A stretch of 64,000 bases of DNA from a virus: positions 13,827-77,826 of the IMG/VR virus record IMGVR_UViG_3300043172_000590. One strand, given 5' to 3'. The position numbers were made by a program, and so were the translations under genes. The notes under the pieces are model-generated. The model had not been told where the DNA came from, did not search any database, and worked only from the letters and a program-made list of their open reading frames with translations. Of this stretch, positions 1-64,000 are shown one piece after another (position 1 is the first letter of the stretch; every line of letters begins with the position of its first letter).

Positions 1-308
1 TTTAAATAAATCATGAGAAAGACTTTTAAGGCGTGGACACGCAAACGTAAGAGCAATGATCAGTTTATCACAACTGAAATAAGCGCAAGCAGTAAGAAGA
101 GAGCAAAAAGCACAATCCTATCTCTTGGGCTTGAAGTGCAGCAAGGGACAGAGATATACATTTAACCTTTCCCTTAACGGTATTTAAAACAAACCAAGAT
201 GCAAATAGTAGTAACAGAATTTTTAAACGCCCTTCCATGGGTAGCAGTGATTTTTATTATAAGTGCAGTATTAACCTATATCCGTGGGCGTAAATAAAAC
301 AATAAAGA

Positions 309-596
309 ATGAAAAAGATATTAGAATATGCAGGAGATAACCCAGGCGCTATGTCCTTTATAATCGAACTTTTAGACCCGACCAATGGAGCCGCTGGCAT
401 TATCGTCTTTAGCAAGATTGATAAAATACACTCGCTCCGTGGAACCAATTTGTATGTGATGTGGTCCGACTTATGCAATAGGGAGATGGACAAAGTTGTC
501 AAACTTTGCCGCAAATGTCCCGATGAAATACTCGCAGACGCCTGTAATAGGCAGGATTATTCTGGACGTGAACTTGTAGCGGAATATTTAAAATAG
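309..596 (+). CDS. hypothetical phage protein (early region)
   Basis: 95-aa ORF in a dense co-directional run; GNPGA/LRGTNLY-type motif resembles conserved phage hypothetical proteins. Confidence 0.7.
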   Translation: MKKILEYAGDNPGAMSFIIELLDPTNGAAGIIVFSKIDKIHSLRGTNLYVMWSDLCNREMDKVVKLCRKCPDEILADACNRQDYSGRELVAEYLK

Positions 597-769
597 CAAC
601 TAACTGACATAGCGATGGAAAATAAATACACATTGCAAGAGTTGCAGAACAGAATTAACGGCATACTTAAGGATAAAAGCGGACTAAGCACACCCGAGGT
701 AGTTGAACCGCACTGCACCAAAGAAGGGTTTGCAATCAACGAAAGGGAGCTATGAAATAATCTATTATT

Positions 770-815
770 AAGCCGTGACTTATGCCATCCTAAGTGGAGA
801 GGTCACGGCTTTTAT
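770..815 (+). terminator. putative intrinsic terminator
   Basis: AAGCCGTGAC...GTCACGGCTT stem followed by a T-rich run. Confidence 0.6.
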
Positions 816-906
816 TATTTTATACAACGCTTTAAAGACTTGAAACATAAGTAACTACAATAATATTAATTCTTGGTTTTCTGTTAGTTGGTAATTTGGA
901 TTGGTT

Positions 907-955
907 AGCGGCGTACTGTGCCCATTGATTTGGTTGTGTGGTGCGCTGCTTTTCC
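907..955 (+). terminator. putative intrinsic terminator/hairpin
   Basis: GCGGCGTAC...GTGCGCTGC (with G-U pairs) followed by TTTT. Confidence 0.4.
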
Positions 956-1006
956 ATTAAAGATATTTCAAACAATTGGTGGTGAACTGAGGCAAATATA
1001 TATCCA

Positions 1007-1540
1007 ATGTTAACAATAACAATAAACCTCTATGAGTTCAAGGAGCTTAGCGAGGATATAAAACAAAAAGTACTAGGAAATCTACATGATATAAATGTTG
1101 ATTTTGACTGGTGGGGATCTATTTACGATGATGCAGAAAATGTGTTCATTGAAATAGAAGGTTTTGTGCTCGGGCGGGGAGAGAATATTGATATGAAATT
1201 TACAAGCACCCCACACGAGACAGCGGATAAAATAATATCAGAACATGGCGAAGTCTGCGAAACACGGAAGACTGCCGAAGCCTTCTTGAAGGGGAGAGAT
1301 TCTTTGGTTAAAAAATATTCCGATGGTATCGCTCTCGATAAAGTTTCAGAAGATAACGAAGCTGAATTTGACGAGGACTGTGATATATTGGAGGCTGAAT
1401 TCTTAAAAGACATAGGGAATGATTATCTCACCATGCTAAAAACCGAGAGCGTCTATTTAATGAGCGAAGAAGCGATAGTAGAAACCATTCTGTCAAATGG
1501 TTACACATTTGAAGAAAATGGTGTAATGCGTAATAAATAA
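1007..1540 (+). CDS. highly acidic early protein (possible DNA mimic/anti-restriction)
   Basis: 177 aa, ~23% Asp+Glu by hand count; located in the early region. Confidence 0.65.
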   Translation: MLTITINLYEFKELSEDIKQKVLGNLHDINVDFDWWGSIYDDAENVFIEIEGFVLGRGENIDMKFTSTPHETADKIISEHGEVCETRKTAEAFLKGRDSLVKKYSDGIALDKVSEDNEAEFDEDCDILEAEFLKDIGNDYLTMLKTESVYLMSEEAIVETILSNGYTFEENGVMRNK

Positions 1541-1544
1541 CTAT

Positions 1545-1784
1545 ATGAAACCAAGAGAATTAAACAGAGACGTTGCCCGCCTTGTAAAGAAATACAAGAA
1601 AGCGAGCACACCCGAACACTACGAGAAAGAACTTCCCGAAATAAAAGCGGAGTGGAAAAGGTTGTGGTATGCAGATAGAAAAGCGGAGTACTTTAATATC
1701 AAGTCTTTAAAGGCAATGGTAAGGCTCAATGTTATTATCCGTACAATACCGCTTTATCATATTGGATTAGATTTTGAACTTTAA
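1545..1784 (+). CDS. hypothetical protein
   Basis: 79-aa ORF closely coupled to the upstream gene. Confidence 0.65.
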   Translation: MKPRELNRDVARLVKKYKKASTPEHYEKELPEIKAEWKRLWYADRKAEYFNIKSLKAMVRLNVIIRTIPLYHIGLDFEL

Positions 1785-1796
1785 TATCTTTACCTC

Positions 1797-1982
1797 ATGC
1801 CACAAGAGATAACCAAAGCCGAATGTATTGGATGGCTATGCAATCAGGAGAGCCATATTAAAACTTTCGTAGAAACATGTAGTGTTGTTTCATCGAGATT
1901 CCCATCAACCAAAGATCAAATGCCCAAGGCAGCAAAAGAGTTAAGGGTAATCAGAAAGATACTACAGCTAATAAGCGACTAA
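1797..1982 (+). CDS. hypothetical protein
   Basis: 61-aa ORF in the operon. Confidence 0.55.
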   Translation: MPQEITKAECIGWLCNQESHIKTFVETCSVVSSRFPSTKDQMPKAAKELRVIRKILQLISD

Positions 1983-2001
1983 TAACTTAAGTCATAGAAT
2001 A

Positions 2002-2235
2002 ATGAAAACAAATACACACGCAGTTTACCACGAATATAAAAAGAGGGTGACTTCCCTCGCTGACAATCTAACAACAAGCGATCTGGCTTGGAGAAGACAA
2101 GCATTGAACGATCATCTCGATGCGCTATGTCGGGAATTAACCCACGAGGTTGATACTGGGAATATGAGTGCGGCAAGGGGCAGCCGGTACAAGAACCGGC
2201 TAACCAGCTATACGATTGAAAGACATTCGAAGTGA
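2002..2235 (+). CDS. hypothetical protein
   Basis: 77-aa ORF in the operon. Confidence 0.6.
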   Translation: MKTNTHAVYHEYKKRVTSLADNLTTSDLAWRRQALNDHLDALCRELTHEVDTGNMSAARGSRYKNRLTSYTIERHSK

Positions 2236-2387
2236 ACCATATAATATAAACATTGATAGTGAACGGCTGATAGATATATCGGTCGTGAAAGCGTTCTTAC
2301 CCCGGCGGTCCTGTATTAAATGTTCTTTTTGGATAGAGCAAATGCAAATGTGAATAACTTGTTTAAATCTTTTGGGACGGTTGGGAG

Positions 2388-2424
2388 AATCCCTGGGCAT
2401 TGGTTTGTCCGGGGATTTACTTTA
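2388..2424 (+). terminator. putative hairpin/terminator
   Basis: AATCCCTGGGCA...TGTCCGGGGATT stem followed by T-rich sequence. Confidence 0.45.
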
Positions 2425-2450
2425 ATACAAATCATTAACAATTAGAAACG

Positions 2451-2687
2451 ATGGTACATTTAATATACAAAACAGACGTGCATCATAGTTATGCATCGAG
2501 AGCTTTAATAGGCGTAGCCATGGAGGCATTTACCGCACTAGGGATTATTTTAGAGCAGGCACAAAAAGAAGGAGAAGATTTGTCTGACGAAGATGCAGCC
2601 AACCTAATCAATATCAAGCAAACCCAAGGCTACAAAGGAGAAGGAGAATTTCAATACGAAGAAGTAGAAACAGATATTTTACTATAG
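2451..2687 (+). CDS. hypothetical protein
   Basis: 78-aa ORF with an A-rich Bacteroidota-style start context. Confidence 0.65.
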   Translation: MVHLIYKTDVHHSYASRALIGVAMEAFTALGIILEQAQKEGEDLSDEDAANLINIKQTQGYKGEGEFQYEEVETDILL

Positions 2688-2727
2688 TGTAATCCATTTA
2701 CAAACAATCATAAGAAAACCTATTATT

Positions 2728-4518
2728 ATGAAAAGAGAATTGACAGAAGCAGCCAAGGCAGCCAAGGCAATAAGAACTGAGTTAAAAGAGGAATTTCCGG
2801 GAGTTAAATTCTCGGTTAAGTCGTCCAATTTTTCAATGGGAGACAGCGTCCACATATCCTATGTTGATGGACCGTTAACAAAAGATGTAGTAATCATCAC
2901 AGGTAAGTATCAGCAGGGACATTTCGACGGAATGACAGATATGTATGAGTATTCCAACAGCAGAGACGACATACCTCAAAGCAAATACGTACAAGTTGGT
3001 CGCACCATGTCAGCAGAGACGAGGGATGCGATATGGAAACATCTACAGGAGACGTTGACCGGATGCGAGGGCAAGGATATTGAGTCTCTTATTCCTGAAT
3101 GGAACCAGTACGGATCACATTTAACCTACCGTGTATTTTCAGAGACTAACTACTATACTGAGCCTGAAAAGAAAGAGTTATCCGCATCTACCGTGGAAGG
3201 ATTAGATTTTGAAATGGAAAAAACAGTGCACACTAAGAAGGGGCACGACGTCTGGGTAGCTAAATCATCTACCCGTGTCGGCAAAGATGAGTTCAGGGAC
3301 TTGCTGGACTGCGCTAAGATGCTGGGAGGGTACTACTCTTCGTACAGTAGAGACGGAGCAGTGCCAGGTTTTCAGTTTAAATCAGATGAGGCATGCAGGG
3401 AGTTTGTAGCTAAATGTAGTAGCGAGACAAAAGAGCCGGTCGATAACACTATTGAGACATCAACAGTAACATCGAAGACGACAACAAAGAAGTCCGATGT
3501 AAAAAATGAGGTAATGGCTGCTAAGTGGCAGAAGCTTTCTGATTCATACAGAAACGAGAGCGACAAGCTGTATGACAGGTTGAAGAATGCGCAGACCAAT
3601 ACACCTAAGCGGAACAGGGAATATAATTCCAAGAAAATTGATGCTGATATATTGAGTGATGTATCTATTCTTGCTCATGGTATTGCATTAGGATACGAGG
3701 ATGGGACTTTAGCCGAAGAGTTAAAAGTATTGCAGCCAATTAAAAATAAAAGACAACTAATGATGTTTGTCCCGGGCCATGCTAATACCGGTGGATACTA
3801 CGACGCCTTTAGAGACACCGTTCCGAATTACAAAAGGAATGGCAATATCACTGCTGGATTAAATGATGTGGGTATTGAGACTGAGGCGCAAGCGGATAAG
3901 ATACTGGAATTATTGAGCGCATTGGATAATACAAGCTCAGCGGAAAAAGAGAAGAGAAAAAACGAGGACAGGATTAAGCAGTTGGAGGATAATTTTAAGT
4001 TTCAGAAAATCAAAGGATTCTTCCCTACCCCTCTCGATATGGGGCGTGAAATGCTGAGCAGATTGGGAATAACAAACGGGCAAACTATATCTGATCCATC
4101 TGCAGGGCTTGGGCATTTAGCTGCGATTGTCAAGGAAGAATATCCAGACAACACACTGAAAACATTTGAGATAAGACCCGCTCTCTCGGAAATCCTAACA
4201 CTCAAAGGATTCGATAATACGTGCGCCGACTTTCTTGAGTGCGATGAGAAATTTGATAGGTTTATTATGAACCCCCCATTTGAAAACTCACAGGATATTG
4301 ACCACGTTCGTCATGCGTACTCGTTATTAAACGATGGCGGCAGGATTGTATCTATCATGGGGTCTGGCACATTTCACAACTCTTCCAAAAAACATAAGGA
4401 GTTTCAAGCGTGGATTGACGAGATTGGCGCCGAGTATGAAACAAATCCCGAGGGCTCATTCAAGGGAGCATTTAAAAGTACAATGGTTGGCTCCTGTATA
4501 GTTGTAATTGATAAATAA
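2728..4518 (+). CDS. polyvalent protein: N-terminal LPD29-like domain plus C-terminal N6-adenine DNA methyltransferase
   Basis: N-term AKAIRTELKEEFPGVKFSV...GHFDGMTDMYEY; C-term FFPTP, DPSAGLG (motif I) and IMNPPF (motif IV). Confidence 0.85.
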   Translation: MKRELTEAAKAAKAIRTELKEEFPGVKFSVKSSNFSMGDSVHISYVDGPLTKDVVIITGKYQQGHFDGMTDMYEYSNSRDDIPQSKYVQVGRTMSAETRDAIWKHLQETLTGCEGKDIESLIPEWNQYGSHLTYRVFSETNYYTEPEKKELSASTVEGLDFEMEKTVHTKKGHDVWVAKSSTRVGKDEFRDLLDCAKMLGGYYSSYSRDGAVPGFQFKSDEACREFVAKCSSETKEPVDNTIETSTVTSKTTTKKSDVKNEVMAAKWQKLSDSYRNESDKLYDRLKNAQTNTPKRNREYNSKKIDADILSDVSILAHGIALGYEDGTLAEELKVLQPIKNKRQLMMFVPGHANTGGYYDAFRDTVPNYKRNGNITAGLNDVGIETEAQADKILELLSALDNTSSAEKEKRKNEDRIKQLEDNFKFQKIKGFFPTPLDMGREMLSRLGITNGQTISDPSAGLGHLAAIVKEEYPDNTLKTFEIRPALSEILTLKGFDNTCADFLECDEKFDRFIMNPPFENSQDIDHVRHAYSLLNDGGRIVSIMGSGTFHNSSKKHKEFQAWIDEIGAEYETNPEGSFKGAFKSTMVGSCIVVIDK

Positions 4519-4525
4519 TAGGCAT

Positions 4526-4903
4526 ATGAACTACAGAAAAGAATTAGAAGACTTAGAGAAAAAGATATCTAACAGGTTCAATGATTTGACCGACAGATAC
4601 GACTCCCATAATTTCCTATCGCCTCTATTTGAAGTGCATACAATACTTACCGATGAGGAGATGATAGAGGCACTGGAAGAAAAGAACGAACTCGACTCCC
4701 TTCCTCGAATAGAGGTATATACTACCTACGGTGATGTATTTGACATCTTCGTTACCTCTGTTATTGGGAAGGACATTTATGGAGTGGATGTGGAAGAAAC
4801 GGACTCCGACAAGACTGCAAGATTTACTAACATCACATCCACATTATCCCGCATAAATCTGATTGAATCCATGATTAAATTAAAAGGTATTAAAAATGAG
4901 TAG
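4526..4903 (+). CDS. acidic hypothetical protein
   Basis: ORF following the MTase; ATG at 4526 preferred over the TTG start at 4508. Confidence 0.6.
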   Translation: MNYRKELEDLEKKISNRFNDLTDRYDSHNFLSPLFEVHTILTDEEMIEALEEKNELDSLPRIEVYTTYGDVFDIFVTSVIGKDIYGVDVEETDSDKTARFTNITSTLSRINLIESMIKLKGIKNE

Positions 4904-5108
4904 GCCAATAATACTAATAGAGATTAAAGCCGGATGTTTAATAGCAACATCGGCGACCGAAGACATGGATATCCTGCTACTTGACCATGACTCCTTAGAG
5001 AAAGGACAGATAACATGCAAGGATATGCTTAAGCCTGACCAAGTAGTGTCGAGGAATGTAATTGTACTCACAGCTATGAAAAGGATGGCTGAGAATGATA
5101 ATAGTTAA
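4896..5108 (+). CDS. hypothetical protein
   Basis: 70-aa ORF overlapping the upstream stop. Confidence 0.6.
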   Translation: MSRPIILIEIKAGCLIATSATEDMDILLLDHDSLEKGQITCKDMLKPDQVVSRNVIVLTAMKRMAENDNS

Positions 5109-5112
5109 TTAG

Positions 5113-5517
5113 TTGATAGTGAACAAGGAGGAACATATGAAAGCAATTGATAAAATGACAGACCATGAAGTCTGGTTGGATTGGGTCAATAATTTTGTGA
5201 CAGTAGAGGCCATGGCGGAATATTACTCCGTAGGTGCCATAGAGATACACAACAAGCTAACCTTAGGGCGTAATGAGCACGATAGGTTAGCGAAAATAGA
5301 GAAAGCAAAGAAAACCCTCTCAGATGTCGGTTTCCATACCGATAACCTCTGGCATATTGATGATGTCAAGTCAAAGTTTAAATGCACAGGCAAACAGGCC
5401 ATGAGTATTCTCAGCGAGGCATTGGCTAATGATGCGACCATGCAGCAGATATGGTACGCTATTGGGTTTCATGCGGAAGAGGAGGGGCTGTGTGAGGTGG
5501 AAGAGGAGCCAGTTTGA
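5113..5517 (+). CDS. hypothetical protein
   Basis: 134 aa; WLDWVNNFVTVEAMAEYY and LWHIDDV segments resemble phage early proteins; true start may be ATG 5137. Confidence 0.65.
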   Translation: MIVNKEEHMKAIDKMTDHEVWLDWVNNFVTVEAMAEYYSVGAIEIHNKLTLGRNEHDRLAKIEKAKKTLSDVGFHTDNLWHIDDVKSKFKCTGKQAMSILSEALANDATMQQIWYAIGFHAEEEGLCEVEEEPV

Positions 5518-5558
5518 AAATTATATATCTTAACATTTTTACATAAAATTGATTTAAA

Positions 5559-5798
5559 ATGAAAACATTAAAATTATTACAACGCAATTTACTATGCATA
5601 TTGCTATGCGTTATCCTGTGTGCCGGATGCAAGACCGAAGAAACTAAACCAAAACCGTTTGAATTACCACGTAATGATATTATGGTTATTTTTGAAAACG
5701 GGTACAAAAAAGGTGCACTACATGTGCTAGAAGAGGGTTGCTACAAGCCTGAAAGATGGGAAAAAGATTCTGTTTCAGTGGTTGTGTTTTGGCAATAA
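5559..5798 (+). CDS. putative lipoprotein
   Basis: basic N-terminus, hydrophobic stretch and lipobox-like LCAG|C. Confidence 0.55.
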   Translation: MKTLKLLQRNLLCILLCVILCAGCKTEETKPKPFELPRNDIMVIFENGYKKGALHVLEEGCYKPERWEKDSVSVVVFWQ

Positions 5799-5827
5799 TA
5801 CATAACGTAATTAATAAACGCAGTTTT

Positions 5828-6013
5828 ATGAAGAATTTAATAGAAGAAATACAGTACCAATTTGAAATGCTAAAACGATGGATGCGAGAACAAAAATTGC
5901 GTTTATTTGGTGTTAGCAGGTCGTTTTATTGCCAATCAGATATTGAAGGCAATAGAAAATGTAAAAACCAATGCGACCACTGCAAAGAATATTACAAACC
6001 ATTAGAGCAATAA
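5828..6013 (+). CDS. small Cys-rich hypothetical protein
   Basis: C-terminal C-x8-CxxxCxxC; start taken at ATG 5828. Confidence 0.5.
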   Translation: MKNLIEEIQYQFEMLKRWMREQKLRLFGVSRSFYCQSDIEGNRKCKNQCDHCKEYYKPLEQ

Positions 6014-6135
6014 TATGACTGCTAACTAGCAAATAGACACACCCATGAAATTAGACAAAGATAAAGTAGAGATAATACTCGGTTCTGTAGTATTGGCAAT
6101 AGGATTGTTTTTAGTTGGCATATTACTGAACCTAT

Positions 6136-6690
6136 TTGGAGGAAATTAAAATTATGGAATTACTGCCAGGAATAACATTCACAGGAAAACACTTCACCGG
6201 AAGAGTGGAGGTGCTTGCAATTAATGAAGAGCATAACGTATTGTGGGTTAGGTGTACTAGCCGAATCAATGGCCATTGCTCTCAATTTACAGAGCATTGG
6301 GATCTGCAGCATGTAAGATGGGGTATTGAACAGGGAGAATATACCTACGCTCAATTCCCAAATTATCCGTCAGCCCATTTTTCTGGATTTACTGAGAAGG
6401 AGAAATTTATAGATGAGTGTGAAAAACTTGACAATCAATTGTATCATAAGCTCAGAGAGGCAGGGATTGAAAAGGCGAAAACTCCCGACCACGATAATGT
6501 TCCAGATGCTTCTGGCAATCCTATATTTATCCGTCCCACAATGGATGATTTTAAGGATATGTATGGCAGGTCGAAGCAACTAACCCACGGACACTACGAT
6601 ACTATAAGGACGAGCGTAAAGATAGAGCGGAACAAGCCGTGTCCTTGTGGCTCTAAGAAGAAATATAAAAAGTGTTGTTTAAATAAATAA
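6136..6690 (+). CDS. SEC-C (SecA zinc-binding) motif protein
   Basis: C-terminal KIERNKPCPCGSKKKYKKCC; true start may be ATG 6154. Confidence 0.8.
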   Translation: MEEIKIMELLPGITFTGKHFTGRVEVLAINEEHNVLWVRCTSRINGHCSQFTEHWDLQHVRWGIEQGEYTYAQFPNYPSAHFSGFTEKEKFIDECEKLDNQLYHKLREAGIEKAKTPDHDNVPDASGNPIFIRPTMDDFKDMYGRSKQLTHGHYDTIRTSVKIERNKPCPCGSKKKYKKCCLNK

Positions 6691-6698
6691 TCGGACAT

Positions 6699-7025
6699 AT
6701 GTTATACATCTTAAAGAACCACAGGACTTCGATTGAAGGTGAATGGAAGTATTTCATCTTTGATAGTGAATGGCAAACAAGGAGCGAATTTACCGCTATG
6801 CCTGAAATGGCTAAGGAGAAAGCCCGTATGTTTCAAATGAAGGCAATAAGTCCGCTATACGCTAAGCAGTACTTTGAATTTAAGGCTGTAGCACTAGAGG
6901 ATTTTATGTCGAATATAAAGGCCTATCGAGTGAGTCGATTTAATCTCTTGCTGGGTAAGGTCTTGGCAGTAATATTGATAATTATAATTGCATGCTTCGC
7001 TCTGGGGCTGCATAATAAAATTTAA
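6699..7025 (+). CDS. hypothetical membrane protein
   Basis: C-terminal transmembrane helix. Confidence 0.6.
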   Translation: MLYILKNHRTSIEGEWKYFIFDSEWQTRSEFTAMPEMAKEKARMFQMKAISPLYAKQYFEFKAVALEDFMSNIKAYRVSRFNLLLGKVLAVILIIIIACFALGLHNKI

Positions 7026-7026
7026 T

Positions 7027-7377
7027 ATGAACAATCTAAACAGCAAACAAATAAATGGAATAGTCGAGTGGCTTGAATCATGGAGCGTCATAAAGGGCAC
7101 TATTATTCCGTCCCAGTTCAGGGAAGTGGCTGAGAAAAAAGGACACATACTGACCGGGGCCCTGGCAAAAGAAGCCTTTGCCAATTATGTGTCCGGTAGA
7201 ATAAAACCAGTCACCCCAAGCATGGGAGGATACTGGTTTGATTATGACAAGAACATATTTATTGCATATAGTTTCTCTTCTTTCGAGCTGTTTCAAGAAG
7301 AGTTTGGTAATCCGGTAGAAGCTCATAAATACGCTAAAGGCGAAGAGGCGACTCTTCCTAGTGGAGATAAGATTTAA
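7027..7377 (+). CDS. hypothetical protein
   Basis: ORF in the operon; likely start MNNLNSKQ at 7027. Confidence 0.6.
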   Translation: MNNLNSKQINGIVEWLESWSVIKGTIIPSQFREVAEKKGHILTGALAKEAFANYVSGRIKPVTPSMGGYWFDYDKNIFIAYSFSSFELFQEEFGNPVEAHKYAKGEEATLPSGDKI

Positions 7378-7400
7378 TTATTTACTAATATATAATACAG

Positions 7401-7652
7401 ATGTTTAAAAATAAAGGGCAAATAGTAGAGATTGTAAATAGGGCGGTCCCCTACTCTGGACAGATATGTAACTGGCAACTCGATAGAGGCGATGGTTCTG
7501 TCAAGTTTGATTGGAGAGGCGCCACTTATCGGGTTGAGATCGATGGTTCGGTACGAGAAATAGGGGGCAACCTTGAAAAGAGTGGTTCTGAGTCTATGCT
7601 CATGGAGGCTCTTCTTGGGGCTGTGTTTACATTGAGCTGTAAAGAGGATTAA
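7401..7652 (+). CDS. hypothetical protein
   Basis: 83-aa ORF in the operon. Confidence 0.6.
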   Translation: MFKNKGQIVEIVNRAVPYSGQICNWQLDRGDGSVKFDWRGATYRVEIDGSVREIGGNLEKSGSESMLMEALLGAVFTLSCKED

Positions 7653-7676
7653 ATTGTTTACTAATATTATTTACAA

Positions 7677-7949
7677 ATGAAAAGAGCTGTCTATAAATAT
7701 CCGCTAATGCGTACCACACAAGAAATCACTATGCCTAAGGGCTCAGTGATACTTAGCGTTCAAGCACAGAATGACGAACCTCAAATATGGGCGCTCGTGC
7801 CTGTTGACGAGGAGGAGACGCAGGCGCGCAGAATATTTATCTTAAATACCGGAGAACCGATAGATGTTATCACAGAGTGCGTCTTTTTGGGCACGTTTCA
7901 GTTAAGGAATGGAGCTTATGTGGGACATGTTTTTGAGATGATAACATAG
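7677..7949 (+). CDS. conserved phage protein (KYPL...MP.G..ILSVQ.Q...WALV...HVFE family)
   Basis: motif pattern recurrent in phage hypothetical proteins. Confidence 0.7.
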   Translation: MKRAVYKYPLMRTTQEITMPKGSVILSVQAQNDEPQIWALVPVDEEETQARRIFILNTGEPIDVITECVFLGTFQLRNGAYVGHVFEMIT

Positions 7950-7966
7950 AAATTCATAGGTGTAAT

Positions 7967-7996
7967 TTTGTTTTTCTGATTTTTGTGGTACTTTTG
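7967..7996 (+). promoter_or_regulatory. Bacteroidota primary-sigma promoter (-33/-7)
   Basis: TTTG-N18-TACTTTTG in an intergenic region. Confidence 0.7.
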
Positions 7997-8418
7997 AGGT
8001 GTTAATCACAGGTGGATTAGAATACGCCTCAAAGAGAATACGTCATGAAAATCGAGAATAATTTACATTCTATAATAAATCCGACCTTTGGCTTGACGTA
8101 TGCTAATTCTAAGGGGTCGGATTTTTCTTTTTCTTTCTACGATACGTAAGGCTACACACGAAAGGTAGATAGAACAAACTACTCAAAATATAGTTTCACA
8201 CCGAAAAAAGGCAGCGCTTATTGCGCGCGTTTTGCTGTTTAAATTGTAGTATGATTTCTGGGTACTTATTTTCTGCTACGAGCCTCAACCGATTCCTCGA
8301 TTGTTTATACGGATGATATGGTACAGATAACTACTCTTCTTTCTGGGAGGGGGAGGGGTACTTATCTTTTTTACCTTCCCTTCAAACCTCTTCATGTTTA
8401 CCGGATAACACGCATACA
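7997..8418 (+). ncRNA. structured ~420-nt leader with a 34-codon uORF (8045-8149) and terminator-like hairpin (8077-8124)
   Basis: no long ORF; AAATCCGACCTTT/AAGGGGTCGGATTT hairpin plus U-tract; further stems up to ~8390. Confidence 0.55.
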
Positions 8419-8850
8419 ATGAAAAAGAAAGGCAAACATCAAGTATCAAAAGAGCTGAAACAACGAAAAGCAAATAGAACTAAGGCACGTAAATACTCAG
8501 GACAATTAAAAAGACGAATCACAAGAGCTGAAAGAATGGTTAAGAGCATCTTGGATGAAGATGGAATAATCTACACTTTTCAGAAACCATTCTACTCACA
8601 TAATTGTTGTTATATTGTCGATTTCTACTTTGAAAATAAACTAGGAAGGAAATACATAATTGAGCTAGACGGCAAGACTCATAATCGACACACTAAAGCA
8701 TATGATAAGAATCGATCATTTTTCTTATATCACAAAAAGGAATGTGCTGTCATTAGGTTTAGAAACGAGGATGTATTCAATGATATCGACAAGATTATAG
8801 ATAAAATTTATAGCTTACACCCCCAATGTATTGATGATATTTTTATGTGA
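8419..8850 (+). CDS. DUF559/Vsr-like PD-(D/E)xK endonuclease
   Basis: T.AE, YIVDFY, IIELDG.TH, YD..R, VIRF.NEDV motifs. Confidence 0.85.
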   Translation: MKKKGKHQVSKELKQRKANRTKARKYSGQLKRRITRAERMVKSILDEDGIIYTFQKPFYSHNCCYIVDFYFENKLGRKYIIELDGKTHNRHTKAYDKNRSFFLYHKKECAVIRFRNEDVFNDIDKIIDKIYSLHPQCIDDIFM

Positions 8851-8922
8851 AAAGGGCGCGTTCTGTACTGAAAAATGATTACCAGATAATTAAAAGTACT
8901 TACATATACACAGTTTAAACTT

Positions 8923-9249
8923 ATGGAATATTTATTAGGAGCCTTTGGGCTAGGCGTATTTTTGATGATAGCCTACCAGTGCACTGGATTCACCAAGCAG
9001 ATACACGTCAAGACCACAGATGAAGCTAGGTCTTTGATTAGAAAAAAGTACGGTGCTGACTGTAATGGATTTACTTCTTGCGGACAGGGATTTTATATAA
9101 AAGGATCTGACGATGTGTATTATTGTTTTTTAGACAGTGCGGGCTCCGATAAGAAGTATGGATTGTATTTTTTATATTATAAAACTCATTCAGACGCTAA
9201 AGCATATGATGTGTGCGATATAGGAATGGCACTTACTGGTCCCTTTTAA
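8923..9249 (+). CDS. hypothetical protein with N-terminal hydrophobic segment
   Basis: 108-aa ORF. Confidence 0.55.
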   Translation: MEYLLGAFGLGVFLMIAYQCTGFTKQIHVKTTDEARSLIRKKYGADCNGFTSCGQGFYIKGSDDVYYCFLDSAGSDKKYGLYFLYYKTHSDAKAYDVCDIGMALTGPF

Positions 9250-9334
9250 CACCCCCGCAAGATGATACAAATAGGAATAGAAGAAGCTAAGCTGATTATT
9301 AAAATATAGCACACACTACCTAAATCAAAAGAGT

Positions 9335-9562
9335 ATGTTGGAATTTTTTACAGATGAGATAATAGATCTCACCTCTGACAACACAGCGGGAACGCTGCTT
9401 GACCGGGAGGCAATAGAATTGATTGTGAATATCATTATCGAAAAGCAGATTGTAAATAAGCCATACATAGATGTGCTTATAGCCAAGAACGAGAGCAATG
9501 GCGGCTATATGGCAAAGGCTAACGATTTCATTGATGTATTAGATCCTTATATTAACGGATAA
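9335..9562 (+). CDS. hypothetical protein
   Basis: 75-aa ORF. Confidence 0.5.
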   Translation: MLEFFTDEIIDLTSDNTAGTLLDREAIELIVNIIIEKQIVNKPYIDVLIAKNESNGGYMAKANDFIDVLDPYING

Positions 9563-9577
9563 TTAAATATATGCATT

Positions 9578-10063
9578 ATGCTAGTTAATTTAACACCAAT
9601 AACAGAAGAAATAGAAAGGTGTAAGAGAATAGCAAAAGAGAATGAATTTGAATATGTGTCACAGTCTGACCCTAAATGGTTACAAGAGACTGGCATTTAC
9701 CAATGTGCTTTTGCTTATAACTTTTCTGAGAATGAATTTGAGGAAACGAAAAAGCTTAATTGGGATGATAGGTATAAGATTTTCCCTGATTCCAGCAAGG
9801 GCACTTTTGGAGTTGCTGATAATATAGACCAGATAAAAAGGTACTACAAAGAAGAGGTCGAGGATGAGACCGAGAGATACGCTATATGCGTAACGCCAGT
9901 GTGGCAGGATAAGGAAAACAAGGGCAACGGTGGCGGATGGAGATGGCATAAGTGGGGCGAATATATTGGAGAGTTAAATCCTCAATGGGAATATCTGGAT
10001 GACGAAGATTTTGGAGAAGACTTTGAGTGCGTACTTGTATTTGGCATATTCAAAGTAAAGTAA
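9578..10063 (+). CDS. conserved phage protein (GWRWHKWGEYIG motif)
   Basis: 161 aa; motif recurrent in phage proteins of unknown function. Confidence 0.7.
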   Translation: MLVNLTPITEEIERCKRIAKENEFEYVSQSDPKWLQETGIYQCAFAYNFSENEFEETKKLNWDDRYKIFPDSSKGTFGVADNIDQIKRYYKEEVEDETERYAICVTPVWQDKENKGNGGGWRWHKWGEYIGELNPQWEYLDDEDFGEDFECVLVFGIFKVK

Positions 10064-10116
10064 ATATTGGCAGGAATAATCTCGATAAAAAGCACACTAA
10101 TCCTAATACTAAACAG

Positions 10117-10407
10117 ATGAAAAAGAAGGAACAGCGAATCATGACAGTTACATACTGCGACTATTGCGGAGAGGAAATAGAAGGAAGTTATCATACATTA
10201 CATAAAGCAGATAAAACTAAACTCGATTTTTGCAACGAAATAAAGGAGGGAAACAAGCATAATTGTTTAGTTAATTTCCGGAAAGATCAAATGGCGAAGC
10301 CGTCTTGCGACTGCCTCCTTGGGGAGTGGTGTTCGAATTGCTATGAGTCCAAGAAGTCGATGCTAATGGGTGGCAGTGTTAATGCTTTAACGGAAAAGAA
10401 ATCATGA
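10117..10407 (+). CDS. Zn-finger-like hypothetical protein
   Basis: CDYCG...C and CxC..CxxC; likely start MKKKEQ at 10117. Confidence 0.55.
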   Translation: MKKKEQRIMTVTYCDYCGEEIEGSYHTLHKADKTKLDFCNEIKEGNKHNCLVNFRKDQMAKPSCDCLLGEWCSNCYESKKSMLMGGSVNALTEKKS

Positions 10408-10471
10408 ACAACAAATTCACAAAAAGGCTAACTGCATACTTAGATAGTGAACAATAATATATAACTAACCA

Positions 10472-11065
10472 ATGGATAGAAAAGCTTATAAAATGATAGC
10501 TGAGCTTAGATACCAGCTACCCCCAATAAAAGAGACGCCTATCGGACAGAAATTTCACATCAATGAGATAGTTAGGATAATCGACATACAGGGCCATCCG
10601 TGTAGGATAGGGAGAGAGGGCAAGACAGCTAGGATACAGTACTCGTACAGCCAAAAATATAGTGGCGATGATGTTAAGTCGTATTCTTTAGAACATCTAT
10701 GGGAAAAGAATTCGTCTGCGTGGTGGGATGAAGAGCAGCTGGAATTAGTTAAGGGGATTGACGAGATTAATGACGAGATTGATTTGATTGAATACGAGAG
10801 ACTAAAAGTTAAATATAAAACAAACGCTATGGGAACAATAAGCAATCCAACTTTCGACAACAAAGAGCGACGCAGATACTACGGTTTAAGGGTCGGGGAT
10901 ACAGTTAGGGTTAAAGATCCGGGTGGTCGAACATGGGGCACCAGGGAGGTTTTAGAATTATGTGCAGGAGACAACAACCGAGTTGTCATAACTTCAGAAA
11001 AAGGAAATCCTATCGAATGGGTCGCCGAGTGGTGTGAAATCATAACTAAAATCGAGGATAAATAG
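10472..11065 (+). CDS. hypothetical protein, two SH3/KOW-like halves
   Basis: FHINEIVRI and LRVGDTVRV segments. Confidence 0.6.
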   Translation: MDRKAYKMIAELRYQLPPIKETPIGQKFHINEIVRIIDIQGHPCRIGREGKTARIQYSYSQKYSGDDVKSYSLEHLWEKNSSAWWDEEQLELVKGIDEINDEIDLIEYERLKVKYKTNAMGTISNPTFDNKERRRYYGLRVGDTVRVKDPGGRTWGTREVLELCAGDNNRVVITSEKGNPIEWVAEWCEIITKIEDK

Positions 11066-11073
11066 TATTAGGC

Positions 11074-11535
11074 ATGGAGATTCAATTCGGAAAAGGAAAG
11101 ACAAAATACGGACCAGGCGTACAAATAGATTTAACTGGCGACGAAGTTGCAATAGCTATTAGTGCCTATTTGGTTGCACATGGAGCTCATATTAGTGGGG
11201 CAAGGACGATAAGGGTAAACGGCGAACTCTGCGAGAGTGGGAGTATCTACGTAGATCCTGATGGCTTCCTAATAAAGGATGGCGAAAAGTATTCTGGAAG
11301 AGGACCAAGTAATACTATGACAAAAGAGGAGTTTGCCCCCAAATTCAAAAAGCTTTGTCGCCAATTATCTGAAAGACAGGTTGCCGTAGAGTTCAAGAAA
11401 AAGCCTGACAAATATTATCAAGAGAAAAGAAACGAATTTATAAGCTTGATAGACAGGGCTGTTGCGTCTGGGTGGTTTGTTATACCTCCATCGAATACGA
11501 GAGTGTATAAAATATATCACGACAAATGGAATTAA
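11074..11535 (+). CDS. hypothetical protein
   Basis: 153 aa; YGPGV.I.LTGDEVA.AI motif. Confidence 0.65.
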   Translation: MEIQFGKGKTKYGPGVQIDLTGDEVAIAISAYLVAHGAHISGARTIRVNGELCESGSIYVDPDGFLIKDGEKYSGRGPSNTMTKEEFAPKFKKLCRQLSERQVAVEFKKKPDKYYQEKRNEFISLIDRAVASGWFVIPPSNTRVYKIYHDKWN

Positions 11536-11559
11536 AGACACTTAATAAATCTTAGAAAT

Positions 11560-11943
11560 ATGAAGCAGGAATTTGAAATGACACAGGAGGAAATGGACGA
11601 TATTATCGCCATCAACAAAAGTCGAATGCCAGTAATGAAAATTGGTAACGTAACCACTGGAATGGACTTGCAGGAACGTATTAACGGATATTGGAAAGGC
11701 TTATCTGACAAATACGGATTCAAACAAATGACAGTTGAGGGTAGCAGTAGGGGAAAACTCTTCTTCTTGGCAGAACCAAAGCCAATTGTTAAGCCTAAGA
11801 CACGAGAAGAGATTGAAATGGATAAATACGACACTCTTCAAAAAATAGTTGACCAACTTGAAATGAGTGATTACGAGTGCGAAGGAGGATATTTAAAAAT
11901 GAATGTAGCATTTATGAAATTGAAGCAAATGGCTAAAGCCTAA
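11560..11943 (+). CDS. hypothetical protein
   Basis: 127-aa ORF, stop overlaps the next start. Confidence 0.65.
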   Translation: MKQEFEMTQEEMDDIIAINKSRMPVMKIGNVTTGMDLQERINGYWKGLSDKYGFKQMTVEGSSRGKLFFLAEPKPIVKPKTREEIEMDKYDTLQKIVDQLEMSDYECEGGYLKMNVAFMKLKQMAKA

Positions 11944-12176
11944 TGAAAAGCACAATAACAATAACACCCATGTCCAATATAGAGAATACGAGGACACTCA
12001 TAGACCACAAGGCGGTCACAACAGAAACTTGGGACAGCTTCATGGATGTGTTCGAGCTTAGAAATGTCCGTACCGATAAAAGACGAAGGACTAATCTAAT
12101 GGATATCTCGCTGTATGATGACGTAATTGTACGTGCAGGGATAGAGTATAAGGTTTTAGGAATGATGACTAAATAA
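11943..12176 (+). CDS. hypothetical protein
   Basis: TAATG translational coupling. Confidence 0.6.
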   Translation: MKSTITITPMSNIENTRTLIDHKAVTTETWDSFMDVFELRNVRTDKRRRTNLMDISLYDDVIVRAGIEYKVLGMMTK

Positions 12177-12194
12177 CTATTTAAAGTTTGCACT

Positions 12195-12404
12195 ATGAGA
12201 CCACAAGATTTAAAACTAGCACAATTAAAGGCCATCCCATTAGAGGAGTATGACGGCATTGGATATCACAATAAGACAAACTATGCGATCTGCGATGATG
12301 ATGTTATCCCAGAAATAGAGTGTGAGGATATCACATGTGATGAATGCTGTTTGAGTTGCTGTGTAGATATTGAGGCTAGGATTAAAGAATTAGAAACCAA
12401 GTAA
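12195..12404 (+). CDS. small Cys-rich hypothetical protein
   Basis: 69 aa, multiple Cys. Confidence 0.55.
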   Translation: MRPQDLKLAQLKAIPLEEYDGIGYHNKTNYAICDDDVIPEIECEDITCDECCLSCCVDIEARIKELETK

Positions 12405-12540
12405 TGATATGCCAAATAGACCTAAAAACCCCAAAGAAGCCGCAAAACATCGCCGCATTTTGATTATCTTCATCATCTATGTGGTAATATATACTTTGAC
12501 GGCGATAAGCTATTTAAACGCAAATTACAAGTTTTGATAT

Positions 12541-12816
12541 ATGACGTACAAAAAACTACCGGCAGATAAGGACCGGCGAAGAAAATTGACCGAACAGGCC
12601 CGTGAAGAGATTCAGCAAAGACATATCAATGGTGAGTCTATGAATTCATTGAGCAAACTGTTCAATGTATCGAGGGCTACAATTGGCAATGTACTGCATC
12701 CAGAGAGGACAAAGAACCGCAATCCGCAGGCAGGATACGGCAAGGAGGAGGCCTCAGAGAGCAGGAAAAAGACAATTGAGTATCGGAGGGAAGTATTTTA
12801 TAATGCTTCTAAATAG
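12541..12816 (+). CDS. helix-turn-helix DNA-binding protein
   Basis: KLT....EI......GESMNSLSKLFNVSRATIGNV. Confidence 0.75.
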   Translation: MTYKKLPADKDRRRKLTEQAREEIQQRHINGESMNSLSKLFNVSRATIGNVLHPERTKNRNPQAGYGKEEASESRKKTIEYRREVFYNASK

Positions 12817-12892
12817 TCATACATTTAGGAAAAGACACAATATATCAATATCTTGCAGTTCAATTAATGTTTAACTAAAACGCAGCAAAAAG

Positions 12893-13342
12893 ATGAGAAA
12901 TTTACTTTTTATTCTTTTGGTGTCCATAATCTCTTCGATGCTTTATAGCTCCCAAGCTGTAGCATTCTTTTGTCCGGACACCGAGCGCATTTACAATCAG
13001 GTTCATGCGCCACCGTCAGTAATCGTAGTTGAAGAAACTATAGTAGCTGATATTTTTATTGTAGAAGCAATCCCGGTTCTCGAAATCATATCCTTGAAGT
13101 CGTATAACGATGGTTACGGCATGGTGTTAAGGATAGATGCATTTATAGGTAGAAATGAAATCACTAAACGTAGTTGCAGCGAGTCCAATACAAGGTCAGT
13201 TGAAAATGACAAATTGAATGGCTACAGCGCAATGCCAGACGAAACCTTTGATATAAGTAAAGAAACCTTTACGAAATCAAGCCCGGATCTCTTGACTCTA
13301 TATGGGACAATAGGTTATACTATGGCCGTCACTGTGGTATAA
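12893..13342 (+). CDS. hypothetical exported/membrane protein
   Basis: MRNLLFILLVSII signal-like N-terminus; last gene before the convergent terminator. Confidence 0.5.
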   Translation: MRNLLFILLVSIISSMLYSSQAVAFFCPDTERIYNQVHAPPSVIVVEETIVADIFIVEAIPVLEIISLKSYNDGYGMVLRIDAFIGRNEITKRSCSESNTRSVENDKLNGYSAMPDETFDISKETFTKSSPDLLTLYGTIGYTMAVTVV

Positions 13343-13368
13343 TCTTTAATAATACGAATTTTATTCAT

Positions 13369-13401
13369 AAAAGGGACTCAGATAAATGGGTCCCTTTTTT
13401 T
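13369..13401. terminator. bidirectional intrinsic terminator at the convergence of early and late units
   Basis: AAAAGGGACTCA-GATAAA-TGGGTCCCTTTTTT. Confidence 0.8.
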
Positions 13402-13458
13402 AGTGCATGTGTGTAGCCCAGGGATGGACTAGTGGGAATATATTTATTGTACTATTTA

Positions 13459-13887
13459 TTAGAGTGGTAAATCATTTTCACTATCATTTTCTTCTGTAAT
13501 TTCAGACATTGACTGATCTCTTATTTCATCCTCGTCTTCCTCACTCATTACCCTCACCTTTCGTCCTTCAAGGATTTCTACTCTGTGCCACGACTCTACA
13601 TGAGTGGCAACAAACCATGTCTTAGAACCATCCTTTTTTATGAAATATCTTCTTTTTACTGCACCTTCTATCAGTAGATGTGTACCGGGTGTTATATATT
13701 TTTCTATAAGGTTCTTTGCCCTACTTCCCCATACCGCAATCTCAACCCATTCCGTAGCCTTACTCCTACCGTCCGTGGTTGCTATCTGAAACTTAGCGAT
13801 AGTATTAGCCTTTATTTTCCCTCTCTTCTTTATATCTATTATAGATATGTGCCTGCCAACGAATCCAGTAACTATGTGCCTATTCAT
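13459..13887 (-). CDS. ssb: single-stranded DNA-binding protein
   Basis: N...V.GFVG, TEWVEIAVWG, G..LLIEG, acidic tail ending DLPL. Confidence 0.85.
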   Translation of the reverse strand: MNRHIVTGFVGRHISIIDIKKRGKIKANTIAKFQIATTDGRSKATEWVEIAVWGSRAKNLIEKYITPGTHLLIEGAVKRRYFIKKDGSKTWFVATHVESWHRVEILEGRKVRVMSEEDEDEIRDQSMSEITEENDSENDLPL

Positions 13888-13897
13888 ATGCTATATT

Positions 13898-14809
13898 TTA
13901 TGTAACATCTTGAGATAAACTTAGAGTACACGGAGTATTTCCGCTCGTAGAATTTATCGTTAACGTAGCTGTCAATGTCGTTCCTGTGGCACCTGTAGTG
14001 TCTGTATCTATAGTTATGACTTCATTCGATTGCCCCGCTATAGTAAAAGGTGTGCCAGGGGAAACGATACTAAATTTAGCAGCGTCAGGACCTGTCAGGA
14101 TCAGTGAATTTACATCAAGTGGCACAAATCCTATGTTTTCTATTTTAAAATCCCTCGTCCCTGGGGCAGGATCTGCCGTTGATGGGATGACATAAGGATC
14201 TCCGCAATCTAATACGCCGTCAATTTCTGTTTTTAATTCTAATGCAAAAGAGACAGTCTGAATCAACGTAAAATTACATGCCGGATTTTCAGAACTATCA
14301 GAATTTACAGTTATATCGGCAAGCCATAAAGAGAAAGCATCCCCCATGTTACTGTTTGTAGAAAATTGTATTCTCTGTTCTCCTCCTGGAAGTATCGTAA
14401 ATGGAGTTGCAGGGGTCGGAGGAGTTAAATTGAACTTGGATGCATCGGCTCCGGATATTACAAGAGAAGATACTGCTAAATCTTTACCTCCGGAATTAAG
14501 AATATAGAATGCATTTCCTCCATTGTTACCTTCTGTCAAGTCAGTGAATAATATCATATATACACCACATTCTATAGGGTCTCTAAGTGACGATTCAAAT
14601 TCTGCGATGGATTCAGTCAATGACTTTATTTCATCCACCAACACTTGTATCTCGTCCAGTGTTGTGTTTATTGAATCTAAATCTGATTCTATCTGGACAT
14701 AATCCGAATCAATCTTGCCCAGTTCTGTGTTGATATCTACATATAAACCATTTAATGTTTTACAACATTTTTTCCAAGCTACTATTAATTCTTGTTGGCT
14801 GCTGCTCAT
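13898..14809 (-). CDS. virion fibre/decoration protein: CC coiled-coil plus two ASH/choice-of-anchor-D-like Ig domains
   Basis: two repeats of F.I.N.G...L.V.SL...G.DA.KF....P.TPFTI...T.NS. Confidence 0.7.
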   Translation of the reverse strand: MSSSQQELIVAWKKCCKTLNGLYVDINTELGKIDSDYVQIESDLDSINTTLDEIQVLVDEIKSLTESIAEFESSLRDPIECGVYMILFTDLTEGNNGGNAFYILNSGGKDLAVSSLVISGADASKFNLTPPTPATPFTILPGGEQRIQFSTNSNMGDAFSLWLADITVNSDSSENPACNFTLIQTVSFALELKTEIDGVLDCGDPYVIPSTADPAPGTRDFKIENIGFVPLDVNSLILTGPDAAKFSIVSPGTPFTIAGQSNEVITIDTDTTGATGTTLTATLTINSTSGNTPCTLSLSQDVT

Positions 14810-14994
14810 GACAAGTTGTCTCTTATTTGTTCAAAAGATTCTTTTGCAGTTGTGACTTTATCGTCTAAATCACCCATTTTTATCACGGATGAGGCGGTTG
14901 AGGTAGATATGTTTTCGAATGACGCCTTTATCGCCTCAAGGTTTGCCTGCTGGCTGGCACAGCACTGTTCTATTGCATCTATTATTTGTCCCAT
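14806..14994 (-). CDS. small coiled-coil protein sharing the CC module
   Basis: 62 aa; ATGA overlap with the next gene; aligns with the N-termini of both neighbours. Confidence 0.7.
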   Translation of the reverse strand: MGQIIDAIEQCCASQQANLEAIKASFENISTSTASSVIKMGDLDDKVTTAKESFEQIRDNLS

Positions 14995-15022
14995 CCTACA
15001 TCGGGTTAAGGGTTTTTATAGT

Positions 15023-15994
15023 TTAAGGGTAATCGAAAAATATTGTCTCAGATTCGTAATCAGTCAAAGCCCCTACATTGCTATATGTTTGGATCTCGTA
15101 AGATGTAGGAGATATTCTCTCCACCGCAGCCCACCCCATAAGGGTAATACCATCATCCCTGACAATGGTGCTGCCAATTCCAAATATAGTTGTAGGTGCC
15201 GTAAATGATAATGTGTATTTCCCTGTGTCTGGGTGTCCAAAAGAAAATCCAGAGAATCCTCCTTTTGTCGTCGCAACTCCTGCTTCTGTAAATCTAACAA
15301 CAAATATGCGAGGCTGTTGGCTCCCGTCTACTCTAAATTCCCCTGAGACATCCACGTTTGTAAATTGAGGGGTGTCCGCCGTTTTTAGTCCTGTTATTTG
15401 CTCTTTTGTGTAGTCTCCTACCTCTGCAGTCACTACGCCATCCCTGCTAAAAACTGATGTTACTGGCGTCGCTGGCTGGTTTGCAAGTTTTGTTCTTTCT
15501 GTATCAAGAAATATTTTAGTAGTTGCGCCCTCTACCATGTTATCCATGGCGAAAGCGTCCCCCGCAACAAGAGTAGGATCGTAAACTGACTTTAGCATAA
15601 GCACTGACAAGTCTTGGTCTCCTGTATTTGTGCCGCTCTGGTTGCCTACCGTTGTTCTTTCTGCATCGGTCAGTATCTTAGTGTTTGCCCCTTCTGCCAT
15701 ATTGTCCATGGCAAAGGCATCTCCTTCTACCAACGTTGGATCATATACAGGCTTCTGCATTGGGTCTGTGCCCCCGGTATTTGTTTCTATCTGATCAAGA
15801 GTAGCCTGTATGGCATCCATTTTAGACAGCGTACTGGTCAACTTAGCGTCAATGCTCGTGGTGTTACCATCAATAGATTCTGTGGCAGTTTTTATGTCTG
15901 ACAGATTACCGTTGGTCGTAACACAACAACTCTTTATCTCAATAATTATTTTATTGGATTGTTCGGTTCCAAAAGGATCGCTTTTATCTGCCAT
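15023..15994 (-). CDS. fibre protein with CC coiled-coil N-terminus
   Basis: internal 36-aa duplication; VTSVFSRDGVV.AEVGDY fibre motif. Confidence 0.7.
   Translation of the reverse strand: MADKSDPFGTEQSNKIIIEIKSCCVTTNGNLSDIKTATESIDGNTTSIDAKLTSTLSKMDAIQATLDQIETNTGGTDPMQKPVYDPTLVEGDAFAMDNMAEGANTKILTDAERTTVGNQSGTNTGDQDLSVLMLKSVYDPTLVAGDAFAMDNMVEGATTKIFLDTERTKLANQPATPVTSVFSRDGVVTAEVGDYTKEQITGLKTADTPQFTNVDVSGEFRVDGSQQPRIFVVRFTEAGVATTKGGFSGFSFGHPDTGKYTLSFTAPTTIFGIGSTIVRDDGITLMGWAAVERISPTSYEIQTYSNVGALTDYESETIFFDYP
15491..15760 (-). repeat. in-frame direct repeat (2 x 108 bp, period 162 bp)
   Basis: MQKPVYDPTLVEGDAFAMDNMAEGANTKILTDAERT vs MLKSVYDPTLVAGDAFAMDNMVEGATTKIFLDTERT. Confidence 0.9.
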
Positions 15995-15996
15995 AG

Positions 15997-16242
15997 CTAT
16001 ATTGATTTAATATTTTTTATATAAATAATAGCCTCATGTACCTGATTTAATAAATGATCTATCAAGCCTCCATTAGTTTCTAAATCGACACCCAACTCAA
16101 TAACTTCATTAAGGAACATCTCTGCCATATATCTTACAGACAGTATCTTGTCGGCACAGTTTTTATTTGCCTTTTTGAGTATATTTAGCTCAAGTATAGT
16201 ACATTCGACCAATCCGACTTGTAATTCATCTATTATACTCAT
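15997..16242 (-). CDS. hypothetical (probable virion) protein
   Basis: coupled ORF in the late operon. Confidence 0.6.
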   Translation of the reverse strand: MSIIDELQVGLVECTILELNILKKANKNCADKILSVRYMAEMFLNEVIELGVDLETNGGLIDHLLNQVHEAIIYIKNIKSI

Positions 16243-16817
16243 GGCAATGGCTGTTCAGTTAATTCGTTAACCGTTCCTGTCAATACGTACAATGCCGCAA
16301 GTATTGATATGTATTCCTCTTCAAGAAATTGGTCCGCGGCAAATGCGAGTTCTGTTTTTAAGCTTAACTTTCTTGCAGACACAGAATTGCAATTACACGT
16401 ACATGATAATTCCTTTTTCCAGTCAACGGCTAATAACTGTTGTTGCACCGTGTTGGTTATCACTGCTCTGAATCCAGCGGTGAACTCGTCCTCTTCCGGA
16501 GTCCCAAGATAAGTATATTCTATCTTGGTGCGATAAACGTAGTCTCCGAAGAAATCCAACCCACTCACTTCCCCATCAGGAGGCAAGTCTGCAATATTTA
16601 CAGTAATGCCATCATCCAAAAGAAATTCCCAATCTGCGAGGATGTCAATTTGATATTCACTACCATCATAAGTATTTATCAGCGTCAATGTTGCAGCCGT
16701 CACGCTTCCACCAGATAAATCTATGCCTGCATCTGCATATTCTTGTTGCGTCGTGGTGTCCACAACTCTGAAGTTGTACTTATCAAGTTCAATTGTCTCA
16801 TGCTTTAATATAGACAT
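16239..16817 (-). CDS. probable virion/tail-associated protein
   Basis: 192 aa, CTCNC motif, late operon. Confidence 0.6.
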   Translation of the reverse strand: MSILKHETIELDKYNFRVVDTTTQQEYADAGIDLSGGSVTAATLTLINTYDGSEYQIDILADWEFLLDDGITVNIADLPPDGEVSGLDFFGDYVYRTKIEYTYLGTPEEDEFTAGFRAVITNTVQQQLLAVDWKKELSCTCNCNSVSARKLSLKTELAFAADQFLEEEYISILAALYVLTGTVNELTEQPLP

Positions 16818-16819
16818 AT

Positions 16820-17464
16820 CTACCTCCTTACTTTTTTATACTTGGTCACGGTTATTTCTCCACATCCGTTTGTTTCGGCAATAATTTTACCTTCCTTTCT
16901 TCCCAGTCTCGGGCCAACGCCCCACAATATTCTCCTTCTTTTGGTAAAGTCTATTATGACTGCCTCTGCTTTAAAACCCGGGTTTGTAACCTCCATTTCC
17001 ATACCGCCATCAAAAGTTATTTTGGCATCAAAAAACATGCAGCCATCATTGAAGGTGTATCCACCTACCACGACCATGCTACTATCCGGTTTAGGCGCTG
17101 TTTTTTCAACTACTTTTCCCGGGAGATACAAAGTGTCCATCCTTGGCTTTAAGACGTAATTTTGAGCAGATTTGTACTTTATGATTAAGTGTTCTGCGGC
17201 ATTAAGTTGTTGATCCTTGATATTATACTTCTTTTGGATGCTGTCAACAATGGACAGATGTTTGTCGTCTGACTCTTTTTTGAGTCTCCTCAATTCTTTG
17301 GTCGTGAGCAGTGCTATCCGAACACTGTCACTTGAATGCTTATAGTTGTCTGTCATCCGGATTCTGGACTTACGTTCAGTGTTCCACATCTTAGACATTA
17401 TTCCGCCGCCAATACCAAGGGCTACAATTAGCAATATTAATATTGTTTTAGGACTTAGCTTCAT
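16820..17464 (-). CDS. putative inner-membrane spanin (Rz-like)
   Basis: N-terminal TM helix plus coiled coil, downstream of holin and endolysin. Confidence 0.55.
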   Translation of the reverse strand: MKLSPKTILILLIVALGIGGGIMSKMWNTERKSRIRMTDNYKHSSDSVRIALLTTKELRRLKKESDDKHLSIVDSIQKKYNIKDQQLNAAEHLIIKYKSAQNYVLKPRMDTLYLPGKVVEKTAPKPDSSMVVVGGYTFNDGCMFFDAKITFDGGMEMEVTNPGFKAEAVIIDFTKRRRILWGVGPRLGRKEGKIIAETNGCGEITVTKYKKVRR

Positions 17465-17768
17465 TTTCTATAATATTATTTGTTTCGTTTTTGAATCTTT
17501 TCATGCCCTTTCTCCATAGCCATAGTCCGGCGGCTCCCATAAACATCCAGAACAGCAGATTTACATCTACGCCGTAGATTACCCAGCTTATTTTGACGCC
17601 TGCCCAAATAAACCCCATTCCTATAAGAATATTGATTATTCCTGCTAATAGGTTCTTTTTAAAGAATATGGACGACTTATAGTCTATCCTGAACCATGCC
17701 GACTGTAGTTTTATTAAGGTCATTATGACGGCCCCTAATACCAATAATACATAAGGTAAAAATTCCAT
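17448..17768 (-). CDS. putative holin
   Basis: 106 aa, three TM helices, basic C-terminus, adjacent to endolysin. Confidence 0.6.
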   Translation of the reverse strand: MEFLPYVLLVLGAVIMTLIKLQSAWFRIDYKSSIFFKKNLLAGIINILIGMGFIWAGVKISWVIYGVDVNLLFWMFMGAAGLWLWRKGMKRFKNETNNIIENEAKS

Positions 17769-17770
17769 AA

Positions 17771-18340
17771 CTAAATATCTTTAAGTAAAATAAATCCTTT
17801 AAATTCGAGCGAGTCACGCCCATATATAGTATTGTTTTTTTCCAATGTTATCTTCCCTTCTCTCTCTCCCGCTAATGAGGTATTGCCTTCAACTGCTTTA
17901 AATTCATCGTAATCAGGTGTTGTCACCTCTGTAGCAATCCCTATATGCCCATGCCAAGCGTGCCCTTTTTTCTTCCAAAAACAAAGAGCTCCTTTTTGTG
18001 GGGTGTTTGAAAACTCCCATCCTTCCCTTTTGAACTTCGCCAAAGTCCCCATTGCAGAACCAGTAAATAGCCTATCTATTACTGAAACCATTGACGAATC
18101 GTATATAGAATATGATGTCTTCCAAACGAGCTCAGCCAAGTAGTCACACCATGCTTGCCCTTTTTTCCATCCTATCGTTTTAAACACCTCTTCTGATGAA
18201 GCAATTGACAGCCCATGGGATTTAACCAAGTTGAGGTACGGCTGCGGGAATCCATAGAATCCTGAGTTTCCCGGCTTCTCCATTAAATTGGTAAGACTTC
18301 GAGCCACTTCTACTACGATGTCATTAATTTTCATTGTCAA
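17771..18340 (-). CDS. endolysin, CHAP-domain amidase/peptidase
   Basis: AWC, GHIGI and VEGNT motifs. Confidence 0.85.
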   Translation of the reverse strand: MTMKINDIVVEVARSLTNLMEKPGNSGFYGFPQPYLNLVKSHGLSIASSEEVFKTIGWKKGQAWCDYLAELVWKTSYSIYDSSMVSVIDRLFTGSAMGTLAKFKREGWEFSNTPQKGALCFWKKKGHAWHGHIGIATEVTTPDYDEFKAVEGNTSLAGEREGKITLEKNNTIYGRDSLEFKGFILLKDI

Positions 18341-18385
18341 TATCGTCTCTTAATTTATCAAGATTTATCCTCATCTCCCCGGTCT

Positions 18386-18712
18386 TTATTCCTTTATTAA
18401 TTTTATATAATCCTTCAAGTCATCGAATCTATTATCTTGGGTTTTGCTGAATGCTTCAAATTTGTTGTCAAAATATTTTTCTAATCTCTCTATTTTGTCA
18501 TTCTCATTTTCGGCGTGCTTTCTTATTTCGTCATCCGTGTGCTTTATTGCTATATTATGTTTTGTGTCAACATATATAGTTGATGCCGCATTTTCTATTT
18601 TAGCCTCTTTATTTATGTACCCACTAGCCGTAATCGCTCCTGCAAAAGCAAACATTGCAGATATAAATGTCATTAATAAATATATTTTCCAGTTTTCCTT
18701 AAGATTGTCCAT
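18386..18712 (-). CDS. membrane-anchored coiled-coil protein (holin/antiholin-like)
   Basis: one TM helix plus coiled coil, upstream of endolysin. Confidence 0.55.
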   Translation of the reverse strand: MDNLKENWKIYLLMTFISAMFAFAGAITASGYINKEAKIENAASTIYVDTKHNIAIKHTDDEIRKHAENENDKIERLEKYFDNKFEAFSKTQDNRFDDLKDYIKLIKE

Positions 18713-19055
18713 TTTTATAATATTTTAAGCACAACCCCATAAACATAAATAATGTAACGCCCCCGAAAACATATTTAGATATTTCACTATTCGCACTCAG
18801 CATATAGTCCTCATATTTAAGATTTCTTAAACTAAATTCATACCAGGCCCTTCCTATCAATATTAATGAAGCAAGCGAATAAAACATTTTTGACAATTTA
18901 CTGCCTATTAACACATCGTCAAAGTCAATCAGCGCAATAGCCAAGAATATCGAAGTAAAATAAAATACACTCCACCCAGTACTACCAGATGGAGCTTTTG
19001 CGTCGAATAAGAAAAATGCAAATAATAGATATGATTTACCTATAAATTTAAACAT
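18699..19055 (-). CDS. multi-pass membrane protein of the lysis cassette
   Basis: ~4 hydrophobic segments. Confidence 0.6.
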   Translation of the reverse strand: MFKFIGKSYLLFAFFLFDAKAPSGSTGWSVFYFTSIFLAIALIDFDDVLIGSKLSKMFYSLASLILIGRAWYEFSLRNLKYEDYMLSANSEISKYVFGGVTLFMFMGLCLKYYKNGQS

Positions 19056-19158
19056 CTTCTTTATCTTCTTCTTTCTTTTCTTTCTTTTCTTTCTTTTGTT
19101 CTTCTGGAACTTCTACAGATCTTGTTTTGGGATCTGTAGGCTTTTCTGGATGTGGCAT
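19048..19158 (-). CDS. 36-aa charged micro-ORF (MPHPEKPTDPKTRSVEVPEEQKKEKKEKKEEDKEDV)
   Basis: translated by hand; stop overlaps the start of 18699-19055. Confidence 0.5.
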   Translation of the reverse strand: MPHPEKPTDPKTRSVEVPEEQKKEKKEKKEEDKEDV

Positions 19159-19213
19159 AATTAATAATTTAAAAGTTAAACAATATCACAAGTTAATATA
19201 ATTTATATTAAAA

Positions 19214-19621
19214 CTAAAAACCATCGAACAATTTCTGCTCCTGTATTTTACGCAGTTCAATGTCGTCAAGTTCGTCCTGAATTAAATCATATCGCTGTCT
19301 TAGCCTATTTAATCGGTTATCCCTGGATGCTGAGTCTAACTCTGCATTATTTTTGATAGTCAAATACTGAGTCTTTAGTGGCGTTATAGCGTCCTTACAA
19401 TTCATTGAATCTTGGACTAGCCCTGCAATCTTGATAGACACTTGTTCAAGAGTTGTTGTTCTTTTTTGTTTATATACTTTTTTAGTATGCTCCCAATAAT
19501 GCATATAAACATTTCCACTTATCGTTACCACCGTGTCAATATCGTTAAAGTATTCTCTTTTCTGTTGAGCCTCCGTGCTTAGCACGAAGAACATCATTGC
19601 TATTATAATTGTGTTTTTCAT
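19214..19621 (-). CDS. signal-peptide-bearing coiled-coil protein (possible fibre chaperone)
   Basis: MKNTIIIAMMFFVLSTEA|Q. Confidence 0.65.
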   Translation of the reverse strand: MKNTIIIAMMFFVLSTEAQQKREYFNDIDTVVTISGNVYMHYWEHTKKVYKQKRTTTLEQVSIKIAGLVQDSMNCKDAITPLKTQYLTIKNNAELDSASRDNRLNRLRQRYDLIQDELDDIELRKIQEQKLFDGF

Positions 19622-19624
19622 AGT

Positions 19625-21274
19625 CTATTTTACAACCCATGAGCCATTTTCATAAAAGTTAAATGCATTAATTGTTGTGTTGTATATTACCATTCCATTT
19701 ACTGCTGTTAAATTATCTCTTTGGCTTGTTGCCATTCTAGGAAGTAATAATGCCCCTGATGTTGATTTTATTTCAAGAGCTGCACTTGTTTCTGGGGTAC
19801 TCGTTCCAATAGCAAAATCTGAGTTAGGAACAGAAACTAATCCAATACTTGTTCCCCCTCTATTACTTGCTTTGATAATTGACTGAGTTGCTGTATATAA
19901 ATCACTTGCAGTTTTAAGCACAAACTCTTCATTAGATACTTCAATCATCCAAACTTTTTCACTACTTCCAGCATCTGACTCTTCCAGTATTATTCTTGGT
20001 GAATCTGATACAATATGTAATTCGTCATTAGCAAGATCTATTCCTATTCCTACATTACCAGTGAAATGGGGATTGTTTAATGGGGCTTTTGAATCTAAAG
20101 CTGATTGAGTGGCTAAACTTATTGGTTTATTGTCATCAGAAGTATTATCTACATTTGATACGCTTGAATTTAAAACGGCGATATCTACATCATCGACTGT
20201 TCCACTCAATGTAACGTCTCCAACTATATCTAAATTATCCTGAACTGTAAGAGTATTGCCGTCTGTATTTCTTATAATTGGTGTCTCAATATAGTCAGTT
20301 GCATCTATCGTAGTACCAGTAAAGCCAGCACCACTAATATCTCCTACATAAAGAACGCCCCTGATGTCAAAATCACTATTGACCATAAAACAGTTATCAC
20401 CAGACGACCATCCAAAGTAATCGGTTCCACTGTCGTTGAGATAAATCTTATCGGCTACTAGAGAACCATCACTATCAATAGAGGCAACATCTACACCATC
20501 GCTGTCTTTGATATACACCTTTTTAGAGCCAGCATTATCACCTAGTTTAAAGATTATATCCTTAGTGACAGAGTTAATTGTAAATGTTTGCTGCCCTTGT
20601 AGTGTCAAATCAGCACTTGCATGAATCATTCCGGTTTTACTCGAAGTAATATAAAATCGTATATAATCATTGCCTTCTGCAGCTCTTCTCCAAACTTTAA
20701 ATATCTTACCCGCTTCATCATTGCCAACATCAGTATCACTAAATACTTCAACATCATCATTTGCATAAGGTTGAATCTTTAAAATATCATCTGGGAAATA
20801 TAAGATAGGAGTTTGTATTCTGTACGGTACTTTGAAAGTTCCTACTTCCGACAATAATGCTCTTTCATCACCATCATCATACCCGCCAGTATAAAAAGAT
20901 ATATCCTGATTACTAGCGATTCTTAACTGGCCAGACTCAACCCCTATAGAGTATACATCGGAATACAAATTAATCTTTCGACCTGTAGTAGAAGGAAATT
21001 GAAGGAGACTTCCAGTTAAATCCGCCAAGTCTTTATCCCATAATGAAAATATTGGATCAGTTTCAGTATATGAAGTCAAAACAACTTCCCAGCTATCCCC
21101 ATCCCAGTATTCAAACTCACCCGTGGTAACATTATGAATGAGCCAATGTTTCCCGCTAGGATCTGAGAGGGCATCCCTTTGTGCCGTTGTTGCTTCTATA
21201 TGTTTAATAACCTGTTCTTGTCCGTATGTAAAACTTGAAATCAGAATTACAAGTAATAAAATTAATTTTTTCAT
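19625..21274 (-). CDS. tail fibre/adhesin protein with apparent signal peptide (start corrected to ATG 21274)
   Basis: MKKLILLLVILISSFTYG|Q; ETDPIF, NVDNTSD..KPIS.ATQ.ALD.KAP, GNVGIG, LLLPRM.T.QRD fibre motifs. Confidence 0.8.
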   Translation of the reverse strand: MKKLILLLVILISSFTYGQEQVIKHIEATTAQRDALSDPSGKHWLIHNVTTGEFEYWDGDSWEVVLTSYTETDPIFSLWDKDLADLTGSLLQFPSTTGRKINLYSDVYSIGVESGQLRIASNQDISFYTGGYDDGDERALLSEVGTFKVPYRIQTPILYFPDDILKIQPYANDDVEVFSDTDVGNDEAGKIFKVWRRAAEGNDYIRFYITSSKTGMIHASADLTLQGQQTFTINSVTKDIIFKLGDNAGSKKVYIKDSDGVDVASIDSDGSLVADKIYLNDSGTDYFGWSSGDNCFMVNSDFDIRGVLYVGDISGAGFTGTTIDATDYIETPIIRNTDGNTLTVQDNLDIVGDVTLSGTVDDVDIAVLNSSVSNVDNTSDDNKPISLATQSALDSKAPLNNPHFTGNVGIGIDLANDELHIVSDSPRIILEESDAGSSEKVWMIEVSNEEFVLKTASDLYTATQSIIKASNRGGTSIGLVSVPNSDFAIGTSTPETSAALEIKSTSGALLLPRMATSQRDNLTAVNGMVIYNTTINAFNFYENGSWVVK

Positions 21275-21278
21275 ACTA

Positions 21279-24149
21279 TTATTGTTTAATGAACCATCCA
21301 TAAGAGTCATCCCATTGAATCTCAATTGATCCCGCAGCCAACAGAGTCTGATCTGCTGCTGCTCCATTTATAGTATTTCCGTTCCTTGCAACCGTGCATG
21401 TGAACGTGGAGTTTGTGCAAAATATGTCATATACTTGTCCGTGTACTGGACTGGCATCTAGTGAAATAGTAACCGTATTAGCAGTTGCGTCCACTAGGAT
21501 GTTGCGTTCTGTTCCTGTTAGGGTGTAATCTGATGTCTTTGTGACCACTGACTGAACTTCGCCACCTGATGTTGTTATATTTCCTGTTACTACAACATCT
21601 CCATTAAAATATACATCTCCATCGACTCCGAATAGTTCTGAGCCTACGGCTGCTGTTGTTCCTACAAATACGCCGCCACCATCTTCTTGCAGTATTAAGG
21701 CTCTATCACTAGAAACCCCTCTCTCTGTAGCGTCCATAGCAATTCCTCTTTCAGATGCTGTAGCACTACCTAACAATCTTATTTGGAGAACCATGGGCTG
21801 AGTAGCTTCTGACGATCCAAACAATGCTATATTGCTAGATGCTGTTTTTGGGGCATCGTCAAAAACATGAAACGTTTCTAATGGCGCATCATTAGAGCCC
21901 ACCCCAAAAGGCCCCATCACATAACTATCCCCTGGTCCGTCGATGTTGATCTCTTCATCTACGGTTAGGGTTCCTCCAATATTAGCATTCTTAACAACCC
22001 CTAATCCTCCATCTGTCTGAATAGCTCCTGTTATTGTTGATGTGGATTCGGTTGTGCCTTCTACGGCTAGGGTGCCAGTTAAGGTAGTATTCAGAGAAGC
22101 ATCTATTTTCAAAGCATTCCCAGTGCCAATAGTAGCCCCTACGCTAATTTTATAGGAATCCCCATCGCTATTGTCAACTCCCGCTGTGAATTTAGATGCA
22201 CCTTGAATCTTATAAACTGTCTGTGGGCTAAATGTAGTAGAATTAGCATGAATTTCCAATATTGCATTTTCTGCGGATGTTGCTATTACTGCGTTGCCTC
22301 CGTTTACTGCTATGTCATTATTAAAAGTAGCAACCTCATTAGTCCCATCAATCAAAACCCTACCGCTTATATCCTCAACTGTCCAAGTGTGGGTAGTTGC
22401 AGTAGAAATTCCCGACAGATCAGTAACTAATTCTTTTGTTACGTCAGTAGCGTTGTGTAATTTCCATTCAGCATCGGAGAAATTTACTTGAGAACTAACA
22501 GCCCCACCAGATCCACCTGTAGACCCAATAATTTCCCCTCTCTTATCTTGCACGTCACTTCCACCGACTAGATTTATCAATGTTCCGCTACTGCCTGTTT
22601 GATATCTTAAAACAACCCGACATATATTAAAAAAAGTATGTATAAATTTATCATCAATCGCAGTAACGTCATAATCACTAAAATCATTCAATGCATTGAC
22701 ATCAGTATTATATTTGCCAGTCGGAAGCGTTACATATAATGCATCATCCGTATTTGTTCCTGACGTTTGATTTCCCCAGATCCTCAATCCATATCTGTCG
22801 TTGTTATTCCGGAGGGTAACGCCGTTGGCATCTACGTCCAGCTCATTCAGATCTGTATATTGCTGGGTAACCGGATTGGTCGGATGGTTCATTACATAAA
22901 AGACCGGAGTTCCGCTTTGCGCTGGGAATACCTGCTCCCAGAATTGTTGGGTAATTCCGTCGGTAGTCGTAATGACTGCATTATCAATAGCCCCTCCATT
23001 TACCGTTACAGTTAACAGGGGATCGACCCCAGATCCATCTTCATATGTAACGCGATGTCGGGCTTTATTCCTTATTGTTTCTTCCTGCCCTTTAAATAAA
23101 TCTTCCCTGTATAGTCCGTTGTTATACCTCTGTATGTTTACAGTACCTTGCGAGTTGGTTGTTGCCACACTTGCAATTTCTGCATATCCCAGCAATATAA
23201 CAGGAGTTGATGGTTTCGTAGTCGAAGCTGCAAGTTCCAAATCAAGCGTCCCATTCATTTCAGCATACACCCAGTTTGTTACGGACACTGCATCCGTCCC
23301 TGCTGTAAGTGCTATCCTCGCATGCCCATCTATACCCGATCCCGTTGTTGTGTTTAAATTGAATACGCGATTGCTCCCTTCTATAAAACCATGTAAATTG
23401 AAGTCTGCCAGTGATATTTGTTCCCAGTCATCAGGTGAGATATCAGGCTGGTTGCCTGAATTTAAGTCTGTTTTGGAGAAATACCGCATATTGTTATATA
23501 TAACCTGATTACCCCTATTATAAGTATCTCCGGGTTCATAACCATTTGCAGAACTCCACACTTCCATATAAACAACACCGCCATCAATCACCACCTCAAA
23601 TTCATGTGATTCAAAAAACCCATTGTTCAAAAGTGCACCTAATATATACTCGTTCTGTAGTGCGGTTGCATTAATAACTGCATTCTGGTCTATTGCGCCC
23701 TGAACGTGTGACGAATCTAACCCGCTTATGGTATTATCATAAAATACATTTTTTGCTGTATCTATAGAGTTCGCATTCAATCCGAACCCATAACTAGTAA
23801 GGATTTCATACGTGACTCCAATATCTTGCAATTGAACTGATTGCCCTATTCCGGTCAGCGTCCATACTTCGGTGTCAGATACGTTTCTTATAACCACAGT
23901 GTCTCCACCTACCTGACTAAACTCGGCCCAGAACCCACTAGGGGTATTTGTTGCGTCAGGGATAATAATAGTGTCATTACCCTCTGCTGTGGCATCAATC
24001 CTATATAGTCTGCCTGTGGTTAGGTATGGCAACGTAGTGTCCCCGGAAATATCCTGGCTGCTGTGAACATTTGCTGTGTATTGACCTGACACAACTAATT
24101 GTATCAGGAATAAACACAGGAATAGTGCGGTTTTAGTAATGTTTTTCAT
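21279..24149 (-). CDS. large tail fibre/adhesin protein with apparent signal peptide and CBM5/12-like module
   Basis: MKNITKTALFLCLFLIQLVVSG|Q; YNRGNQVIYNN.RY...N.GNQPD.SP..W; STSTITGA....GGLGV.KN motif. Confidence 0.8.
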   Translation of the reverse strand: MKNITKTALFLCLFLIQLVVSGQYTANVHSSQDISGDTTLPYLTTGRLYRIDATAEGNDTIIIPDATNTPSGFWAEFSQVGGDTVVIRNVSDTEVWTLTGIGQSVQLQDIGVTYEILTSYGFGLNANSIDTAKNVFYDNTISGLDSSHVQGAIDQNAVINATALQNEYILGALLNNGFFESHEFEVVIDGGVVYMEVWSSANGYEPGDTYNRGNQVIYNNMRYFSKTDLNSGNQPDISPDDWEQISLADFNLHGFIEGSNRVFNLNTTTGSGIDGHARIALTAGTDAVSVTNWVYAEMNGTLDLELAASTTKPSTPVILLGYAEIASVATTNSQGTVNIQRYNNGLYREDLFKGQEETIRNKARHRVTYEDGSGVDPLLTVTVNGGAIDNAVITTTDGITQQFWEQVFPAQSGTPVFYVMNHPTNPVTQQYTDLNELDVDANGVTLRNNNDRYGLRIWGNQTSGTNTDDALYVTLPTGKYNTDVNALNDFSDYDVTAIDDKFIHTFFNICRVVLRYQTGSSGTLINLVGGSDVQDKRGEIIGSTGGSGGAVSSQVNFSDAEWKLHNATDVTKELVTDLSGISTATTHTWTVEDISGRVLIDGTNEVATFNNDIAVNGGNAVIATSAENAILEIHANSTTFSPQTVYKIQGASKFTAGVDNSDGDSYKISVGATIGTGNALKIDASLNTTLTGTLAVEGTTESTSTITGAIQTDGGLGVVKNANIGGTLTVDEEINIDGPGDSYVMGPFGVGSNDAPLETFHVFDDAPKTASSNIALFGSSEATQPMVLQIRLLGSATASERGIAMDATERGVSSDRALILQEDGGGVFVGTTAAVGSELFGVDGDVYFNGDVVVTGNITTSGGEVQSVVTKTSDYTLTGTERNILVDATANTVTISLDASPVHGQVYDIFCTNSTFTCTVARNGNTINGAAADQTLLAAGSIEIQWDDSYGWFIKQ

Positions 24150-24162
24150 GACAGTACGATTT

Positions 24163-24720
24163 TTAATTCTCAGTTACAACATGACATTTCCCCCCGCCAG
24201 TCGAATCTATCGTCACAGCTTGGGCGATTAAGCCGTCAGCCTGCCATTCGAATGATTGACCTTGAATATACGCTACGGAGCTTCCTCCTGCCACAGATAC
24301 AGTAACGCTTCCGCCCTCAACCATAACAAATATCCTATGGTATGTATCAGCTGCAAATACAACAGGGGCAACATTATCTAAGGTTTGATTATCAACATTA
24401 TTATACGCTACTCCTGCACCTCCTGCCGGAGTCAATCCAGATCCAGTAGCAATCATTGTGTTGAATGCGACAACAAATTCTTCGCATGTTGCATATACTG
24501 TTCCGTCAAGATTTAGCTCAGATGGCAACTCTTGATTAATTATCTGCTGGTTTAAATGTTCTTTATGCCTTATGGATATCCGTCCGGTAGTGTCGGTTCC
24601 GGCTTTTGGGATACATAATGCTTCATAATTCTTGGGAAGGGCTGTAGCTCCGTCTTCTGACGTAATGTCTCCATACATTCTGAATGTACCTGTTCCGACT
24701 ATATCTTCTATAAATAGCAT
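24163..24720 (-). CDS. probable virion structural protein
   Basis: 185 aa, beta-rich, heads the fibre gene cluster. Confidence 0.65.
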   Translation of the reverse strand: MLFIEDIVGTGTFRMYGDITSEDGATALPKNYEALCIPKAGTDTTGRISIRHKEHLNQQIINQELPSELNLDGTVYATCEEFVVAFNTMIATGSGLTPAGGAGVAYNNVDNQTLDNVAPVVFAADTYHRIFVMVEGGSVTVSVAGGSSVAYIQGQSFEWQADGLIAQAVTIDSTGGGKCHVVTEN

Positions 24721-24750
24721 AGTGCTTTGTTTTTGTGATATTTATACTTA

Positions 24751-24781
24751 CAATATTATTGCTTATTTATAATGTTTCAAA
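24751..24781 (-). promoter_or_regulatory. putative promoter for fibre/lysis genes
   Basis: TTTG-N19-TAATATTG (one mismatch to TAnnTTTG). Confidence 0.4.
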
Positions 24782-24806
24782 ATTATCTACCTAAAAATTA
24801 CTCCCA

Positions 24807-27800
24807 CTATCTCTTTAAAAACGCTTCTGTTGCTTTTCTAGCTCTTCCTGATTCAGTTCCTTCGATTACGGACTTGGGGGCATTCATGAGTTTTAGTATA
24901 TTCTCCTCTGTCCACTCGCCATTTTCTATCAAGTCTTTTGCTCCGTCGTACATAAGGTCGAGATTTTCAATATCAACGCCGCCTCCGTATATCATTATTT
25001 GCCTAGCAAGCTCAGTCATTACATCCATACTGATAACGCCTTCAGCCTCTAATGCCTCAGATACATCCTTGCTAGTTTCGTTAATCTTCTGGATTAACTG
25101 TATAGGATTGTAGTTCCATGACTTCTTGGCTACTATCTTGTCGTATCCAAACTTAGCAATGTCAGATAGTATGTACGCGCCATCCAAAGGCCCCATTATT
25201 AACGCTCTTTTCATTTCCATTGTATCTTCATCATCCCATTCGGTCAATGATCCTGGAAGCCCTGACGCGACCCACTGCCATGCCAACGGAAGAGCATATC
25301 CATATATAGCCATTTTTTTAAGGGCCTTGCCTCCTCCTTTTGATTTAGCATACTTTAGTCCTGATATGGCAGCTCTTGTTTTTGCAGCTTTATCTCCGAT
25401 CCCTTTTTGCTTCTGAGCTTTATATGCTTTATCATACTCTCTTCTATATCCATGAACTATGTCTAAGTGGGATTCTGCTACTTTTCTCATATATGAGAAT
25501 TGAGAGTTTTTGAATGTGGCAAATGCGGATTTCATTAAATTCTTTTTCCCCTGCACCTCTCCGATAAATGCTTTCTCGGATGATTGCTGAGCCAAATTAT
25601 ATGCCAAATCAAAATCCATTATAGACTGCTTATGGGCCTTCTCCTTGGACCATCCTAAATCTTTTTGATAATGTTTCATCTGCTGATTGTACAGCGTCTT
25701 CCCTCCGGATGTTATAGCCATAGAGTCCATTAGTCTATTGGCAAATAATCCTACATTGGCGATCCCTCTCTTTGCTTCACGAATTGCATACTTAGATTTT
25801 GAAGCACCTATTTTAGCAGCATCCCTAAAACCCCTCTGTATCTCTTCATCTCCAATATCTCCTTTCTTGTATCTCTCTCTATAGAATTCTGAATTCTTCA
25901 TAAAGAACTTATGGTTCGATAATGCAGATACAGGATTCATTTTAGCAATCATCTTTCCCTCAAATGCAATAGTTCCTGTCATTGGGAGATAGATACTTTT
26001 ATCTCCTATTTTTATTGTTCCTTTATTTGCATGCTCCAAAAATGCCAAATGAGAAATAGACTGCTTTCCTGCTGTCCATAGTCTTACGGCTATTCTCGAC
26101 AATGCTGTAGCTCTATTCATTTTATGAAGGAATAGCTCCGAATTGTCAACGCCTGACTTGTCTGCCCCAATAGCCCTATTGGTTGCGTCTATAAGATCCT
26201 TGAAAGCCCCCGGGGCATTATTCTCAATGTTGTTTCTGACCGCTGCGTCCGCAAACAGCACATTCATATCCTTTGCAAATTTTTGATAATTATGGAACAT
26301 TTCCATGGATTCAATATATCCATCAACGACTCCAAAGAAATTAGATGTAGAGCTTAATTCATTGAGATTAGCTACCCTATGTTTAATATGCTTAGGCATA
26401 GCTGAGGGCATTAAGAATTCTGTGCCTCCAATCTTAATTGTACCCTCGCCTCTTATTCCGCCAACAGCATCATATCGTATCGGGATATAATTATCAATCT
26501 TATCTAAAGGTGTCCTGAATATATCAATATGGGTCTGGTTGTAATCTTTGTGTAATTCCGGAAGAAGGGTTCCTGTGACCCAATCTACATACTCAACATT
26601 CTCCTTTCCGATAAATTTACTTGTTTGCTCAAGGGCTGTCTCGTCCCATCCCTGTTCTTTGAGCTTTTCTTTCGATCCCTCCATCTTTGACAGGGCATAC
26701 AGGTACATTCCTTGGGACTCGCTCATAGATTCATTTATAGTCTCCCTGTTTCCATCCTTGTCTAATTTATGTATTCCTGTCTTAGACTTAACAGTGCTAA
26801 GTTCAGCTACTTGCATGCCACTAAGCTTTTTACCATATACTTTTTTCTGTCCAGACTCTATTTCACCAGTAATCTCACCCTTGCGTTTTAAGTAATTCTT
26901 TCTTGACTTGTACCACCCATTCTCTCCCTTCATCATTTTCTCGTAAATCCTACCCTCTCCCATCTCGCTCTTTCTCGACTCAATAAATTTGAGCATAAAA
27001 TCAAACGAGGATGTGACGGGGCGGATAAAGTCCCTATCAAAACTTCTTCCTGGTTCGGACATATATGTTTTAATCCTATTCCACCCGCTCATTTTTTGCT
27101 GGTTCTGAATCTCTCTCTTTGTCTTCCCAGCAAATCTTCCACGAGTCTGTTCCCTAGCCATGAGCTTAAGATCGTTTCTTCTGGTGACCTCTTTTTCTAT
27201 ATCTGCTTTAAGCTTTGACTTGCCTTCGGTAATCGTCCTGTTTATATTGTCTTTGATGTTACTCAATCCTTCAATTTCAGCATCCCATATCTCCTTCATG
27301 TCAATCAATGCAATCTCCTCGTATATAGCCTTTTCTCTCTCATTAACATCGTCAGAGAGTTTACGTTGCTCAATGCCTTCCAGTTGTTCGTCCATAAATC
27401 TATTGAAGGAATTAAATGCCTCACTATCAGATCTCTCATTAGCGGCTTTTTTAGATACTCTCTGAGCCTCTGAATCTGAGGACAATATTCTTTTCTGTTG
27501 AGATTTATTAAATTGCTTCTCAGCTTTATATCTGCTGAATATGTTTTTAGCCTCATCCAAATAATATTTTACTTGCTGGGCCCCTCCCTTAGCTTTCTTA
27601 ATTTTATTCCTAGCTTCTTGCGTCTTGACGGATACGAGATCCGATATATCAGATTCAATAATCTTTTTATGAACATCAAATGTTTTACTAACAACTTCAT
27701 CAACATAATCCAATGCTTGCTGCCTCTTTTTTTCAGTATTAGCCTTCCCCAGTCTTCTTGTGATGGACTTATATTGGGTTGGGGTAATAAATTTAGCATC

Positions 27801-30182
27801 AACCGCACCTTTGAGTTTTTCAGATATAGACTCTGACGTTTCAGAAAATTCTTTATCGGTAAGCCTTTTTGCATCCCTCGCAGCCCTGGCTTCAAGTTTT
27901 ATTTGATCTTTAAGCGCTGCAGCTTCATTGACAGATATCTTCTCTCCTTCTGACGGTAGCTTTTCTCTGGTCTTCTTTTCAGTGGGACGTTCAGTGAACC
28001 TTTCGGTTATGATATTGCCATAATCTTGTTTGACCTCTTTTTGTTTTTCACTATCAAGATTTTTATACCAATCACTACGCTCGATAGTTTTAAACGCCTC
28101 AATGGATGCATCAGCTTCCGACAAATTCTTTTTAGATTTATCAAAAGAAGATTTAGTCTCGGCTAATAGCTCCGCTGGGATCGGGTGGCGCTGTGACGGC
28201 TCGGCCTCCAACTCCTCCTTGGGAGCTTCAACTTTTATCTCTTTCTTAATTTTTTCAGCCTCTTTCTTTTTTCGACTTTCCTCAATGTCGAATATACGTA
28301 CGCGTTCTTTCTCTCTTTCGACCATCTCCTCCGAGATACGGCCTTCTTCAATTTCTGTTCTAATTCTTTCGGCATCACTTTCGGTTTTAATAGGTTCAAC
28401 TTCGGGTAACTTTTTCTCTATTCTTTCTTTTGGAATTTCTTTTTTAGGAAATTGCTTGCCAATTAATTGTTGTAGTACATTATCATTTTTAACTGTCAAT
28501 CCGGCTAAATCATCAATGGTCATAGCCTCGTCTATTATAGTCTCAGCCTCTTCTCTAGTGATGTCTTTTTCGCCTAATTGATATGATGGTCTCTGTTCTG
28601 CCTCTATTTCTTTTTTTATGGGCTCTGTAACCTTTTCCTTCTCGGCTTTAAATTCAGAGATAGCATCATAATCGGTCACAGTATCTTCTATTCTTTTAAC
28701 GTAATACTCCTTTTCAGAATCCGACAACCTCTCTGATTCATTTATTTTATCTTTATGGAAGTCTGGGCGGTTAGCTACATCCTTAACCATTAAATTCAGT
28801 GATATCTGATTATCGACAGCATGTTTTGCTATAAGATATTGATTTTTCTCTGCAGGGGTTTCAGCCTTAGTAAAATCTGTCCATAGTTTATTTGACTCTG
28901 CCCGTAATTCTCTTGATGATTTTTCGGTAGTCAGCGCATTACGTACCTGATCTCTTGTTGATGTATAGTAATTGGCGTATGATTTTTTAACCATCATATC
29001 CGCAATAATCTTCTGTTTGATGGATTTTCCCACAGCCTTACCTCTAAATGCAAGCCCCATGCCAAACTGTGTCCAGAAGTTGTCCCAGTTGATATCGCCA
29101 CCGTTGTATATTTCTGGATCTGAAATGATACTATGCGATCCAAACAAAGAGCCTTCGGCTAACGCTGCAGCACCCTCGGATATAGGCTTAGATGCGCCCC
29201 ATGAGGAAACAAGTTCGCCAGTAGCCTTTGAGGTCAGACCCATGGCCTCATATACGAGCCCTTCCGTGTAACCTTCGGCAAAACCTTTAAACAACTCCTT
29301 TACGTCCGCCTCCTCTTCATACATCGCCAGTCCTTGTTTGGTACCGAGAAGTACCGGAAACTTAGGTATTTTGGTTATCAGCCCCCCTGTCCATCTTCCG
29401 AGTTGTGCCAACTTCATCTCTGGCATCGTTGCCGTCGCCAGCAAGTCAGGAACGATACTCCCCATTCCAGAAACTACATTCCCCAGTATTGTTTCTGGGG
29501 CTGTGTACTCTTCAGTGTTTGTCCCTTCTATGACATCTGCCATATCTGAAAATAGCGCACCTTTCCATTCCATTCCTGTTGCGTCTCCAAATAATTTAAG
29601 TCCTCTATCAACAGTTCTAAATAATTCTGCGGCACTACTATTAAACGCCTCGGCAAACCCAAACATGTAATTTTCTTTAGGTCCCTTAACCGGGATCACT
29701 TGCTCTACCAACCCTACTTGTTTAATGTATGCTTCTGGTAGTTGCAGTTTTATGGACGCTTCTTTTATCTTATTGTTATAGTCAGCTTCTAGTTGGGTAT
29801 TGATGGCTATTTTTTCATCTTCGATAGCAATGTCGATGTCAGTAATTTGAGGTTGAATGGTGCTTTGCCTTGCAGGCTCAGGAATATCGATCATCCCATT
29901 CTCGGCTAAACTCAAACCAGCTGCCTCCTTCTCCATCATATCCTCTTCTGGGGTTTTATTAAAATCGACTGTCGTTGCCGCTATTTCTGCATCGGTCTTT
30001 ATTTCTGGGGGAAGATATATACCTGTAGTTGGGGGTTTTTCTTCCTCGGCGATAACCTCTCTGTCTGGCACTAAGACTGGCAGAGCCTCGTCTTTTCCTA
30101 AATCGTCCAGCGATATTTTTCTTATCTCCTTTTTTTTAGGTGTACTGATTTCGTCTAGCGATATTTTTCTTATATCTGGCAT
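24807..30182 (-). CDS. large internal virion/DNA ejection protein
   Basis: 1791 aa, helical and charged, last of three genes after the tail hub; no RNAP catalytic motif seen. Confidence 0.7.
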   Translation of the reverse strand: MPDIRKISLDEISTPKKKEIRKISLDDLGKDEALPVLVPDREVIAEEEKPPTTGIYLPPEIKTDAEIAATTVDFNKTPEEDMMEKEAAGLSLAENGMIDIPEPARQSTIQPQITDIDIAIEDEKIAINTQLEADYNNKIKEASIKLQLPEAYIKQVGLVEQVIPVKGPKENYMFGFAEAFNSSAAELFRTVDRGLKLFGDATGMEWKGALFSDMADVIEGTNTEEYTAPETILGNVVSGMGSIVPDLLATATMPEMKLAQLGRWTGGLITKIPKFPVLLGTKQGLAMYEEEADVKELFKGFAEGYTEGLVYEAMGLTSKATGELVSSWGASKPISEGAAALAEGSLFGSHSIISDPEIYNGGDINWDNFWTQFGMGLAFRGKAVGKSIKQKIIADMMVKKSYANYYTSTRDQVRNALTTEKSSRELRAESNKLWTDFTKAETPAEKNQYLIAKHAVDNQISLNLMVKDVANRPDFHKDKINESERLSDSEKEYYVKRIEDTVTDYDAISEFKAEKEKVTEPIKKEIEAEQRPSYQLGEKDITREEAETIIDEAMTIDDLAGLTVKNDNVLQQLIGKQFPKKEIPKERIEKKLPEVEPIKTESDAERIRTEIEEGRISEEMVEREKERVRIFDIEESRKKKEAEKIKKEIKVEAPKEELEAEPSQRHPIPAELLAETKSSFDKSKKNLSEADASIEAFKTIERSDWYKNLDSEKQKEVKQDYGNIITERFTERPTEKKTREKLPSEGEKISVNEAAALKDQIKLEARAARDAKRLTDKEFSETSESISEKLKGAVDAKFITPTQYKSITRRLGKANTEKKRQQALDYVDEVVSKTFDVHKKIIESDISDLVSVKTQEARNKIKKAKGGAQQVKYYLDEAKNIFSRYKAEKQFNKSQQKRILSSDSEAQRVSKKAANERSDSEAFNSFNRFMDEQLEGIEQRKLSDDVNEREKAIYEEIALIDMKEIWDAEIEGLSNIKDNINRTITEGKSKLKADIEKEVTRRNDLKLMAREQTRGRFAGKTKREIQNQQKMSGWNRIKTYMSEPGRSFDRDFIRPVTSSFDFMLKFIESRKSEMGEGRIYEKMMKGENGWYKSRKNYLKRKGEITGEIESGQKKVYGKKLSGMQVAELSTVKSKTGIHKLDKDGNRETINESMSESQGMYLYALSKMEGSKEKLKEQGWDETALEQTSKFIGKENVEYVDWVTGTLLPELHKDYNQTHIDIFRTPLDKIDNYIPIRYDAVGGIRGEGTIKIGGTEFLMPSAMPKHIKHRVANLNELSSTSNFFGVVDGYIESMEMFHNYQKFAKDMNVLFADAAVRNNIENNAPGAFKDLIDATNRAIGADKSGVDNSELFLHKMNRATALSRIAVRLWTAGKQSISHLAFLEHANKGTIKIGDKSIYLPMTGTIAFEGKMIAKMNPVSALSNHKFFMKNSEFYRERYKKGDIGDEEIQRGFRDAAKIGASKSKYAIREAKRGIANVGLFANRLMDSMAITSGGKTLYNQQMKHYQKDLGWSKEKAHKQSIMDFDLAYNLAQQSSEKAFIGEVQGKKNLMKSAFATFKNSQFSYMRKVAESHLDIVHGYRREYDKAYKAQKQKGIGDKAAKTRAAISGLKYAKSKGGGKALKKMAIYGYALPLAWQWVASGLPGSLTEWDDEDTMEMKRALIMGPLDGAYILSDIAKFGYDKIVAKKSWNYNPIQLIQKINETSKDVSEALEAEGVISMDVMTELARQIMIYGGGVDIENLDLMYDGAKDLIENGEWTEENILKLMNAPKSVIEGTESGRARKATEAFLKR

Positions 30183-30184
30183 AT

Positions 30185-31966
30185 CTATTTCGGATGCTTA
30201 CTTAAAAACATAATTGCTTGTGATCGACTCATTTTTTTCGCTTTCATTACAACTGGAATAGCCTCCTTTATGGTCATCTCCTTACCTCCTAGCTCAACAA
30301 CTTCGGTCATGTCAATTTCTTTAGAAGCAGCCGCAACAATGTCAGCAATCAACTCGTTTTTACCTTCGGCAGTCGCCGTGTTATATTCCTTTTTCCCCCA
30401 TGTAATACCAGTGCCTAATATATGGCGCTTTATTTCATCATCTGGGAAAATCTTAGCAACAGCCTCCTTGATTGGCTTGCTCTTATCGCTCTCGGAATCA
30501 AGCACTTTTATTACACCTTGAACCTCTGGCGATAATTCTTTGATGTCGGTTATGGTCCCAGCATTTGCGTCTGTGAGATATTGCTCTACAACGGGCTCGA
30601 TAGTTTCCTTTGCTACTTCGTAGTACTTATCGCCTACCCTCATAATTTTAGCGTCAATCCTTTTGGGCTTAATGTCAAACAAGGCATCATTTCTCTTTAG
30701 CACATCCAAAAGAACAGTGGTGTTCATTGGGGCGTCCTGTTTTGTCAAATCGAACATGATAGACTCTTTATCTTCGCTTGAGAACTTAGTCTTTTTACCT
30801 TCTTCAAACGTCACGCCCTCCTCTTTATAGAATGGTTCAATATATGCCGGTAATCCACCGGGAACATTCTTGCCTTTATAGTTAGTGCTGCCTTGCAGTA
30901 TCTCGCCGACCTTATTCTTAAACGTGTCGATATCTTGTTTCCTTTCCGTAGCCGGATAGGATATCCTGTCTCTCTGCCCATTGTCATAGGTGATGGTAAG
31001 ATATTTATCCGAAGATGATACGTCTTTAACATTCCCTTTTGCAGTAATCGCAGATCCAAGCTCTTCCAGATAACGCTTGTCTCTTCTCAATATGCCTTCC
31101 AGTGCTCTATTGTATTTATCTACAACACCCACATATTCAGGCTTTAGTCCTGCCGCCCCTGCTTTTGGCGCGGTATATGCTTGATAGAATTTTTCAGCCT
31201 TCGTGTCCATTCCATGCATGGCGAAGAATCGCTGCCTCGCACCTTCTAGTCCTCCCGATTCCTTCTTCGCCTGCGCCTTGTATTCTGGACGAGATTCAAC
31301 CATAGCGTCAAAGGTTTCAGATAATTGCTCCCTATTTTTACGCAAGAACTCGACTTTACCCTTAGCTGTGTCAATGCTGGCTATAGTTTCACTAAACAAT
31401 TTAGCCTTAGCATCTATTTGCTTGCCAAAATCACTGTACATTTTTTCTTCCAAAGACAATCTTTTGGGGGCAAGTATCTGCGTTGCACGTCCAGCTCCTA
31501 TCAATCCCTTGTCTTTGATCTCCATCATCCTACGTGCAGATTCATTGACATCGTAAATATCTCTGGCTCCGGGCTTCAATAGCTCTCCACGTGCAAAATT
31601 ATACGCCTTAACATCGGTCTGCATATCAGCAATCTTACTCTCCACTCCTCTTTTATCTCTTCTTAATTGAACCAGATCTTCACGGGAAAGCTTGCCACTT
31701 TTTTCCCGTAGGATATTAGACCATTTATCATCAATAGTGTCTAACTCTTTCATGTGGGTTTCCTGTATCTGGTCTGACATTCCCTGTACAGATTCTACGT
31801 CAAATACTTCTAGTATTGCCCGTTCATTTGCCGATATTTCTCCTTCTTCCCTTGCTATTGCTTCACGTCGGCTCCTTACCATCCTGTTAGTTATGGCATC
31901 TATAGAAGGCGCTAAATCAACAGCGAATGGGCTTCTTCCTGTGGGATATCCTTGAAATGCTGGCAT
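30185..31966 (-). CDS. internal virion/ejection protein
   Basis: 593 aa; synteny with podoviral ejection cassettes. Confidence 0.6.
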   Translation of the reverse strand: MPAFQGYPTGRSPFAVDLAPSIDAITNRMVRSRREAIAREEGEISANERAILEVFDVESVQGMSDQIQETHMKELDTIDDKWSNILREKSGKLSREDLVQLRRDKRGVESKIADMQTDVKAYNFARGELLKPGARDIYDVNESARRMMEIKDKGLIGAGRATQILAPKRLSLEEKMYSDFGKQIDAKAKLFSETIASIDTAKGKVEFLRKNREQLSETFDAMVESRPEYKAQAKKESGGLEGARQRFFAMHGMDTKAEKFYQAYTAPKAGAAGLKPEYVGVVDKYNRALEGILRRDKRYLEELGSAITAKGNVKDVSSSDKYLTITYDNGQRDRISYPATERKQDIDTFKNKVGEILQGSTNYKGKNVPGGLPAYIEPFYKEEGVTFEEGKKTKFSSEDKESIMFDLTKQDAPMNTTVLLDVLKRNDALFDIKPKRIDAKIMRVGDKYYEVAKETIEPVVEQYLTDANAGTITDIKELSPEVQGVIKVLDSESDKSKPIKEAVAKIFPDDEIKRHILGTGITWGKKEYNTATAEGKNELIADIVAAASKEIDMTEVVELGGKEMTIKEAIPVVMKAKKMSRSQAIMFLSKHPK

Positions 31967-32077
31967 GTCTTTATTTATATTGTTTCTTAACTGTAATTTT
32001 CGTTATTTTACGTATAGGTTTTAGACATAATTGTTAGATGGTTTCAAGGGTCAGTGTAATCGCTGGCCTTTGTTTTT

Positions 32078-32740
32078 TTATTGCCCCCAATACAATTCAC
32101 TGCTTCGTTCCATTGGTCTTATTGGCGACCTGCTCTCTATGCGCTGCGGGCCAAATCTTTCTGACATCCATTGTTCATGTGCTATATCAGCTTGGCTGAG
32201 CTCTTGTTGTCCTCCATATATAGAGACTCCTGATTTTATCGCACTGCCAATATTTGCTCCTCCTGCGGCCTCTAGTTGCGCCGACTCCCCCATGCCCTGT
32301 ACATATGGATATAGCTCATTGTATTTCCATTTCTCGGTTTCTAGTTGCCCCATCCTTCCCAGTGCTTCCATATAGACTCGCTGATTTCTCTGGTAGTTTT
32401 CAGCGCTTGCGATCCCGATATCCTTTTCTACCTCTCCCTCTCTTCCGTATAGACCGGCAAGAACTCCAAGCACATCGGACGAGGATTCCGCAACTCCTGT
32501 TGCAGCTTCTACACCTCTGCCTGTTGCACCCCTGACTCTCTCTCTTATAATATCTGCTCCGGGTATTTCGCGCTGAGAAGCGATACCTCCGGCTACCCTC
32601 ACCCTCTCCCTTTCGGAAGCCGCTATTTCATAGGGGTCGAATTCTCTTTTTGCCCTTCTTCTTTTTGCACCTGCCGAAATTGACTGCCCTATCCCTATTG
32701 CTGCTTGGGTTGCTGCTAATGCTATTAATGGTAATGGCAT
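32078..32740 (-). CDS. small ejection/pilot protein
   Basis: Ala/Gly-rich hydrophobic N-terminus MPLPLIALAATQAAIGIG. Confidence 0.65.
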   Translation of the reverse strand: MPLPLIALAATQAAIGIGQSISAGAKRRRAKREFDPYEIAASERERVRVAGGIASQREIPGADIIRERVRGATGRGVEAATGVAESSSDVLGVLAGLYGREGEVEKDIGIASAENYQRNQRVYMEALGRMGQLETEKWKYNELYPYVQGMGESAQLEAAGGANIGSAIKSGVSIYGGQQELSQADIAHEQWMSERFGPQRIESRSPIRPMERSSELYWGQ

Positions 32741-32754
32741 ATCTTATATTTTTA

Positions 32755-35700
32755 TTATTGTGAGATACTAAATTTAATCTCTACTTCATTTAACAATAAT
32801 CCCAAATCATCATTATTTGACAATGTTATTCCCATTGTTTCTCCTATCATATCCTTGCCGTTATATAACAGTTGGATATCTTCTATTCCCAATCTGTTGA
32901 TAATATTCTTAAGTATTGACGCAACCATCCGATTCTCTCTTTCTCTTATCAGGTTGGTTGTCAATATTGTTTTCTGTGCCGGATAATTAGTGCCAGATGC
33001 AATATTCGCTTCCATTTCCAAAATATTTTTATCTGACGAAATATTGATATTGCTATATCTTTTTGTCTCAGATGGAAGCTTATTTGAAATGAACGTTATC
33101 GAACAGTCCTGTAATTCTCCGTAAAATGTATTTCTTGGAGCACTACTGTCGTTGTGAAGATAAAGTTTTCCTTCCAAAAAAGAAAATAACTCATCCCCGT
33201 ACCATCCAAAATTTTCAGGAATAGCGCTTGCTGTCTTGAATTTGGCAGAGTACAGCCACCCTTTCTGGTTTTCTTTTTCAGAAAAAACAACTGTCTCTAT
33301 TTCTGTTCCGATAATGAAAGAAACCAAGACTTCATCGTGACTATTATCTATGGTTGTTATTACATCTTTTGTTCCTACGAACTCACGAAGCTCTTTTGCT
33401 TTCTGGTCAAAGTAGCTCTGCATTTTATATTCTCGCGAAATAGCTATTTGCCCATTGGCAGCAGTTCTTATGAACTCTCCCGTAGTATCGTCAAAATAAT
33501 AAATGTACCTATTATTTGAAACAATAGATCTTCTGTATTTGGTGCCCCTATCTTCGACGTATCTACGGAAGCTTCCGAATACTTTATCGGATAATACTAC
33601 AAACTCATTGCCATCGCCTTCTCGCGTATTTATCTTTCCTATATAAACAGAAGTTTCCTTGTGTTCTTGCAGAACCTTTAGCAAGTCTCCCGTTTCTTCT
33701 ATGCCGGTTATTCTCCCATAGACATCAGAAACGTCAAGAAATGTTGTTTGAGGCAGAAATATATTAAGATTATTAGTCTCTGTATTCTCGATATAATTTT
33801 CCCCACGGACAACTCTTCCGAATTCATCCTGCCTTGAATCTATCTTAGCGCCTACGCGTCCAATGTCAATGCCCCTTGAAATATAACTGTCTGAAAACTC
33901 TTGATCCTCAATAATTGCTATTGGGACATCTGTATCGGCAGTCAATATCTTTCTTAGATACACATCTCCAAAGTCCATCTCAAAACTAGGTATCGTAGCT
34001 ATGTCGTAAACGCGGTAAGGAATTCCGGGAATCCCACCAGCAATGTTTATTGTAGATACTATAGCTACGTTATTGACATCGACATCAGTAACCTCAATTA
34101 TATTGTAAGTAACAGTACTTATGTCAATAAAACCATCGTTTATCAATAAAAAGTTGGCAACGGATATGCCGGTAATGTCTGCCTTTGCGATATAAACAAC
34201 ATTGGGAGCAAATGAAATTACTGTATTTCCCGAAAAATCTACTGCCGGATAATCTGCGGACGGAGAATCTCCCCCTCCATGATCTCTGCTGGGTAGTCCC
34301 GGATTTAATACTTCGTGCTCTTCTCCTATCTCAAAATAAATATTGTCAATTATCTCTGTATTAGGTCTATATATTTCTATCTGATCTACTTTTATCGTAG
34401 TGGGCACAGTATCCATAGTTCCGGATATGATAAATCCACTCTCTGTGACATCCTGCCCTCCATCGTCATACGTTCTGATATACGAGGAGAGTTCGAAACT
34501 TTCTGTATCTCCGACTCTACGAACCCTATCTCCGTTCTCCCAAACATAATCAGGAGTAATAATATCAGGATATGTCTCCCTTATCTCGCCTAGCCTCTGA
34601 TTCACTCTAAGGAAGCTTCTGTTGGCAGGAACTCCATTGGATCCGTCTGGCTCTAATTGCTCCACAGCCGGAATGCCTATAGTGTAGGTATATGATTTAT
34701 TCGGTAAATATGTTATCCTGTATGATTTTGCCCATACTGGGGGAATATGCCGTATTCGTATTCTTGCGGTTATGGCACTGGATATGTCGTCAGGGAAGAA
34801 TGAGCGAACAAGTGGAGAATACATTTCTTCGTTTGCATATACAACATTATATCTCCCAAATCCATCATTATATATAAATCCGAACGGATGGTACTGACCT
34901 CTTTTCAACGTTTTTACGGGAGTATTGAATGCATTTAAAACAACCTTGCCTCCTGTGTTATTTTGAGAATCTGTTGTGTTATAAAATTTCACATCTATCG
35001 CAGTACCTAAATCGTCAAAAACAAGAGGAAACCCGGACGGACACGTTCCGTACTCTGCAACTATCTGATTGTATATATTTGTCACAATATCTTCAGGGTA
35101 ATTAGCTGGTGGATCATCTCCTGTAAAGAATGAGTATTCGTTCTTAAACGATCCTGATAAGAAGTCTATAGTTACCAGATATTCTGAATTTGGATAGAAC
35201 GTTCCCGGAAAATTAATTATGTAATTCTGATGATTGATTGTGGGATTGCCGCAAAGAACAGGTCCGGCCGCAACAATAAATGAATATACTGTTACCATTG
35301 TTACTACATCATTAATGCCTGTATCTGTCGCTACTATATCCAATTCATAATCCAGTTCATTCTCCTTGAAATCATACCCTTTAACTGGCATTGACATCGC
35401 CAAGTATTTTCCATCTAGTAATAATAGGTCGTTTGCAGAAATAGGGATGTCATCAAAATACCTATTCCCAATATCAGTATTTATGTTTCTTAATGATTCA
35501 GTATTTAAAAATGAAAGCACCAGATCTTCGTCATCATTTATTATCTGAACCTCATCCTTGTATTTATCAAGTGTTCTAAAAACAGAGAAATCCCCTGAAT
35601 TATTATTAGAGGCGATTCGCACAGCAACATTAATGCTCTTTACTGCCTTACTCCCGGTGTTTATCGTTATATTAATTGTATTGTTGATTGTAATGTCCTC

Positions 35701-36426
35701 AACAAAAGACCCGTCCAAAAATTCTTCAATCGATGGCAATGGGACTTTGCTTATTGGAGAATATGCAGATCCCTGAAACTCATCATACTGATAATTGTAT
35801 TTGAATTGCCAGAGCTTTTTTCTCAGGTTGTTGAAATTAATCACAACATCTTCTATCTGTTCCGTATCGGCATAGAGACACGTTGGAGCGAACCGGGGTG
35901 GTCTTTTGATGAGCGGGAATATATTATCTTCAAAAGGCAAATAATCATTATTATAAGCATCTCCGGGTAGTGCATTTGTGAAGTTGACGGCTTTTTCTAT
36001 GACGAATGACTTTGGGGCTAATGGTGTCTGTATCCAGTACAACATTCCCTGTATTACTTCCCCTCTAAGATTGGCATCAATAATGCCGAGAGAAGACTCG
36101 CTATGCCATATTTTCTGAACAATCTTTGTTTCGATAAAGTATCTCAGTATGGAATGGTCGTCGTTACTGTTATATATGCAGTATATGATAGCCTCATCCT
36201 GTAAATTCTGGATAATCCCAACGACTTTGTTTGTGCCTGCAGGAAGCGCGAGATCAAAAAGCTTATTTCCCCTAAGTTTGACATTCGCCATCCCTTCTCC
36301 TGATATGGAATTCGTCCGCATATTAACCCTATCTCTTACGACGCCATTGTCGCTGTCAACATACTTTTCCGTTGAATCTTTATCCATCGGTCCATTAATG
36401 GGCAATATCTGAGCTTGGTCTGCCAT
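32755..36426 (-). CDS. tail hub/stabilisation (nozzle, P22 gp10-like) protein
   Basis: 1223 aa; MDKD...Y, TLKRG..H.FG.IY.D.FGR, YG.I.GI, IS.EY.MQSYF motifs. Confidence 0.75.
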   Translation of the reverse strand: MADQAQILPINGPMDKDSTEKYVDSDNGVVRDRVNMRTNSISGEGMANVKLRGNKLFDLALPAGTNKVVGIIQNLQDEAIIYCIYNSNDDHSILRYFIETKIVQKIWHSESSLGIIDANLRGEVIQGMLYWIQTPLAPKSFVIEKAVNFTNALPGDAYNNDYLPFEDNIFPLIKRPPRFAPTCLYADTEQIEDVVINFNNLRKKLWQFKYNYQYDEFQGSAYSPISKVPLPSIEEFLDGSFVEDITINNTINITINTGSKAVKSINVAVRIASNNNSGDFSVFRTLDKYKDEVQIINDDEDLVLSFLNTESLRNINTDIGNRYFDDIPISANDLLLLDGKYLAMSMPVKGYDFKENELDYELDIVATDTGINDVVTMVTVYSFIVAAGPVLCGNPTINHQNYIINFPGTFYPNSEYLVTIDFLSGSFKNEYSFFTGDDPPANYPEDIVTNIYNQIVAEYGTCPSGFPLVFDDLGTAIDVKFYNTTDSQNNTGGKVVLNAFNTPVKTLKRGQYHPFGFIYNDGFGRYNVVYANEEMYSPLVRSFFPDDISSAITARIRIRHIPPVWAKSYRITYLPNKSYTYTIGIPAVEQLEPDGSNGVPANRSFLRVNQRLGEIRETYPDIITPDYVWENGDRVRRVGDTESFELSSYIRTYDDGGQDVTESGFIISGTMDTVPTTIKVDQIEIYRPNTEIIDNIYFEIGEEHEVLNPGLPSRDHGGGDSPSADYPAVDFSGNTVISFAPNVVYIAKADITGISVANFLLINDGFIDISTVTYNIIEVTDVDVNNVAIVSTINIAGGIPGIPYRVYDIATIPSFEMDFGDVYLRKILTADTDVPIAIIEDQEFSDSYISRGIDIGRVGAKIDSRQDEFGRVVRGENYIENTETNNLNIFLPQTTFLDVSDVYGRITGIEETGDLLKVLQEHKETSVYIGKINTREGDGNEFVVLSDKVFGSFRRYVEDRGTKYRRSIVSNNRYIYYFDDTTGEFIRTAANGQIAISREYKMQSYFDQKAKELREFVGTKDVITTIDNSHDEVLVSFIIGTEIETVVFSEKENQKGWLYSAKFKTASAIPENFGWYGDELFSFLEGKLYLHNDSSAPRNTFYGELQDCSITFISNKLPSETKRYSNINISSDKNILEMEANIASGTNYPAQKTILTTNLIRERENRMVASILKNIINRLGIEDIQLLYNGKDMIGETMGITLSNNDDLGLLLNEVEIKFSISQ

Positions 36427-36429
36427 TGG

Positions 36430-37200
36430 CTATCTTCTTGGTACTGTATTAAGCGAATTGTATATCGCGTCCTTAGCCTCCCAGAAATTATGAGGATCGT
36501 AAATCAAATCTATATAGTTTTGATATAATCTATCTACCTCATCTCTCTGTAATTGTAATTGCGCCGCAGTAAACCGACTAGGGATTCCCATTACCATAAA
36601 GTCCAGAACAACCTTAGCTACAATCATGTCCCTCGCCTCAGAAGGTATCTGTATTCCCCTCTCGCAATCAAGTCCGTTTGTTTTATATCTTATAACGGCT
36701 CTATCTTGGATGTCGCAAGTTACATCTTGTACGTTAGATGCGACACCATCGAAGAAATCAAATCTATGGCATCTCACTGTGAATGTGCAATCTCCAGGAC
36801 TCTCCTGCCAATAGCCTATAGAATTGGCTTTTGCTGCATATCTATAGCCTTTGGTCGGTATAGGGATTCCTTCTCCTTTGGTAGTGTCGTATGCCCCGTT
36901 CTCCCCTGTTGCTTGCATTGCCAAATCCGGCTCTTTTATAAAGGGCTGGAAGATCCCATGAACATATAATCCGACAGACAATAATTTTACTAACCCCTCT
37001 GGATATTGACCTACACCCATGCTGTTGATGTCTGCATATTCTGTTAAGTAAAATGACGAATAACTGACATTCACCTGCCTATATGTATCTAAAGCCCACT
37101 GGGTAGCTTTTGTGCGATATCTGTTTCTTTGTTCATCACCTATCTTCAATAAGATAGCTTCAACAATCGTATCTAGTCCAATGAATGCTTTTTTACCCAT
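36430..37200 (-). CDS. tail ring/adaptor protein
   Basis: position between capsid and hub genes; crAss-like ring protein size. Confidence 0.6.
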   Translation of the reverse strand: MGKKAFIGLDTIVEAILLKIGDEQRNRYRTKATQWALDTYRQVNVSYSSFYLTEYADINSMGVGQYPEGLVKLLSVGLYVHGIFQPFIKEPDLAMQATGENGAYDTTKGEGIPIPTKGYRYAAKANSIGYWQESPGDCTFTVRCHRFDFFDGVASNVQDVTCDIQDRAVIRYKTNGLDCERGIQIPSEARDMIVAKVVLDFMVMGIPSRFTAAQLQLQRDEVDRLYQNYIDLIYDPHNFWEAKDAIYNSLNTVPRR

Positions 37201-37202
37201 CT

Positions 37203-37811
37203 CTAAGCAATATTATCATTAGTATTATCAGTTGGCTTATATCCCATAAGCTCAAGTATCATACTCGACACTACCATATCTCCTGTTGGAAGATGGATGT
37301 CATCAGTATCTAAGAATTCTGAAAACGGAACAACAAGCTTCAAGTCAACAGATTCAATCAGTCCAAATTCATTTATAGGGCTATCCAGTACGATTCTGTC
37401 TCCATCTTTATAGTAGAACACTTTTCCAGAGCAGCAGTATATTTCAAGATTCCGGATACTATCAAGTTCTGCCTCTGTCACCCTATGGAAATTAATCTTA
37501 CCGCCCCTGGCCCTTGCGTGTACGAGTCCGGTTCCCATGGGTAAATCAATCACTTTCGCTGGTAATTGAATATACCTAATATCATCACTAACAGACTGTA
37601 CCGCGTTGCTATTGTATTTTTTTGCATAATAGTCAAAATCGGCTTCGAGCATGTTTTTATTGTTGGCATAATATTGTTTGACCAATGCGTCATAGGCCCT
37701 TTCTACTTCATCCTCAATAGCCTGCGGATGTGTGTGCTCTACAGAATCAAGTGTAGGCTGTTGTCTTACAACCTCTTGTCTTACCAGTTCGACTAATTTT
37801 GCCTTTTCCAT
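37203..37811 (-). CDS. tail ring/adaptor protein
   Basis: synteny; Y..LP...I.LP...G motif. Confidence 0.6.
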   Translation of the reverse strand: MEKAKLVELVRQEVVRQQPTLDSVEHTHPQAIEDEVERAYDALVKQYYANNKNMLEADFDYYAKKYNSNAVQSVSDDIRYIQLPAKVIDLPMGTGLVHARARGGKINFHRVTEAELDSIRNLEIYCCSGKVFYYKDGDRIVLDSPINEFGLIESVDLKLVVPFSEFLDTDDIHLPTGDMVVSSMILELMGYKPTDNTNDNIA

Positions 37812-37821
37812 CGGTTTGTAA

Positions 37822-38505
37822 TTACTTTCCTGTTTCTGTCAATTTAACAGCATATTGCTCTACCATGCTTTTTTCTACATTAACTCCAATATCCTGCAAT
37901 ATCATGTGGAGTATAGCCAACCTGTTGCCATCATCCCATTCTAGTTCTGTTGAGCCAGCTTCGTTATAAACCTCTTCATAAAATGCATCCACTGTTGTTT
38001 TGAACACTGGCGCTATAGGCAACCTCCAATACCAAACGTTTACAGAAGTTAATGTTATTGGGTAAACCTGTAATCCACCCTTTGCCAGGGAACCGGCGAT
38101 ATCTTTAACTGTAGGTTTAGTCACCGCATTATTCAGTCTATTGCTTTTCTTCTGCCCGCTTATAAGACTTGACGATCTCGATGTATCAGTATTAAAGTCG
38201 TCGATGTAATAAGCGTCAGCGATAATAATCTTACCATCCCCATTAGGAACAAGTGCCTTCCCCTCCGCCGCTACATCGCCAGATTTATAAAATGGGAGCA
38301 GATCCGCATCTATCATGCGAGTTGCACCCGCTCCCATTATGGCTGTTCCGGGCTGATATCCTTCCGGAATACCAAGCCTTCTTCTGAAATGAATAATATT
38401 TTTGGCAATCAGAGATATTTCAAACTCAGATGGCCTTATCCTGTTTGCGTTTTCATCCTTGTCTATAATGAAAAGCGCCAGTTGATATAATTCAAAATTA
38501 TTCAT
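37822..38505 (-). CDS. head-tail ring protein
   Basis: ELY....FIIDK......I.PSEF; VYP...Y.RLP..P motif. Confidence 0.65.
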   Translation of the reverse strand: MNNFELYQLALFIIDKDENANRIRPSEFEISLIAKNIIHFRRRLGIPEGYQPGTAIMGAGATRMIDADLLPFYKSGDVAAEGKALVPNGDGKIIIADAYYIDDFNTDTSRSSSLISGQKKSNRLNNAVTKPTVKDIAGSLAKGGLQVYPITLTSVNVWYWRLPIAPVFKTTVDAFYEEVYNEAGSTELEWDDGNRLAILHMILQDIGVNVEKSMVEQYAVKLTETGK

Positions 38506-38553
38506 TCAGAACAGTATTAATTATTTAGGGGACTATTGCTGTTCGCCTGCTTT

Positions 38554-39516
38554 CTACTTCTCCTTTCCCTGCATAAATTTAAGGTAAGAATGAACCTCAT
38601 CTTTGTGCTTTTCGGGAACGCGATACTCAGTTGGTAATCCTGCTTCTTCCGCAGCCTTATTCAGGTTCTCTGTATTCATGAGTTTTCCTACAGCTGGCTT
38701 AAAAGGTATTTTCTTTCCGTCAGAAAGAGTGACTTCCGTGGGATTATTAGGCGCCTTAATCTTCTCTTTATCAAGTCCGAGACTTCGACATGCTTTGTGC
38801 AGTACATCAAATCCATAGCTGCGCTTAAAGATAGATTTTTTCTCTGCTTCGCCTGCCATTTGGATTGCTGAAACACCAATATCTTTAACGCTCTCCATAT
38901 CACAGTTGAGAACTCCACCAGGGAATACTTTAGTGACAAATGCGACCATTTCTTCAAGTGTTCTGTTTTCATCCAAAAGCATACGGGTTACTTCGGCCTG
39001 CTTCAAATGTTCTCCCACACTACCCAGTAATTGCTTCTCTTTATCGTGAATAACCAGTGTTCCATTCGTTACGAACGGAGAACAATAAATTACATACCAA
39101 GCCAAATCTTTTTGAGTCTCATCAATGATAAGCTGCTCTTTAATTTGGGACAGTGCCCTAAATGGAGGGAAAGATAACCCTTTCCCATTTACAGATACAG
39201 GACTGTTTTTACTGTATCTTAAATCATAGGACATGCCTTTTTGTGAGTCGTAGTAGCTCGATACGGGAGGGATTGCCATTGGGGCAACCTCTTTGTATGA
39301 TGTTTTTTTGACGTTCCAAGTCTTTGCGAAGCCTTGGCGGTTAAATATAAGAAGAGCTCGACCAGCCCCCTTTTGTACTTTTTTTGCCTTAGCAAATAAT
39401 TTATCAATCTCTCTTAGTTGACCGTGCAATACTTCCGGAAAGGTATAATCTTCCTTTTGTTTCTTTGGATCAAGCTTTATTGGCGTGACCATTTTATTGT
39501 CTAAATAGATTCCCAT
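38554..39516 (-). CDS. probable structural/assembly protein downstream of the major capsid gene
   Basis: synteny only. Confidence 0.55.
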   Translation of the reverse strand: MGIYLDNKMVTPIKLDPKKQKEDYTFPEVLHGQLREIDKLFAKAKKVQKGAGRALLIFNRQGFAKTWNVKKTSYKEVAPMAIPPVSSYYDSQKGMSYDLRYSKNSPVSVNGKGLSFPPFRALSQIKEQLIIDETQKDLAWYVIYCSPFVTNGTLVIHDKEKQLLGSVGEHLKQAEVTRMLLDENRTLEEMVAFVTKVFPGGVLNCDMESVKDIGVSAIQMAGEAEKKSIFKRSYGFDVLHKACRSLGLDKEKIKAPNNPTEVTLSDGKKIPFKPAVGKLMNTENLNKAAEEAGLPTEYRVPEKHKDEVHSYLKFMQGKEK

Positions 39517-39545
39517 TTTTATTTATTTTTAAATTAAGCCTTTAA

Positions 39546-39600
39546 GATAGGTTGATTACGGGAGGTAAACGAATGTTTTTCCTCCCCATAATCAACTATA
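39546..39600 (-). terminator. long hairpin after the capsid gene (terminator/stabiliser)
   Basis: GTTGATTA.GGGAGG...CCTCCC..TAATCAAC imperfect inverted repeat. Confidence 0.55.
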
Positions 39601-39618
39601 TATTATTTTGCTCTCCGC

Positions 39619-41055
39619 CTATTGGTCTGTTCTTAGTACCAGTATTGTTTGGTTTAAAGCCAAGAAGATGCTCATCATTTCTGACAGCATGTAAACACTA
39701 TTGTCATCCCAATCGTCGCTAACAGGTATTCCTTTACCGTTAACACCGGCCTTATTTGCAACAATAAGCCTACGGTCTTCGCCGTTGTAGTTCAGGTAGC
39801 CTAAACTTACGTGCGATACCGACTTTTTGTATCCATCCACGGACATGCCTCCCTGATTATAACTGTTCATAGTCGCAGTTACTTTAGAGTCAGGGAACAT
39901 CATACCTAATGTTTCGAAATTGAAACCATCGGCTGCATAAGTAGTCGGATTACTAAACTCAGGAATTGGGATTAAATATGATTTAAACCCGTTCTTAAAT
40001 ATCTCACGAACATTGAAACCAACGGTTTTCATATTGGTGTACAAGTCTGTTCCCCCGCTATATTCCTTTATGAATGGCAATTGCGCATTCTCAATAGAGA
40101 GGTTGAGCTCCTGTCCCATGCAATACATTCCAGAACCAGACATTACACCCTGCGATGCATATAAGAATTTAATCTGGTCGAACTGATCCATATTGTATGT
40201 TCCGGTATAGAATTGCTTCATGCCATCAACATACATAGATGGAAGAAGTCCGTTGTCACTGGGAATCAAATTGGATTCTCCAAACCTATTGGCCTGAGTC
40301 AGGGCAGCATCGTTGGCACGAGAGTTAAGTATCTTGTCGTCAAACTGATACTGCATCTTTAGCCTTAACCTTGCCATTTCTCTCAATCCAAGACTGCTTC
40401 CATCTGGATCTTGTAGCATAGCTTCCCACTCTTCAAGTGCCTGCTGTCCACCTTCGATATTGATGGTATCTTTCAGTATTTGAACTTCATGGAAGTGGCT
40501 GAAATAATCCTGAACCGAACCTGCTGGCTGTCCAGAGCCGGGAGCAAACATTGATGCACCATTTATCAAATCAGCTCCTACGGGTACCGCAGTTGTAATT
40601 TGAGCTGCACCGGTAACACTCTCCGCTACGTAGTCAAAATTTGAGCCATTGGCAACTTTGGATACGATACGATAGGTCAATACAAGATTTCCTGCCGTAT
40701 TAAGCTCGGTCCCATATTTTCCCGGAACGTGTATTAAGAATCCAATACGCCCACTTCCGTTTGAGTTAACAATAGCAATGTCCGCACCTGCGCCACCGGT
40801 AGAAATCTCCGTAGCAACTTTAAGTGTCTGATGATAATGACCTTGCTCGATCACTTCAAGGGATCTTCCCTTGATGGATATTTCTTCGCTGGCCATCTGT
40901 ACAATATCTGCATATCTCAGTCCGGGTCCATATAATTGAACCAATTCCCTATATACTTGAGGCTTTAAAGTTAGGTTATTAACCGCTCTCCAAGCTGTTG
41001 AGAATATACCTTCTCTTCCGTTTCCCCTTACTGCGGGGCCTTTAATAGTACTCAT
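39619..41055 (-). CDS. major capsid protein
   Basis: 478 aa after scaffold; QILKDTINI.G and GLL HK97-fold-type motifs; crAss-like size. Confidence 0.85.
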   Translation of the reverse strand: MSTIKGPAVRGNGREGIFSTAWRAVNNLTLKPQVYRELVQLYGPGLRYADIVQMASEEISIKGRSLEVIEQGHYHQTLKVATEISTGGAGADIAIVNSNGSGRIGFLIHVPGKYGTELNTAGNLVLTYRIVSKVANGSNFDYVAESVTGAAQITTAVPVGADLINGASMFAPGSGQPAGSVQDYFSHFHEVQILKDTINIEGGQQALEEWEAMLQDPDGSSLGLREMARLRLKMQYQFDDKILNSRANDAALTQANRFGESNLIPSDNGLLPSMYVDGMKQFYTGTYNMDQFDQIKFLYASQGVMSGSGMYCMGQELNLSIENAQLPFIKEYSGGTDLYTNMKTVGFNVREIFKNGFKSYLIPIPEFSNPTTYAADGFNFETLGMMFPDSKVTATMNSYNQGGMSVDGYKKSVSHVSLGYLNYNGEDRRLIVANKAGVNGKGIPVSDDWDDNSVYMLSEMMSIFLALNQTILVLRTDQ

Positions 41056-41086
41056 AATTTAAGTCTTTTGCTTGTTTAACAAAATT

Positions 41087-42265
41087 TTATTGAGCTGGCT
41101 TTCCGAACATTTCGTTGATTCTATCCTCAACGGTTTTCTTCTCTTTACCTCCTACGATTGGCTCCTTTTTGTTTAAACCTACGCCAGCGTTATCATATTC
41201 TTTACGCACCTCATTTTCGGTCTGCGTCTTAATATGAGAACTAAGTGCTGCGAAAATCTTTTCGTAATTATCACCAATCATAGTTTTCAATAAATCTTCC
41301 TGGATATCCTTCTGTCCCTGTTCTGTTTGCAAGTCGTAGTATCCATCCATCACATCCTCGATAATACCTTCCTTGTAGTTGCCCTTTGATGCATCCTCTG
41401 CATTAAATTCAAATACAAATCCGTCATACTCCACTTTATTTACACTTGATACAAACTTTTCCGCAGGGGCCGTGAGAGTGTCCCTCTTAGCTTTAATGTC
41501 CTCCATTGAAGCTGTTTTATCTTGGGTTAATTTTTCCAAGATATCATCACCCTCGGCCTTCGGCAGTTCGACATCACCTCCGATTTGAGAAAGCTTTTGT
41601 CGCTCGGAATGAGCCGCATTCTTTATAATATCATTTTCAAGAGGAGTCCTTTCGTACCCCTCGGTCAATATGTCTTCAACATTCAATCCAAGCTGCGACA
41701 GTTTAACTCCCAGTGGGTTAGAGGTGCCGTTTGCAGAACTAAGTTTTGCACTTAATGTCAGCACGTCCATATCGTCCATTTTCGCAACATCAGATCTCAT
41801 TACCTCATTCAATACACCTTCTTTTCCGGAATATGCCACATCTTTCGATAATTGTGCAGCTTTGTATGCTGTCTCGTCAGGGAAATATGACAATACATCA
41901 GATTGTCCTTTGAGTTTTTCGATTAATGCATCGACATGTCCGGCTTTTTCTTGTAATCCCGGCATTCCCTTGTATGCTTCTGCGACAGCAGCGAAATCAT
42001 CAACACTTGCTATCTCTAATCCTGTTGCTTTATTGAAGAATTCTAGGCGTTGTTCTGTAGTGAAGGATTCGTAATCCGCCGGATTAGCTGGATCGGCTGG
42101 ATCGGCTGGATCGGCTGGATTAGCTGGATCGGCTGGATCGGCTGGATCGGCTGGATTAGCTGGATTAGCTGGATCGGCTGGATCGGCTGGATTAGCTGGA
42201 TCGGCTGGTTTTTGTTCTCCTAAAACTGCATCTCTAATTTGCTTGTCGATCTCTTCTGTTGTCAT
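41087..42265 (-). CDS. capsid scaffolding protein
   Basis: acidic protein between portal and MCP; PAD/PAN repeat. Confidence 0.75.
   Translation of the reverse strand: MTTEEIDKQIRDAVLGEQKPADPANPADPADPANPANPADPADPADPANPADPADPADPANPADYESFTTEQRLEFFNKATGLEIASVDDFAAVAEAYKGMPGLQEKAGHVDALIEKLKGQSDVLSYFPDETAYKAAQLSKDVAYSGKEGVLNEVMRSDVAKMDDMDVLTLSAKLSSANGTSNPLGVKLSQLGLNVEDILTEGYERTPLENDIIKNAAHSERQKLSQIGGDVELPKAEGDDILEKLTQDKTASMEDIKAKRDTLTAPAEKFVSSVNKVEYDGFVFEFNAEDASKGNYKEGIIEDVMDGYYDLQTEQGQKDIQEDLLKTMIGDNYEKIFAALSSHIKTQTENEVRKEYDNAGVGLNKKEPIVGGKEKKTVEDRINEMFGKPAQ
42074..42208 (-). repeat. 9-bp tandem repeat x15 encoding (PAD/PAN)15
   Basis: ggatcggct/ggattagct units counted directly. Confidence 0.95.
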
Positions 42266-42280
42266 TGTGTCTGTTTTAAT

Positions 42281-44689
42281 TTATACTTTTATTTGTTCCG
42301 GAGCAGCATTACTCTCTGCAATCTGCTGTCCAGCAACCGCTTTCTGTGCCTTGGGTATGTACGGCCCATTATATTGTATTATATAATCAAATTGAAACTT
42401 CTCTCTTTGCTTCTCTAATTCGAATTCGCCTTTATCTCTCTGTGCCTCTTTTTTAGCTTCTTCAAGCTGTATATTTTGTTGTCCCTGTAATTGTATGAAC
42501 TCTCTCTTGGATGCCTCCGCCTGCTTCTCTTTTTGCCTAAGCATGAATCCTAATATCATGCCTATCCTTCTGAGATTTTGCCTTTGAAGAACCATATCCT
42601 GAATAAATATAGCCTCTGATATAGAGAGCTTAGATTGATCATCGGAGCCCGTAGGCTTTATGCTTACTTGGATGAAGCCCATTATAGCAGCCTTCTCCTC
42701 TGCCAGATCGCTTGCCTTAATGTTTATGCCATATTCTACATTTGATTTATCAGCCTCCAATAAGATTACCATCCGCGTCTCGCCAATAACGTTTTCATAT
42801 GATTTTTTCACGATTTTATCATACTTACACATTGTCCGTATCCTGTACATTATATTTATGGACACGTCTTCTTGGAGCTCAGCTGTAGCTCTGGCAATAC
42901 TGTTTATTATTTCATTAGTGCCTTGCATCGCAGCCTGCATGTTATATTTAGCCACGTTTGGGTCTGGCGTAGCACCGGTAGATACCATATTTATACCGGA
43001 TGTTTTTTCGATATTAACTATAGCCTTATCCATGAGATCCAGCTGTACCTTAATATTATTGGACGTACTGTTGGATATTGGTATTATAGGCGGGGCAATA
43101 CTTCTTGCCGCTCCCGATAATGGATTCGTCGTCCTCTTGTAGAATAGTACCGTGGATTGCCGGTAATATTCCAGTATCTTCATCGGATCCCAACTCTTGT
43201 CTTTGCCTATAGAGATATTCTTAAGGCTTCCTATATCAACCGCAAAACCATCGCCCACTGCCAATGACATAAAATGTTGTGCTTTCAGCCATGCTCTTTG
43301 GAAATCGTCAACAAATGGCTTTATTTGCGATAGTATTGGTGTGGTAGACAGACGGATTGCCCTATAGCTTAATCTTGGTTTCTTGGTGGAGTTGCGGGGC
43401 ATGTAATCTACTTTACCCATGCCGAATGTATATTCAGTGCCAATTAGCCAGCTGCTCTTCCGGGCATATCGTATCTGGTACTCCTTTAGCTTTTCATTAT
43501 CTTGTAATTCCTCATCTGTGTATTTTTTGTTTACAGTCCGATTATTTGCCGAAACTTCTATATGTTTTTCATTGTCGATATCAATCCATTCATAATCCAA
43601 TACCGGCACTTTGTAGAAGTCATAGCCATAATATGTTTGTCCATACTCTTCATAAGAATATGAATAATCCTCCCAATTCGTCAAGCCAGGGTTTCCCCAT
43701 TCTCCGGAATAAGATCTTGCCAGTGCGCTTGCATCTTCATGGCTTAGATTTAATTTTTGTCGTATCTGAGATATCTCTACCCATCGTATAGTATACGCAT
43801 ATTCTGAGTCTTGATATGACTTGGTATTAGATAACTGTATTCCTGAGTATTTGAGGTCGCAATAATCAACCACAACCCTTTTAAGTTCCCTATCGTATCT
43901 TTCGCGAATTATAGCATAACCTTGCGCAAATAAGTCATCATGGATTCTTTCGGCAATCTCTTTATCCCAACTCGATACATTGAAAGTATGTTTGAGTAAA
44001 TCTTCCATGCTTATCGTATAAGGGACTTTAAATCCTCCCGATGCTGCATATAGCTCCAATTCATTGAGATTTTCAGGAATAAACTCGGGTGCATCCCGTT
44101 TTATCCCGGCCATTGCCTCCTGTTGGTCAATCCATTCCTTGTTTTTAGAGTAAAAATATGCCTTATATTTATTTTGCTCTTGGGTTCTTACGCTAAATGA
44201 GTCTATTGCATCGACAGACATTTCAGTGTACATCGAACGTATCTTCTCGTTTATTCCAGTCTTTATTTTAGGAACAACACTTACTGGTCGAAAATCTATG
44301 TTTACCCAAGCTTTTCTGCCCTTGGTCCCCCTTGCTTCTGTTGCCCCAAGATCATTGCTATCTGAATCAAACCTGCTTGCGGCATCTCCCGTATTGGTTT
44401 CTCCACCCCCGAACATCCAATCCTTGAATTTATCCATGGGATGCATCCCGTTTGCATATGCCCTATTAGTGTCAATTTGACTATAAATACTGCTATCAAT
44501 CCATGTTTTCCCAGTCGATACAAGATTGTATATCTTCTCTCCCCACATCTTATTGTACTCTACGGTATTTTTATCCGCAGGATTTATATTCCAGTCAGGA
44601 TAGTTGTACCTCCCTTTTTTGTAAGACTCGGGTTTCTTAAACTTAAAAGTCTTGGATGGCTCTATTTTATGTCTGTTTATTTTACCCAT
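42281..44689 (-). CDS. portal protein
   Basis: 802 aa immediately after TerL; W.NID.RPV..VPK motif. Confidence 0.85.
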   Translation of the reverse strand: MGKINRHKIEPSKTFKFKKPESYKKGRYNYPDWNINPADKNTVEYNKMWGEKIYNLVSTGKTWIDSSIYSQIDTNRAYANGMHPMDKFKDWMFGGGETNTGDAASRFDSDSNDLGATEARGTKGRKAWVNIDFRPVSVVPKIKTGINEKIRSMYTEMSVDAIDSFSVRTQEQNKYKAYFYSKNKEWIDQQEAMAGIKRDAPEFIPENLNELELYAASGGFKVPYTISMEDLLKHTFNVSSWDKEIAERIHDDLFAQGYAIIRERYDRELKRVVVDYCDLKYSGIQLSNTKSYQDSEYAYTIRWVEISQIRQKLNLSHEDASALARSYSGEWGNPGLTNWEDYSYSYEEYGQTYYGYDFYKVPVLDYEWIDIDNEKHIEVSANNRTVNKKYTDEELQDNEKLKEYQIRYARKSSWLIGTEYTFGMGKVDYMPRNSTKKPRLSYRAIRLSTTPILSQIKPFVDDFQRAWLKAQHFMSLAVGDGFAVDIGSLKNISIGKDKSWDPMKILEYYRQSTVLFYKRTTNPLSGAARSIAPPIIPISNSTSNNIKVQLDLMDKAIVNIEKTSGINMVSTGATPDPNVAKYNMQAAMQGTNEIINSIARATAELQEDVSINIMYRIRTMCKYDKIVKKSYENVIGETRMVILLEADKSNVEYGINIKASDLAEEKAAIMGFIQVSIKPTGSDDQSKLSISEAIFIQDMVLQRQNLRRIGMILGFMLRQKEKQAEASKREFIQLQGQQNIQLEEAKKEAQRDKGEFELEKQREKFQFDYIIQYNGPYIPKAQKAVAGQQIAESNAAPEQIKV

Positions 44690-44697
44690 CTATATAG

Positions 44698-47049
44698 TTA
44701 ACATCTGTACGACCTTGGGTTTATACTCTCCATCTCCTCTTTCTCTTCCATGCCTAACGATAATAATTTATAGTAAGCACTCTGTTCGCCTATTAATGCC
44801 TGTATCCATGATGCAAGGCCATCGAATTTAGTAAGTTCTTCCATTGACGATATCTGGTCTGCCTCTATCAAGAGCTCAGGTATATCCTCTATTGTAGAAT
44901 GGAACTTGATTTGATTAGCCAAAAGCAGGAATCCATCTTTTTTGTTCTGCATACCCAATGAGGTCCCAGGCTTCGATGCCCTTTTTATTGTACCGTCAGG
45001 CATAACCGTAGTTGTATAATTCAGGTAACCGGTAAATTTCTTTTCAACAATCCGTTCCCATACCGCTGTAATATTTTGCTCTAAATTAATTAGTCCTCCC
45101 CAGTATATGCCAGCTTTGATTGCCTCCATTGCAACTTCATCGCTTGTCCCAAACCTATGCCTGCAGAATGCCACGGCTTTAGGAGTAATCCATTTCCGCT
45201 TATCTTCTGCGATATCAATAATTGGATTATGCATTCTTTTTACTGTAATCCCTGTGTCAGAAGTCCTTGTACCTTTCTTTTGTAGATATCTTGACTCGCC
45301 TTGGTTATTGAATTGGGTAGGATCGACACCTATCATATATTTTATATTCATAGGTCGATAAACAGTTTCGTCATCTTCCATGAATGCAGAGTATGCTTCC
45401 ATAGTAGAGACCTGATTAGCCTCACCTTTGGCTGGTTTTTCGCTAACAATCCATGGCCCATTAGGGTCTTCTATAAAAGTTACTGATAAACTCCCTTGGT
45501 CAACAAACATCAGCCTGCCTTTTCTTGCGACCGGCTTATCTTCCAGTTCGAATAACCTTTCTCTCAGCAATTCATTGTCAAATCCAAGCTGCCCTGCTAC
45601 ACCTGTCCAGCAATCCTTACAGTCCTGTGGGAACTTGCGGACAAATGAACGATATTCATCCATCATAGCAGGATCGTCTTCGTTGTGCAAATCCACTCTT
45701 TTATTTTCTATGAACGTATTGGAGCCAATCCGTTTGATGGGCATATCGTGCTTTTTGGATAGCATTATCTGCCTTTCATTTGGCATGTCAATTATCGCTT
45801 CCCCAAAAACATCAATGTACCCTTCCATGCAGTAGTCGCTCCTATGATAACATAAAGCCAGCCCTGAGGCGGTTTGTCCATCTTTCTTCCTCTTGTAGAA
45901 GTTGGACATGTCACATAAATCCTTATAGTCCTGTCCTCCTTCTTCCATTTTTTCTACAGTTGATGGATGATCGCAATAACCAACCACCTCTGATCCTCCT
46001 CCCAGAGACATTGTTTCTTTATTTATCTGCCAACGGTTTTGTACGTTACCGGTCCTTTTCCCTTTCCCCTGTTCGTCAAATCCAGCACCAATCAGCATTT
46101 TTCCATCATTCGCCTTGTCGTCTCCCGATTCAGTATACGACAATACCGTATCTAATGTTTGCACATCGGCTATTCCATTTGATGTAAATTCAAGAGATTT
46201 CATCTTTCCGAAACCTCCAAGCCATACAGGCCTGGTCCATAATGGCCATGCTCTCCACGCAGGCATTAATTTTTGCTTAAAATGTGTCTCTGCATTATCT
46301 CCGTCCATGGAAACAATCGTACACAATTTATCTGCCCCTCTTTGCGATGCAGCTATACGGGTGATGATATGGCAAAATTCATTTGTCAATCCCTCTCTCC
46401 TTCCTTTGGGAAGTGCTGTGCCAAGCAGCAGTTTGTATCCCACATCAACCATCCGATAAGCCATTTTACCATCAATATCAATCTTTTCCGCCAACCCTGT
46501 TTCTGGATCTGTATCTACAAATGTTTCCGTACATGTGTTTATATAATGCCTGAAAAGAAACCTTTCTTTGCTTTTTTTTCTGAACTCAGGGAATATATAT
46601 CCCTTTTTGGTGGTCATTCGATGTAGGTTCAGATAACTGAAATACCAGGGAGGAAGCCATGTCGGTTTTCCGTCGTTAAAAAACCAATAGCCATGGTGCA
46701 TATAATATACAAACTTGCGTATAAATTCAATCTCTTCTGTGTAGTTTTCTTGGTTTTTCTCAAGCGTTGACCAGAATTTCTTAAGTGTAGCGTTACCATT
46801 TACTCCCCGGTTTTTATTTCCGAACTCTGTAATAATACTTCTCTCTAACTCTCTCAGTCTTAATGGATTTTCGAGTCTTTTAAATATTTGGTCGTCAGGG
46901 TGTTCCCCCCATCCGCCAATCAGGTGTAGTGGTGGAGGTTTTGGCAGCGATATCCTAATAGGCCTCAGTTTCTCCGAGCCCCAGTTGACCAAAAAGCTTG
47001 TGTCTGCCTCTTGGTACAGATGGCTATATCTACACTCCTGGTTATTCAT
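44698..47049 (-). CDS. terL: terminase large subunit
   Basis: PKGRREG (Walker A-like), GFDEQGK (Walker B), IGVDP nuclease motif. Confidence 0.9.
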   Translation of the reverse strand: MNNQECRYSHLYQEADTSFLVNWGSEKLRPIRISLPKPPPLHLIGGWGEHPDDQIFKRLENPLRLRELERSIITEFGNKNRGVNGNATLKKFWSTLEKNQENYTEEIEFIRKFVYYMHHGYWFFNDGKPTWLPPWYFSYLNLHRMTTKKGYIFPEFRKKSKERFLFRHYINTCTETFVDTDPETGLAEKIDIDGKMAYRMVDVGYKLLLGTALPKGRREGLTNEFCHIITRIAASQRGADKLCTIVSMDGDNAETHFKQKLMPAWRAWPLWTRPVWLGGFGKMKSLEFTSNGIADVQTLDTVLSYTESGDDKANDGKMLIGAGFDEQGKGKRTGNVQNRWQINKETMSLGGGSEVVGYCDHPSTVEKMEEGGQDYKDLCDMSNFYKRKKDGQTASGLALCYHRSDYCMEGYIDVFGEAIIDMPNERQIMLSKKHDMPIKRIGSNTFIENKRVDLHNEDDPAMMDEYRSFVRKFPQDCKDCWTGVAGQLGFDNELLRERLFELEDKPVARKGRLMFVDQGSLSVTFIEDPNGPWIVSEKPAKGEANQVSTMEAYSAFMEDDETVYRPMNIKYMIGVDPTQFNNQGESRYLQKKGTRTSDTGITVKRMHNPIIDIAEDKRKWITPKAVAFCRHRFGTSDEVAMEAIKAGIYWGGLINLEQNITAVWERIVEKKFTGYLNYTTTVMPDGTIKRASKPGTSLGMQNKKDGFLLLANQIKFHSTIEDIPELLIEADQISSMEELTKFDGLASWIQALIGEQSAYYKLLSLGMEEKEEMESINPRSYRC

Positions 47050-47728
47050 CTCCTACAAATCGTAATTTATCCTCTGTATAATCTTTGCCATATGGCGGAC
47101 TGTCAACTAATTTTTCGCCCCTTTCCATTCTGTCCACAAGATTTTCGGGCCTTAAATCTGATATTTTCCTGTGGGCCTCTTCGTACAGTGCTATCCTGAG
47201 CGCCCTAACATCGTCGCCTTCGAATATTGTTTTTTCAAGCTCTTGTATCTTCTCGCTCCATTTTTCAATATTAGATGAAGCTTTCTCCGCATTACTGGGA
47301 GAATCAAAGCCTGAATTTATCAACTCCATTGATTGCCCGAGTTTCGCTTCGTTGTACATTGCGTACATATTGAAGTCATTGTCGTGCAATAAGGATAGAT
47401 ATCGTACTATCAGCTTGTTTGTAAGATGTCTTTTACCTAGTATTATAGCTTCTGCATCATCGGTATATCTTTCTCCGTCTCTGGGAAACGCTGCTAATAT
47501 TGCCGCCTCTCTCTTCTTCTTCATCCATTGGCTTCGAAATGTCATCACCAAAGGGGATTCCCTGTCGTAGCAGGAGACAATAAACTTAATAATTGAAATA
47601 ATTGGCACTTTAATTGATGCTCTTATTTCTCCTATAAGCTCATCAAGATTAGGATGCAGGGACACGAAAGCGTCCTCCACATCCTTTTCAGAGAGATCTA
47701 TATTTACTAGACATCTTTTATAATCCAT
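47042..47728 (-). CDS. putative terminase small subunit
   Basis: helical 228-aa gene overlapping the TerL start. Confidence 0.55.
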   Translation of the reverse strand: MDYKRCLVNIDLSEKDVEDAFVSLHPNLDELIGEIRASIKVPIISIIKFIVSCYDRESPLVMTFRSQWMKKKREAAILAAFPRDGERYTDDAEAIILGKRHLTNKLIVRYLSLLHDNDFNMYAMYNEAKLGQSMELINSGFDSPSNAEKASSNIEKWSEKIQELEKTIFEGDDVRALRIALYEEAHRKISDLRPENLVDRMERGEKLVDSPPYGKDYTEDKLRFVGDE

Positions 47729-47735
47729 GTCAATA

Positions 47736-48149
47736 TTATGGTGCCAGTGTAGCTAAATCACTATCAACAAAAACAGTTTTGTTCCCAAATGCACCCTCAA
47801 TATAATTAACGATGACCCCCGCAGTTTTAACGCTATTGACCATAGCAAAACTGTCTTCCATCACCTTATTGTACTTGTCCTGTAGCGTTAGGGTAGATGT
47901 TGTTCCATCCAAAAGGTTAAATACTGGTAAATCAATTGTGGCACCAGATACCAGTGCGTCAATAGTCGCTTTATCATCAGTGACAATAAGCGTATCGGCA
48001 GCATCTCTTCTGTCGAAAGATTCGCCATAAACTATTTCTGCAACACCACCTGCATCTCTTGTTGTTACTATTTTTTCGGGGTCAATCGCCTGTACTACTG
48101 ACGTTGGTAGGGTTAAACCGTTTCTCGTGGTTATAGTTACTTGTTTCAT
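47736..48149 (-). CDS. probable virion protein (start corrected to ATG 48149)
   Basis: MKQVTITTRNG...; the upstream extension spans the divergent promoter region. Confidence 0.6.
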   Translation of the reverse strand: MKQVTITTRNGLTLPTSVVQAIDPEKIVTTRDAGGVAEIVYGESFDRRDAADTLIVTDDKATIDALVSGATIDLPVFNLLDGTTSTLTLQDKYNKVMEDSFAMVNSVKTAGVIVNYIEGAFGNKTVFVDSDLATLAP

Positions 48150-48189
48150 AACTCGTGTGCTTTTATTTAGTCTAAATAATAATAACGTT

Positions 48190-48253
48190 ACACACAAAGT
48201 AAGATTATACAAACTTAAATTCCAAGCACTTTGGGAAATATTGCATATCTTTG
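48190..48253. promoter_or_regulatory. divergent promoter region (late operon leftward, small genes rightward)
   Basis: TATCTTTG on + (48246-48253); TTGG-N20-TACTTTG on -. Confidence 0.45.
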
Positions 48254-48274
48254 GATATAAAAACAATTTCAGAT

Positions 48275-48541
48275 ATGCCACAAGCAGGACTAAGAAGGAC
48301 CGCCAGATATTATAGGTCACACCCTCTGGCAAGAAAAAAGAAAAAGGAATACGATACTAAGTATCATAGATCTCCTGAGCGAAGGAAATACAGATCTAGG
48401 CTTGGATCTATGAGAGCTAAAAGAGGATTGAAAGGTGATGGTCGGGACTTGTCTCACAATAAAGATGGGAGCGTGTCACTAGAAAACAAATCCACTAATA
48501 GGGCAAGAAATGGAGCAAATGGAAGAAGTTCGAGGAAATAA
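48275..48541 (+). CDS. very basic protein with a degenerate HNH-like C-terminus
   Basis: GDGRDLSH.......E..S.NRARNG; lies next to the packaging genes. Confidence 0.6.
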   Translation: MPQAGLRRTARYYRSHPLARKKKKEYDTKYHRSPERRKYRSRLGSMRAKRGLKGDGRDLSHNKDGSVSLENKSTNRARNGANGRSSRK

Positions 48542-48716
48542 AAACCCTTGCGACGGGAAAGATGTGTCGTGGATTGCTCTTGATGAAATCGCGATGGGAT
48601 TTCGGAGGACAAAGGCAAGGTGGATGATTGAAAACGAAACAAGACTTGATGGTGCTGCGGTAATGGAGGGTTTAAGTATTTCTTCCGAGGACATTGAGGC
48701 ACTCGAGAATATCTAG
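48510..48716 (+). CDS. hypothetical protein
   Basis: 68-aa ORF before the terminator. Confidence 0.45.
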   Translation: MEQMEEVRGNKNPCDGKDVSWIALDEIAMGFRRTKARWMIENETRLDGAAVMEGLSISSEDIEALENI

Positions 48717-48748
48717 CCTATCGTGCCACACGTAGGACGGAAAGGTTT

Positions 48749-48791
48749 CAAAGCCCGATAAGACATGATTCTTACCGGGCTTTGCGTTTTT
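48749..48791. terminator. terminator at the convergence point
   Basis: CAAAGCCCG.TAAGA...TCTTA.CGGGCTTTG followed by TTTTT. Confidence 0.7.
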
Positions 48792-48806
48792 AGTGATACT
48801 AATACG

Positions 48807-49427
48807 CTACAACTCTAATCCGTCAGCAGTCGGTTCTATTTTTGTGTTTTCAGGATTGTAGCTTTCTGGATAAGGATTAGGCTCGTTAAGCCTCTTTAGA
48901 TCCATTCCGAGCCACATGATAGATTCCTGTAGTTTAGTTATAGCTAAACTGCGCGCTCTTGACGAGGGGCATTTTTTGATGTTTTGTAATTGGTCATCAA
49001 GGCCTTGTCTTAATAATTTATTTGCCTTGACATCTTTCTCCATGTGCTGGCCCGCAACCATATCCATATTGAAATCAAACAAACTGCGCACATCTAATGC
49101 CCTAACGATAGATATAAACAATGCGTCTTTCGCTTGCTGCTCTTTTGGTAAGTCTTCGTAAGGAACAATACATGGGTGTTCTTGTTTGACCGGATCTTTA
49201 ACCTCTCCGCAAACCCAGCCATTAGCAATCTTTTCTTTCATCCAGTTATTGTGGCTGTCGCAAGATTTGGAATTGGGGTTTTGAAGATGAAACTTAACAC
49301 CATTAATGGCGCTTTCCTTTTGCCATTCAGGGGCATCCTCCCATGAAGACTGGGTGTCATCTCCAATACTTTGACAATACGCCCTGTTTACTTCATGGCA
49401 CACTTTAGCAATCTGCAATACATTCAT
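48807..49427 (-). CDS. RyR-domain plus Acb2/Tad1-like hairpin domain fusion (putative anti-defence protein)
   Basis: HNNWM.EK...GW..G.VKD...K.HPCIVPYEDLP.EQQAKD; SRARSLAITKLQESIMWLGMDL. Confidence 0.75.
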   Translation of the reverse strand: MNVLQIAKVCHEVNRAYCQSIGDDTQSSWEDAPEWQKESAINGVKFHLQNPNSKSCDSHNNWMKEKIANGWVCGEVKDPVKQEHPCIVPYEDLPKEQQAKDALFISIVRALDVRSLFDFNMDMVAGQHMEKDVKANKLLRQGLDDQLQNIKKCPSSRARSLAITKLQESIMWLGMDLKRLNEPNPYPESYNPENTKIEPTADGLEL

Positions 49428-49446
49428 TTTAATTTGTTTTAAATTA

Positions 49447-49887
49447 TTAATAAGCCTGCCCTTTATCGGGCAAGTCTTCTGGTTTTACATATACCGGAAC
49501 CGGCTCCTCCCATGAGTTGTGCCCGTTCCTAAAACAATTCATATATTTTCCTGCGAGATAAACCGTTTCAAGTCCAACCTCGGTTTTCTTTATATTTAAC
49601 TCTCCATGGACTATCGCAGTATCCTTGACTGCTACCCGCTTATTGTCGATACCTTCTCTTAGTATCTTCTTTGCCTCTCCTTGAAAATAGATGGTAAAAA
49701 TGTCATCGCTCTCCGGCCCTGTTCTATCTCTCGTGTAATCAATCAGCCTCAACCTTACTTCGATGTATGACGCCGTAACTGTCACCTCATCTATTTTTCC
49801 CACAAGCATGAAACTTCTGTCCGGATTTATTGCCGGAGCAGGATTTAGCATACTATATGCTGCGTGGGTCCTTGGCTTCTTAGGCAT
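49447..49887 (-). CDS. OB-fold/SSB-like protein
   Basis: FMLVGKI...IFTIYFQG.A.......V.V.D.AIVHGEL pattern. Confidence 0.5.
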   Translation of the reverse strand: MPKKPRTHAAYSMLNPAPAINPDRSFMLVGKIDEVTVTASYIEVRLRLIDYTRDRTGPESDDIFTIYFQGEAKKILREGIDNKRVAVKDTAIVHGELNIKKTEVGLETVYLAGKYMNCFRNGHNSWEEPVPVYVKPEDLPDKGQAY

Positions 49888-50271
49888 TTTGGAGTATTCC
49901 GCCCTTCTCTAATAACGATTCAACCAGATTCCAATCAACATAGGGTTTCCCCTCCTTTTGGTGTATTAAAGGAATGCCCAGTGCCGCATCATCTATATAC
50001 ATCTCTGCATAGCACTTATTGGAGCTTGTCCAATGTTCTTGCCCAATATCTTTCTGGATTGAATACAAGGCAATGTTATTCTCCTTAAACCAATTAACAG
50101 CATCGGTCAATACGTTTCCGAGTTTTTGTCCATCGCTCCGCATTGTGTATAAAATAAGCTTATGCCTTGTTTTGTCAATTTTCTCAATACAGGGATTGCT
50201 CCTATGTCTGCGCCAACTTTTGGGAATTCATGTTTTACACAAGTTCCATCAAAATCAATTGCTATCTTCAT
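49880..50271 (-). pseudogene. HAD-superfamily phosphatase split by a 1-nt frameshift near 50165
   Basis: MKIAIDFDGTCV.HEFP from ATG 50271; LYTMRSD...K.YA.MYIDD in another frame; the two ATGs are 128 nt apart. Confidence 0.8.
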
Positions 50272-51013
50272 TTTTAGTATTTTTATCTGTTGCCACTATT
50301 TGTTTGAACAATTCTAAATTCCACTTGGCATCAGCGAGAGCATTGTGCTCATTCTCTGGATCTGGACAAAACTTCCTCTTCCATTCGCTACTAAGGCCAC
50401 GCTCCTGCATCATCTGCTTCAAATCCATGCAGTAGTATGGAAATCCTTTTGGTAAGTCAATCATTAATCCAAACAACCAACAAAAAACTGTCCAATCATA
50501 ATCCGCAAAATAGCCATAAAATTCTATTGGTTTAGATACTGTAACATTGAACGGAGCCGTCAATGAATCCTTTAACTCAGTAGCAATCCTCTTGTTTGAC
50601 TTGCCGTACTTTTTGATGAGCCTTTTTAATGATTTATAGCAAAATAACTCAGGTTTAACATTAGTTATACTGCAGCATATCTGCGAGGCTTTGTATTTGT
50701 GTCCTATCTCTTTTTTTCTTAATTCCGCATATATAGGCTTCAATACATTCTCTCTGATCCAATAATTTTTAATATATTCCGGCCCAGATGGATAATTCTT
50801 ATTGACATCCTTCTGATAACGATTCCATGCCTCCTTTAGGTTGAAATCTTTTGAAATGGCATAATATTCTCTACCTTCTCCATTCACGATGCCAATGGAA
50901 ATTAAATCAATCGTTGGCTTTGTTTTCCCATAAGGAATTCCGAAAAATCTCTTGGTTTGACATCCTTCTGCAAATTCCGTATCCAGGAAGTACCTATTTT
51001 TCATATCATACAT
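50255..51013 (-). CDS. DEDDh 3'-5' exo(ribo)nuclease (Rv2179c-like)
   Basis: FLDTEF, LISIGIV, YDW, HNALADAKW. Confidence 0.85.
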   Translation of the reverse strand: MYDMKNRYFLDTEFAEGCQTKRFFGIPYGKTKPTIDLISIGIVNGEGREYYAISKDFNLKEAWNRYQKDVNKNYPSGPEYIKNYWIRENVLKPIYAELRKKEIGHKYKASQICCSITNVKPELFCYKSLKRLIKKYGKSNKRIATELKDSLTAPFNVTVSKPIEFYGYFADYDWTVFCWLFGLMIDLPKGFPYYCMDLKQMMQERGLSSEWKRKFCPDPENEHNALADAKWNLELFKQIVATDKNTKNEDSN

Positions 51014-51016
51014 TTT

Positions 51017-51706
51017 TTAAGCCTCACACATAATCATATGGCCATAAGCGGCATACAATTGCGTATCAAGAACTTTATTAATATCTCCTTGTAGTTTATA
51101 AGCGTGAGTTCCGAGAGACAAATATACTATATCGCCAACCTCCCATATATCGATACAAACCTTATCCGCAATCTTTGTCACAGGATCTATATCATGTATC
51201 GGGAATTTCTCCGGAACTACAGCTATTTTCCATTTTTCGGTAACCTCTCTTTTCACGTTGGTAAATTCCATGAATTTATTTATCTCAGGGATTGCCTCAA
51301 ATAAGTAGAATCCATTTATCGAAGAAAGTACACCTTCTCTTCTCCGTGCATGAATCTCGTGGTAATCCACCAACAAATACTTTTTATCTTTATGCGCAAT
51401 CGGGATATTGGATTTTGTAGAGATACAGTTCCAGAAAACTTCGTCGCCAATCTTAAGTTCGCATTCGGTTTCGTAATCAAAGCTCCCTTTGGTTATCCTC
51501 TTGGGAAAATCGACAACAATCCCATGCAGTATTACAAACTCGGTTAGGTCAAATCCCGGAGAGCTGGACCACGAATCATCATGTGCCGCATTTTTCGCCA
51601 TTATACCAGATTCTAATATGAGAGTATCAAATGTGTCTGTAACCTCAATTAAGACCTTGTTTGACACAGGTTTGCCTATCCACGGCAGGTGTAGTTCATT
51701 GCGCAT
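51017..51706 (-). CDS. tandem GroES-like protein
   Basis: KPVSNKVLIE...ESGI...G.V...ELKIGDEV...YLLVDY.EI. Confidence 0.6.
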   Translation of the reverse strand: MRNELHLPWIGKPVSNKVLIEVTDTFDTLILESGIMAKNAAHDDSWSSSPGFDLTEFVILHGIVVDFPKRITKGSFDYETECELKIGDEVFWNCISTKSNIPIAHKDKKYLLVDYHEIHARRREGVLSSINGFYLFEAIPEINKFMEFTNVKREVTEKWKIAVVPEKFPIHDIDPVTKIADKVCIDIWEVGDIVYLSLGTHAYKLQGDINKVLDTQLYAAYGHMIMCEA

Positions 51707-51983
51707 CGACAGTGGTGTTTTTACGGAACAATACTTGCTCCATGAGTTCGTTTACGAGATGAAGTTTCTCTCCGTTTATCTCAACGTTATAATGTCCGCG
51801 GTACATAATAGTTTCGCCAACCTCACATTCGCAATCTTCTCCTGCTTGTTTGACTACGCCCTGCCATAGGGCACCCATATCATCCTTTACTTGTATTGCA
51901 TCAGGAATTATTATCTTCGCTTCCCTCTTCACTTTCTGAAAGGAATGTACAATTAATTGTCCTGGACTTACCTTCTTCATCAA
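51696..51983 (-). CDS. groES: co-chaperonin GroES-like
   Basis: IIIPD, G.V..AG, EVGE.I.Y, VEINGEK..LV.E..VL. Confidence 0.75.
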   Translation of the reverse strand: MMKKVSPGQLIVHSFQKVKREAKIIIPDAIQVKDDMGALWQGVVKQAGEDCECEVGETIMYRGHYNVEINGEKLHLVNELMEQVLFRKNTTVDAQ

Positions 51984-52209
51984 TATATTTTTTAATTAAA
52001 CATAAATCTACTTGCACCATTAACGTTGCCCCTGTTTCGGGGTCGAACGCAGTATAACATATATTATCTCCTCCGGATTGGGCTTTGTAATTTTCCTGAT
52101 CTACCGCGCTGTTTTCAGACAGTTTATCCACCCTCATAACCATAAGGGTCCTGCCCTCTTCGCCTTCATTTATTGAAGGGACCATTATTTCTAATACTCT
52201 TATATTCAT
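51901..52209 (-). CDS. hypothetical protein
   Basis: coupled ORF overlapping the GroES start by 83 nt. Confidence 0.5.
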   Translation of the reverse strand: MNIRVLEIMVPSINEGEEGRTLMVMRVDKLSENSAVDQENYKAQSGGDNICYTAFDPETGATLMVQVDLCLIKKYIDEEGKSRTINCTFLSESEEGSEDNNS

Positions 52210-52445
52210 TACGATTCTAATAGATATTCAAGTTCTTCGATTGACTTCTTTATTTTTTGCACTAAATAATAAGCTCTCAATGTATCGAGATGGTTAACCG
52301 AATCTACCTCTCCTAAAGCTATAGACAATTCTTTTGCCTCTAACGAGTAAGCTTTCATCAGCTGTCCGATATTTCCACGATGGTTCTCCATCTTGGATTG
52401 CACTCTGATTTCTACATTGTCTGTAATTTTACTTTTTTCACCCAT
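52209..52445 (-). CDS. hypothetical protein
   Basis: 78-aa coupled ORF. Confidence 0.6.
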   Translation of the reverse strand: MGEKSKITDNVEIRVQSKMENHRGNIGQLMKAYSLEAKELSIALGEVDSVNHLDTLRAYYLVQKIKKSIEELEYLLES

Positions 52446-52447
52446 GA

Positions 52448-53194
52448 TTAAAAGGGGTTTTTATTAAAGTCAATAGATACTCCTCTATCTGCAACGGTAA
52501 CTGTTTTTCCGGTCAAGTCCTCTACTTCTTTTTTGAACCTTTCTTCATCCGAATTGTAATCTGATAAGTGGATCAGTACTACGTTGTTGACCCGTGACAA
52601 GTCATTTGCTGACAATAATTCTTTGCAGGTCTGGATACTCATATGTTCGTATGCCTTCTTGAGTACCTGTAATTCCATCTCGTCGCCCATCATCTTCTTT
52701 TCTACGATATCCTCACAGTAATTAGCCTCCACGAGGACTTGGTTTAGCCCATCAAACCTAAACTCTGAATACCTTGTGTCTGTAAGGAATAATACTACTC
52801 CACATTCTGGGTGGCGGATCAAGAAACCTAAAGGCTCTTTAGCTTCGTGTATGGTGTCGAACGGGATGATTTCAAATTCCCCTACCTTAAACTCGTTCCC
52901 ATCGCTAACCGGCCTTGGCGTGTTGTACGGATTTCCCTTTATTTCGATGCTGTCAATTGTTCCTTGGCTTGCGAATGCGGGTATTGACGTGTATAACATA
53001 TACTCGTTTATATATGCAGAATGATCAGAATGGCAATGGGACCAGATAAGCCCGACCACACTGGATAGATCAAACTCTAACACTTTCTTTACCTCCAATA
53101 ATTTAACCCCACATTCGATGATTAGCGTCTCTTTATTCCCCTTGAGAAGATAGCAATTCCCATGACTCCCAGATGCTAATACGTGTAGCTTCAT
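52448..53194 (-). CDS. metallo-beta-lactamase-fold hydrolase (YycJ-like nuclease)
   Basis: LASGSHGNCY, SHCHSDH, TDT, EANY, LIHLS. Confidence 0.9.
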   Translation of the reverse strand: MKLHVLASGSHGNCYLLKGNKETLIIECGVKLLEVKKVLEFDLSSVVGLIWSHCHSDHSAYINEYMLYTSIPAFASQGTIDSIEIKGNPYNTPRPVSDGNEFKVGEFEIIPFDTIHEAKEPLGFLIRHPECGVVLFLTDTRYSEFRFDGLNQVLVEANYCEDIVEKKMMGDEMELQVLKKAYEHMSIQTCKELLSANDLSRVNNVVLIHLSDYNSDEERFKKEVEDLTGKTVTVADRGVSIDFNKNPF

Positions 53195-53766
53195 TTCACA
53201 TCCTCTTTAAATTTCCAAATAAAGCCGCCTGCTTGTTTTCTGGTTAGCCCCGGCTTATACTCTTCCGTGGCGGCTACGGCATATAAATTCCTATGACACA
53301 CCCCCGTTTTTCGGTGAGCCTCCATCCCATTTATATGCTCTTTTATAAAATTACCATCTAAATCTAATTGCAAAATAGGTCTAGGTCTAATTTCGGTATT
53401 ATGCCTTATCATACCTGCGGTCATTCCGGGGTTTTCCTTCATAGTTATAACAGAATGGGCTTTTGCGCTTATGTATTCTAGATTACTTGCGTGATTATTC
53501 TGCCTGTTCCCATCTTTGTGGTGGACATGAAGTCCCGCAGGTCTTTCTCCAATAAACGCTTCTGCCACCAATACATGCATTCTTACGTATCGAATCAAAC
53601 TTGCCCTGCGAACCTCAAGCACGACGCTGAAATACCCACCCTTCTTGTTGGTGTTCGATAAAACGGTTCCTTTTGGGTTTTTCTTAAAACTTTTAAGCCT
53701 CCCGCAATTAGATACCTGATAATATCCCTCAAATCCAACAATGTCTCTCCAAATCTCAAGCTCCAT
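53191..53766 (-). CDS. NUMOD4-HNH homing endonuclease
   Basis: EIWRDI.GFEG.YQVSN.GR, HVLVAEAF, VHHKDGNRQNN..SNLE. Confidence 0.9.
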   Translation of the reverse strand: MELEIWRDIVGFEGYYQVSNCGRLKSFKKNPKGTVLSNTNKKGGYFSVVLEVRRASLIRYVRMHVLVAEAFIGERPAGLHVHHKDGNRQNNHASNLEYISAKAHSVITMKENPGMTAGMIRHNTEIRPRPILQLDLDGNFIKEHINGMEAHRKTGVCHRNLYAVAATEEYKPGLTRKQAGGFIWKFKEDVK

Positions 53767-53772
53767 AGTTCA

Positions 53773-53898
53773 CTATTGTTTTATTATCTTATTATTAGTG
53801 CTTTTACAGATTGGGCAAGCAGCAGCGTTAGCCTGAGATGCAATAGTAACAGGCTGATGCCATACAGTCCTGCATATATTGCATTCTCTTTTGTCCAT
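53773..53898 (-). CDS. 41-aa zinc-ribbon protein
   Basis: hand translation MDKRECNICRTVW...CPICKSTNNKIIKQ. Confidence 0.6.
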   Translation of the reverse strand: MDKRECNICRTVWHQPVTIASQANAAACPICKSTNNKIIKQ

Positions 53899-53904
53899 GA
53901 GAGG

Positions 53905-54234
53905 CTATATAATCTCGCTTAAAGCGCCTCTTGTGTTTGCGAGTGAGTCATTATATCCGGAAAGCAGGTCAATGCAATCATTTAGCTCTCCTATTACGCC
54001 GTCTCTCTTAGTTTTTTCTTTGTCATTTTCCGGGATAGGTACTTTGAAGTTTTTTAGCTGAGATACTTTGCCTGCTATGGCACCAGAGTTTTCGGCAGTC
54101 CTTTGTAACTCGTTTTTAAATCTGTCTAGAATAGCCCCAAATTCAGGAACCTTTTCTGTGATTTCGTTTGTATCCATTTTGTTCAGCGTTTTTACGTTCA
54201 GGTGCACATAGTCTACTGTTGTACATCTGGACAT
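53905..54234 (-). CDS. hypothetical coiled-coil protein
   Basis: 109-aa ORF; start uncertain. Confidence 0.55.
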   Translation of the reverse strand: MSRCTTVDYVHLNVKTLNKMDTNEITEKVPEFGAILDRFKNELQRTAENSGAIAGKVSQLKNFKVPIPENDKEKTKRDGVIGELNDCIDLLSGYNDSLANTRGALSEII

Positions 54235-54262
54235 TATTTATATTTGTTTATAATTTTATCCC

Positions 54263-55234
54263 CTATACAAAATCAGGCCCATCTTCTTTTTTTGTATCGG
54301 TACCTTTCTCGGCAATCTCACCTGTCTCCTTGTTGACGTTTTCAACCTTATCGACTGGTTTTTTATTTGCTACATCCGTCTTGACGAGCTCCTTCTTTTG
54401 TGCATTGGAAGCTCCGTCAGGTTTGTTTGTTACAATTTCTGCATCCTCTATGTTATCGAATCCGATAGCCACAATATTTCGCTTCTTGTCCTCATTGTTT
54501 TCTTCGGACAAATCATCAGCGTCGTTCCTCCCCTCTAGCAGATGGGCATCGTTAGAACTGTTGATAATGGATTTACACGCTCGGCTCTTGACAGTTTTAA
54601 TGCACATTTGGTCGGTAAATTTAGTATGCGCAGGGGAGTTCCCTTTTGCAGCTCCCATCATCCAAGCAGCCTTTATTTGAGCCATAGACATATCTTCAAT
54701 GTATAATGTCCCATCATCCATTTCCTTAACGGCATACGCTCCAAGAATCGCATTCTCTCTATTTTCAAATGGTTTTTCTTCCGGGGTTTCGTGCTTCACT
54801 AAAACCTTCCTACCCTTTTCTGTCCTCTTGGTTATATAAACATCTCCCTCTCTAACCACCTCTCCTTCTATTTCTTTCAGCCCAACTCTTTTTGCGACAG
54901 CAACATCTCCTTGATAGCTACGCATGAGAGTAAGTTCTGTTCCGAACACCACGAAGTAGCATTGTTTTTTAACGGGATTGAGTCCTTGCACCACCATGTC
55001 AAACAGAGAGTTGGCAATGCTTGCTTTAGAGCATATTTCGAGGGCTTTTTTCTTGTTCCGGTCCTCCACGTTCTGTAGTATCAGCCACGCAGATTTTAAT
55101 GCATTACCTGAACTGTAATTTTTCGGAAGGACAAGATCCTTAGAGTTCTCCATGTCTGCCACTCTTTTCGTTACGATATCAACTATGTTTGGCTGTGCTA
55201 CCGTAGTTTTGTTTTCGTTTGATTTTGTTGTCAT
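54263..55234 (-). CDS. recT: RecT-family single-strand annealing recombinase
   Basis: SIANSL.DMVVQGLNP.KKQCYF, RSYQG, DQM..KTV..RACK. Confidence 0.9.
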   Translation of the reverse strand: MTTKSNENKTTVAQPNIVDIVTKRVADMENSKDLVLPKNYSSGNALKSAWLILQNVEDRNKKKALEICSKASIANSLFDMVVQGLNPVKKQCYFVVFGTELTLMRSYQGDVAVAKRVGLKEIEGEVVREGDVYITKRTEKGRKVLVKHETPEEKPFENRENAILGAYAVKEMDDGTLYIEDMSMAQIKAAWMMGAAKGNSPAHTKFTDQMCIKTVKSRACKSIINSSNDAHLLEGRNDADDLSEENNEDKKRNIVAIGFDNIEDAEIVTNKPDGASNAQKKELVKTDVANKKPVDKVENVNKETGEIAEKGTDTKKEDGPDFV

Positions 55235-55249
55235 GCTATTTATTTAAAA

Positions 55250-55462
55250 TTATTTAGTTGTTCTCTCAATACTCCATATTCTCCCCGCTTTGATAAAAAT
55301 GTTTATTGTCCTGAGATTCCATCCCCATATGAATGCAGAAGGATAGACTTTGTGTCCGACAAACAAAGACGGCTCGTTCTCTAGTATATATACCACATCG
55401 TTCATTCTTTCCAGTTTGTTTTTTAGAACGAAATTCTTTGAACATTTATCTCCTTTTTTCAT
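55250..55462 (-). CDS. hypothetical protein
   Basis: 70-aa ORF. Confidence 0.55.
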   Translation of the reverse strand: MKKGDKCSKNFVLKNKLERMNDVVYILENEPSLFVGHKVYPSAFIWGWNLRTINIFIKAGRIWSIERTTK

Positions 55463-55465
55463 TTA

Positions 55466-55846
55466 TTAGAGATTTATGGGAATTACCACTTCTTCTATCT
55501 CAATCATCTTTCCAGCAAACTGCGCTCTATCAAAAGAAGTGGGATTGGTTATACCAATCTTATCCTTATAGCACATTGCAGCAGTAACTAATTTAAGCCA
55601 CGATCCGAGCCCGTTATAGTATCTGCCACTTTTCTTGTCTTTAACGATAAATCCCATTCCTTCATTATTTATCATACTAAAAGCCCTCCTCAGAAGACAT
55701 ATAGACTCCAAGTGCCCTACTTTGTGTTTATGGATGAAATTAATCACCTCTCCAAGTTGCCACTCGTCTTTTGTTAAGGCACACTGCCTGCCTGGGTAGC
55801 TGTTAATAATAGACTTAAATAAGTCTTGTATTTTATGCTCTTCCAT
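55466..55846 (-). CDS. hypothetical protein
   Basis: 126-aa ORF. Confidence 0.6.
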   Translation of the reverse strand: MEEHKIQDLFKSIINSYPGRQCALTKDEWQLGEVINFIHKHKVGHLESICLLRRAFSMINNEGMGFIVKDKKSGRYYNGLGSWLKLVTAAMCYKDKIGITNPTSFDRAQFAGKMIEIEEVVIPINL

Positions 55847-55931
55847 ATTCTAGTAATTATATAATGGGCATAAGCCTCTGTATCCGTGATATCCTACATC
55901 TATAATTTTCCGGACATCCTTCCCGGGTTCT

Positions 55932-56075
55932 TCAATGATATGCTATAACTATAAAACCCACAAATAGTACGTGCAATACGAGAACACTAGCTATAATAAT
56001 AATATATATGCCATTTTTATCTTCTGAGTTAGTCCTCCTTAAGGAGCGTTTCACTACTAATTTTATACATTCCAT
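55932..56075 (-). CDS. 47-aa single-TM membrane protein
   Basis: hand translation MECIKLVVKRSLRRTNSEDKNGIYIIIIASVLVLHVLFVGFIVIAYH. Confidence 0.5.
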   Translation of the reverse strand: MECIKLVVKRSLRRTNSEDKNGIYIIIIASVLVLHVLFVGFIVIAYH

Positions 56076-56095
56076 ATTTCAATTATTTTCATATT

Positions 56096-56503
56096 AAGAC
56101 CATTATCCCTGCAAGAGGGAAGGAAGGTCTGACATCCGATATAAAGACCTACAATGTGGGTTTAAGACTTGCCTGGTTCTGCTCCCTGCTGTCGCGATTC
56201 TTTTAGTTCAACAGCAACACGATTTGCCATACGGTTTTTACAGAAATGTTTGTTTTCATTCACTCCCTTGCAGGTCTTCCGTTACGGTCAGATACGGAAA
56301 CTTTGCATTAACAAACATACAAGTACCACTACCGACTTTGATTACCCTCGATATAATCAGGGATGGAGGTCTCGCTAAACTCCGTAAGGACAGCCGAAGT
56401 AAGCACAACCATTACGACCTGAGAAGTAAAGTTTCCCCAGCCATCCAAACGGAATTAATATTTTATTTGTGAGATTCATAATAAGTTGTGCTTATTCAAC
56501 TGC
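56096..56503 (-). ncRNA. structured ~410-nt leader with a 34-codon uORF (56479-56375)
   Basis: AATTCCGT..GGATGGCTGGGG/CTTCGGCTGTCC..ACGGAGTT stem with G-U pairs on -; further stems 56144-56278 and 56097-56130. Confidence 0.55.
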
Positions 56504-56505
56504 CA

Positions 56506-56535
56506 CAAATCTACACATAAAATCTTTAAATCAAA
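56506..56535 (-). promoter_or_regulatory. Bacteroidota promoter (-33/-7)
   Basis: TTTG-N18-TAGATTTG. Confidence 0.7.
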
Positions 56536-56558
56536 ATAATTAAGAACGATTTTAAATA

Positions 56559-56629
56559 GCAGAACGAGCGATTATCCCCTTCTCGTTATCTCTACCTCCG
56601 TTATCTGGGTGAGGCACTTTTTGTTCTGC
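56559..56629 (-). ncRNA. small structured RNA (array unit F)
   Basis: GCAGAAC/GTTCTGC closing stem; three GATAA repeats inside. Confidence 0.4.
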
Positions 56630-56712
56630 ATGTTACGAGTCTGCAACGCTTCGAGTGTCTGAGCATCCGCAAATTTCCCAATTACTATATTGCTCATTTT
56701 ATCCGGATAGCG

Positions 56713-56817
56713 TGGAGAAGCAAGGACTCGAACCTCGATGTAACCATCACACTAACGAGCAGTTTCCAGCATCAAAGCCTTCGGTGTCTCCTACTTACAT
56801 AATGTGCTACCTTCCCC
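56713..56817 (-). ncRNA. tRNA-like RNA (acceptor stem plus T-arm, atypical D/anticodon region)
   Basis: GGGGAAG/CTTCTCC-A acceptor with G3-U70; CGAGG-TTCGAGT-CCTTG T-arm; no encoded CCA. Confidence 0.7.
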
Positions 56818-56849
56818 TGATTCCCCGTCTTTCCGGGCTGTCAGTGTTT

Positions 56850-56964
56850 GTATAGATTTTAGCGTATGATTACCTCTATCAACGAAGGCCCCCTATCCAC
56901 TAATTAAGCAATGCCATCTATACCGTCAATCCCTAACACCTCAGAGATTCTGCTTGATAGGGTA
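56850..56964 (-). ncRNA. possible pseudoknotted RNA (array unit E)
   Basis: crossing stems 56850-57/56916-23 and 56871-82/56954-64. Confidence 0.35.
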
Positions 56965-56975
56965 TGATGTTTTCT

Positions 56976-57072
56976 AAAAACAGAGAGGGTCGATATTTAT
57001 ACATCCAGACCTCGACTGGGATAGTTGGTTTTAATGAGACCGCTCTAACTCGTTTTTTACCTCTCTGTTTTT
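56976..57072 (-). ncRNA. small structured RNA (array unit D)
   Basis: perfect 13-bp closing stem AAAAACAGAGAGG/CCTCTCTGTTTTT. Confidence 0.55.
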
Positions 57073-57120
57073 TCGCAAATAATGATCCAACACATTATAG
57101 ACGAACTATCAATATTTTCA

Positions 57121-57340
57121 AATCTGACCGTCTGCCGGGACGGGATACTGTAGGCGTGGATTCCTTGTGCTTTTGACATGGTTATTACACAGCTATTGCC
57201 TAGGCCCCACTGGTATCTCACCAATTGCCAATATCTCTCCACCAAACACGCCACTGGCAATGACTAGCAACTTTTTTTCATCGTTAATCAGATGGTGCCG
57301 CACAAAATGTACCGCCTGCTTGTTTGTTTTCGACCAGATT
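57121..57340 (-). ncRNA. ~220-nt structured RNA (array unit C)
   Basis: AATCTGGTCG/CGGTCAGATT closing stem (G-U pairs favour -); inner ATTGCCAGT/ATTGGCAAT. Confidence 0.45.
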
Positions 57341-57351
57341 ATACTTTAAAG

Positions 57352-57441
57352 AACAGGGAGCGGAGTTTGTGCATGCGCTAGCTTTCTCACGAATTGTTTA
57401 TCCACACTATCCAAGGGTCGCACCCTTTGCAACTCTCTGTT
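57352..57441 (-). ncRNA. small structured RNA (array unit B)
   Basis: AACAGAGAG/CTCCCTGTT ends; inner AAGGGT/ACCCTT hairpin. Confidence 0.45.
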
Positions 57442-57471
57442 TATATTTTCAATGAACGAATAATCAAATAT

Positions 57472-57609
57472 AAGATGCTTCTATTCTTATCGCCCCATTC
57501 TCTCTTTGTTGTTCCAAATACTGGCAGTGGGCAACTTTAGTCTATCATATCCTCCACAGGGAACAATCCCCAATCAAATTACTACGATAAGCGTCAAACA
57601 AAGCATCTT
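57472..57609 (-). ncRNA. rod-like ~140-nt RNA (array unit A)
   Basis: nested stems AAGATGCTT/AAGCATCTT, CTTATCG/CGATAAG and TTGTTCC/GGAACAA. Confidence 0.55.
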
Positions 57610-57642
57610 TTTCTCGCATACTACAGGTTTGTCTTCAAAAAT

Positions 57643-59724
57643 CTATTTAATCAATAATTTATAATAAGGTTTTCCTTCTGCATGAATGCTATTTCCCTTC
57701 TCGTCAGTATCAACAATACATGCTGGACACTTAGGATTGTTAATAAGTATCTCCCCGCATTCAGGGCACTTGTAGAGTTTCGCCACTCTTAGGTTTATTA
57801 TCTGGGATCTCGTCTCAATAATCTCATTTGTTGACTCCCTATTGTCGATGAATATGGGAGCGCTAGCATCATCGAACTTGCATATCTCATTAATAACTTC
57901 CATACCGGCATTAACCCTCTTTGCATCGTTGGCATCCTGGTATGGTACGCCATCAAGTAGTCCGATACAGCATTGTTCAAAACCACCATTCCCAAGCTCT
58001 TTGAACATTTTAAATTTGATGCCGGAAAATCTTTCATTGACCCGATTTTCGAGTTCGGTATATTTTTCTGTCTCAAATCTCTCAACAACCATCAGCTCTT
58101 TTTCCTTCGATGCAAGATTACTCTCTATTCCCTTCTTCTCATTTGTCAGCTCCAATACCCGGTCATTATCCTTTTGGATATCGTCACGAACCCTAAGATC
58201 TTTATTGATTGCTCCGATTTTAGTCTGTAGTTCAGATTCCTTGGATGTCAGTTCGGTGTCAGTTTCAGGCTTGTTGTTCTCGTCGAAATGCTCAATCTCA
58301 TTTTTCAATACACTCAGTAACTTATTTAGCCCAATAAGAGTGACATCGCCAGAAAGTGCCTCTTCCAAATTCTCTTCCTTGATAGGATTAGCGACAAGCT
58401 CCTTTAATTCCCCTTCGGAAACATGTACTGCAGCTTTTGCGGCTTCTCTCTTATCTTCCAGTTCTGTTATCGCGGACTTAGCATCATCTATTTTCTTAAC
58501 AATCGCTTTACCTTCCGTATTGATGAGGGCCTTTCCATCAATAACAAACTGGCTGAAATCTACTTTCATAGACTCCTTTTTCTCCTCTATATCCCCTTCT
58601 GGCAACGATTGCTTGCAGGCAGGGCAGGTAAATTCACTATCATTAAACTTGAGGCTCTTTTTATTTATTTCTGCCCAGTCTTCTAAGAGAGTTTTTTTAT
58701 TGGCGGTAAGCGTTTCTACCTTTCTTTCGCAGAGACCTATATCCATTGTTAGTCCAGGAATCTTATTGCCAGACATTTTGATTTGTCCCTCTGCTAATTC
58801 AATCTTTTTCTTATGCGCCTTATATGCAATATTTAGCCCTTTCCCAATATCCGCCTTTCTGGATTCAATATCTAACTCTATCGGGCCTTTTTTTCTTACA
58901 AGCGCAAGTTTCTTATTTGCAATGCCTTCCTCAGCTTTCGAAGCATCGAGTATTTTTCCGCTAACAGTCCCTTTCTCTTGAGTCAATACAAGCAGATATC
59001 CTTCTAATTTATTCCAATCAAGAACCTCCGGTATTTTACTCAACCTTTCTTTTATCGCAGAACCCTTGTCTTTCAACTCGTCCTTAAGCTTAGCAATAGA
59101 GGCTTTCACGCTTTTTTTATAGAGATCCATGCTTTTACCGTTCAGGATATCAAGCATCTTGATAAACTCCTCGTTGTTTTCTGCAATATCAGCATCAGTG
59201 CGTTCTCCGCCAGACATCTTAGCGAGCATTGCCCGTCTCTTAGCCCAAGGGACCTGCTTGTTGTCAAAAAAGTATAATGGGTTTGTAATCAACTTAAATA
59301 CTTCTTCGCTTATGATTGCTGAGACATACGCATTGTATTCGCCGATATTAACCGGGACGCCATCGTACCAACACAGAGTTTCGTTGCCTTTGAATACCTC
59401 CTCTTCTTTCCCTTTGGGCTTTACCCATTTTTCTTGGAGTGCCCTCTTAAGAATAGTTTCTCTTCCATCCAAGAGTAAGACACCTTCGACAGAATGGACC
59501 ACTCTTGACATTGGAATATTATTCTCGTCCAATGTCTTTATTGAGAAGTCGTGATTTCCAGCTGCATCCTTACCGAATAGGAGCCAAGTGAACCCATTGA
59601 GCTGAGTGCTCTTGAATGTTCCGTTGTCTCCCCATATATCCGTAATATCTTTATTGTAATTTACTTCGAGGTTTATCGCCCCCATGAAGTATGAAAATTT
59701 TAAGCTCTTAACTATTGCTTCCAT
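57643..59724 (-). CDS. SbcC/Rad50-like coiled-coil ATPase
   Basis: GDNGTFKST Walker A, long coiled coil with CPAC hook, PIFIDNRES Walker B, extra C-terminal Zn ribbon. Confidence 0.9.
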   Translation of the reverse strand: MEAIVKSLKFSYFMGAINLEVNYNKDITDIWGDNGTFKSTQLNGFTWLLFGKDAAGNHDFSIKTLDENNIPMSRVVHSVEGVLLLDGRETILKRALQEKWVKPKGKEEEVFKGNETLCWYDGVPVNIGEYNAYVSAIISEEVFKLITNPLYFFDNKQVPWAKRRAMLAKMSGGERTDADIAENNEEFIKMLDILNGKSMDLYKKSVKASIAKLKDELKDKGSAIKERLSKIPEVLDWNKLEGYLLVLTQEKGTVSGKILDASKAEEGIANKKLALVRKKGPIELDIESRKADIGKGLNIAYKAHKKKIELAEGQIKMSGNKIPGLTMDIGLCERKVETLTANKKTLLEDWAEINKKSLKFNDSEFTCPACKQSLPEGDIEEKKESMKVDFSQFVIDGKALINTEGKAIVKKIDDAKSAITELEDKREAAKAAVHVSEGELKELVANPIKEENLEEALSGDVTLIGLNKLLSVLKNEIEHFDENNKPETDTELTSKESELQTKIGAINKDLRVRDDIQKDNDRVLELTNEKKGIESNLASKEKELMVVERFETEKYTELENRVNERFSGIKFKMFKELGNGGFEQCCIGLLDGVPYQDANDAKRVNAGMEVINEICKFDDASAPIFIDNRESTNEIIETRSQIINLRVAKLYKCPECGEILINNPKCPACIVDTDEKGNSIHAEGKPYYKLLIK

Positions 59725-59814
59725 TATCTCTCTTTATTGTTATTTTGTTAGTACAATATTAGTATTAAAGGATGGTGTTTCCTAGTGTTTGTTGTAGTTT
59801 GGAATTGTTCCAAA

Positions 59815-60063
59815 TTAACACCGCAATGATGGTTTTAGATTTCTAAGAAACTCCATTAAATCATCAACTTGTTTTTTACAGGTAATTTGCACGTCGTCCA
59901 ATATTGCCCTATCTACCATGTGAGATACAGTACACACTTTCATATCATCATCCATCTGCTCAGATTCATATCTTTTCCATGTGTTACATTGCGCCTTGAT
60001 AACATCTTCTTTTTCGTTCTCAGTTTTCTGGTGCTCCTTTAAATAATTAATTTTTAGTTTCAT
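59815..60063 (-). CDS. hypothetical protein
   Basis: 82-aa ORF. Confidence 0.55.
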   Translation of the reverse strand: MKLKINYLKEHQKTENEKEDVIKAQCNTWKRYESEQMDDDMKVCTVSHMVDRAILDDVQITCKKQVDDLMEFLRNLKPSLRC

Positions 60064-60133
60064 ACAATTTGTTTTAATGTTTTATTTATTACTGGCTGTC
60101 AAAAAGTGTTTTTGCACGTACGCTATACCCCCC

Positions 60134-60445
60134 CTATAACCAAGACTTAACCCTATCTATAAAGCCAAGTCTTTTTCGCCAGCCCTTAAAATCTATTCCG
60201 CACTTGGTTGGATACGTTCTTTCAGCTAGTATATGGTAACCACTCAACATGCAGTCGCTTCCCTTTTTATGGGCACAGGTACCGCAATTACGGGGTATAA
60301 CATCAGATATATCAAATAATTTTACTATCTCTTCGCCAATAATATTAAAGTCATCTTCTTGTATAGCTTGAGCATAACATCCACTATTTATTAACTCGAC
60401 TGGCTGTTGTTTTTCTTTTAGTATTCCAATTATTTTTTCTTTCAC
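60134..60445 (-). CDS. hypothetical Cys-containing protein
   Basis: 103-aa ORF, GTG start. Confidence 0.5.
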   Translation of the reverse strand: MKEKIIGILKEKQQPVELINSGCYAQAIQEDDFNIIGEEIVKLFDISDVIPRNCGTCAHKKGSDCMLSGYHILAERTYPTKCGIDFKGWRKRLGFIDRVKSWL

Positions 60446-60492
60446 TATCTTAATTTTTAATCCGTAAAATTAAATGCCATGCCCACAGTCTG

Positions 60493-60954
60493 TTAAATTT
60501 TCCATGTCAAAAGTACAGCATCTCGAATTTCTTGATTACTATTCCCTGTATGCCCGGTATATTTATTAAACGTTTTCGCATCCAATTTCCCCATAGGCTC
60601 CCGGACCCTGAATGGGACATCGTATGTTTCGCACCATTGGCAGAGAAGTTTTCCGGTCTGGTGGTTCTCTCCGACATTCCTGGCGATCTTTTCTCGTTTC
60701 GCCGCTCCCTGCTCTTTATGCCAGTTACTCTTCTTTACGAGCCATCCGCCCTCGATATGAATTTCGACATTGAGATTTACGCTATACCCCTCAATTTGCT
60801 CTCCACCAAAATAACCAGACTTGAATGCAGCCACTAATTCCCAAAACCGCATAGTTCCCATGTAGGTTATTTTCTTCTCGTGCGTATCCCATATGCCGAC
60901 TCCGGATTTATCTACATCCGGATCTATTCCGATTTGATATCTCTTTTTTTGCAT
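60493..60954 (-). CDS. RuvC-like Holliday junction resolvase
   Basis: IGIDPDVDKSGV, HIEG, SNQE.RDA. Confidence 0.8.
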   Translation of the reverse strand: MQKKRYQIGIDPDVDKSGVGIWDTHEKKITYMGTMRFWELVAAFKSGYFGGEQIEGYSVNLNVEIHIEGGWLVKKSNWHKEQGAAKREKIARNVGENHQTGKLLCQWCETYDVPFRVREPMGKLDAKTFNKYTGHTGNSNQEIRDAVLLTWKI

Positions 60955-61184
60955 GGCTGTATTGATGTTTGGATTAATTTATCATTTTGTATTTCCCTTA
61001 GTTCTAACTCCCCGGTAATCGGGTTTAAGTATTCAATAGTCGAGCTTTGGTGTTTAATGTTGGCTATCCTGCATTGTACATCATAAGGTTTTATGCAGAT
61101 AGGAGAAGTATCGTAGTTGACGATGGCCAGCCTATACGTGCCCACGTCGCCTTCGTATATGGCTTTCAAGTCTTCTGAGTCCAT
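60924..61184 (-). CDS. hypothetical protein
   Basis: 86-aa coupled ORF. Confidence 0.55.
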   Translation of the reverse strand: MDSEDLKAIYEGDVGTYRLAIVNYDTSPICIKPYDVQCRIANIKHQSSTIEYLNPITGELELREIQNDKLIQTSIQPCKKRDIKSE

Positions 61185-61187
61185 AAA

Positions 61188-61397
61188 TCATTTATTTAGT
61201 TTATAATAGAGCGTTAGTAATCTGTGATAATATGGTAAATACAACATTTTTCCTGAATTTGCCCTCAATATGTCAATGTGCGAAGTCGTGAATTTCTTTA
61301 TATCAATTACGACAGAGCATTGGTCTAATCGTACCGGTCCCACTATTTCTGTTTTGTCGAAGAATTCCTCTAATTCATCCATTGGTACGTTTTTCAT
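61188..61397 (-). CDS. small conserved Bacteroidota phage protein
   Basis: PVRLDQC..V.D.KKF..SH...L.AN.G...Y.PYY.RL. Confidence 0.65.
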   Translation of the reverse strand: MKNVPMDELEEFFDKTEIVGPVRLDQCSVVIDIKKFTTSHIDILRANSGKMLYLPYYHRLLTLYYKLNK

Positions 61398-61431
61398 ATG
61401 TCTTCTCTTATCTGCCCCTTAGTATAGAGGG

Positions 61432-61722
61432 TTAAAGATTTATATTCCTTAACATTATCTTAGCTTTTGCCAAAGCCTCCTCAACTACCGCAATGCTTTT
61501 AATGTCAGTAAAGGTGAGTATTGCTTCTGGTCTGGTATTGTCTGTTGTGCATCCGACAGTATTGCTCTTTGTCCCGATGGGCCTTGGTGTATCATTTACG
61601 AATTCCACTCCTGTATATTTATTTACCTTACAGCTAATTGCACCTATTATGACATCTCCTTTGCCGAGTTCTATTAGTGTAATTCCTTTTGTGTTTCCGA
61701 TTTGTACATTCTTATGAATCAT
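61432..61722 (-). CDS. hypothetical protein
   Basis: 96-aa ORF. Confidence 0.6.
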   Translation of the reverse strand: MIHKNVQIGNTKGITLIELGKGDVIIGAISCKVNKYTGVEFVNDTPRPIGTKSNTVGCTTDNTRPEAILTFTDIKSIAVVEEALAKAKIMLRNINL

Positions 61723-61728
61723 AATCTT

Positions 61729-62574
61729 CTATATCAAATCAAGTTTAACATATTCTTCATTCAAATAAATATCAGCACCTTCAATATAAACAAATCCATC
61801 ATCTTCATTGTCCTTGTATGCCCAGCATGGGAGCGCCGCCTCTATCCTTACGAGATCAACTACATCTATATCGTCAACTCCCGCCCAGGTTATTCCATAT
61901 ACCTCACCAATCCATTTTTTACTTTTTAATCCATATAAGATGGAGCAGACCAATAAACTTCTCATTGGCATTTCTTCCCGATTGGCTTTTAATCCTTGTG
62001 CCAAATACTTCATTTTGTCAACCATTGGCGTTGTATCCTCCTTCTCCTTCTCAATTTTGACCACAGCAACACCTCTCTCTCTCCTATATGCCCTAAAACA
62101 CTTCAAGATGGTACTACCATCAATCCGGCCATAAAATTCTCCGTATTCGCCTTTTTTTATTTTTTTAAATACAAGAGCAAACTCAGCGATATTTAGAAAA
62201 AAGAAATCCTCATAGATATATCGTGACGTTTCCTGTATTTGAGGATCATTCATTTTATTATCCTGATTTACATTAATGTAATCATTCAAAGTTACTGTCC
62301 AGATATTTATGAATTCATAAACAGTGTCCTCTCCGTAAATATTTTTGAGCTCTGATAATTTAATAACATTACTGGTGTAACAAGCTGCCTCATTAATTAA
62401 GTCTTTATATCTTTCCCTTATAATATCAGGATTTAATTCCTTGAGGAATTGCTGAGGAGATTTGAATGTTTTTGCAAAAAGAAGTTCTCGTTTAGAGCTT
62501 GCTGATTCTTTCTGCAATATTGATTTTTGCTTCATCAATCCTTGTTCCTGAATTATTTTGCCTATTCTGTCCAT
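61729..62574 (-). CDS. replication-associated protein (Bacteroidota initiator partner, DUF6633-like)
   Basis: LNIAEF.L.F...K.G.YGEFYGRIDG..I...F..Y..ER; overlaps the initiator gene. Confidence 0.7.
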   Translation of the reverse strand: MDRIGKIIQEQGLMKQKSILQKESASSKRELLFAKTFKSPQQFLKELNPDIIRERYKDLINEAACYTSNVIKLSELKNIYGEDTVYEFINIWTVTLNDYINVNQDNKMNDPQIQETSRYIYEDFFFLNIAEFALVFKKIKKGEYGEFYGRIDGSTILKCFRAYRRERGVAVVKIEKEKEDTTPMVDKMKYLAQGLKANREEMPMRSLLVCSILYGLKSKKWIGEVYGITWAGVDDIDVVDLVRIEAALPCWAYKDNEDDGFVYIEGADIYLNEEYVKLDLI

Positions 62575-63400
62575 TACTTATCCTGTTTCTATTATCGTAA
62601 TTTCCTTCTAATATCTTAATAAAATTCTCTGATTTAAAGACCCAATTGAAATCCGCGGTCCATCCCCTGTCGTTGTCTCCATTTAGCATACTACTATCCC
62701 GCGATTTGTATATAACCTCTTTTATTATATCTTTCCCGTGTTCGTTCCATCTGGCTCTAATTATTTTTTTTCTTGCCTCTGACAATACCTTTACTATCGG
62801 TAATCCTTTACATTGTCCGTTGTAGTAATCAACTATTTTTTGATAAGGGATAATCTCTGGTGTTATTTTTTTTGGGAGGAGTGGCTGAGATTTTTTAATC
62901 TCAGATTGTTCCCCTTCTATTCTATTAGATTCGCTTTCTACTTCTACTTCACTTTCTATTCTATTAGATTCTATATTCCGAAGCATTAGGCAATGGTTAC
63001 TAAACCCTTTGCAAAGGGTTTCCCATGAATCTTCTATATCATTGATATCTAAAGACATATCTCTTTTGAAAAGATTTGGCAACTTCTCAAACTCGTAAAT
63101 TGCCGATTTTTTCATGTTTGTATTGAATTTTTGATGCTTGAGAAAATTTAGGAGAATTATATGGTTTTCGACATACATCACTTTGTTGTCTTTCTCGAAT
63201 TTAGTTAAGCATTCACCAATTATTTCTATATCCACCCCTGTTTCGAAAGATATCTTCCTTATAGATGTTTCATAGGCTCCAAGCATGTTTGTATTGTCAT
63301 TGGTTATTAAATACATGAAAACAAGCTTATAATTGGGGCTTAAATCCTCAAACCACGTATCTGACCATATTCTCGTTGATATATTTCTTGATTTGCCCAC
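62492..63400 (-). CDS. phage replication initiator (lambda O/DnaD-like)
   Basis: N-terminal wHTH (IWSD.WFEDLS...KL.F.YL.TN); C-terminal W.ADFNW.....NF.KILEGNYD. Confidence 0.8.
   Translation of the reverse strand: MGKSRNISTRIWSDTWFEDLSPNYKLVFMYLITNDNTNMLGAYETSIRKISFETGVDIEIIGECLTKFEKDNKVMYVENHIILLNFLKHQKFNTNMKKSAIYEFEKLPNLFKRDMSLDINDIEDSWETLCKGFSNHCLMLRNIESNRIESEVEVESESNRIEGEQSEIKKSQPLLPKKITPEIIPYQKIVDYYNGQCKGLPIVKVLSEARKKIIRARWNEHGKDIIKEVIYKSRDSSMLNGDNDRGWTADFNWVFKSENFIKILEGNYDNRNRISNGQNRQNNSGTRIDEAKINIAERISKL
62915..63021. repeat. iteron-like repeats/probable replication origin inside the initiator gene
   Basis: 18-bp direct repeat TTCTATTCTATTAGATTC (62915, 62954); perfect 20-bp palindrome AAACCCTTTGCAAAGGGTTT (63002-63021). 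Confidence 0.65.
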
Positions 63401-63448
63401 GTTTAAATAAATTTAATATCAAGTTTTATGTGAATGGTAATGTGATTT

Positions 63449-64000
63449 TTAAATTTGTTTAATTACATAAGGTTTTATGCTCCATTTCATCCTCCACATT
63501 CTTCGCATTTCCTCAATGAACCGATCAAACGTCTTTATATATCCCATATCAATTGCAAAGGCAAAATGCTTTTCGAGATCTTCGAGTTCTTTAAGTTGAG
63601 ATATGGAAGCCTTATCTCTCAATGCTCTTTCGTGTCTCCCAAATACAACGTAATTTAGAGATCTAGCCATTTTCCGGTAATCTACATTTGAGAGGGTGGC
63701 TATTGCCATAGATAATCCCCTATACATGTTGCCGGCCTCAATTCTATTTAGTATAAGATTGTCAGCAAGCCAGATAACAGTTTTTGCATATATTTCAGGA
63801 TGTAGTTCTAGCGCAGCCAACATCCATAGATAAGGATCACACCAAATAGTTTTCGTATGTCTGGCTCCGGTAGTTTTATATATCTTTAATTTTTTCAAGG
63901 TTCTTATTATCCCCTTCTCATTTTTAATCATTTCTATAAACGCAAGAATGCTGTCGTTTATAAGCCCCTGCTCTTTAAGTATATAATATATTCTTTCGTA
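63449..64000 (-). CDS. KilA-N-like DNA-binding protein (5'-truncated by the window edge)
   Basis: TIWCDPYLWML.ALELHP.IYA..V.WL.D; frame is open to position 64000. Confidence 0.75.
   Translation of the reverse strand, partial: YERIYYILKEQGLINDSILAFIEMIKNEKGIIRTLKKLKIYKTTGARHTKTIWCDPYLWMLAALELHPEIYAKTVIWLADNLILNRIEAGNMYRGLSMAIATLSNVDYRKMARSLNYVVFGRHERALRDKASISQLKELEDLEKHFAFAIDMGYIKTFDRFIEEMRRMWRMKWSIKPYVIKQI

Follow-up and report, generated by a model that had tools for sequence, protein, structure and literature searches.

An alanine-type tRNA-like RNA gene with a large D-loop insert and no anticodon arm in an uncultured marine phage

We analysed 64,000 nucleotides of phage DNA (the window), taken from a phage record that is complete, spans 77.8 kb, and has direct terminal repeats; the window covers its bases 13827-77826. 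The phage is uncultured and marine, its genome has ~40% G+C, and past window position ~13,400 nearly all of its genes are carried by the minus strand. One stretch of the window is a recombination module that encodes an SbcC-like ATPase, a protein of 126 residues, RecT, an HNH endonuclease, and a metallo-hydrolase. An interval of ~1.8 kb that is poor in open reading frames (ORFs) separates the ATPase from the 126-aa ORF, and within it lies a 105-nt RNA gene, hereafter the element, which can be read directly from the minus strand (Table 1). The interval has stops in all six frames, and its small ORFs score weakly for coding. No iterons or tandem repeats were found in it, so that neither an origin of replication nor a repeat array is supported. 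The motif TAnnTTTG, the -7 motif of Bacteroidota type, is present on its minus strand at 57472, 56513, and 56319, three of the 23 copies in the window; there is no promoter motif directly upstream of the element, for which the copies at 57472 and 56513 are the nearest. At default settings ARAGORN reports no tRNA or tmRNA gene in the phage genome, and scans of 27 phage proteins against PHROG and Pfam returned no SmpB, Ro, RtcB, CCA-adding enzyme, or protein resembling an aminoacyl-tRNA synthetase.

The same interval holds a few other features. A 41-codon ORF starts 16 nt 3' of the element and scores 0.165 per codon for coding, where the 90th and 97th percentiles of small ORFs are -0.02 and 0.29 and the 126-aa ORF reaches 0.33. 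Four bases past the 3' end of the element there is a perfect 10-nt palindrome (TATCCGGATA). Upstream of the element, 71 nt lie between the arms of a perfect 13-bp inverted repeat (AAAAACAGAGAGG / CCTCTCTGTTTTT), whose motif has a third, partial copy; the repeat belongs to an array that is itself poor in ORFs.

Table 1. Positions of the features discussed, given in the window unless a genome, record, or contig is named
Feature	Position	Strand	Remarks
SbcC-like ATPase	57643-59724		Recombination module around the element
ORF-poor gap	55847-57642		Between ATPase and 126-aa ORF
126-aa ORF	55466-55846		Same module; downstream of the element
RecT	54263-55234		Same module
HNH endonuclease and metallo-hydrolase			Further members of the module
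Third, partial copy of inverted-repeat motif	57433-57445
13-bp inverted repeat	56976-57072
Element	56713-56817	-	105 nt
Acceptor stem 5' strand GGGGAAG (G1-G7)	56811-56817	-	G3 pairs with U70; pair probability ~1.0 folded in isolation; stem as in real phage tRNA-Ala genes
Connector G-U-A	56808-56810	-	Extra G (insertion in R1), then U8 and A9 (positions 8-9 in Rfam tRNA model)
D-stem 5' strand GCAC	56804-56807	-	A14 follows at 56803; two covariance-model alignments and look-alike comparison
D-loop insert, ~46 nt	56757-56802	-	Predicted tiered hairpin (constrained fold)
Insert closing helix AGUAG/CUGCU	56795-56791 with 56762-56758	-	Constrained fold
GUUA (D-loop end, G19-U-U-A21) and D-stem 3' strand GUGU	56749-56756	-	Look-alike offset and R1 alignment
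11-nt remnant	56738-56748	-	RF00005 and R1 alignments, constrained fold
T-arm CGAGG, loop UUCGAGU, CCUUG	56721-56737	-	Read from sequence; T-arm identical in phage tRNA-Gln genes
Acceptor 3' strand CUUCUCC and A73	56713-56720	-	Read from sequence; next bases CGC
10-nt palindrome	56700-56709
41-codon ORF	56572-56697	-
12-bp minihelix	Genome bases 430-461	-	Outside the window
Canonical phage tRNA-Ala(UGC)	L085:3115-3187	-
68-nt tRNA-Ala	L025:8828-8895	-
64-nt mini-cloverleaf	L014:601-663	-
tRNA-Thr(GGU)-like gene	L019:1189-1294	-
D-loop-insert RNAs	L143:4339-4449; L152:9365-9474; L154; L162:8734-8836; L163:1571-1679; L147		Unannotated; uncultured phages
~105-nt RNAs with tmRNA-domain motifs	L148:9859-9964; L158:4111-4216; L164:7002-7107; L153:9343-9447		In phage tRNA clusters
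Elements of phage Joe	L018:30-127; 673-752; 1482-1561; 2006-2107; 2872-2973		KX815338
DS6A TLD-only RNA	JN698994 28478-28560		83 nt

The element keeps the top half and the D-stem of a tRNA, yet it has neither an anticodon arm nor a variable loop. After the 5' strand of the acceptor there is one G and then UAGCACA, the string that in tRNAs comprises U8, A9, the 5' strand of the D-stem, and A14. The GCAC of this string pairs with GUGU; the loop between them measures 51 nt, against 8-11 nt for the D-loops of tRNAs, and its last bases are GUUA. Several observations back this pairing: GUGU is the sole 4-mer of the element complementary to GCAC; it stands at an offset of 50, as in the related RNAs of contigs L143 and L152; the Rfam tRNA model and a model built from other phages (R1, below) agree on the alignment; and we estimate at ~0.002 the chance of finding GUUA with a complementary 4-mer anywhere in the body. 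The tiered hairpin predicted for the insert has an apical helix GGC-UUUGAU-GCU in the constrained fold. Past the D-stem, an 11-nt remnant (GAUGGUUACAU) replaces position 26, the anticodon arm, and the variable loop, a region of 23 nt in tRNAs, and it can form at most a 3-bp stub, AUG-GUUA-CAU. Since these 11 nt are all that lies between the D-stem and the T-stem, the element cannot decode. The bases CGC after the discriminator imply that CCA is not encoded and needs post-transcriptional addition.

Much of this anatomy had been anticipated. The original prediction described a 7-bp acceptor (GGGGAAG/CTTCTCC) with G3-U70, a discriminator A, and a canonical T-arm (CGAGG-TTCGAGT-CCTTG), and it reported neither an anticodon nor a tag reading frame; our reading of the minus strand agrees with it on each of these points. 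Its account of the interior fared worse. The D region was said to be stemless, and two covariance models align a D-stem there; the helix ATGTAA/TTACAT that was to enclose the centre has both strands present, but it crosses this D-stem and has an ensemble probability of 0.00. The energy of the fold is unexceptional (z = -1.29). With flanks of at least 100 nt on each side, the ensemble probabilities are 2-7% for the acceptor pairs and 5-24% for the T-arm pairs, and the minimum-energy fold with 100-nt flanks retains both the acceptor and the T-arm.

The acceptor is of the alanine type well beyond the G-U pair. We scanned IMG/VR for genes starting with GGGGAAN-UAGCUCA and ending with UUCUCCA, and 117 of the 119 matches were typed as tRNA-Ala, the anticodon being UGC in 113. 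Three of the 119 share the exact acceptor of the element, including the one on L085, a canonical tRNA-Ala(UGC). All seven acceptor pairs and A73 are thus those of genuine phage tRNA-Ala genes, and the G-U pair belongs to a complete alanine stem: G1-C72, G2-C71, G3-U70, G4-C69, and A73. The claim that this is a tRNA-like RNA of alanine identity without an anticodon, which had leaned on G3-U70 and A73, is supported. It is well established that the alanyl-tRNA synthetase (AlaRS) recognises features of the acceptor and charges minihelices devoid of anticodon, and that RNase P, RNase Z, the CCA-adding enzyme, and EF-Tu likewise read the half of the molecule made of the acceptor and the T-arm. The interior tells less: a first global alignment to the D- and anticodon arms of tRNA-Ala gave P=0.016, and a stricter test on the interior alone gave P=0.15, with tRNA-Ala not the best-matching type. 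Contig L025 carries a second kind of anticodon-less alanine tRNA. It is 68 nt long, has the acceptor of the element and canonical D- and T-arms, and retains only GAG-GGCA-CUC of an anticodon arm; ARAGORN misses it, and its score on RF00005 is 49.4 bits.

Taken alone, the scores of general models and the descriptor counts make the resemblance to tRNAs real but modest. The checks named beforehand, ARAGORN and the Rfam covariance models, gave no call of tRNA or tmRNA, and the match to the Rfam tRNA model (RF00005) is below threshold, at 17.1 bits for a gathering score of 29. Converted from the E-value of the model, this corresponds to a genome-wide E of ~0.03 for one family. Rfam was searched at gathering scores over the whole window and at E<=10 over 55700-57750; nothing besides this weak match was found, and mascRNA in particular gave none. 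We also used a descriptor that requires a 5-bp T-stem, a TTCRANY loop, and an abutting 7-bp acceptor with at most one G-U pair. It finds two sites in the genome, for 0.08 expected from 200 Markov nulls (P=0.07 for at least one site, P=0.01 for at least two), and a relaxed version reveals no tRNA-like units in the array besides the two already known.

The architecture recurs in other phages. We scanned IMG/VR for GGGGAAG followed by 61-91 nt, GGTTCGANTCC, three bases, and CTTCTCCA (25 fixed bases in all), which returned 34 stretches of 90-120 nt with an alanine acceptor. At default settings, ARAGORN classes 32 of them as neither tRNA nor tmRNA, calling only a tmRNA of 149 nt (L160) and an odd 93-nt tRNA-Pro (L173); when introns are allowed, it assigns contradictory anticodons. 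Most of the 34 fall into three groups: 1) RNAs with a canonical D-arm and a body of 40-60 nt in place of the anticodon arm; 2) RNAs of ~105 nt similar to the tmRNA domain (L148, L153, L158, L164); and 3) RNAs with an insert in the D-loop, of 45-50 nt in L143, L152/L154, L162, and L163 and of 18 nt in L147, making up five distinct sequences. The element parses exactly as a member of the third group. The anticodon arm is a stub in L143, L152/L154, and L162, and L163 retains a 4-bp arm with a 7-nt loop. The inserts of the element, L143, L152, and L162 are predicted to fold alike, in three tiers, of which the closing helix has 5 bp and the short apical helix is capped in most cases by a loop of six bases, and the sequence of the element's insert shows no similarity to those of the look-alikes (best local alignment P=0.85).

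Across six sequences, 97.9% of the cells in the acceptor, D-stem, and T-stem are paired, a share that does not exceed 62.5% once the partners are slid. Both bases have changed in one pair of the D-stem and in two of the T-stem. The D-stem change is compensatory, A12-U23 in the element for U12-A23 in the look-alikes. A covariance model built from four look-alikes with the element left out (R1) matches the phage genome only at the element, over its full length (32.0 bits, E 2.4e-6), in a comparison where the invariant G3-U70 and most of the 32 bits follow from design, since the look-alikes were selected by the element's own acceptor and T-loop. MAFFT placed the 3' strand of the D-stem differently in two runs. 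We found no publication describing this group of alanine-acceptor RNAs with D-loop inserts.

Closer relatives did not turn up. None of the collections searched contains a close homologue of the complete element or of the phage that carries it, and blastn of the 1.9-kb region against 50,697 phage records gave no match. An identical SbcC-like ATPase is encoded on a second contig; no relative above 36% identity was found in 5.8 billion proteins, nor any in the IMG/VR pattern scan. The nearest named relatives, at ~32% identity, include that of Cellulophaga phage phi46:3, which has the gene order of this phage but without the gap. The downstream 126-aa ORF has no relatives in these searches. RecT has relatives of 36-53% identity, and the loci that we fetched for them contain no tRNA and no ORF-free gap above 736 nt. 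The idea that the element is an attP copy of the end of a host tRNA was rejected because the T-arm and acceptor have no exact 21-mer or 20-mer match in 185,579 species genomes. Single exact matches on L014 and L015 are other small tRNA-like elements and not homologues. The former, on a high-GC metagenome contig, is a 64-nt mini-cloverleaf just upstream of a tRNA-Gly(UCC). Between its acceptor and its T-arm it has two hairpins, one of 5 bp and one of 6 bp whose loop is 3 nt long. It is identical to the element over the 27 nt preceding the discriminator, differs in having A3-U70 and G73, and matches mascRNA weakly (20.7 bits). The tRNA-like element on L015 is ~49 nt long.

Other small RNAs that carry parts of a tRNA came to light during these searches. 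The second descriptor site of the phage genome is a perfect 12-bp minihelix of 32 nt, in which a 7-bp acceptor-like stem is stacked on a 5-bp T-stem with the loop TTCGATT. It starts 22 nt past the stop of an ORF that is small and Cys-rich, a TATATTTG promoter motif follows at a distance of ~90 nt, and the minihelix bears no alanine marks (U1-G72, A3-U70, discriminator C). In Streptomyces phage Joe, five of the six spacers of a 3-kb early operon hold an unannotated element made of a 5-bp acceptor-like stem, an 11-nt bulge of the ACCGGCAGACA type, and a T-stem of 6 bp that carries the loop TTCGAGT; both stems covary between copies. Contig L019 has, beside a tRNA-Asp, an otherwise canonical tRNA-Thr(GGU)-like gene missed by ARAGORN, in which an insert of ~41 nt follows the 5' strand of the anticodon stem and precedes the loop.

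We hold with middling confidence that the element specifies a processed and probably alanylated mimic derived from tRNA-Ala. Its features suggest the following course. From a longer transcript that includes the element, RNase P would release the 5' end at G1, with RNase Z or exonucleases removing what lies past A73 and the CCA-adding enzyme of the host finishing the 3' end. Since AlaRS reads only the acceptor end, the RNA would probably be charged. These steps would yield a stable mimic of ~108 nt that could engage AlaRS, EF-Tu, or nucleases and sensors directed at tRNAs, and that would pair with no codon. Its specific activity probably resides in the hairpin inserted at the junction of D-loop and elbow. 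More tentatively, the element and the D-loop-insert RNAs might form an undescribed class of phage RNAs, i.e., non-decoding, alanine-accepting shells with a cargo hairpin in the D-loop. Such shells might capture or mislead a host factor that reads the shape or the charge of tRNAs, e.g., AlaRS, EF-Tu, a factor of ribosome rescue or of the stringent response, or a defence nuclease directed at tRNAs.

A number of arguments bear on whether the element could instead be a dead, functionless tRNA-Ala gene whose D-loop gained an insert and whose anticodon arm was deleted. Its ends, its U8-A14 string, and its GUUA with the D-stem are all of the tRNA-Ala type, its score falls short of the Rfam tRNA threshold, its fold energy is ordinary, the ORF-poor DNA around it may itself be decaying, and no relatives testify to its conservation. 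But neutral decay should strike the top half and the interior alike, and here no pair is broken among the 16 of the acceptor, D-stem, and T-stem, the T-loop is canonical, and the interior is not recognisably tRNA-Ala, which is unlike uniform decay. The D-stem has a compensatory change, and several unrelated phage contigs show the two lesions again with inserts of equal length. Plain decay does not explain these observations, and we regard a relic as unlikely. The original prediction had offered a degenerate tRNA as its alternative: the derivation from tRNA-Ala stands, and the intact top half and D-stem and the occurrence of the layout in other phages speak against degeneration.

It is also rather improbable, to a slightly greater degree, that the element is only a processing signal similar to a t-element, at which RNase P and RNase Z cut the transcript and free an RNA without a role whose alanine stem is merely inherited. 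The element has the acceptor-like stem and T-arm of the top-half elements, its position appears to be internal to a transcript (given the nearest TAnnTTTG motifs), and a possible 41-codon ORF follows it. The same genome has a bare minihelix just after a gene, and the Joe operon has its covarying top-half mimics. However, cutting requires no D-stem, no 46-nt D-loop hairpin, and no full alanine set, all of which the minihelix of the same genome does without; the body of the element, at 73 nt, is far above the size of this minihelix or of the Joe elements, the downstream ORF is weakly coding, and the position of the element beside a small ORF is uncertain.

The original prediction preferred the layout of the tRNA-like domain (TLD) of tmRNA, and from this would follow a minimal, TLD-only tmRNA that titrates SmpB and blocks ribosome rescue in the host. 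The precedent is the mycobacteriophage DS6A, for which a TLD-only ('CDS-less') tmRNA has been described (PMC4131195, PMC11915505); a molecule similar to this RNA is reported to inhibit tmRNA strongly in E. coli, perhaps by titrating SmpB (PMC4131195; repeated in PMC11915505). The element shares with the domain G3-U70, A73, a length of ~100 nt, and an acceptor and T-arm without an anticodon, and some IMG/VR RNAs with its acceptor do bear tmRNA-domain motifs. We located the DS6A RNA and used it as a positive control: the tmRNA model RF00023 recovers it with 43.2 bits (E 4.8e-16) even with 312 model positions missing, whereas it gives no match to the element at E<=10. The ARAGORN search for tmRNAs at a 60% threshold found nothing at the element either. 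The motifs GG...GAC and GGAC of the domain are missing, with GUAGCACAUU after the acceptor and GGUUACAU before the T-arm, and the element has U8-A9, A14, a D-stem, and G19-U-U-A21 of the tRNA type, where the tmRNA domain has no D-stem. Judged by sequence comparison, then, the element is not a tmRNA tRNA-like domain by descent. The null result of RF00023 and the missing motifs leave the titration of SmpB unsupported, and we consider such a decoy very unlikely. The IMG/VR RNAs with tmRNA-domain motifs (L148, L153, L158, and L164) are ~105 nt long and lie in phage tRNA clusters. They have the acceptor GGGGAAG/CUUCUCC-A, AAAGG..GAC after it, and GGAC or AGAC before the T-arm; they resemble very small or tag-less tmRNAs and go uncalled by ARAGORN.

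There is hardly any probability left for a working tRNA with one or two unusual small introns. Allowing introns at a 70% threshold, ARAGORN draws the element as Ser(GGA) in which 21 extra nucleotides precede the anticodon loop CUGGAAA, the spot at which the tRNA-Thr-like gene of L019 has its ~41-nt insert; this drawing requires a D-stem of 3 bp, a D-loop of 5 nt that lacks GG, and an unpaired variable region of 20 nt, joins an alanine acceptor to a serine anticodon, and comes from a setting that yields more than 100 'genes' in the genome, and we know of no route by which bacteria splice such tRNA inserts. A chance resemblance in non-coding DNA, which would fit the modest genome-wide E and a candidate drawn from very many screened windows, is just as hard to credit because the T-arm and acceptor come with a full tRNA-Ala acceptor, UAGCNCA, and GUUA with a D-stem partner at the offset of the look-alikes.

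If the element is the processed alanine mimic that we favour, it falls outside the functions generally ascribed to phage tRNAs, which are usually explained by the supply of codons or by the replacement of tRNAs cut by host defences. An alanine tRNA with the features for processing and charging but no anticodon serves neither end. Should the form with a D-loop insert be functional, then phages would have repeatedly converted an alanine tRNA scaffold into a molecule that is not an adaptor. The alanine scaffold is especially easy to reuse in this way because AlaRS reads only the acceptor end. As the element shows, the standard finders of tRNA and tmRNA miss the whole group.

Several RNAs come close to the element. 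The canonical phage tRNA-Ala(UGC) of L085 has an identical acceptor and discriminator; both share UAGCNCA after the acceptor and GUUA with the 3' strand of the D-stem, and the UUCGAGU T-loop of the element is common in the phage tRNA-Ala group. The element differs by its ~46-nt D-loop insert, by having 11 instead of 23 nt after the D-stem, and by one extra G after the acceptor. The resemblance to the D-loop-insert RNAs extends to traits independent of the search design: D-stem halves that are 45-50 nt apart in five RNAs (18 nt in L147), a tiered D-loop hairpin, an anticodon stub in most, and a total length of 97-111 nt. Most of these RNAs have GGUUA before the 3' half of the D-stem, where the element has CGUUA-GUGU; they have a variable loop AGGUC and no extra G, whereas the element lacks the loop and has the G after the acceptor; and they lie upstream of the terminase (in the L152 type, upstream of both an ACP-like ORF and the terminase), whereas the element lies in a recombination module. 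A single phage RNA of such a kind is in print, the TLD-only tmRNA of DS6A. Like the element, it is phage-encoded, ~80-105 nt long, and endowed with a GGGG... acceptor, G3-U70, A73, and a canonical T-arm, and both do without an anticodon, a tag frame, and an encoded CCA. The DS6A RNA alone has the tmRNA signature, with GG and CGAC following the acceptor, GGCAC preceding the T-arm, and a P2 helix; the element alone has a D-stem of the tRNA type and no match to RF00023. Finally, the t-elements of plant mitochondria and mascRNA also mimic the acceptor and T-arm within a longer transcript, a mimicry that in the element would likewise recruit RNase P and RNase Z. They are short and carry no identity set for aminoacylation, whereas the alanine acceptor of the element is complete and comes with a D-stem and a large hairpin in the D-loop.
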